Assembly: GCF_016127575.1 (NCBI RefSeq)
Contig: NZ_CP066019.1
Span: 2,280,001-2,312,000, forward strand
DNA length: 32,000 nt
Reading direction: 5' to 3'
Source of the DNA: Cupriavidus necator
GTDB taxonomy: Bacteria > Pseudomonadota > Gammaproteobacteria > Burkholderiales > Burkholderiaceae
Positions 1 through 32,000 of this stretch are shown here, one piece after another. The notes beneath the pieces are model-generated. The model saw nothing but the letters and a program-made list of their open reading frames with translations. It did not search any database and was not told the DNA's origin. How positions within the stretch are numbered: position 1 is the stretch's first letter; each line of letters starts with the position of its first letter. A program made the translations under genes and the position numbers.

Positions 1-2481
1 AACGGCCCTACCCCACTTCACGCTCAGCTGGCCTGCATCCGTCTTCAGCCCGCGCGCAATGATGCGCCCGCCCTGAGCGACAGTGCCGACGCTCTGGCCT
101 TGTGCATCGAAGACCTCCGCCCCGAACGGCAGCGGCTTGCCATCCGGTCTGTTGGCCCGCAGAAGCGCCGCACGGCCAGGGTTGTCGGTCTCGAACTTCA
201 TCTTCACAATCGCGCCTGCGGTCGGCGCCACGTTCTGCTGCGTCGTCTTCAGCTCAACGCTCATGGGCAGCCCCTTCGGGTCGATCTCGATCTGGTTGGT
301 GGCGAATGGCGTCAGGGTCGGCACCACGGCGTGGCCCCAGGGGTCCACGCGCAGGCCGCTGCCGTTGGCCAGGCGCGCACCCGCGGCATCCTTGGCCTCG
401 ATGATGGCCATGGTGTCGCCCACCGTGGGCGTGAAGGCCACGCCCCCCGCATAGGCCACGATGCCGCCGCTGATGCCCAGGCCTGCTTGCGAGAAGTCGC
501 GGCCCTTGCTGGCACTGGCCGTCATGGTCGCCATCGGCGACACATAGCCGACGTTGGCGCCGACAGTGGCTGCATCCCTGGTGTCGCCGCCACCGGTGTA
601 GCCGGCGTTCACGCCGTAGGTGAAGGCGCTGTCCTGGCCCAGGGTGCCGGTCACTGTTTCCTGCAGCGACGTGCCCCCGGTGGAATCGTGGCTCAGGCTG
701 GTCATCGAGTACGGCGCGTGCTGACCCTTGCCCAGCGGGATACCCACGTTGAGCATCACCCGGGTGTCCCACTTGCCTGAGCCGACGTTGAACTGGCGCG
801 ACGCCGAGACGCCATAGTTGATGCGCTTGTAGCTGTTGTTATAGCCCGCCTGGAACTGGGTATCGGAACCGCCGCGGTTCCAGTAGTTCTGCGTGGAGCC
901 GGACAGGTAGAACGAGCCATAGCCTTGCGGCAGCATCTGGTTGATGGTCACCTGCAGGCGCCCGCGCTGGATGCCGCCGAGGAACGTGCCAGGGCCCAGG
1001 CCGCGCTGGTCCAGGTCGCGCAGCGCCATGGCATCGGTCATGCTCAGGTAGCCGCTGCTGGAATAGCGGTAGGCGGCCAGCGTCAGGTTGGTGTTGGTCG
1101 GTGCCACCAGCTTGCTGTACGACAGCCGCATGCTCTGGCCGCTCCGGTTGGGTGCATTCTGCAGGTTGGTCCAGGCCTGGGTCACGTCGGCGCCAAAGGC
1201 GCCGAAGTCCGTGTTCAGCGCCCCGCCGCCCATCACCGCCGTGTAGTCCTGTGCCGCGATGACGCCGCCGTAGCCGGTCAGCATATTGCTGATGCCGTGC
1301 TGAACGGTTGCCTGCATCAGCATCGGCCTGCTCTGGATCGACGTATTGCGGTACTGGCCGACGGTCACGCTGTAGCGCGTGACGCCCGGGCGCAGCGCAT
1401 TGACGGCTGCGGCGTAGGGCACGCGCGAGGTATGGACGCTGCCATCGGCTTCCGTGACCACCACCTCGAGATCGCCGCCGTAGCCGGTCGGATACAGGTC
1501 ATTGATCTCGAATGCGCCGGGGGCAACCGTGGTTTCGTAGATGGTGTTGCCGCCCTGGCGGACCTGCACGCGGGCGTTGCTGTTGGCAATGCCATGGACC
1601 ACCGGCGCATAGCCGCGCTGGGATTCCGGGTACATCCGGTCGTCGCTGGCAATCTGCACGCCACGGAAGCCGAAACTGTCGAACAGGGTGCCGTCGGTGA
1701 AGGCATCGCCGATGATCAGCTGGCTCCTGATCGGCGCAATCGAGCGCTGCAGGTTGGTCTGCACGCTCTGGTAGCGCGTGCCCTCGACGTCGCCGTGCGT
1801 CAGGTTGCCCAGATGGCGAAAGCGCCAGCCACCGAAGTTGAGTCCGGCGTTCACCCCGACGTAGCTCTGCGTGGTCGATATCCCGCTGGAGTCGGAGTGA
1901 TAGACGTTGGCGTTGTACTGCAGGCGCGCCGCGGTCACGCCTTCGTCCCAGTACTTGGGATCGACATAGCCGCGCGCCGAGCGCGACATGGCGATCTGCG
2001 GCACCGAGACGTCCAGGCGCTGCTCGCCGTTGTCGAAGCTGGCCGTGGCATCGGGGATCAGGTCGGGCAGCGACACGCACCCCGTGTCCAGCCGCGCCGA
2101 CGCCTCCGGTGACAACCTGGCCAGGTCCACGCCCATGCGCTCGATCGCGGCACGGTCAAAGCACGGCTGCACGTTGCGGCTGTCTTCGCCCACCTGGCGC
2201 ATCGTCACTTCGGCACGGCCCAACCAGACCTGGTTGACGTACAGCTCTGCGCGATAGTTGCCCGGCAAGGCCACGTTGCCCTTGTTGAAGCGGCTCGCGT
2301 CGATGCGGGCACCGCCGGGCTGCTGCAGGAAGGTGTCGTTGAATTCCACTTCCGCCACCAGCGTCGGCGCGCTGTTACCACCGGGCGCGGCCCATGCCCC
2401 CACGCCGGCGAACAAGGACAATACCACCGCACTGGCCGGACGCAGCCGGGACGGGAAGGAAGAGGTCTTCTGGGTTTTCAT
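1..2481 (-). CDS. Fimbrial outer-membrane usher protein (PapC/FimD family), 3' end truncated by the window edge
   Basis: This gene is missing from the ORF track because it has no stop inside the window. My own minus-strand translation from the ATG at 2481-2479 runs 827 codons to position 1 without a stop. It reads MKTQKTSSFPSRLRPASAVVLSLFAGVGAWA...VEFNDTFLQ...NKGNVALPGNYRAELYVNQVWLGRAEV...DVSVPQIAMSRSARGYVDPKYWDEGV...GSFYLSGSTQNYWNRGGSDTQFQAGYNNSYKRINYGVSASRQ...GRIIARGLKTDAGQLSVKWG. That is typical usher sequence along its full length. The gene lies directly downstream of a PapD-like chaperone. Confidence 0.9.
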   Translation of the reverse strand, partial: MKTQKTSSFPSRLRPASAVVLSLFAGVGAWAAPGGNSAPTLVAEVEFNDTFLQQPGGARIDASRFNKGNVALPGNYRAELYVNQVWLGRAEVTMRQVGEDSRNVQPCFDRAAIERMGVDLARLSPEASARLDTGCVSLPDLIPDATASFDNGEQRLDVSVPQIAMSRSARGYVDPKYWDEGVTAARLQYNANVYHSDSSGISTTQSYVGVNAGLNFGGWRFRHLGNLTHGDVEGTRYQSVQTNLQRSIAPIRSQLIIGDAFTDGTLFDSFGFRGVQIASDDRMYPESQRGYAPVVHGIANSNARVQVRQGGNTIYETTVAPGAFEINDLYPTGYGGDLEVVVTEADGSVHTSRVPYAAAVNALRPGVTRYSVTVGQYRNTSIQSRPMLMQATVQHGISNMLTGYGGVIAAQDYTAVMGGGALNTDFGAFGADVTQAWTNLQNAPNRSGQSMRLSYSKLVAPTNTNLTLAAYRYSSSGYLSMTDAMALRDLDQRGLGPGTFLGGIQRGRLQVTINQMLPQGYGSFYLSGSTQNYWNRGGSDTQFQAGYNNSYKRINYGVSASRQFNVGSGKWDTRVMLNVGIPLGKGQHAPYSMTSLSHDSTGGTSLQETVTGTLGQDSAFTYGVNAGYTGGGDTRDAATVGANVGYVSPMATMTASASKGRDFSQAGLGISGGIVAYAGGVAFTPTVGDTMAIIEAKDAAGARLANGSGLRVDPWGHAVVPTLTPFATNQIEIDPKGLPMSVELKTTQQNVAPTAGAIVKMKFETDNPGRAALLRANRPDGKPLPFGAEVFDAQGQSVGTVAQGGRIIARGLKTDAGQLSVKWGRAV

Positions 2482-2597
2482 GGGTTTATGCCGGATATCT
2501 GGCCTTGCGCGGGCAAGACTTGCCCCTGCCGCTGGTTGCGGCATCGTCAATCGGAGAAATCAGCTCGGAAGAACGCCGGACGCGGCCCGGCGTGTGG

Positions 2598-3368
2598 TCA
2601 GCGCGAAGCGGCCTTGGTGGCGCTGCTGCCCAGTGCGGCTTCGCCGCTTACGGCGCCGCCGTAGTCATTGATGGCCTTGTAGCGAACCCTGGCTTCGGTG
2701 CCTTGCGCAACATCGCCGGTCAGCGGGAACGTTTTGGCTTCGCCCGGGCCGACCATGCCGCCTTCTTCAAACTTCGCGGTCTTGCCGCCGCCAACCAGTT
2801 CGAGGTTGGCGAAAGAAACGTGATACTTGCTGGGGTTGCTTGCCTCAAGCGCCGGCTTGCCGCCTGCATGGGTGACGCGCCAGCTGATGCTGCCAGGGGC
2901 GTCGTCGGCGTTGCCCTCCAGGCCCGCGGGGCGGAAGAAAAGCTTGATGCGCGAGCGGAAAGCCAGCTGCAGCTTGTTGACATCGGCTTCTTCGGCGGTG
3001 GGCTTTGGCGGGATCTCCAGCACATTGAGCCAGAACACGGATTCGCGGTCCTGCGGCAGTGGCTCGCCGGTGTAGATGATGCGCAGCGTCTGGCCCTTTT
3101 TCGGGTCGATGCGCGACACCGGCGGCGTCACGGTGAACGGTACGTCGATGGACGACGGCGCAGCCTTCGCGTCGCCCTTGTCGATCCACGCCTGCGTCAA
3201 CGCCGGCGACTGACCTTCGTTGGTCAGCTTGATCGTGGTCTCGGTGTCTTTTGCCTTGTAGATGACCCGCGTGCCCGCTATGACCACGGAAGCTTGCGCG
3301 TGCAGCGCGCTCATGAGCCCCAGCGCAATCACGCCGGCGGAAATCAGGGACTTGATGGACGTTTTCAT
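2598..3368 (-). CDS. Periplasmic fimbrial chaperone (PapD-like)
   Basis: This is ORF 2598..3404, trimmed to the ATG at 3368. That start gives the signal peptide MKTSIKSLISAGVIALGLMSALHAQA. It is followed by SVVIAGTRVIYKAKDTETTIKLTNEG...WIDKG...PFTVTPPVSRIDPKKGQTLRIIY...ESVFWLNVLEIPPKP, the classic PapD chaperone motif set. The gene sits between the pilin and usher genes. Confidence 0.9.
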   Translation of the reverse strand: MKTSIKSLISAGVIALGLMSALHAQASVVIAGTRVIYKAKDTETTIKLTNEGQSPALTQAWIDKGDAKAAPSSIDVPFTVTPPVSRIDPKKGQTLRIIYTGEPLPQDRESVFWLNVLEIPPKPTAEEADVNKLQLAFRSRIKLFFRPAGLEGNADDAPGSISWRVTHAGGKPALEASNPSKYHVSFANLELVGGGKTAKFEEGGMVGPGEAKTFPLTGDVAQGTEARVRYKAINDYGGAVSGEAALGSSATKAASR

Positions 3369-3421
3369 GATGGTTGCAGCGGACTTGACCGGGTGAAGCG
3401 GCACACACTCAATATTCGGAA

Positions 3422-3454
3422 GGCGCGGAGCGCGCCGGTAACACGCTCCGCGCC
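3422..3454 (-). terminator. Perfect 11-bp GC-rich stem-loop between the pilin and chaperone genes, a candidate intra-operon attenuator or mRNA stabiliser
   Basis: ggcgcggagcg (3422-3432) pairs perfectly with cgctccgcgcc (3444-3454) around an 11-nt loop. On the minus-strand transcript the next bases are UUCCGAAUAUU. The structure starts 16 nt downstream of the pilin stop. Confidence 0.55.
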
Positions 3455-3469
3455 CTGTGGTACCAGGGC

Positions 3470-4024
3470 TTACTGGTAAGCGATCGAGTACATCACGGTC
3501 GAGTTGGCGGCACCGGCCGTTGCCGCGCCAGTTGCGTAGTACTGTGCGTAGTACTCCAGCTTGGCCGCGCCGCTGTTGATGGCGACTACGCCGGAATTCT
3601 GCGCGGCGTCGGCAAAGCCGGCCTTGATCGGGCTGTTATCGGTGCCGCCGTTCAGCAGGCGGATCTGCACGTTGGTGGCGCCGCCGGCGTCCACGATCAG
3701 GTTACCGGTGGTGGTGTCGGTGGTCGGGCCAGCCTCGAAGTAGGTATGCACGTTGCCGGTGTTCGGCGTGCAGTTGGTCAGGGCGATATAGAACGGCGTC
3801 TGGCCAGCGGTGTCACCAGCCTGGACCAGGGTGGAGGCCGAAACGGTCGGCAGTGTCACGGTAAAGTTCTTGCTGCCCGTGCCGTTGCCGTTGATCGTGC
3901 AGGTCTGGGCGGTGATCTGCCCGTTGAAGGTGATCTGGCCGTCGGCATTTGCGGCATGTGCAAACTGCGCGCCCATGGCGGTACCGGCGACGATCAGAGC
4001 AGCGAGGAGCTTGGTATGGGTCAT
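3470..4024 (-). CDS. Type 1-like fimbrial major subunit (pilin)
   Basis: This is ORF 3470..4099, trimmed to the ATG at 4024. It reads MTHTKLLAALIVAGTAMGAQFAHA (signal peptide), then ANADGQITFNGQITAQTCTINGNG...ALTNCTP...KLEYYAQYYATG...STVMYSIAYQ. It has the Cys pair and the C-terminal donor-strand-acceptor pattern typical of chaperone-usher pilins. It is the first gene of the operon. Confidence 0.85.
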   Translation of the reverse strand: MTHTKLLAALIVAGTAMGAQFAHAANADGQITFNGQITAQTCTINGNGTGSKNFTVTLPTVSASTLVQAGDTAGQTPFYIALTNCTPNTGNVHTYFEAGPTTDTTTGNLIVDAGGATNVQIRLLNGGTDNSPIKAGFADAAQNSGVVAINSGAAKLEYYAQYYATGAATAGAANSTVMYSIAYQ

Positions 4025-4345
4025 GATGGGTGATTCAAATAAGTTGATAGGTAGATGGCTTTCGGATCCAACGGATCCCGCCCCGCCCCGTGCCGCCATT
4101 GAACCGCCAGATCTGTGTTGCAGTTGCCGGTTGCCCCGGGGACAGCTGAACTATATGTATGGCACCTAATGCCACCAATCAGGCAAGCCTTAGATCTTGC
4201 TCGGAATTTTTTCCTTTGCCGCGAACAGCTCGCCGTGGTTCTTATGCGTCATGAGGTGTAAATCTGACTTGCCGGCGCAAGGCAGATGTGCCTGCGAAGA
4301 GCCTGGACGGTGAGGAGACAGGCGCCGGATTGATCTGCATCATGG

Positions 4346-4402
4346 CAGCCGCATTGAAGCGCCGCATCTACGCCAAAGGGTACGCGCCGCTTGCAGCGGC
4401 TG
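4346..4402 (-). terminator. Imperfect long hairpin downstream of the histidine kinase stop, a possible terminator
   Basis: cagccgc (4346-4352) pairs with gcggctg (4396-4402). An inner stem joins aagcgccgc and gcgccgctt with one mismatch, around a loop of about 18 nt. There is no clear U-tract. Confidence 0.3.
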
Positions 4403-4440
4403 CATGGTGCAAAGGCCATCTCCGCAGCATCCGTCCGCCC

Positions 4441-5889
4441 TTAACTGGCCAAAGTCCCGGCCGTGCCAACAGCGCCGTCACACGTCCTGCGCGGCAGGCA
4501 GACCTGCAGCGCCAGCCCGCGCGGCGCCACGTTGTGCGCCGACACCGTGCCGCCATGCGCGGCAATGCCCGCCTGCGCGATGCTGAGACCCAGTCCCGCC
4601 CCGGTCGGATGCCCCGGACCGCTGCGTACGCGGTAGAAGGGTTCGAACAGGCTCGCCAGCGCGTCTTGCGGAACGCCGGGCCCGCCGTCGACGATGGCGA
4701 TCCGGATCGCCGTCTCATCAGCCTGCAGCGTCACGGTCACGGGCGCGGGGGGGTCGGTGTACCGGATCGCATTGCGCAGGATGTTCTCGATGGCGCTGCC
4801 CAGCGTCGCGGCATCTGCGTCGACGATCAGTTCATCCGGGGGAGTCCAGCAGATCGCCACGCCCCGGGCCGCGGCTTCGAAGCGGGCATCGGTGACGATG
4901 ACGTCGAGCAGTTCCGCCAGGTCGATCGGGCGGAGCACCGGCGCCATCGCATGCAGCCGCGCCAGCTGCAGCGTGCGTTCGACCAGCGCGTCGAGCCGTT
5001 CCGTCTCGCGCTCGATGCGCTCGAACTGCAGGTCGAGCATGGCATCGCGCCGCCGCGCCAGTTCCAGCGACAGGCGCAGCCGCCCCAGCGGCGACCGCAG
5101 TTCATGCGCGATATTGCGCAGCAGCTGCTCGCGCCAGTCCATCAGGCGCTGCAGGCGGTCGGCCATGGCATCGAAATCGCGCGCGAGCTGGCCCAGCTCG
5201 TCGGCGCGGCGGGCCAGCACGGGCGGCGTGCGCGTGGCCAGCTCGCCGTCGGCAAGCGCTTGCGTGGCTTCGCGCAGGCGCCGCACGGGGCCGGTGACAT
5301 GCCGCGTCAGCGCCCAGCACAGCGGCGCCGAGACGGCCAGCGCGAACAGGCCTAGGGAGAGCACCACAGGCGACAGGTGCAGCACCTCCCAACGCGACGA
5401 ATCGAACGGCAGGAACAGCATCAGGAGCTCGCCGCCTTGCGGCAGCGCGATGGGTTGCGGGTCCCACCATGACACGCGCGCGCCAGGCCCGGGCACATGC
5501 GCGACAGCATGGCCGATCAACCCCGCGCGCCACATCGGCACCAGCCGGTCGGCCAGGCGGTTGCGCAGCCGCGCCGGCAACGGGCGGCCCAGCAGTTCCT
5601 GCAGCGTGTCGTCGACAATGTAGATGTCCAGCGCCGAGGCGTGCGAATCGATCGCCCGCAGCCAGCGCTCGAGTCCGGGGCGCCCCTGGGTCTGGGCGAC
5701 TTCCAGCGCATCCTCGGTCAGCACCGCGGGGCTCAGGCCATCGAGCGCGTCGAAGCGGTACCAGGCCACCGCGGCCGTCAGCGCCATGCCGATGCCGACG
5801 ATCGCGGCCATGCCCAGCCAGAAGGTCAGGAAGTTGCGCCAGAACAGCGGCAGCGGAAACAGCGCGCGCACGCGGCGGCGCCAGTTCAC
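4441..5889 (-). CDS. Sensor histidine kinase (two TM segments, HAMP, HisKA, HATPase_c), partner of the upstream OmpR-type regulator
   Basis: This is ORF 4441..6192, trimmed to the GTG at 5889. That GTG overlaps the regulator stop as GTGA at 5886-5889. The N-terminus is VNWRRRVRALFPLPLFWRNFLTFWLGMAAIVGIGMALTAAV (TM1). The H-box is LLRNIAHELRSPLGRL, and N/G boxes are present (ENILRNAIRYT, DGGPGV, GAGLGLSIA). Confidence 0.85.
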   Translation of the reverse strand: MNWRRRVRALFPLPLFWRNFLTFWLGMAAIVGIGMALTAAVAWYRFDALDGLSPAVLTEDALEVAQTQGRPGLERWLRAIDSHASALDIYIVDDTLQELLGRPLPARLRNRLADRLVPMWRAGLIGHAVAHVPGPGARVSWWDPQPIALPQGGELLMLFLPFDSSRWEVLHLSPVVLSLGLFALAVSAPLCWALTRHVTGPVRRLREATQALADGELATRTPPVLARRADELGQLARDFDAMADRLQRLMDWREQLLRNIAHELRSPLGRLRLSLELARRRDAMLDLQFERIERETERLDALVERTLQLARLHAMAPVLRPIDLAELLDVIVTDARFEAAARGVAICWTPPDELIVDADAATLGSAIENILRNAIRYTDPPAPVTVTLQADETAIRIAIVDGGPGVPQDALASLFEPFYRVRSGPGHPTGAGLGLSIAQAGIAAHGGTVSAHNVAPRGLALQVCLPRRTCDGAVGTAGTLAS

Positions 5890-6608
5890 GGCGCCTGCAC
5901 CAGCAAATAGCCCTGCCCGCGCAGGTTGCGGATCAGCAGCGGCGAAGTGATGCCGTCCAGCGCCAGCTTGCGGCGCAGCGCGCTGATATGCGTGTCGAGG
6001 CTGCGGTCGTAGCGTTCCGGCGCGCGGCCCAGCGCGAACCGGCCGATCTCGGCGCGCGCAACCACCCGGCCCGGCGCCCGCATCAGGATTTCCAGCACGC
6101 GCTGCTCGGCCCCGGTCAGCGGCGCCTCGGCGTTGCCGTGGATGGCCAGGCCTGATGCCAGGTTCAGGCGCAGCGCGCCAGCCTCCAGCCACGGCGCCTG
6201 TGCGGGCGCGGCAGGCGCGGCGCGGTGGAAACGGCGCAGCACCGCATGCATGCGCGCCTTGAGCTCGCGCGGGCTGAACGGCTTGCTCAGGTAGTCGTCG
6301 GCGCCCAGTTCCAGCCCCAGCACGCGGTCGGCTTCATCGCCGTGCGCGGTGAACATGATCACCGGGCGCTGCGAGCGCGCGCGGTGCAGCCTGAGCAGGT
6401 CCAGGCCGTTGCCGTCGGGGAGCATCAGGTCCAGCAGGGCGACGTCGTAGTCGTTGCGGGCCAGCAGGGTCTCGCCCTGCTGGCGGGTGTGCGCCAGCGT
6501 GACGGTGCAGTGATCGGGCTCCAGGTACTCGCGCAGCATCTGCGCCAGTTCCAGGTCGTCGTCGATCAGCAGCACGCGCGCGAGCGGCGTGTGGAAGCAC
6601 ATCAGCAT
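5886..6608 (-). CDS. OmpR/PhoB-family response regulator (receiver domain plus winged-helix)
   Basis: The receiver domain reads ARVLLIDDDLELAQMLREYLE...DVALLDLMLPDGNGLDLL...PVIMFTAHGDEADRVLGLELGADDYLSKPFSPRELKARMHAVLRR. The trans_reg_C domain reads RVLEILMRAPGRVVARAEI...RSLDTHISALRRKL...IRNLRGQGYLL. The start is uncertain: ATG at 6608 or 6602 is preferred over the TTG at 6665. Confidence 0.85.
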   Translation of the reverse strand: MLMCFHTPLARVLLIDDDLELAQMLREYLEPDHCTVTLAHTRQQGETLLARNDYDVALLDLMLPDGNGLDLLRLHRARSQRPVIMFTAHGDEADRVLGLELGADDYLSKPFSPRELKARMHAVLRRFHRAAPAAPAQAPWLEAGALRLNLASGLAIHGNAEAPLTGAEQRVLEILMRAPGRVVARAEIGRFALGRAPERYDRSLDTHISALRRKLALDGITSPLLIRNLRGQGYLLVQAP

Positions 6609-6660
6609 GCAGCTTGCCGGGGCCTTGCGGACGTGGACGTGGCCGCCGGTCCCCGGTTCC

Positions 6661-6680
6661 GTCAAGAAACGTCAAGAAAA
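6661..6680. repeat. Two tandem 10-bp direct repeats, GTCAAGAAAC and GTCAAGAAAA, in the divergent promoter region
   Basis: The sequence gtcaagaaac gtcaagaaaa was read directly at 6661-6680, with 19/20 identity. On the minus strand it reads TTTTCTTGAC GTTTCTTGAC. One helical turn of spacing is the geometry used by OmpR/PhoB-family regulators. Confidence 0.5.
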
Positions 6681-6731
6681 CAAAAGCTATCCAAAGTGAC
6701 TGGTAGGCACCTTCATCTCGAATTTTAATAT

Positions 6732-6750
6732 GAGAATGATTGTTATTTAC
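6732..6750 (+). promoter_or_regulatory. Fur-box-like operator upstream of the TonB-dependent receptor
   Basis: GAGAATGATTGTTATTTAC matches the 19-bp Fur consensus GATAATGATAATCATTATC at 13 of 19 positions by hand alignment. It lies in an AT-rich patch with a TAATAT -10-like hexamer at 6726-6731, immediately 5' of a TonB-dependent receptor gene. Confidence 0.5.
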
Positions 6751-6764
6751 AGAAGACAGGGAAA

Positions 6765-8828
6765 ATGATGAAGTTCAGGCAGGTCGCCGGGATCGGGGCG
6801 GCAACAAGAGCGGCGGCAGGGTTGCCAGCACCGGCGGGCGTACAACGGGGTCAATGGATGCGGATGCTGGCGGCGGCATGCGCCGCCTCCGGCATGACGG
6901 GAGCCTGGGCACAGGCGCAGGCGCTGAAGACGGAAGCCACCCTCGCCACCGTGGTGGTGACGGCGGCCGGCAGTGAGCAGGACATCCGCGACGCGCCCGC
7001 GTCGATCAGCGTGGTCACGCGCAAAGACCTGGAGAACAAGGCCTATCGCGACATCAACGATGCGCTGGTGGAAGTGCCAGGCGTAATCGTCAGCGGCGGC
7101 GGCGACCGGACCGACATCAGCCTGCGCGGCATGGGCGCCAAGTACACCCAGATCCTGATCGACGGCAAGCGCCAGAACTCGCGTGAGACCCGCACCAACT
7201 CCGACTCGTCCGGCGTGGAAAGCAGCTGGACGCCGCCGCTGTCCGCGATCGAGCGCATCGAGGTGGTGCGCGGGCCGATGTCGTCGCTGTACGGCTCCGA
7301 CGCCATGGGCGGTGTGATCAACATCATCACGCGCAAGGTGCCCAGGACGTGGACGGGCGAGTTGCGCGGCGACGCCACGCTGCAGGAGAACAGCGACTCC
7401 GGCAATCTCTACCAGGGCAACTTCTACCTGGCCGGGCCGCTCAAGAGCGAGCTGCTGGGCCTGCAGCTGTACGGCCAGAGCACGCACCGCATCGAAGACG
7501 ATATCGACTACGGCTTCCGCGGCCGCCGCGCCGAGAGCCTGACCGCCAAGCTGGCGCTGACGCCCACGCGCAACCACGACATCGTGTTCGAGGCCACCGG
7601 CATGCGCCAGCTGCGCAGCGAGACCGTGGGCAAGACCGTGCCGCCGCTGCCGCCCGGCACCGCCTGCCCGCGCTCCGGCTGCCCCACCTCCTCCGAGACC
7701 GACTACCGCAGCGAGAAGTACGCGCTGTCGCATACCGGCCGCTGGGGCTTCGGCGTCTCCGACAGCTATATCCAGCAGGAGGAGTTCGACAACCGCAGCC
7801 GCCGGATGAAGATCAAGAACCTGGACCTGCGCACCAGCTGGGCCATGCCACTGGGCAACCATATGCTGTCGGTTGGCGGCGAATACCTGAACCAGCGCCT
7901 GAACGACCAGACCGGCAACCAGATCGCCGGCGGCCCGAACCAGGTCGAGCGCTACCAGTGGGCGCTGTTTGCCGAGGACGAGTGGCGCCTGGCGCAGAGC
8001 TTTGCCCTGACCGGCGGCGTGCGCATGGATCACGACCAGAACTTCGGCCAGCACTACAGCCCGCGCTTGTACGGCGTGTGGCATGCGGCCGAGCGCTGGA
8101 CGGTCAAGGGCGGGGTGTCGACCGGCTTCCGTGCGCCGGACCTGCGCCAGACCGTGGCCGGCTGGGGCCAGACCAGCCGCGGCGGCAATATGTACGGCAA
8201 CCCCGACCTGAAGCCCGAGACGATGTTGTCGCAGGAACTGGGCCTGCTCTATGACAAGGGCAACGGCCTGCAGGCGGGCGTGACGCTGTTCAACAACGAC
8301 TTCAAGGACAAGATCACGCGCGTCGCCTGCCCGGCCACGCAGTGCACCGACGCACCTAACCGGTTCGGCGCCAACCCGACCACCTACATGAACGTGGACC
8401 GCGCCTACTCGCGCGGGGTGGAAGCCAGCCTGCGCTGGCCGATCGCGCAAGCGTGGTCGCTGACCGGCAGCTATACCTATACCAAGTCGGAACAGAAGAG
8501 CGGCCAGTACCAGGGCCAGCCGCTGAACCAGTTGCCGATGCACCTGCTGGTGGCCACGCTGAACTGGCGGCCGAGCGAGAAGATCAACGCCTGGGCGCGC
8601 GTCAACTACCGCGGCAAGGAAAGCCAGCCGATCACGGGGCCGTCATCCAGCACCGTGGTGGCGCCGTCGTACACCTTTGTCGACCTGGGGGCGACCTACA
8701 CGGTTACCAGGAACGTGTCGGTGTTTGCCGGGATCTACAACCTCTTCGACAAGCAGGTGAACTACACCGACTATGGGCATGTCGAGGATGGGCGCCGGTA
8801 CTGGATGAGTGTGTCCGTGAAATTTTGA
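6765..8828 (+). CDS. TonB-dependent outer-membrane receptor (CirA/FepA-like, probably iron-siderophore)
   Basis: The plug domain reads TVVVTAAGSEQDIRDAPASISVVTRKDLE...GDRTDISLRGMGAKYTQILIDGKRQ...IERIEVVRGPMSSLYGSDAMGGVINIITR. The barrel ends ...RRYWMSVSVKF with a terminal aromatic residue. An alternative start at the ATG at 6858 gives a conventional signal peptide, MRMLAAACAASGMTGAWA/QA. Confidence 0.9.
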   Translation: MMKFRQVAGIGAATRAAAGLPAPAGVQRGQWMRMLAAACAASGMTGAWAQAQALKTEATLATVVVTAAGSEQDIRDAPASISVVTRKDLENKAYRDINDALVEVPGVIVSGGGDRTDISLRGMGAKYTQILIDGKRQNSRETRTNSDSSGVESSWTPPLSAIERIEVVRGPMSSLYGSDAMGGVINIITRKVPRTWTGELRGDATLQENSDSGNLYQGNFYLAGPLKSELLGLQLYGQSTHRIEDDIDYGFRGRRAESLTAKLALTPTRNHDIVFEATGMRQLRSETVGKTVPPLPPGTACPRSGCPTSSETDYRSEKYALSHTGRWGFGVSDSYIQQEEFDNRSRRMKIKNLDLRTSWAMPLGNHMLSVGGEYLNQRLNDQTGNQIAGGPNQVERYQWALFAEDEWRLAQSFALTGGVRMDHDQNFGQHYSPRLYGVWHAAERWTVKGGVSTGFRAPDLRQTVAGWGQTSRGGNMYGNPDLKPETMLSQELGLLYDKGNGLQAGVTLFNNDFKDKITRVACPATQCTDAPNRFGANPTTYMNVDRAYSRGVEASLRWPIAQAWSLTGSYTYTKSEQKSGQYQGQPLNQLPMHLLVATLNWRPSEKINAWARVNYRGKESQPITGPSSSTVVAPSYTFVDLGATYTVTRNVSVFAGIYNLFDKQVNYTDYGHVEDGRRYWMSVSVKF

Positions 8829-8882
8829 AGGTGGCTGTTCTTGTTGTTGCCATGCGATTCGGCTGTGGCTCTTGGCAGGCGT

Positions 8883-8917
8883 GGGCTGTTTCGCCGGCGC
8901 AGCCGGCGAAACAGCCC
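8883..8917. terminator. Perfect 16-bp stem-loop between convergent genes, a candidate bidirectional terminator
   Basis: gggctgtttcgccggc (8883-8898) pairs perfectly with gccggcgaaacagccc (8902-8917) around the loop gca. It lies between the receptor stop (8828) and the trehalase stop (8997). There is no U-tract on either strand. Confidence 0.6.
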
Positions 8918-8996
8918 AGTCAAGAGCGACACCCCGACCGCATTGAGCAGCAATCCCCAAATCCCCCCAACGCGATGCAAGCGCAGTGTGCCCACC

Positions 8997-10784
8997 TCAG
9001 CTCGCCAAATCATCCGCCCGGCATCTTGCCGGCACCTCTCCGTATAGAGCCATCAACGCGCCGGCAATCGCGTTGGTCCAGCCAAAGCCATCCTGCAACG
9101 GATACTCGCCCCCGCCCCCTCCCCGGGCCGGCCCTTCGATATGCCGGATGCGGTATTTCTCCACCAGCTTGCATTCATGGGTGTAGAGACTGGCCACGGT
9201 CGCCAGCCAGCGCTGCGCAATCTCACGCGCCAGGTCGTCATGGCCATAGCGTGCCAGCCCGCGCACGGCCAGCCATTGCAGTGGCGCCCAGCCATTGGGA
9301 TGGTCCCATTGCTGGCCCGAAGCACATTCCGTGGTGGCCAGCCCGCCGTCAACCAGCAGCCGGTCCTTCACCGCCTGCGCCACGGCTTGCGCCTGCGACG
9401 GCAGCGCAAGACCGAGATAGAGCGGCATCACCATTGCCGCGGTCAGGCACAGCCGCGGCGCGCCGCGGCACCAGTCGTAGTCGACAAAGGCGCCCGCGGT
9501 GTCGTTCCACATGTATTGCAGGATGGCTGCCTCGCGCCGCTGCGCCGCCACGCGGTAAGCCTCCGCCGCGGCATCGCCCGCCTGCTCGCACAGCACGGCG
9601 AGGCGCGTTTCCAGGTGCCAGAGCAATGCGTTGAGGTCGACCGGCAGCATCGCCGTGGTCCGGATGGTGGCAAGGTCCGCGGGCTGGCCGGTGGGCGTGG
9701 ATGGCGAATCGAGCCAGCGCGAGCTGAAGTCCCAGCCCGATTCCGCCGCGGCGCGCAGGTCGCGGAACACCAGGTGATGCGGCCGGCCGCTGCGCATTGC
9801 GGTCTCCATGTCTTCCAGGAAGGCCTCTTCGCGCGGCCACGGGCGGTCGTCCCAGTAGCGGTTCAGCACCGCGCCGTCGGGCAGGCACACCACCCGTCGG
9901 TGCGCGTGGCCCGGCCGCACGCAGTCGGCACCGTCCATCCAGAAGGCGTATTCCCGGCGCAGCTGCGGCAGGAAGTCGATGGCGCTGGCCAACTGCTCGC
10001 GCTCGAGCAGGTCCACCATCAGCGCAAACACCGGCGGCTGCGAGCGGCTCAGGTAGTAGTTGCGCGTGCCGTTCGGCACCAGGCCATAGGTGTCGATCAG
10101 GTAGGCGAAGTTCCGCGCCATCTCCACCATCAGGTCGCCGCGCCCGCTGCCGGCCAGCCCCTCCATGGTGAAGTAGGAGTCCCAGTAATACAGCTCGCCG
10201 AAGCGCCCGCCCGGCACCACGTAGCGGTGCGGCAGCGGCAACAGCGACGACAACGGCGGATGGGCCACGGGCTCGCGCGTCAGCACCGGCCACAGGCCGT
10301 CGATATGCTCGCGCAGGGTGCTGGCCGGGTCTGACACGTAGTGGCTCTCCGGCACGGTGGCGCGGGTGAAATGCGCCTGCACGAAATCAGCCAGACAGAA
10401 ACCCGGCGTGTCGCGCGTTTCGCGGTAGCGTGCCACGATCAGGTCCGGGTCGCAGTTGGGAATGCAGTCAGGGAAGGTCTTGCTGTCGGCAAACAGGCCG
10501 CTGTGCTGGACGTCGACGAACAGCTCGCAGTAGCGCGCCGCGGGCGACAGCATGTCGGCGCAAGCGCAGCCGGGCAGCGTGTGCGGCGGCGGGCAGTCCC
10601 GGTCCGTGACCAGCGCCGGCTGCGCCGCCGCATGGACCTTGCCGGGCGCCGCCGATGGCCCCGGCACCGCGCCGGCGCCGTCAGGGGTGGCCGGGGCCGT
10701 GCGCGGCACCGTGCTGCCGCCGGCAGTGGCGCCGGACGACTGCGGAATGGCGGGTTCGGTCTCGGGCTTGCCTGTCGGCTGCAT
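8997..10784 (-). CDS. treF: Trehalase, glycoside hydrolase family 37, cytoplasmic TreF-like
   Basis: Both GH37 signatures were read directly: PGGRFGELYYWDSYF and QWDHPNGWAPLQW. SPAARYCELFVDVQHSGLFADSKTFPDC resembles the TreF N-terminal region. No hydrophobic signal peptide is present. A GGGAGG Shine-Dalgarno sequence lies 5 nt upstream of the ATG at 10784. Confidence 0.85.
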   Translation of the reverse strand: MQPTGKPETEPAIPQSSGATAGGSTVPRTAPATPDGAGAVPGPSAAPGKVHAAAQPALVTDRDCPPPHTLPGCACADMLSPAARYCELFVDVQHSGLFADSKTFPDCIPNCDPDLIVARYRETRDTPGFCLADFVQAHFTRATVPESHYVSDPASTLREHIDGLWPVLTREPVAHPPLSSLLPLPHRYVVPGGRFGELYYWDSYFTMEGLAGSGRGDLMVEMARNFAYLIDTYGLVPNGTRNYYLSRSQPPVFALMVDLLEREQLASAIDFLPQLRREYAFWMDGADCVRPGHAHRRVVCLPDGAVLNRYWDDRPWPREEAFLEDMETAMRSGRPHHLVFRDLRAAAESGWDFSSRWLDSPSTPTGQPADLATIRTTAMLPVDLNALLWHLETRLAVLCEQAGDAAAEAYRVAAQRREAAILQYMWNDTAGAFVDYDWCRGAPRLCLTAAMVMPLYLGLALPSQAQAVAQAVKDRLLVDGGLATTECASGQQWDHPNGWAPLQWLAVRGLARYGHDDLAREIAQRWLATVASLYTHECKLVEKYRIRHIEGPARGGGGGEYPLQDGFGWTNAIAGALMALYGEVPARCRADDLAS

Positions 10785-10905
10785 GGGCGCCTCCCTGCAC
10801 CGGGCGCTGCCGGCTCATGTGGATAGGAGCCGCGAAGTGCGGGTAAGTTCGCGGCCGCCCCCGCAAAGCGCCCCATGTGTCACGCAGGCGCCCGGGCGCA
10901 GGCGT

Positions 10906-12330
10906 TCACACCTCCTTTTCGCCATGCTGCACCGGTATCGCCGGCGCGGCTTCGCGCACCCCCAGCTGCATGAAGATCCAGGCCGACGCGCACGTGATCA
11001 GCCCCATGCAGACAAAGGTGGCATGAAACGCCGGCAGCACCGCCGTGGAATCGCCGCCGAAGCGGTGCTGGAAGGTCGCCAGCAAGGCGCCCGCCGCGGT
11101 CACCGCCAGGCTCATCGACAGCATCTGCACCATCGACAACATGCTGTTGCCGCTGCTGGCGCCGGCCCCGCTCAGGTCCTTCAGCGTGACCGTGTTCATG
11201 GCCGTGAACTGGATCGAATTGACCATGCCGAACAGCGCCAGCAGCGGGACCAGCAGCCACAGCGGCAACTGCGGCGTGATCAGCGCAAAGGCTGCCATCA
11301 CCAGCCCCACCACGAAGGTATTGGCCACCAGCACGCGGCGGTAGCCGTGGCGCTGGATCAGGCGCGTGGCCAGGCGCTTGGAGGCCATGCCGGCGGCGGT
11401 GACGGGCAACATCATCAGGCCCGCATCGAACGGCGAATAGCCCAGGCTGATCTGCAGCGTCAGCGGGATCAGGAACGGCATCGAGCCATTGCCGATCCGG
11501 GCGAACAGGTTGCCCAGCAGCCCCACGCTGAAGCTGTGGATGCGGAACAGCCGCAGCGGGAACAGCGGCTGCTTGCGCCGGTTGGCGTGCAGCCCGTAGG
11601 CGGTCAGCGCGGCCATGCTGGCGATCAGCAGCATCAGCACGGTGGCATGCTGGAAGCCCAGCCCGGCCAGCCCGTCGAGCGAGAACGACAGCGACAGCAT
11701 GGCGATGGCCAGCAGCAGGTAGCCGGCGATGTCAAAGGGCCCGATGCCGGTCAGCCGCGCGTTGGGCATATAGCGCACCGTGGCCAGTGCGCCCAGCAGC
11801 CCGACCGGCACGTTGATCAGGAAGATCCAGTGCCACGACAGCACCTGCGTCAGCCAGCCGCCCAGCGTCGGCCCGATCAGCGGGCCGAGCATGCCGGGGA
11901 TGGCGACGAAGCTGAGCGCCTGCAGGTACTGCTCGCGCGGGAAGGTGCGCAGCACCGAGAGCCGCCCCACCGGCAGCAGCATGGCCCCGCCCACGCCCTG
12001 CACCACGCGCGCGCCGATCAGGAAGTTTAGCGTAGGCGCGTAGGCGCACAACAGCGAACCCACCACGAACAGCCCGATGGCGGTCTGGAAGATGGTGCGG
12101 GTGCCGAAGCGGTCAGCCAGCCAGCCCGATGCCGGGATGATCACCGCCATGGTCAGCGAGTAGGCAATCACCACCGACTGCATCCGCAGCGGACTCTCGC
12201 CCAGGCTGTGCGCCATCGACGGCAGCGCGGTGTTGACGATCGTCGAGTCCAGCGTCTGCATGAAGAAGCCGACCGCCACCACCCACAGCATGATGCGGCG
12301 GGTGCGGTCGTCGGGCTGGGGTGTGGTCAT
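10906..12330 (-). CDS. mdtD: MFS transporter, DHA2 (EmrB/QacA) 14-TMS family, MdtD-like putative efflux pump
   Basis: VAVGFFMQTLDSTIVNTALPSMAHSLGESPL...PASGWLADRFG...VQGVGGAMLLPVGRLSVLRTFPREQY...SWHWIFLINVPVG...LKDLSGAGASSGNSMLSMVQMLSMSL aligns closely with E. coli MdtD as I recall it. The symbol rests on that remembered similarity only. There is no mdtABC or baeSR context here. Confidence 0.8.
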   Translation of the reverse strand: MTTPQPDDRTRRIMLWVVAVGFFMQTLDSTIVNTALPSMAHSLGESPLRMQSVVIAYSLTMAVIIPASGWLADRFGTRTIFQTAIGLFVVGSLLCAYAPTLNFLIGARVVQGVGGAMLLPVGRLSVLRTFPREQYLQALSFVAIPGMLGPLIGPTLGGWLTQVLSWHWIFLINVPVGLLGALATVRYMPNARLTGIGPFDIAGYLLLAIAMLSLSFSLDGLAGLGFQHATVLMLLIASMAALTAYGLHANRRKQPLFPLRLFRIHSFSVGLLGNLFARIGNGSMPFLIPLTLQISLGYSPFDAGLMMLPVTAAGMASKRLATRLIQRHGYRRVLVANTFVVGLVMAAFALITPQLPLWLLVPLLALFGMVNSIQFTAMNTVTLKDLSGAGASSGNSMLSMVQMLSMSLAVTAAGALLATFQHRFGGDSTAVLPAFHATFVCMGLITCASAWIFMQLGVREAAPAIPVQHGEKEV

Positions 12331-12447
12331 GTGGCGGGCTCCGGGCCGGCCGGGCCCCGGAATCCCGGTATGCGCCGGCCAAAGCCGACACCTTAAAGGT
12401 CTATCGCGGAACAGGCAAATCGATGCGTGGCCAAGCGCCTCGCTGCC

Positions 12448-13566
12448 CTAGTCCAGGCGCTGGCGCTGGTCCTGGCTGAAATAGGCAAGCCGGTACAGCC
12501 GCCACGGTGCCTGCGCACTGTCGCGGCAATAGCCATAGCGGAAGATGTCTTCCAGCGCGGGCAGGTCGTAGCGCAGGTCGGTGAACCAGACGCAGGCGAC
12601 CGCTGCGCCCGGCGGCACGGATGGCGATGCCCGCATCGCCGTGATGGCGGACAAGGCCGGATAGACCGCGAACTGCCTGAAATCGGCAAAGTCCGGCCGC
12701 ACCCAGAGCTGCCATGCCAGCGCCTGCTCAGCCAGCGCCTGCTCAGCCGGCGCCTCCAGCAGCTGCGGCCGCTCGGTCCAGACCATGCGCCCGGGCGGTT
12801 CGTAGGCCCTGGCCATGGCCGGCAGGCGCCCCAGCACCTGCCATTGCGGCACCCAGGCCCGATGCCCGGCCAGGTTGACGTGGGCGACGCGGTAGTCCGT
12901 CTCCGCGCGGGCAATCAGTTTCCAGTTGAACGGAGAGAACGGCTGGGGCAGCGCATCCACGCGCTGCGCCTGGATACCGGCAGTGCGCAAGGATTCGTTG
13001 CCCAGTTCCAGCGCCCGTTGCCTGAGCACAGCCTGGACGCCGACATAGGCACACAGCAGCGCCATGCCCGCCAGTGCCGCCCGACCGCGCCACTGCAGCG
13101 CCAGCAACAGTGCCAGGACCAGTCCGGACACGACAATGCCGCTCAACAGCGGATCGATCAGGAAGCTGGTGCCAAGGCTGAAGCGCCGTTCGGAGCCGGG
13201 ATAGAAGATGCGGGTGCCATAGACCGTGACCAGGTCCAGCGCGATGTGGCTGGCCACGCCGAGGCAACTGACGGCGAACGCTTCCCTCCAGGCCTCGCGC
13301 CGGTGCGCCGCCAGGCAGAACAGGCCGGCAAGCAGCGCGCCCCAGGCGGGGAGCAGCAGCAGCGAATGGGTCGGCCCCTGGTGCCACTGCGCCAGGAAAC
13401 GCAGCGGATGGACCAAAAAACCCAGGAAATCGATATCCGGAAAGGCACCGGCCGCAGCGCCAAGCAGCAGGCGTTCGCGCGTGCTGAGTCGCCGGCCGGG
13501 AACCTCGGCGACAGGGATGGCGAGCGCGGCCTGCGCCCCCATCAAGGCATGGGTGATCGTGTCCAT
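12448..13566 (-). CDS. Membrane-bound metal-dependent hydrolase (YdjM/DUF457-like N-terminal domain) with a C-terminal extension of about 190 aa
   Basis: This is ORF 12448..13779, trimmed to the ATG at 13566. It reads MDTITHALMGAQAALAI...GAFPDIDFLGF...GPTHSLLLLPAWGALL...ASHIALDLVTVYGTRIFYPGS, the hallmark pattern of the YdjM family, with several TM segments. Confidence 0.7.
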   Translation of the reverse strand: MDTITHALMGAQAALAIPVAEVPGRRLSTRERLLLGAAAGAFPDIDFLGFLVHPLRFLAQWHQGPTHSLLLLPAWGALLAGLFCLAAHRREAWREAFAVSCLGVASHIALDLVTVYGTRIFYPGSERRFSLGTSFLIDPLLSGIVVSGLVLALLLALQWRGRAALAGMALLCAYVGVQAVLRQRALELGNESLRTAGIQAQRVDALPQPFSPFNWKLIARAETDYRVAHVNLAGHRAWVPQWQVLGRLPAMARAYEPPGRMVWTERPQLLEAPAEQALAEQALAWQLWVRPDFADFRQFAVYPALSAITAMRASPSVPPGAAVACVWFTDLRYDLPALEDIFRYGYCRDSAQAPWRLYRLAYFSQDQRQRLD

Positions 13567-14165
13567 CCGGACCGGGCTCCCTTGTCGCCAGGGCGGCGCC
13601 AGGCCAGGCGCTCGGCGCAGCGCAGTTGCCGTTCGAGCCACGCTTGCGTGTGGCCGGAATCCGGAGAACGGTCGCGTAGCCAACAGCCAAAGGTGGAAAG
13701 GAAGATTCCGGTCAGCACGACCTCGCCCAATTCGCGGCGCCAGCCGGATTCGGGCAGGCGCGCCGATTCCCGCAGCCATTGCACGGTGCGGCTGATATGC
13801 AGCAGGCCCTGCACCTGCAGATGCACGTGCTCCGGCTGCAGCTTGTAGCGCAGCATCTGGGCGGTGAGCTGCCGGTGCGGGGCCAGCGCCTCGAGCCAGG
13901 CGAGGATGGCCTGCTCCAGGCGCTCGCGGTGGGACAGGGCGGCCCAGCCTTCACGCGAGGAAGCGCGCACGAGCGCAAGGTCGGCCCGCTCGAACCAGGC
14001 CTCGGCCAGGTCGTCCTTCTGCCGGTAATGCCGATGGATCTGGTCCAGGCCGATGCCCATGTCGTCGGCAACGTCATGCAGGTGCAGGGCATCCCAGCCG
14101 CTGCGCTCGCCCAGCATCAGGGCAACCTCCAGGATCCGGCCTGCCAGGGCTGCGTCAGCGTTCAT
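13542..14165 (-). CDS. TetR/AcrR-family transcriptional regulator
   Basis: This is ORF 13542..14213, trimmed to the ATG at 14165. It reads MNADAALAGRILEVALMLGERSGWDALHLHDVADDMGIGLDQIHRHYRQKDDLAEAWF, a TetR-type N-terminal HTH. Its 3' end overlaps the hydrolase start by 25 nt. It is divergent from the 14443 gene. Confidence 0.75.
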   Translation of the reverse strand: MNADAALAGRILEVALMLGERSGWDALHLHDVADDMGIGLDQIHRHYRQKDDLAEAWFERADLALVRASSREGWAALSHRERLEQAILAWLEALAPHRQLTAQMLRYKLQPEHVHLQVQGLLHISRTVQWLRESARLPESGWRRELGEVVLTGIFLSTFGCWLRDRSPDSGHTQAWLERQLRCAERLAWRRPGDKGARSGWTRSPMP

Positions 14166-14442
14166 GGCTTTGCCATCCTCGGGAATGCGCGTCCGCGCTC
14201 TACCTTCCAGCATAGAGAGGCAACCCGTACGCGGGCGCGGATTTCATTGTCATGTGCACGATGCTGCCGGATCGGCGTGCAGTCGGGGCTTGCCCGCCTG
14301 TGCCCGGTTCGGCACCTGCCTCGACAATTTCCGCACGCAGCCTATCTTTAGGGTGTCAGTCCAGGCGTCATCGACAAGGGCCGCCGTGCCAGCCAGCACT
14401 CGGCGGCGGCCGCGGTGTCGCGTGGACAGAGGCCGTACGCGC

Positions 14443-17289
<2,847 letters not shown>

Positions 17290-17348
17290 TGCCCCGCGCC
17301 GCGAGGAACTTGCCATGACATCTGCCGACGGAGCAGGACCCTAGCGGC

Positions 17349-18368
17349 ATGGATACCTTTGCCACCGCCCCGATGTGGGCCGGCTTCCTGGTCCTGGTGC
17401 TGGGGACGCTGGTGGTGGACGTGTTCGTCCTTGGCGGCCGGCACGCGCACCGCGTTTCAACGCGCGAGGCGCTGGGCTGGACCCTGGCCTGGTCGACGCT
17501 GGCGGTGCTCTTCGGCATCGCCCTGTGGTGGCTGCTGGCCGGAAGCGCCGGACGCGAGACCGCAGACCGCAAGGTGCTGGAGTTCTATACCGGCTACCTG
17601 ATCGAGCTGTCGCTGTCGGTCGACAATATGTTCGTGTTCGCGATGATCTTCGGCTATTTCGCGGTGCCGCCGGAGTTGCAGCGCAGGGTGCTGCTGTTCG
17701 GCGTGGTCGGCGCGATCGTGATGCGCGCCGTCATGATCCTGCTCGGCGTGTGGCTGATCAGCGAATTCTCGTGGATCCTCTACGTGTTCGGCGTGTTCCT
17801 GCTGTTCACCGGCATCAAGATGCTGTTCGTCTCCAGGCGTGCCCCCGATCTCTCGCGCAATCCCATCGTTCGCTTCCTGTGTGCGCATATGCGGATCACC
17901 GCGGACTATCACGGCGAGCACTTCTTCGTGCGCGTCGACGGCCTGCGCCATGCGACACCGATGTTCCTGGTGGTGCTGCTGGTCGAGGCGACCGACCTGG
18001 TGTTTGCCGTCGACAGCATTCCGGCCATCTTCGCCGTCACCACCGACCCGTTCATCGTCTTCACCTCGAACATCTTCGCCATCATGGGGCTGCGGGCGCT
18101 GTATTTCCTGCTGGCCAACCTGGCGCAGCATTTCCATTATCTGAAGTACGGCCTGGCCATCGTGCTGGCCTTTATCGGCGCCAAGATGCTGGCCGAGCCG
18201 TGGTTCCATGTGCCGGTGCACTGGTCTCTCGGCGCCGTCGCCATGACGTTGTTCGTGTCCGTCCTGGTCAGCCGGGCCAGGGCCAGGCGCACGCTTGCGC
18301 ACGCCGGGGACGAACTGGGCGGCCACTGCGCCCCGCGCGAGCGCAGGGCAGGGAACCGGCGCACATAA
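17349..18368 (+). CDS. TerC/Alx-family integral membrane protein
   Basis: EFYTGYLIELSLSVDNMFVFAMIFGYF...GAIVMRAVMILLG...LLVEATDLVFAVDSIPAIFAVTTDPFIVFTSNIFAIMGLRALYFLL shows the duplicated TerC motifs. Confidence 0.85.
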   Translation: MDTFATAPMWAGFLVLVLGTLVVDVFVLGGRHAHRVSTREALGWTLAWSTLAVLFGIALWWLLAGSAGRETADRKVLEFYTGYLIELSLSVDNMFVFAMIFGYFAVPPELQRRVLLFGVVGAIVMRAVMILLGVWLISEFSWILYVFGVFLLFTGIKMLFVSRRAPDLSRNPIVRFLCAHMRITADYHGEHFFVRVDGLRHATPMFLVVLLVEATDLVFAVDSIPAIFAVTTDPFIVFTSNIFAIMGLRALYFLLANLAQHFHYLKYGLAIVLAFIGAKMLAEPWFHVPVHWSLGAVAMTLFVSVLVSRARARRTLAHAGDELGGHCAPRERRAGNRRT

Positions 18369-18379
18369 GGAGCGATTCC

Positions 18380-18805
18380 ATGAACAAGATCCTGCTTGCG
18401 ACCGACGGGTCGGCCTATAGCGACGCGGCCGCCCGCTACCTGGTACAGAATCCCCTGTTCAGCCGCGATTTCGTGGTGCACGTGGTGCACTGCGAACCGG
18501 ATGTGGCTGGCGACATCAAGACCTTCATCGACCGGTCCACCCTGGATGCCTGGCATCGCGAACAGAACGACAAGGCGATGCAGTCCGTGGCGAGCATCCT
18601 GGACGAGGCCGGTATCGCTTGCGAGTGCCACGGCTTCGTCGGCTTCGCACCGGCCCGCATCGTCGAGTACGCGGGCAGCATCGGCGCCAGCCTGATCGTG
18701 ATGGGCTCGCACGGCCGCGGCGGCTTCCTGGATGCCATCATCGGCTCGGTCGCCAGGCGAGTGCTTGCCCATGCGCACTGCCCGGTGTTGCTGGTCAGGA
18801 GCTAG
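18380..18805 (+). CDS. Universal stress protein (UspA family)
   Basis: This is an in-frame ATG inside track ORF 17375..18805, with an AAGGAG Shine-Dalgarno sequence at 18367-18372. It reads MNKILLATDGSAYSDAAARYL...ASLIVMGSHGRGGFLDAIIGSVARRVLAHAHCPVLLV, with the Usp ATP-binding G-2x-G-9x-G(S/T) motif. Confidence 0.85.
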   Translation: MNKILLATDGSAYSDAAARYLVQNPLFSRDFVVHVVHCEPDVAGDIKTFIDRSTLDAWHREQNDKAMQSVASILDEAGIACECHGFVGFAPARIVEYAGSIGASLIVMGSHGRGGFLDAIIGSVARRVLAHAHCPVLLVRS

Positions 18806-18840
18806 TGCCCTCTGATCGCTGAGAAAACTGGCCTGCTGGC

Positions 18841-18862
18841 GGTTTGCTTCCCCTCGCAAACC
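18841..18862 (+). terminator. Short stem-loop after the usp gene, a weak terminator candidate
   Basis: ggtttgc and gcaaacc form a 7-bp stem around the 8-nt loop ttcccctc. There is no U-tract. Confidence 0.3.
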
Positions 18863-18907
18863 AATGCCTCTAGCTGGCGCGGTTGACTGGGAATTGCTGG
18901 AGTCTGG

Positions 18908-19138
18908 CTACAGATCGCAGGGCACCCGGCGCCTCGCCGGATTGTGCGGCCGGGGCGATTTTACCTCGGTGGCTTGCGCGCCGCCGCAGTGACCGTAACA
19001 GTAACGGGCTGGTGCTGTCATTGCCACAGCCCGCCCCCCGCCATCGAAGGGTGAAAGCGGAACCAGGTTAAACAGGTTCAGGAAGAAGCCCGCAATAGGC
19101 CAACGCCAGCAGTGACCCGCTGTCGGCGCTACGCTCAA
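18908..19138 (-). pseudogene. Remnant of a peptidase M50 (site-2 protease family) gene, 3' portion only
   Basis: The ORF contains AGFFLNLFNLVPLSPFDGG, which matches the conserved (N/A)xxPxxPxDGG helix of M50 metalloproteases. No HExxH-bearing N-terminal part exists upstream: an in-frame stop lies just 5' and the IS remnant follows. The sequence after the DGG motif looks frame-disturbed. Confidence 0.4.
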
Positions 19139-19209
19139 GGTAATAGCAGACTAGCAGGCTGCTGAAGTACTGCCGCACAAACGGAATGCTTTCCGCCTGT
19201 GCAGGTAAG

Positions 19210-20440
19210 CACTGCTTGATTTCACAATCCGGAAGCTATGCGCCCCTGAATCGTTTTTTTCGGCTGTTGGGCGCCCGTTTCCGGCATTCTTGGCCCGCTT
19301 ACTGCAACTGCGGACGGATTTTTCCCAGCGAACGCATGCGCACGAGGTGTAGGCGGCCATGCTCAGCACGAACATCTAGTCGCCTCGCTTCAGTCCGCGC
19401 ACCATCACCTGGCGCATGCGCCCGACCGTCTTGACCCAGCCGAAGCCTTGCTCGATCAGCTTGCGCTTTTGCTGCGAGATGGCATATCCCTCGCTGCGGG
19501 CAATGGCATCAGGAACCGCCGAGCGCCGACCCGAGGTGTTTTGCGCCACATGCGGCGTCACCTTCATCTCCAGGCAGGCTTGAATGAACTCCTGCGCGTC
19601 GTAGCCTTTATCCGCGCCCACGGTGACTTCCACATTCAGATCTTCAGTCACCTGCCTGGCATCGTTGATGCATGACCTTCGCGGGCCTCGCGCTCGGCGT
19701 GTCCGTCCGCATTGGTCACCATGGCGCTCACCACCAGGCCGTGGCGGTTGTCGCTCAGGGTATAGCCCATGTAGCGCAGTTCACTCGCAGTCTTGCCCTT
19801 GCGGTACAGCCTGGCATCGGGATCGGTCTTGGACTCGTGCGTGTCGTTGCTGCGCTTGCGACCCTTGAAGTTACCGCCGTCGTTATCGTCCTTGTCACCG
19901 CCGTCCTTGCGCACAAAGCTCTTGTGGCCTGCCCACGCCTGAATCAGCGTGCCGTCGACGCTGAAGTGCTCCCCCGACAGCCAGTTCTTCTTCTGCGCGA
20001 TAGCCAGCACCTCGTTGAAGAACTCGATCACAGCATCATGCTTAGTCAGCCGTTCGCGGTTCTTGGTGAAGACCGTTGGCACGCAAACTGGGGCGTCCAT
20101 CTATAGCCCGATGAACCAGCGAAACAGCAGGTTGTACTGCGTCTGCTCCATCAATTGACGTTCGGAGCGGATGCTGTAGAGCACCTGCAGCAGCATGGCG
20201 CGCAGCAACTTCTCCGGCGCGATGCTAGGCCGGCCACCCTTGATGTCGGCCTCGTACATCTGCGCGAACAACCGGTCCATCTTCACCAGCGCCTGGTTGG
20301 CCATGGTTCGGATCGAGCGCAGCGGGTGCGACTTCGGCACGAAATCATCCAGACGCCGCATGGTGAACAAACTTTCGGTGAAGGTGTCTCCGCCGCGCAT
20401 GAATGTGGGGTTGGATGGGGTCCTCAAATCAACGCTTCAG
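19210..20440 (-). mobile_element. Degraded IS5-family insertion sequence; boundaries are approximate
   Basis: It encloses the broken transposase described in the next entry. The only terminal inverted match I found by hand is weak: gcttgatttcacaatcc at 19214-19230 against the reverse complement of 20417-20435, gcgttgatttgaggacccc. No target-site duplication was identified. Confidence 0.6.
19299..20400 (-). pseudogene. IS5-family DDE transposase, inactivated by two in-frame TAG stops and two frameshifts
   Basis: Four consecutive pieces make up the frame.
- 20400-20104: MRGGDTFTESLFTMRRLDDFVPKSHPLRSIR...RPSIAPEKLLRAMLLQVLYSIRSERQLMEQTQYNLLFRWFIGL, the InsH-type N-terminus.
- An in-frame TAG lies at 20101-20103, followed immediately by MDAPVCVPTVFTKNRERL...HFSVDGTLIQAWA.
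- A frameshift near 19650 leads into VGADKGYDAQEFI...QKRKLIEQGFGWVKTVGRMRQVMVRGLKR.
- A second TAG lies at 19376-19378.
- Restoring 1 nt near 19340 gives the usual C-terminus AAYNLVRMRSLGKIRPQLQ, with its stop at 19299-19301. Confidence 0.8.
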
Positions 20441-20716
20441 CCAGTTGTCACGCTGACGTCCGCTGGAGGTATTTCAGCGACCTGTTAATCCTTGCTTCAA
20501 CAATTTCATCCTATCCATACCTTGTGGCAAATCATTTTGTCGCCCCACTAATGTATCGGATATGCCGTCCATCGATCATGGATAACATTGTGGTTCTGAT
20601 AGCCCGTTGGTCGGGGGCAGGCTGATTGCCGTGACTCAATTCCACAGGGCCTACCGGGTTCGACACGTTACTGATTCGAGGGCGCGGCGTCAGCTTGCGG
20701 CCCCTTCGTATGTCTT

Positions 20717-21112
20717 TCACGGACTGCCAACATGCCCGTAAGTAATGCTCTCGATGCGAATCCAATCACATGAGAATGCCAACGTAGTTTGATTTTTGCA
20801 TACAAACCGCACAGATACTGATTCTTCCATATCCTCCCATTCGAACTTGTCGATGATGTTCTCATGCCCCCAGTGGCTGAAGGACAAGCAGCTCAAGCCG
20901 ACAAATGATAGCTTAATATGAACCACGTCATAGTTCTTGGGCCATCGGTCAGGGCAAGATTTTGGCTTCTCTTCAGTTATAAGCTTGACCGATAGCCGCG
21001 GCTCATCGCGCTTGACATGGACGTCAGAAAGTTCAGATCCACTAAGTGACGGAAACTCACCATATATGGAAATCATGGCTTTGGGATTCATTAACCTCGC
21101 AGTTGTCTTCAT
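20717..21112 (-). CDS. Putative cognate immunity protein of the Rhs C-terminal toxin (Imm50-like pattern, family unverified)
   Basis: This 131-aa ORF starts within the Rhs stop: the ATGA at 21109-21112 implies translational coupling. Its GC is about 40-50% by hand count of sample lines. The sequence is ...ISIYGEFPSLSGSELSDVHVKRDEPRLSVKLITEEKPKSCPDRWPKNYDVVHIKLSFVGLSCLSFSHWGHENIIDKFEW...VSVRF...LAFSCDWIRIESIT. It resembles my memory of Imm50-family members. The position is the canonical immunity slot of polymorphic toxin loci. Confidence 0.7.
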   Translation of the reverse strand: MKTTARLMNPKAMISIYGEFPSLSGSELSDVHVKRDEPRLSVKLITEEKPKSCPDRWPKNYDVVHIKLSFVGLSCLSFSHWGHENIIDKFEWEDMEESVSVRFVCKNQTTLAFSCDWIRIESITYGHVGSP

Positions 21113-24100
21113 TTCTTATTCCGGCAATTGAAATGGTAATGATCGTCCATACCATCGACTTTGCCCGTCCGAGTATTGTCTTCGGGGCGTACATTATGGT
21201 GCGACGGCTGGTCGCCAACACCTCCTTCATTGTAGTAGTGCCCTGCCGAGTGGTCTTGAATAATCACATTCTTCCCATTCAACTGATAGGTCAACTCTCT
21301 GGTCATGATCGGGTGCTTGTCGTTGCCGAGGATCCAAGCACCGCTTGAGTCAGTTAATGGAACCATTTTCTGACTTGTTGGTTGCTGAGACATTGGAATG
21401 CCAAGCTGTCGCCGAACTTCTCTCAGACTAGCGCGCCGCGTCTGACTGCATGCCAGCCCGAGCGGATCAACCCAGCTTATCGGGTTCGGCGCGTACTGAT
21501 TCAGGTTCAGCCCGCCAGCCAGCCCGATAGGGTCTTTGGAGACGAAGCGCCCGGTTCCCGGATCATAATACCGGTGCCGGTTGTAGTGCAGCCCATTCTC
21601 GTGATCGTAATACTGCCCCTGGAAGCGCAGCGGATTCTGGATGCCGGCCTTCCTCGCGGCGTTCGAGATTGCCTCCTGCGCGGCGCCCCATGCCTTGTAC
21701 TGCGCGCTCCACGCCAGCTCGCCCGCCTCGTCGGTCAGTTCCTGCGGCGTGCCCAGGTGGTCGCATTGATACCAGGCCAGCGCCTCGAACGGCTGCGGCG
21801 CAATCTCGCGGGTCCACAGCGGATCGTCGTCCAGGTCGTAGTCGCCCTCCCAGGCGGGTTCAGGCAGCAGGTCGATGGCCTCGCGCCGCACCGCCTGCGC
21901 CAGCGGCACCAAACTGCCCGGCTCGTACAGGTAGTGCGTGGTGCGCTCCGCACCCGGTATTATCCGGAAGTGGTCGCCGACACCGGCCTCGGGTTCCTGG
22001 CGGCTCTCCCACGCAAGTTGGTCACCGTCCCAGCCATACAGCGTGAAGGCGCAGCCGTATTCCTGGTTCAGCCGTGCCCGCTCGTTGCGCCGGTAGATTT
22101 CGCCGTCATTCTGATTCTCGAAGTAGTTGGCCGATGACGACTTGGACAGCCGCCGCCCAAGTGCGTCGTACCGGTAACGCACCTCCACCTTCGGATTGTG
22201 CCAGCCCACCAGCCGGTTGAAGGCATCCCAGGCGAAGCGCTCATGGACACCGTTGACCACGCGCAAACTCAGGTTGCCGCGCTCGTCCCACTCGTAGTGG
22301 GTACCGGCGTACTGCTTGAGCAGGTTGTCCACCAGCTTCGGGCGGCCTTGCAGGCGGCTGTGGAACTCGGGCCGGCCACGGGCCGGGTCGGCTTTGAATA
22401 CGCGCGTGTCGGGGTCGTGCAGCAGATTGCCCGCCGGGTCGAAGTCAAAGGTTTCCACCCCGAGCGCGCTGTTGGCCTCCAGCAGGCGCCCCACCGGATC
22501 GTAGCGGTATTGCAGCGTGCCGCGCCGCAGGTCGCGGATGCTGGACAGTTGCCCCGCCGCATCGTATTGGTACTCGCGGCGCAGCATGCGCTGGCCCGCA
22601 TGGGCGCCCTCGACGTGTGAAAGCGTCTGCTCCAGGAGGCGTCCCGCGGGGTCGTACACCTGCGACTGCGCCAGCCGGTTGCCCTGCGTGCGGGCAATGT
22701 CCCGGTGCAGGTTGTCGCGCTCGAACTGCACCAACTCCCGGTCGTCCAGCATCACGCCGTGCACATGGCCCGAGCCGTAGGTAAGCACGCCCACGCGGTG
22801 CCCGTCCGGGCGAACGGTGGCGATGCGCTGGTTCAGCGCGTCGTATTCGTGCCGCCACACGGCCACCAGCGGCTCCTTCAGGCAGCGGTAGTGCTGGTGC
22901 TCGCGTACCACATTGCCCGCTGCATCGTGGAACCATTGCAGGCGGCTGTCGGCGTTTTCGGCCAGGATCAGGCGCCCGTTGCCGTTATAGGCGAAGGTTT
23001 CCGTCAGTACATGCGGCACCCGGTTGTCGGCGTCAATCAGCCCCGCACGGCGGCGCGTGAGGCGACCCATGGCGTCAAAGACGAAATCCGTCATCAGTTG
23101 GCCCGAGTCCACCGTCCAATCCAGCAAGCCGCTTGCCGGGTCGTAGTTGTACTCGGTCGTCTTGCCGTCGAAACCGCTCTCGCGCAGCAGGCGCCCCACC
23201 GGGTCGTACTGGAATTCGGTGCTGGCGCTGTTCTCGTTGGTGAGCGTGGCCAGCCGTCCCAGCCGGTCCCACCGGTAGCCGAGCGTCTGGCCGGCGGCGT
23301 CGGTGCGCTCGGCAATCAGACCGACCTCGTTATAGCGCCAGGCGGTGCGGCGGTGCAGCGCATCGGTGTGCACCAGCAGCCGCCCCTCGGCGTCGCGCTC
23401 GAAGCGCTCCACCCGCTGGTCGGGATGGGTAACGCTGGCGAGCTGCCCGGCCTCGTAGTGGTACTGGGTGGCATTGCCCGCCGCATCGGTGAACCTGACC
23501 AGTTCCCCGCGCTCGCCGTACTTCCAGGCGCTGGTCTTGCCCGAGCAGTCGGTGTAGCTGGCCAGCTGTCCGGTGGCGGTGAAGGCGAGCTGCTTCTTGC
23601 CGCCCTTGGCATCGGTGATCTCCACCGGCAAGCCCGACTTGTTGTAGGCGTATGCTGTCTTGTGCCCGAGCGGATCGATTTCCTCGGTCAGGTTGCCCTT
23701 GATATCGTAATCGCGCAGCCACAGCCCGCCCTCGGCGTCGCGGATCTTGATGAGCTGGTCCTTATCATCCCAGGCGTAGTGCACCACGCTGTCGTCGGGG
23801 CGGATGTGTTCGACCAGATTGCCGCGCTCGTCGTAGGCATAGCGATCGACCGCGCCATCGGTGTGCACATGCTTGACCACGTTCTTGGCGTGGTCGCGGA
23901 AGAACCACTCCGACAAGCCATCCGGGTGCTGGATGCGATAGGTGTAGCCGAGAATGTCGTAGTAATGCCAGGTCTCGTTGCCATGGGCATCGGTAACGTA
24001 GGTCAGCCGGATGTTCTCGTCCCACTCCAGGCGGGTATCGAAACTACCATCGTCGGCCCATTCGCGCACGGCCCTGGCGTCCGGGCCGTCACCTTGCCAC

Positions 24101-25866
24101 TGCAGGTTCATGCCGCGCCCGGTGCGGTCGGTATAGCGCGTGACGAGATGGTGCTGATAGGTGTACTCCCAATGCGCGGCGTTCTCGTCCTGCGCCATGG
24201 TGAGGTCGCCCGCATCGTCGTAGGTGTAGCGGGAAAGCTGGCGCACCAGCTTGCTGTCTGCGATCTGCCACAACTCGGCAATGCGGCCCTTGGCATCCGG
24301 GCGCACACCAACGTGGGCGAAGACGGTCTCGCCCTGATAAGCGATCACGTCCGACAGCACGGTGTCGCCGTCAATGCGGTGGTCGTAGTGCAGCGCGACA
24401 CCTGCACCGCTTCTAAGCGTAATGCCGGTCAGGCGGAAGCGCTGACCATGGCGCCGGTAGGTTTCCTGGCTCTCGAAGCCGCGCGCCAGCGTCAGGCCGT
24501 TCTCCGACACCCGCACCAGCGTCACGTTATCGATGGGGTCGTGGTGGAACTTGCCCACCGCCGGCAGCGGGTAGTCGTGGCTGCGCCCGTCGGCGGCATG
24601 GTAGCGCAGCGCTTCCTGGCCCTCCTTGCGTATCACATCAAAGCGCGTGGTGTACGGCGTGATCCAGCGCGCGCCCTGTTCACCGCCGTCATAGGCGCCC
24701 AGGCTGGAGCGGTAGGTGCGCGCCCAGTCGATGGGGAACAGCCCCGGCAAGACAAAATCGGTGTGCGACAGCGTTTCGTCGCCCATTGCAAAACTGATGC
24801 TGTTGGTGCTGCCCGCCGGCGCGGGACAGTTCTTGCAGCGGGGGCTGGCCTTGGCCGGCGCCTGGTGGCTGCTCACCTCCAGTTCGCCTTCGTGGCCGGT
24901 CTTGCGGGCCTGGCTGGTTTGCTTCGGGTGGACGTTGGCGGCCTGATGGTTGCCTTTCCTCTTGCGCCAGGCAGCCACCGCCTGGACCAGCATCGACAGC
25001 AGCCAGCCAATGCTGTGCTGTAGCCTCGGGTCGGCGAGCCTGGTCATCTGCGCGCGCAGCACGGGCCCCATGGTCCGCAACTGGCCGACATGGGCCACCA
25101 CCGTCTGCCGGATTTCGGCCGGCATGCCAACCTTGACCGCCGTGTTGACAACGGCCTTGCCAGCGGCCTTGTAGGCGTTCCAGGTAGCGTTCAAGAAGTT
25201 GCCAATGGCCTTCTTGGGATCATGCAGGAGTTGGCTGGCACCTTCTCGTGCCTGGCTGACCGCTGTTTGCGCATTGCCGGCAGCGTTGAGCTTGCCCAGC
25301 GCCACCTTCTCCAGGCCGCCGGCGACCTCCAGCACCATCTTCTCGCCCAGCACCCCGGCATCATTGAGAATGGTGGCGAGCTTGGCCTGCGCCTTGGCCA
25401 CGAAGTCATCGATCTCACCGATGATGGTGGCGTTCAGGTGCCCGACCAGCACCTCGATGATCCCATCCCCCAGCGCGGCCTTGGCCGCCTGGCGTAGCTC
25501 CTGGCGCACCAGCGCCAGCGTCGGGCGCAGGCTCATCCTCGCGGCGGCCATGGTCGGCGGCGCGGGCAACACGCCGATCAGGTTGATGCCCAGGCTCACC
25601 CAGTCCAGGAAGTTCTGCGACTTGGTGCGTACCAGCGTGACGACATCGCCCAAGGCGTCGACCAGCGCGATAATGTTGCCCACCACCGGCAGGCTGCCCG
25701 CCACGGTCTTGATGCGCTCCAGCGTCACGAGGCCGCCGCTGGCGCTTTGCAGCCAGGCGTCGAACCTGGCGGCGCCCTTGCCGATGTCCTCGAGCGCGAT
25801 GGTGTTCAGGGGCGCGACGGCGGTTTGCGGCTCGCGCGGCTTTGCTGCGGGTGTAGGTTCAGCCAT
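21109..25866 (-). CDS. Rhs-family T6SS effector with an unassigned N-terminal domain, a YD-repeat shell and a 114-aa C-terminal toxin tail
   Basis: This is a 1585-aa ORF. Residues from about 355 read ISFAMGDETLSHTDFVLPGLFPIDWARTYRS, the Rhs N-terminal plug region. Many YD repeats follow (YTYDDAGDL, YAYDERGNL, YRWDRLGRL, YQYDAAGQL, YRYDPVGRL). The RHS core end reads YYDHENGLHYNRHRYYDPGTGRFVSKDPIGLAGGLNLNQYAPNPISWVDPLGL, and its last codon ends at 21454. The variable tail is encoded at 21112-21453. Confidence 0.95.
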   Translation of the reverse strand: MAEPTPAAKPREPQTAVAPLNTIALEDIGKGAARFDAWLQSASGGLVTLERIKTVAGSLPVVGNIIALVDALGDVVTLVRTKSQNFLDWVSLGINLIGVLPAPPTMAAARMSLRPTLALVRQELRQAAKAALGDGIIEVLVGHLNATIIGEIDDFVAKAQAKLATILNDAGVLGEKMVLEVAGGLEKVALGKLNAAGNAQTAVSQAREGASQLLHDPKKAIGNFLNATWNAYKAAGKAVVNTAVKVGMPAEIRQTVVAHVGQLRTMGPVLRAQMTRLADPRLQHSIGWLLSMLVQAVAAWRKRKGNHQAANVHPKQTSQARKTGHEGELEVSSHQAPAKASPRCKNCPAPAGSTNSISFAMGDETLSHTDFVLPGLFPIDWARTYRSSLGAYDGGEQGARWITPYTTRFDVIRKEGQEALRYHAADGRSHDYPLPAVGKFHHDPIDNVTLVRVSENGLTLARGFESQETYRRHGQRFRLTGITLRSGAGVALHYDHRIDGDTVLSDVIAYQGETVFAHVGVRPDAKGRIAELWQIADSKLVRQLSRYTYDDAGDLTMAQDENAAHWEYTYQHHLVTRYTDRTGRGMNLQWQGDGPDARAVREWADDGSFDTRLEWDENIRLTYVTDAHGNETWHYYDILGYTYRIQHPDGLSEWFFRDHAKNVVKHVHTDGAVDRYAYDERGNLVEHIRPDDSVVHYAWDDKDQLIKIRDAEGGLWLRDYDIKGNLTEEIDPLGHKTAYAYNKSGLPVEITDAKGGKKQLAFTATGQLASYTDCSGKTSAWKYGERGELVRFTDAAGNATQYHYEAGQLASVTHPDQRVERFERDAEGRLLVHTDALHRRTAWRYNEVGLIAERTDAAGQTLGYRWDRLGRLATLTNENSASTEFQYDPVGRLLRESGFDGKTTEYNYDPASGLLDWTVDSGQLMTDFVFDAMGRLTRRRAGLIDADNRVPHVLTETFAYNGNGRLILAENADSRLQWFHDAAGNVVREHQHYRCLKEPLVAVWRHEYDALNQRIATVRPDGHRVGVLTYGSGHVHGVMLDDRELVQFERDNLHRDIARTQGNRLAQSQVYDPAGRLLEQTLSHVEGAHAGQRMLRREYQYDAAGQLSSIRDLRRGTLQYRYDPVGRLLEANSALGVETFDFDPAGNLLHDPDTRVFKADPARGRPEFHSRLQGRPKLVDNLLKQYAGTHYEWDERGNLSLRVVNGVHERFAWDAFNRLVGWHNPKVEVRYRYDALGRRLSKSSSANYFENQNDGEIYRRNERARLNQEYGCAFTLYGWDGDQLAWESRQEPEAGVGDHFRIIPGAERTTHYLYEPGSLVPLAQAVRREAIDLLPEPAWEGDYDLDDDPLWTREIAPQPFEALAWYQCDHLGTPQELTDEAGELAWSAQYKAWGAAQEAISNAARKAGIQNPLRFQGQYYDHENGLHYNRHRYYDPGTGRFVSKDPIGLAGGLNLNQYAPNPISWVDPLGLACSQTRRASLREVRRQLGIPMSQQPTSQKMVPLTDSSGAWILGNDKHPIMTRELTYQLNGKNVIIQDHSAGHYYNEGGVGDQPSHHNVRPEDNTRTGKVDGMDDHYHFNCRNKK

Positions 25867-25907
25867 AGGTCAAGTCAAGGATTGTTCGTATTCTTGGCTC
25901 GATGTGC

Positions 25908-28862
25908 TCAGACAAAGCCGGGCACGCGCATCGTGGTCTGCGTGGGATGCGGGCTGGCCTTGGCAAGCGTCGGCGTGCCTGCGGTTGGCATGGCCTCGCC
26001 CAGCAGGCTCTGCGCACCGGACAGGCCCAGGCCAACCAAGCCGGCAGGACCGGCCTTGACCGCGCCGGCCACTTGTTGCGCCAGTTGCAGTGCCTGGGTG
26101 GCCTGTCCAGCGGCTGCCAGCACCTGGCTTGCCATGGCGCCGGCGGCGGTGCCGACAGCAATGCCTGAAGCCTGCGTCAGCGCGCCTGCGCCGTCGGCCG
26201 ATGCGCCGGCCGGCGGCCAGGTTGGCTTGGCGACATAGCTGCCCTCGGCCCAGGTATCGGTCGGGTCCTTACCAAAGCTGACCCTGGCCGGGCCCGGTGC
26301 GATGCCGCTAACCGCCGCGAAGCCCTTGGTGTCGAGCTTGCCAGTGGTGACCTTGCCCAAGGCGTCCTCGACCGTGAAGTCGCCACCATCGATACCCAAG
26401 CGGTTGGCGTAGTGATTGAACAGTTCGAGATTGCCCTTGCCGGGCTTGGGCGGCTCGGGGAACTGCGCGACATACTTCTGCGCACTGGTGAAGGTATAGC
26501 TGGCCGCGTGGATGGTGTATGGGCCGCTCGTCTTGTGGGTGATGCCGCCCGCGTTGTAGATGGTGGCGCTGCCACCGCCCGCCACCACCAGTTCCTCCTT
26601 GGCCGACAGCGTGATGCGGTTGGCCGTGGCCGTGACGTTCAGCTTCGCCAGCAGGTTGATGCTGTCCTGCAGCGCGCGCAGGTCGATGTCGCCCCCGGCG
26701 GCGACCAGCCGCCAGCCCATGCTCTGGATGAAGATGCGCACGCCCCGGCTTACGCTCGCCAGCAGGCGCTGCCCGATGGCGAGGCTCGTGTGCCCGGCGC
26801 TGGTGAAGGCCAGGTGCTCTCCAGCGGCGAAGTGGGTCGAGCGCGCGGTACTGGCCTCGATGCCGGCCGGGCTAGCCAGTACCAGGTGGGGCGCGGCCAG
26901 TTCTGGGAAGTCGCCGGTCTCGGCGTTGGCGGTACCATTGCCCCGGATGTCGTCGTTCTGCGCCTTGATGATCTTCGCGACCTCGGCTTGGTCGGTGCAC
27001 TCTTGCGCGTCGTGTTCCTGCGCCAGTTCCGCCAGCGTCTCCTGCTGGTCACGCGCCACCGTGAGGCGCTGCACCGTCTCGCCCATGTCCTTGTGGTGGG
27101 CACTGGCGTTGGCGCGGGGCTCGGTGGTAAGCAGCATGCCATTGGCACGCACCACGCCCTGCGCGTCGGAGCGCAGCTCGAAGCCTTCGCCACGCTTGTC
27201 CTTGCGGCCACTGCCGCGGATGATGCGAGTGAGGAAGCCCAGCCCCAGCCACGAGGTCTGGTGGTCACTCTGCAGCTGGGTCTGGATCTGTCCTTCGCTG
27301 GCGTCCTGCACAAAGGTATTGGTGCGATTCCCGTGCACCTCCTTGCTGACGAAGCCCGACAGCGCGTGGAACTCCGGTAGCGGCCACTGCGGCATGTTCA
27401 GCTTGTTGGGCACGCTGCCGGTCACGATAGGGCAATCCGGATCGCCGTTCAGGTGCTCGACCATCACCTCCTGACCGATGCGCGGCACGTGCACGGCGCC
27501 GAAACGCTCGCCCTGCCAGGACGAGGCCACCCGCACCCAGCATGAGCTATTGGCGTCGCGCTTGCCTTGCCGGTCCCAGTGCAGCTGAATACGGATGCGC
27601 CCGTACTCATCGGTCCACGTTTCCTGGCCCTCTGGACCGACCACGGTGGCGGTCTGCGGCCCGTGGGCGCGCGGCTTGGGCTGGGTGCGCTCGGGGCGGA
27701 ACAGTTCGTTGGACGGCTGGGCGGTGAATGCCACCTCGCAGCGCCACGGCTGGCTGCCGCCCGACGCTTCCGGTACGTCCTCGATCAGCAGGTGCGTGCC
27801 GAGAATGATGTATTCGCGGTTGGCCTTGGGCTGGATGAAGTTCGCCAGCGTGAAGGTGCAGCCGGGCACCATGGCGCGCACATTCCCGCGCCCGCTGGCG
27901 CGGCTGCCATGCTGGCGCAGCGCTTCCATGCGCTGCCGGGCCACCTGGTCGCCTTCCTTCCACGGGTCGTTGCCGGTGGCCGGCTGGCTGTGGTCGCCAG
28001 GGAACTCGTAGATTTCCTGGCCGGCGTGCGCGGTGTCGAGTGGATCAGCAGCGCGTACCGTCAAGTCGGCCCGCGTCTTGACGAAATCGTAGTCGGAACT
28101 GGTCCACTGGCCCGACACCAGCCGGTCGTGCAGCTCGAACTCATGGAGGTGTTCCTCGTCGATGCGGTCGGACGAGCGTGCCCAGCGGATCGAATGGTAG
28201 GCGGAGCTGGCAAACGGGGCAAAGGCGCCGTTGCCGTCGGTCAGCACCAGCCGGTGCTTGCCCTCGCTGTGTTCGATGTGCCAGGAAATCCCCCATTCTT
28301 GAGTGAGGCGCTGGAAGAAGTCGAAATCGCTCTCGCCATACTGGACCTGGTATTCGCGTTTGGGGTAGCGCGCCACGTCCAGGCGCCGCTCGACCGGGAA
28401 GGTATAGTCCGAGAGCAGCGTGTCGAGGATTTCGACGGCGCTTTGCTGCTGGAAAATGCGGAAGTCCTTGGTCAGTGTCGCCAGCCACAGCCAGGGGCGC
28501 AGGGTGAGGCGATAGACAATCTGGTGACCGACTGCAATGGGGCCTCGCACATCGGTGACCATGCCCGTGATTTCTCGCGTGCCCGCGCCGACACCGCCCG
28601 CCATTCCGGTGCCCATGCCGTCGAGCTGAATCGTGACGGTCAGCTCCTGGCCGCGCAGCGCCTTCGTATCGAGGTCCGCCGCCGGGCCGAACAGCGCTTG
28701 GCGGTCGTCCGGCGTCTTCAGCTCCAACTCGTATTCGAACAGTTCGCACAAGCGCTCGGTGCCAGACAGCTTGGAAAGCACCAACGCGGGCTGCCCCATC
28801 AATTCGGGCAGGCCATTGCCCTTGACAGTGACGGTACGAGAGGAAAGCGATCGGCTGCCCAT
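25908..28862 (-). CDS. vgrG: Type VI secretion spike protein VgrG with a C-terminal extension
   Basis: This is ORF 25908..28910, trimmed to the ATG at 28862. It reads MGSRSLSSRTVTVKGNGLPELMGQPALVLSKLSGTERLCELFEYELELKTP..., the gp27-like region. ...CWVRVASSWQGERFGAVHVPRIGQEVMVEHLNGDPDCPIVTGSVPN is the gp5 OB-fold. DUF2345-type beta-helix repeats follow, then about 184 extra residues. The gene ends 41 nt upstream of the rhs start. Confidence 0.95.
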   Translation of the reverse strand: MGSRSLSSRTVTVKGNGLPELMGQPALVLSKLSGTERLCELFEYELELKTPDDRQALFGPAADLDTKALRGQELTVTIQLDGMGTGMAGGVGAGTREITGMVTDVRGPIAVGHQIVYRLTLRPWLWLATLTKDFRIFQQQSAVEILDTLLSDYTFPVERRLDVARYPKREYQVQYGESDFDFFQRLTQEWGISWHIEHSEGKHRLVLTDGNGAFAPFASSAYHSIRWARSSDRIDEEHLHEFELHDRLVSGQWTSSDYDFVKTRADLTVRAADPLDTAHAGQEIYEFPGDHSQPATGNDPWKEGDQVARQRMEALRQHGSRASGRGNVRAMVPGCTFTLANFIQPKANREYIILGTHLLIEDVPEASGGSQPWRCEVAFTAQPSNELFRPERTQPKPRAHGPQTATVVGPEGQETWTDEYGRIRIQLHWDRQGKRDANSSCWVRVASSWQGERFGAVHVPRIGQEVMVEHLNGDPDCPIVTGSVPNKLNMPQWPLPEFHALSGFVSKEVHGNRTNTFVQDASEGQIQTQLQSDHQTSWLGLGFLTRIIRGSGRKDKRGEGFELRSDAQGVVRANGMLLTTEPRANASAHHKDMGETVQRLTVARDQQETLAELAQEHDAQECTDQAEVAKIIKAQNDDIRGNGTANAETGDFPELAAPHLVLASPAGIEASTARSTHFAAGEHLAFTSAGHTSLAIGQRLLASVSRGVRIFIQSMGWRLVAAGGDIDLRALQDSINLLAKLNVTATANRITLSAKEELVVAGGGSATIYNAGGITHKTSGPYTIHAASYTFTSAQKYVAQFPEPPKPGKGNLELFNHYANRLGIDGGDFTVEDALGKVTTGKLDTKGFAAVSGIAPGPARVSFGKDPTDTWAEGSYVAKPTWPPAGASADGAGALTQASGIAVGTAAGAMASQVLAAAGQATQALQLAQQVAGAVKAGPAGLVGLGLSGAQSLLGEAMPTAGTPTLAKASPHPTQTTMRVPGFV

Positions 28863-28948
28863 GCAAACACGCTCCGTGAGAATGGATTGGTGACTGCCAC
28901 AGGCAGCCAATGGCTAGCTATTTTGCGGGGCGATCGCTGCGCCCGCAC

Positions 28949-28962
28949 TTGATGCGCATCAA
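28949..28962. promoter_or_regulatory. Perfect 14-bp palindrome TTGATGCGCATCAA upstream of vgrG, a candidate operator
   Basis: The palindrome was read directly and lies 87-100 nt upstream of the vgrG ATG (28862). It sits at the edge of the AT-rich block 28960-29060. Confidence 0.4.
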
Positions 28963-29060
28963 TACGCCTTTTATATGGAAGTGGAGTCCAGCCGGATATC
29001 GGACGTTTCCTATAAATGAATGCGATCTATTTAAATCAGAATTAAAAAAAATCTGAGTTT

Positions 29061-29273
29061 TCAGGCGGGATTTTCGTTGGCTGGTATGAGCGGACAGGCC
29101 GGCGCGCGTGAGTCTCCCGCGATGCCATGACGATTTCTTGCAATGGAGGTTACGCGGTCAGTGTGTGCCACCAGCGCGCCTGCGTCGTACTTGGCGTCGC
29201 TGGCGAGCGAGTTGTCGATGGTGGTGAGAGCGTAGGGGGGAGCACACCAACGGTATGCCGGAACCAGTGGCAT
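29061..29273 (-). CDS. Small hypothetical ORF of 70 aa, either a gene or a gene remnant
   Basis: This is an ATG-initiated ORF between the second TonB-dependent receptor and the vgrG promoter. The central part (YALTTIDNSLASDAKYDAGALVAHTDRV) has host-like GC-rich third positions. I see no recognisable family and no obvious Shine-Dalgarno sequence. Confidence 0.25.
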   Translation of the reverse strand: MPLVPAYRWCAPPYALTTIDNSLASDAKYDAGALVAHTDRVTSIARNRHGIAGDSRAPACPLIPANENPA

Positions 29274-29359
29274 TAGCCCGCTCTGAGGGATACAGGACAG
29301 CTTTGCCAGCCTGACGGCATAGAGTCCTGATCCGCAGGCTGACCGCTATCCGGCGCGCC

Positions 29360-31558
29360 TCAAAGGGCAGCGCGCAGCCCCAGGAAGAAGCGCCGCCCCG
29401 GCGCGGGTTCGAAATACCGCCCGTTGGCCTCGTTGACGATCACCGAGCCGATATAGCGCCGGTCGGTGAGGTTGTCGATGCGGCCGAAGACGTAGAGCCG
29501 GGTCGGGCCGATGCGGAACTCATAGCCGGCGCGCAGGTTGAACACCGCATAGCCTGGCGCGGCCTGCGTGTTGAGATCATCGGCGTAGACGCGGCTGTCC
29601 ACGCGCATCTCTGCCCCCAGCGTCAGCGGCGCAGCCGGCCGCCATGACAAGTCCGCGCCCAGGCTGTGGCGCGCGGTGCCGGGCAGGCGCTTGCCGGCCG
29701 CCACGGTCTGGCCCTGCGCGTTGACGAAGCTGTCGCCAAAGTAAGCATCGAGCCAGGTATAGGCCAGTCCTGCCTCGATACGGCTGCCGCCGCCCTTGCC
29801 CGGCGTGCCCACCTCACCGAGAAAGCCGCCGCGCCAGCCCAGTTCGAAGCCGCGCCGGTGCACGCCGCTGACATTCTGGTAGACGGTGCGCCCGGCATTG
29901 TTCGATTGGGGCACCACCTCGTCGTGGCTGTCGGCATCGAACAGCGCCGCCTCCAGCCGCTGCCCCGCCGCCTGCCACTTGATGCCGATCTCGCCCTGGC
30001 GGCTGGTGGAGGCCTGCAGCCCCAGGTTGCTGCCTACGCCGCCGGGTCCGTAGGCGACTTCGGTCAGCGTCGGGGTCTCGAAGCCGCGGCCGAGGTTGGC
30101 GTAGACGTTGAGGGAATCGAGCGCGTGCCACACCACGCCAAGCACGGGGCTGACGTTGCTGTAGGTCGCGCTGCCACTGTCATCGGGGCTGGCCGCATTG
30201 ATGAAGTGGTCGTCAATGCCAAGCCGCACCCGGCTGGCGCGCACGCCGCCCACCAGTTGCCAGGCCGGGTGGAAGGTCCAGTCGAACTGCGCAAACGCGC
30301 CGAGGTCGGTCGCGGTATTGGTCTCGTCGCGGCGCAGCGCGCCCTGCGTGCCGTTCTGGTTGACGTAGCCGTTGCGGCCATCGCGCATGCCGTTGGCTTC
30401 GAGCCCGGCGCTCCACAGCAGCGGCAGGCCGGCGGCGGTGGCGGTGCGCCGGCTCCATGACAGCGCGGCGCCGCCGTAGGTGCGGTCCAGGTCGACGATG
30501 CCGCCGGCCGAATTCGGCGCGGCTCCGCTGAAGCCCAGCCGCTGGTACAGGTTGCGCGTGCCGCCGTACAGGCGTGCCGACACGCTGTCGGTCCCGGTCA
30601 GCTGGTGGTCCACCACCACGCCGGCCTGGGTCTGCTCGACGTTCTTGCCGGTATCGAACTGGGTCGCCGCGGACACCGCCTGGCGCGGATTGGCATCGGC
30701 CTGCGCGCGCGTTAGCCCCAGCGGGTCCTGCGCCAGCGGCTGGTTGAAATAGTTGAACTGGCCGGTCACGCGCGTGCCGCTCGCCGGCTGCGCCACTACC
30801 TTGGCATTGAGCTGGTAGCGGCGCGCCGCGCTGTGGTCGCGGTAGCCGTCGGTCTGGTAGGTCCAGGCGTCGAGCGAGCCGCCGAGCCGGTCGTTGCCGC
30901 CGGCCAGCGCGATGCCCGCCTGCCACTGGCCATCGGAGCCGAAGCCCGTCGACGCGCGCCCGCTGAAGCCGTCCTTGGGCGGATCGGGCGTGAACACCTG
31001 CACCACGCCGCCCGACGCATTGCCATACATCTGCGCAAACGGGCCGCGCAGCACCTCGACCCGGCTGGCGTTGGCAAGGTCGGCAGTGGAAGCCTGGCCC
31101 TGCCCGTCCGGCATGGTGGCCGGGATGCCGTCGACATACAGGCGCACGCCGCGCACGCCGAAGGTGGAGCGCGTGCCAAAGCCACGCACCGCCAGTTGCA
31201 GGTCCTGCGAGTAGTTCTGCCGGTCGCGCACCGCCACGCCCGGCACGCCGGCCAGCACCTCGGACAGGTTCACCAGCGGCGTGGCGCTGCGCAGCGGATC
31301 GACCGGCACGCTGTCCACCGCCGCCGGCGCGTCAAAGCGGCGCTGCTCGCTGCGGGTGGCGCTGACCACCACGTCGGGCAGCGTTTCGGCGGTGGCGGCG
31401 GCCACTGCCGTGCCGGGCGGGTCGGCGGCACGCGCGCCGGCGCTGGCCAGGACCAGCGCGGCGAACGCCAGCGCGGAGCGGTTCGCGAACGGGATGCGGG
31501 GGATACCGGAACGGCGCTGCTGCCGGACCGCCAAAATCTGCCTGCCGCCTGGTTTCAT
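29360..31558 (-). CDS. TonB-dependent outer-membrane receptor
   Basis: This is ORF 29360..31732, trimmed to the ATG at 31558. It reads MKPGGRQILAVRQQRRSGIPRIPFANRSALAFAALVLASAGARA (signal peptide). The TonB-box and plug region reads TLPDVVVSATRSEQRRFDAPAAVDSV...VRDRQNYSQDLQLAVRGFG...GVRLYVDGIPATMPDGQGQ...VEVLRGPFAQMYGNASGGVVQVFT. The barrel ends with NLTDRRYIG...YFEPAPGRRFFLGLRAAL. Confidence 0.9.
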   Translation of the reverse strand: MKPGGRQILAVRQQRRSGIPRIPFANRSALAFAALVLASAGARAADPPGTAVAAATAETLPDVVVSATRSEQRRFDAPAAVDSVPVDPLRSATPLVNLSEVLAGVPGVAVRDRQNYSQDLQLAVRGFGTRSTFGVRGVRLYVDGIPATMPDGQGQASTADLANASRVEVLRGPFAQMYGNASGGVVQVFTPDPPKDGFSGRASTGFGSDGQWQAGIALAGGNDRLGGSLDAWTYQTDGYRDHSAARRYQLNAKVVAQPASGTRVTGQFNYFNQPLAQDPLGLTRAQADANPRQAVSAATQFDTGKNVEQTQAGVVVDHQLTGTDSVSARLYGGTRNLYQRLGFSGAAPNSAGGIVDLDRTYGGAALSWSRRTATAAGLPLLWSAGLEANGMRDGRNGYVNQNGTQGALRRDETNTATDLGAFAQFDWTFHPAWQLVGGVRASRVRLGIDDHFINAASPDDSGSATYSNVSPVLGVVWHALDSLNVYANLGRGFETPTLTEVAYGPGGVGSNLGLQASTSRQGEIGIKWQAAGQRLEAALFDADSHDEVVPQSNNAGRTVYQNVSGVHRRGFELGWRGGFLGEVGTPGKGGGSRIEAGLAYTWLDAYFGDSFVNAQGQTVAAGKRLPGTARHSLGADLSWRPAAPLTLGAEMRVDSRVYADDLNTQAAPGYAVFNLRAGYEFRIGPTRLYVFGRIDNLTDRRYIGSVIVNEANGRYFEPAPGRRFFLGLRAAL

Positions 31559-31871
31559 GGGATCGGAAGCGGTTGCGGGTTCTGGCGCGGAGGATGGAGG
31601 CGCCGGGCACAGGTGAATGTGTCGCAACTTTATCGTGTCCACAGCACTATTGCCACGCGCTTGGCCGCGGGGAAAACCCGCGGAGGAGATGGAGCCGGCA
31701 CCGGATTCCGGTTGTTCAGAAAAATTCAACAACTGATTGCATGGACGCTCACGCAGTCCGCCCCACGGCTCCCTACACTGCTTTCACCACCCGCCGCAAC
31801 CGCACCAGTCCATCACGCGATGCAGCATAAGGGTATTCAGATTTTCGCTACTACCAAGGGGATCCACCATC

Positions 31872-32000
31872 ATGACCACCGCACAAACCCGCGTCGCCAT
31901 CGTCTACCACAGCGGCTACGGCCACACCGCCAAGCAGGCCCAGGCCGTTGCGCGCGGCGCCGGCAATGTCGCAGGCACTGAAAGCCTGCTGATCCCGGTC
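31872..32000 (+). CDS. Flavodoxin-like NAD(P)H:quinone oxidoreductase (WrbA-type), 5' fragment only
   Basis: This gene is missing from the ORF track because it has no stop inside the window. My translation from the ATG at 31872 is MTTAQTRVAIVYHSGYGHTAKQAQAVARGAGNVAGTESLLIPV. IVYHSGYGHT is the flavodoxin-like FMN-binding N-terminal motif. An AAGGGGA Shine-Dalgarno sequence lies at 31855-31861. Confidence 0.6.
   Translation, partial: MTTAQTRVAIVYHSGYGHTAKQAQAVARGAGNVAGTESLLIPV

Follow-up and report, generated by a model that had tools for sequence, protein, structure and literature searches.

Results and discussion

Organization of the locus

We observed in the analysed stretch of Cupriavidus necator DNA (hereinafter the window, 32,000 nt) three neighboring genes on the reverse strand, which code for a VgrG spike protein, an Rhs protein and a small protein of the Imm50 family, with all three open reading frames uninterrupted across about 8.2 kb (Table 1). 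The vgrG gene lies upstream of rhs on the same strand and is separated from it by 41 bp, an arrangement that fits the T6SS delivery suggested by the initial annotation. Translation of vgrG may in fact begin downstream of the TTG listed as its start, and the product bears at its C-terminus an extension of about 190 aa that matches no family. No gene for a DUF4123 or Eag/DUF1795 chaperone was found, there being nothing between vgrG and rhs and the neighboring genes being unrelated; likewise, the window contains no T6SS core genes. The T6SS1 of C. necator is active. Outside the cassette that the immunity gene forms with the Rhs tail, and about 230 bp past its downstream end, lies an IS5-family element with 88-92% identity to Cupriavidus IS5 copies in BLAST searches; its extent was taken from BLAST because an inverted-repeat search for its ends returned no clear terminal repeats. 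We treat this element as context.

Table 1. Coordinates of the features in the window
Feature	Position	Strand	Description and basis
vgrG (T6SS spike)	25908..28910	-	Pfam Phage_GPD, Phage_base_V, T6SS_Vgr, DUF2345; TIGR03361, 444 bits
Rhs effector gene, full length, intact	21109..25866	-	1585 aa + stop; ORF list, Pfam
N-terminal region of Rhs, aa 1-347	24826..25866	-	Pfam, BLASTP, hydropathy
Rhs/YD-repeat shell and Rhs-associated core	21454..24825	-	closes ...D1445PIGL...WVD1467PLGL1471; Pfam, NCBIfam
Toxin tail, aa 1472-1585, 114 aa	21112..21453	-	sequence, Pfam, model
PF15657 Tox-HNH-EHHH span, tail 41-108, Rhs aa 1512-1579	21130..21333	-	Pfam
ATGA stop/start overlap (toxin/immunity coupling)	21109..21112	-	sequence
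Imm50-family immunity gene, 131 aa	20717..21112	-	Pfam, BLAST, model
IS5-family (ISRme1-like) element, broken transposase	19220..20490	-	DUF772, DDE_Tnp_1; three consecutive ORFs

The Rhs gene is probably H16_B2107 of C. necator H16. Pfam searches with its product recovered 14 RHS_repeat units, RHS, DUF6531 and a terminal Tox-HNH-EHHH domain but no PAAR domain, and residues 1390-1471 match the NCBIfam model Rhs_assc_core (TIGR03696). The N-terminal region matches no Pfam family; hydropathy indicates a hydrophobic segment around aa 54-80, and the region ends at a putative TseI-like N-terminal cleavage motif, CKNC347/P348...G362-D363-E364. The initial annotation had placed the end of the Rhs core at WVDPLGL, the last Leu codon of which we locate at 21456-21454, and the 114-codon tail, with the sequence exactly as quoted there, begins directly after DPLGL, i.e. 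past the end of the Rhs-associated core. The downstream 131-codon frame is joined to the Rhs frame by the ATGA at 21112-21109, whose ATG takes its A from the end of the terminal Lys codon and its TG from the TGA stop codon. All coordinates given in the initial annotation were confirmed, and its view of these elements as an Rhs C-terminal toxin tip plus an immunity gene in translational coupling with it is supported.

The toxin tail belongs to the Tox-HNH-EHHH family

The tail opens with a conserved linker helix, RRASLREVRRQLGIPMSQQP, which is followed by a domain matching PF15657 with 87.5 bits (cut-off 25; E = 7.6e-25) over profile positions 2-69 of 69. All the family-conserved residues are retained, namely Q66, D67, H68, H72, G78, G80, H85, N87, R89, P90 and H105, among which D67-H68, H85 (with N87) and H105 are invariant or at least 90% conserved across 25 close relatives and a profile of 147 diverse representatives. 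In Rhs protein numbering, the [ED]H motif is D1538-H1539, and the other motif residues are H1543, H1556, N1558 and H1576. The tail is basic (pI 9.0). The family comprises 452 clusters at 50% identity, and in all 150 representatives the domain is C-terminal, on carriers that include Rhs, PT-HINT, DUF6443 and LysM proteins.

This family assignment supports the earlier placement of the tail among polymorphic toxins of the HNH/EndoVII type. The S-H-H codons noted at 21204-21196 are indeed present, but not every histidine of this triplet and of the distal HxH belongs to the conserved set: H85 and H105 are conserved, whereas H86 and H107 are variable, most relatives having F/L and Y, respectively, at these positions of the family alignment. 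PF15657 was the sole family recovered for the tail at E <= 1, with no match to Tox-SHH (PF15652) or AHH (PF14412); the proposed kinship to the SHH/AHH-type toxins is therefore rejected in favor of the EHHH clade.

The published assignment of Tox-HNH-EHHH to the HNH/EndoVII fold derives from sequence profiles. An AlphaFold2 model of the tail (pLDDT 82.2) has strands at 50-58, 61-68 and 85-90 and no helix after the strands. Foldseek searches of PDB and BFVD with this model returned nothing at E <= 0.001, the best match being the TnsE C-terminal domain (E = 0.63), though so small a motif may be missed by such a comparison. Sequence searches of the PDB with the tail, both as a single sequence and as a family profile, yielded chance matches only.

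The downstream gene codes for an Imm50 protein

The product of the downstream gene matches PF15594 (Imm50) with 147 bits (cut-off 27.1; E = 3.3e-43) over profile positions 1-117 of 118, and all 63 of the relatives that we found carry this domain. Its counterpart in C. necator H16, H16_B2106, shows 100% identity and is annotated as a protein of 124 aa starting at Met8 of the 131-aa frame; as its relatives are mostly 131 aa long, the annotated start is probably 7 codons too short. The protein is mildly acidic (pI 6.2), and hydropathy analysis indicated no transmembrane or hydrophobic segment or signal peptide, so that it is predicted to be cytoplasmic. Its AlphaFold2 model (pLDDT 87.8) is mostly beta, with one helix and eight strands; a small, mostly-beta, cytoplasmic protein is what has been described for Imm50 (Zhang et al. 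2012, PMC3482391).

The association with EHHH toxins recurs in other genomes: at 9 of 12 other loci with Imm50 relatives, an EHHH domain is found directly upstream, abutting the Imm50 start. Of the remaining three, one (L008) is an Imm50 gene upstream of which no EHHH domain was detected, and two (L011, L012) are immunity fragments. The abutting toxin/immunity geometry of the C. necator locus recurs at loci L002, L003, L004, L006 and L010.

Comparison with TseI

TseI of Aeromonas dhakensis SSU is a characterised Rhs-EHHH effector of the T6SS that acts as a DNase in vitro, this activity being abolished by the H1497A and HFH1507-1509AAA substitutions; it is cut after L1433 by D1407 and D1429, requires the DUF4123 chaperone TecI, whose gene is sited between vgrG1 and tseI, and is followed by tsiI, the start of which overlaps the toxin stop (Pei et al. 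2020, PMC7170923). The C. necator Rhs protein resembles it in several respects. Both are T6SS Rhs effectors encoded after vgrG, and both are PAAR-less, with an N-terminal domain of no known family followed by a C/P...G(E/D)E motif, a putative cleavage site in the C. necator protein. In a BLASTP alignment of the N-termini, C347/P348 pairs with C420/P421 of TseI, and G362-D363-E364 with G427-E428-E429, with an 8-residue insertion and an E to D replacement in the C. necator protein. In both, the YD shell closes in DPxGL and contains a matching pair of aspartates at a spacing of 22 residues, D1445 and D1467 corresponding to the TseI autoprotease residues D1407 and D1429, and the C-terminal PF15657 domain comes after a common RRxSxR...GIPxSxQ linker. 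Finally, the immunity start overlaps the toxin stop in both loci.

Beyond the linker, however, divergence between the toxin cores precludes an alignment. The VIRC translation of TseI scores 43.5 bits against PF15657, as opposed to the 87.5 bits of the C. necator tail, and attempts to align the TseI catalytic core to the tail with BLASTP, with hhalign and with two HMMs, one narrow and one of 147 members, gave a significant alignment for the linker helix only. A MAFFT alignment places the TseI histidines differently, and the first His is separated from the second by a loop of 17 residues in the C. necator tail versus 10 in TseI. Residues were therefore mapped by motif correspondence, equating 'GPHFH' of TseI with the consensus 'gpHfN'. 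TsiI, with 154 aa, is unrelated to the 131-aa Imm50 protein, to which it shows no similarity in BLASTP, and it matches no Pfam family. A TecI-type DUF4123 gene is present at the tseI locus, whereas the C. necator locus has none in its 41-bp vgrG-rhs gap. As an observation apart, the C. necator Rhs carrier represents a PAAR-less and chaperone-less variant of the TseI-like type.

Base composition and origin of the cassette

The tail and the immunity gene together have a GC content of 48.2% (50.3% and 46.2%, respectively), as against 66.0% in the Rhs body and 66.5% in the whole window. Relative to 737-bp windows elsewhere in the window this amounts to a z of -5.6, and GC3 falls from 0.855 in the Rhs body to 0.54 and 0.53 in the two parts of the cassette. 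The compositional foreignness reported earlier is thus borne out, although the Rhs shell, put at about 70% GC, measures slightly lower at 66%. The fall in GC starts within about 40 nt past the DPLGL codons, and DNA similarity to the Rhs cores of other replicons ends at about 21464. A megablast search with positions 20500-23000 against plasmids and secondary replicons, aimed at finding the same core bearing other tips, gave no more than short matches to the core, at about 78% identity. The low GC of the cassette is also seen in other hosts. Recombination at the core/tip junction is usual for Rhs elements. We propose that the tip and immunity gene were gained as a cassette by recombination at this conserved junction, which would account for their low GC.

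Proposed function and alternative interpretations

We posit that the locus codes for a standard polymorphic-toxin module carried by a T6SS Rhs effector of C. necator H16, with a DNase tail and an Imm50 immunity protein, an interpretation that we regard as very probable. As the gene order suggests, the Rhs protein would be loaded on the VgrG encoded by the adjoining upstream gene and fired by a T6SS. An aspartyl autoprotease comprising D1445 and D1467 would then cut after L1471 and free the 114-aa tail within or from the YD shell, as indicated by the conservation of these residues with TseI, in which such autoproteolysis has been shown. In the cytoplasm of the target cell the basic tail would act on DNA as a metal-dependent endonuclease by means of D1538-H1539, H1556/N1558 and H1576, a prediction that draws on family membership and the mutagenesis of TseI. 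In the producer, the cytoplasmic Imm50 protein would bind and block the tail, conserved gene linkage being the one line of evidence that points to this step.

The initial annotation had left the pair without a family and considered that it might be undescribed. NCBIfam has no model that matches either protein, neither has a solved relative detectable by sequence, and the toxin model has no structural neighbor, all of which would be expected of a divergent or undescribed toxin/immunity family. Against this, the profile searches proposed at that time have now been run with both proteins and gave confident, full-length matches to the curated Pfam models PF15657 and PF15594, at 3.5 and 5.4 times the respective gathering scores. 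Moreover, relatives 60-86% (toxin) and 35-77% (immunity) identical to the pair already bear the NCBI names 'HNH/endonuclease VII fold putative polymorphic toxin' and 'immunity 50 family protein', and the precomputed public annotation of the C. necator locus carries both Pfam families. The family pairing itself has been in print since 2012: Zhang et al. (PMC3482391) defined Tox-EHHH, with the motif [ED]H, H, H, and Imm50, and listed Imm8 and Imm50 as its immunity partners on carriers with RHS repeats and T6SS association. Bicistrons of Rhs-Tox-HNH-EHHH and Imm50 have likewise been catalogued in Salmonella SPI-6 (PMC10469887), both descriptions being computational. The C. necator module agrees with these pairs in its toxin and immunity families, in being carried by an Rhs protein, in its bicistronic layout and in the predicted delivery by a T6SS; it displays no structural difference from them, and the copy is a betaproteobacterial one on a PAAR-less Rhs. 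The idea of an undescribed family, to which we attach a negligible probability, is already refuted by the profile matches, the published pairing and the public annotation, and the low-GC tip with its downstream gene is, by sequence, an ordinary pair from two catalogued families. Only the toxin family has an experimentally characterised member, since a literature search for an experimental test of any Imm50 protein found none.

Of the functional alternatives, one accepts the families but holds that the substrate is not DNA, the tail being an RNase or a dual DNase/RNase. A review table of His-Me finger toxins gives RNase activity for YobL (LHH) and YqcG (GH-E), and DNase/RNase activity for Tke2 and Tke4; TseI is only a distant kin of the C. 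necator tail, and the His-Me fold of the latter is an assignment without a structural match in PDB or BFVD. Nevertheless, the sole tested member of PF15657, TseI, degrades plasmid DNA and is inactivated by mutation of its motif (PMC7170923), and the conserved motif residues of the tail are of the same class, which makes a substrate other than DNA quite improbable. Somewhat less improbable, though still unlikely, is that the module is intact but belongs to a silent vgrG-rhs island that is neither loaded on nor expressed with the T6SS of the strain. T6SS core genes, a PAAR domain and an adaptor or chaperone gene are all absent from the window, the degenerate IS5 copy lies close by, and a consensus promoter/terminator scan of 20300-29400 returned no promoter-like site upstream on the coding strand. 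Such a scan misses some promoter types, however, and the three reading frames have remained intact with all conserved catalytic and autoprotease residues retained. Furthermore, accessory vgrG-effector islands apart from the core cluster are the norm in T6SSs.

The locus adds another Rhs-EHHH/Imm50 module to hundreds, is already labelled in public databases and has little import beyond annotation. No publication on H16_B2106, H16_B2107 or H16_B2108 emerged from a literature search. C. necator H16 is a model organism amenable to genetics, though, and the pair is clean and intact, so that it could supply the experimental test of an Imm50 protein and the first structure of a PF15657 domain.

A structural lead from the immunity protein

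Searches of the PDB by sequence with the Imm50 protein, its family profile and a broadened 33-member profile yielded chance matches only. In contrast, the sole notable neighbor of its model in a Foldseek search of the PDB is chain E of 8owu (E = 1.6e-3, probability 1.00), with TM scores of 0.51/0.58 over 119 columns. This entry is the DNase-immunity complex PT7(Bc)/PIM7(Bc) of Bacillus cereus, in which PT7, a small DNase of the polymorphic-toxin kind that depends on metal, has its active site occluded by the immunity protein (Nachmias et al., bioRxiv 10.1101/2021.10.19.465003). The profile searches having found only chance matches in the PDB, PIM7 is not detectable as an Imm50 protein by sequence; the PT7 carriers are LXG/T7SS proteins, as opposed to Rhs for the C. 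necator toxin, and the model of the latter does not match PT7. The likeness to chain E, which may be the immunity chain, is a structural lead and not evidence of membership.

As the Imm50 model resembles only this chain and the toxin model matches no solved nuclease, it is conceivable, if a long shot, that Tox-HNH-EHHH is not a canonical beta-beta-alpha-metal finger and has its small-DNase architecture and immunity mode in common with the 'novel-fold' PT7/PIM7 pair. Were this so, a structure of the C. necator pair would join two polymorphic-toxin families now held to be unrelated and would also be the first experimental validation of Imm50.

Assignment of the Rhs tail and its downstream partner

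In Pfam scans, the tail of the Rhs protein matches PF15657 (Tox-HNH-EHHH) with 87.5 bits (cut-off 25, E = 7.6e-25) and the downstream ORF matches PF15594 (Imm50) with 147 bits (cut-off 27.1, E = 3.3e-43), the whole model being covered in both cases. The initial annotation had proposed an HNH-type Rhs toxin/immunity cassette delivered by T6SS, a general idea borne out by these families and the vgrG-rhs-immunity gene order, and had placed the core end, the 114-codon tail, the 131-codon ORF and the ATGA overlap exactly where ORF and sequence checks find them. The confident matches of both proteins refute its suggestion that the family is unassigned or undescribed. The likeness it drew to the SHH/AHH types is likewise ruled out: the Pfam scan found no Tox-SHH or AHH match to the tail, and hence the clade is EHHH.

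Modules of this kind are already catalogued, and public data label the locus accordingly: precomputed annotation assigns the 1585-aa product to PF15657 and the small product to PF15594. Between the immunity ORF and H16_B2106 of Cupriavidus necator H16 the identity is 100%, which places the window on chromosome 2 of that strain; the same locus is present in assemblies from several sequencing runs. Tox-EHHH was defined as 'HNH/EndoVII fold; [ED]H, H, H', with Imm8 and the 'mostly beta' Imm50 as immunity partners, RHS and FilH repeats as carriers, and T6SS among its delivery routes (Zhang et al. 2012, PMC3482391). Tox-HNH-EHHH is group 25 of the 2017 His-Me finger classification, and a 2023 survey of Salmonella SPI-6 recorded several Rhs-Tox-HNH-EHHH effectors that are followed by Imm50 genes (PMC10469887).

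In the Rhs body, Pfam recognizes DUF6531, 14 RHS repeats and the RHS core. The core terminates in ...NPISWVDPLGL, whose final Leu codon occupies 21456-21454; this Leu is residue 1471, where the match to the NCBIfam Rhs-associated core model also ends. The immunity ATG takes its A from the end of the tail's final Lys codon and its TG from the TGA stop.

Features of the cassette and its surroundings
Feature	Position	Strand	Basis or content
VgrG	25908-28910	minus	
Rhs ORF, 1585 aa	21109-25866	minus	ORF call, domain matches
Rhs aa 1-347	24826-25866	minus	
Toxin tail, 114 codons, then TGA	21453-21112	minus	ORF reading
ATGA overlap, toxin stop/immunity start	21112-21109	minus	sequence reading
Immunity ORF, 131 codons	20717-21112	minus	ORF reading
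IS5-family (ISRme1-like) element	~19220-20490	minus	88-92% identity to copies on other Cupriavidus replicons
1078-aa ORF	14053-17289	plus	phosphopantetheine-binding, AMP-binding and C-terminal acyltransferase domains

Comparison with TseI/TsiI and structure models

TseI of Aeromonas dhakensis, given likewise in a review, is a characterised T6SS effector of the Rhs type, and plasmid DNA is degraded by its PF15657 domain; activity and toxicity are lost in the H1497A and HFH1507-1509AAA mutants, self-cleavage occurs after C420 and after L1433, and the toxin is neutralised by TsiI, the start codon of which lies across the stop of the toxin gene (PMC7170923). Using translations of the paper's supplementary sequences, we found that the TseI tail matches PF15657 with 43.5 bits, and that TsiI matches no Pfam family and shows no sequence similarity to the immunity ORF in the window; the two pairs have the toxin family in common but differ in the immunity family. 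The linker RRxSxR...GIPxSxQ is significantly shared by both tails, but their catalytic cores are too diverged for a statistically supported alignment. The consensus of 147 diverse family representatives is IQDHsaGH...gpHfNvRP...eHYpF. By motif correspondence, TseI H1497 would map to tail H68 (Rhs H1539) and H1507-F-H1509 to tail H85-H86-N87 (Rhs H1556-N1558), with tail H105 (Rhs H1576) as the third motif histidine. Tail H86 and H107, which the initial annotation emphasised, both vary in family alignments.

The AlphaFold2 model of the Imm50 ORF (pLDDT 87.8) has one helix and eight strands, and among its PDB neighbours only 8owu chain E is notable (E = 1.6e-3, TM 0.51/0.58). The 8owu entry is the Bacillus cereus polymorphic toxin-immunity complex PT7-PIM7, where the immunity protein occludes the active site of the toxin, a small, metal-dependent DNase called 'novel-fold'. 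We found no sequence link between Imm50 and 8owu; the likeness of the model suggests that Imm50 and PIM7 may be remotely linked. Foldseek returned no significant neighbour of the toxin model (pLDDT 82.2) in PDB or BFVD, which its poor performance with very small motifs is enough to explain; hence, the His-Me finger fold of PF15657 is still based on published profile analyses and TseI mutagenesis.

Breadth, linkage and composition of the cassette

At 60-86% identity, the tail has close relatives in Burkholderia, C. metallidurans, Pseudomonas and Acinetobacter, among others, and many of these relatives are carried by short orphan fragments. Clustered at 50% identity, the matches of an exhaustive profile search form 452 EHHH clusters, of which 328 have E <= 1e-10; in carriers of ~100 to >3400 aa, the domain is invariably C-terminal. 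The sampled carriers, namely Rhs, PT-HINT, DUF6443 and LysM proteins, all match PF15657. The Imm50 search yielded 63 relatives, mostly of 131 aa and named 'immunity 50 family protein' by NCBI. Scanning one genome per species, with an HMM made from our own alignment for upstream EHHH domains, we observed such a domain directly upstream of, and ending at, the Imm50 start in 9 of the 12 loci encoding Imm50 relatives. The H16 copy is in the minority joined to an intact Rhs. In most other genomes (loci L001, L002, L003, L004, L006 and L010) the pair lies on short ORF segments of 118-453 aa beginning at an internal stop; these resemble orphaned C-terminal pieces of Rhs more than complete rhs genes.

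The cassette is compositionally foreign, as initially annotated, with 48.2% GC where the Rhs body has 66.0% and the whole window 66.5% (z = -5.6 against same-size windows elsewhere in it) and a GC3 of 0.54 against 0.855 in the Rhs body. The fall sets in a few tens of bases past the DPLGL codons, DNA similarity of this Rhs to Rhs cores on other replicons reaches ~21464 and ceases there, and cassette GC lies below its flanks in all eight hosts measured. Family spread, Imm50 linkage, low GC and the similarity break together make up the classic pattern of exchangeable Rhs tips.

Delivery and proposed mechanism

The gene order, with vgrG, a 41-bp gap, rhs and the overlapping immunity gene, supports T6SS delivery of the Rhs protein, and an active T6SS1 has been reported for C. 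necator. Family membership by sequence, intact motifs, gene linkage and composition are observed directly. The autoprotease aspartates D1445 and D1467 are present and spaced as in TseI; hence, release of the tail after L1471 by Rhs autoproteolysis would be expected. We posit that the freed tail would act as a cytoplasmic DNase, to which the Imm50 protein would give immunity by binding. The basic tail (pI 9.0) and the mildly acidic Imm50 protein, which bears no export signal, fit a cytoplasmic nuclease and its inhibitor.

In residues 1-347 of the Rhs protein Pfam detects neither a PAAR domain nor any other family. This region has a hydrophobic stretch (~aa 54-80) and ends at a putative TseI-like self-cleavage motif, CKNC347|P348...G362-D363-E364, with an insertion relative to TseI. 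Between vgrG and rhs there is no gene for an adaptor or chaperone, unlike in Aeromonas, where tecI codes for the DUF4123 chaperone of TseI. VgrG carries a ~190-aa, Ala/Gly/Pro-rich C-terminal extension past DUF2345 (aa ~810-1000), which has no family match and might be a docking site of the PAAR-less Rhs.

Neighbouring features and the immunity start codon

The 1078-aa ORF encodes a lipid-modifying enzyme of the NRPS-like kind and has no connection with the cassette; the long ORFs opposite it have no family matches and are probably spurious. The IS5 element lies ~230 bp downstream of the immunity gene, with the low-GC tract extending to its edge, and its transposase is broken into three ORFs, by a frameshift near 19650 and by an in-frame stop (20101-20103).

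The annotated H16_B2106 begins at Met8 and has 124 aa, which leaves out 21092-21112 (minus). Most Imm50 relatives have 131 aa and a start codon that overlaps the stop of the toxin gene, and in one (P0035) position 8 is Leu; the 131-aa model is therefore probably correct; nevertheless, given a GAGG 3 nt upstream of the Met8 ATG, both starts may be in use.
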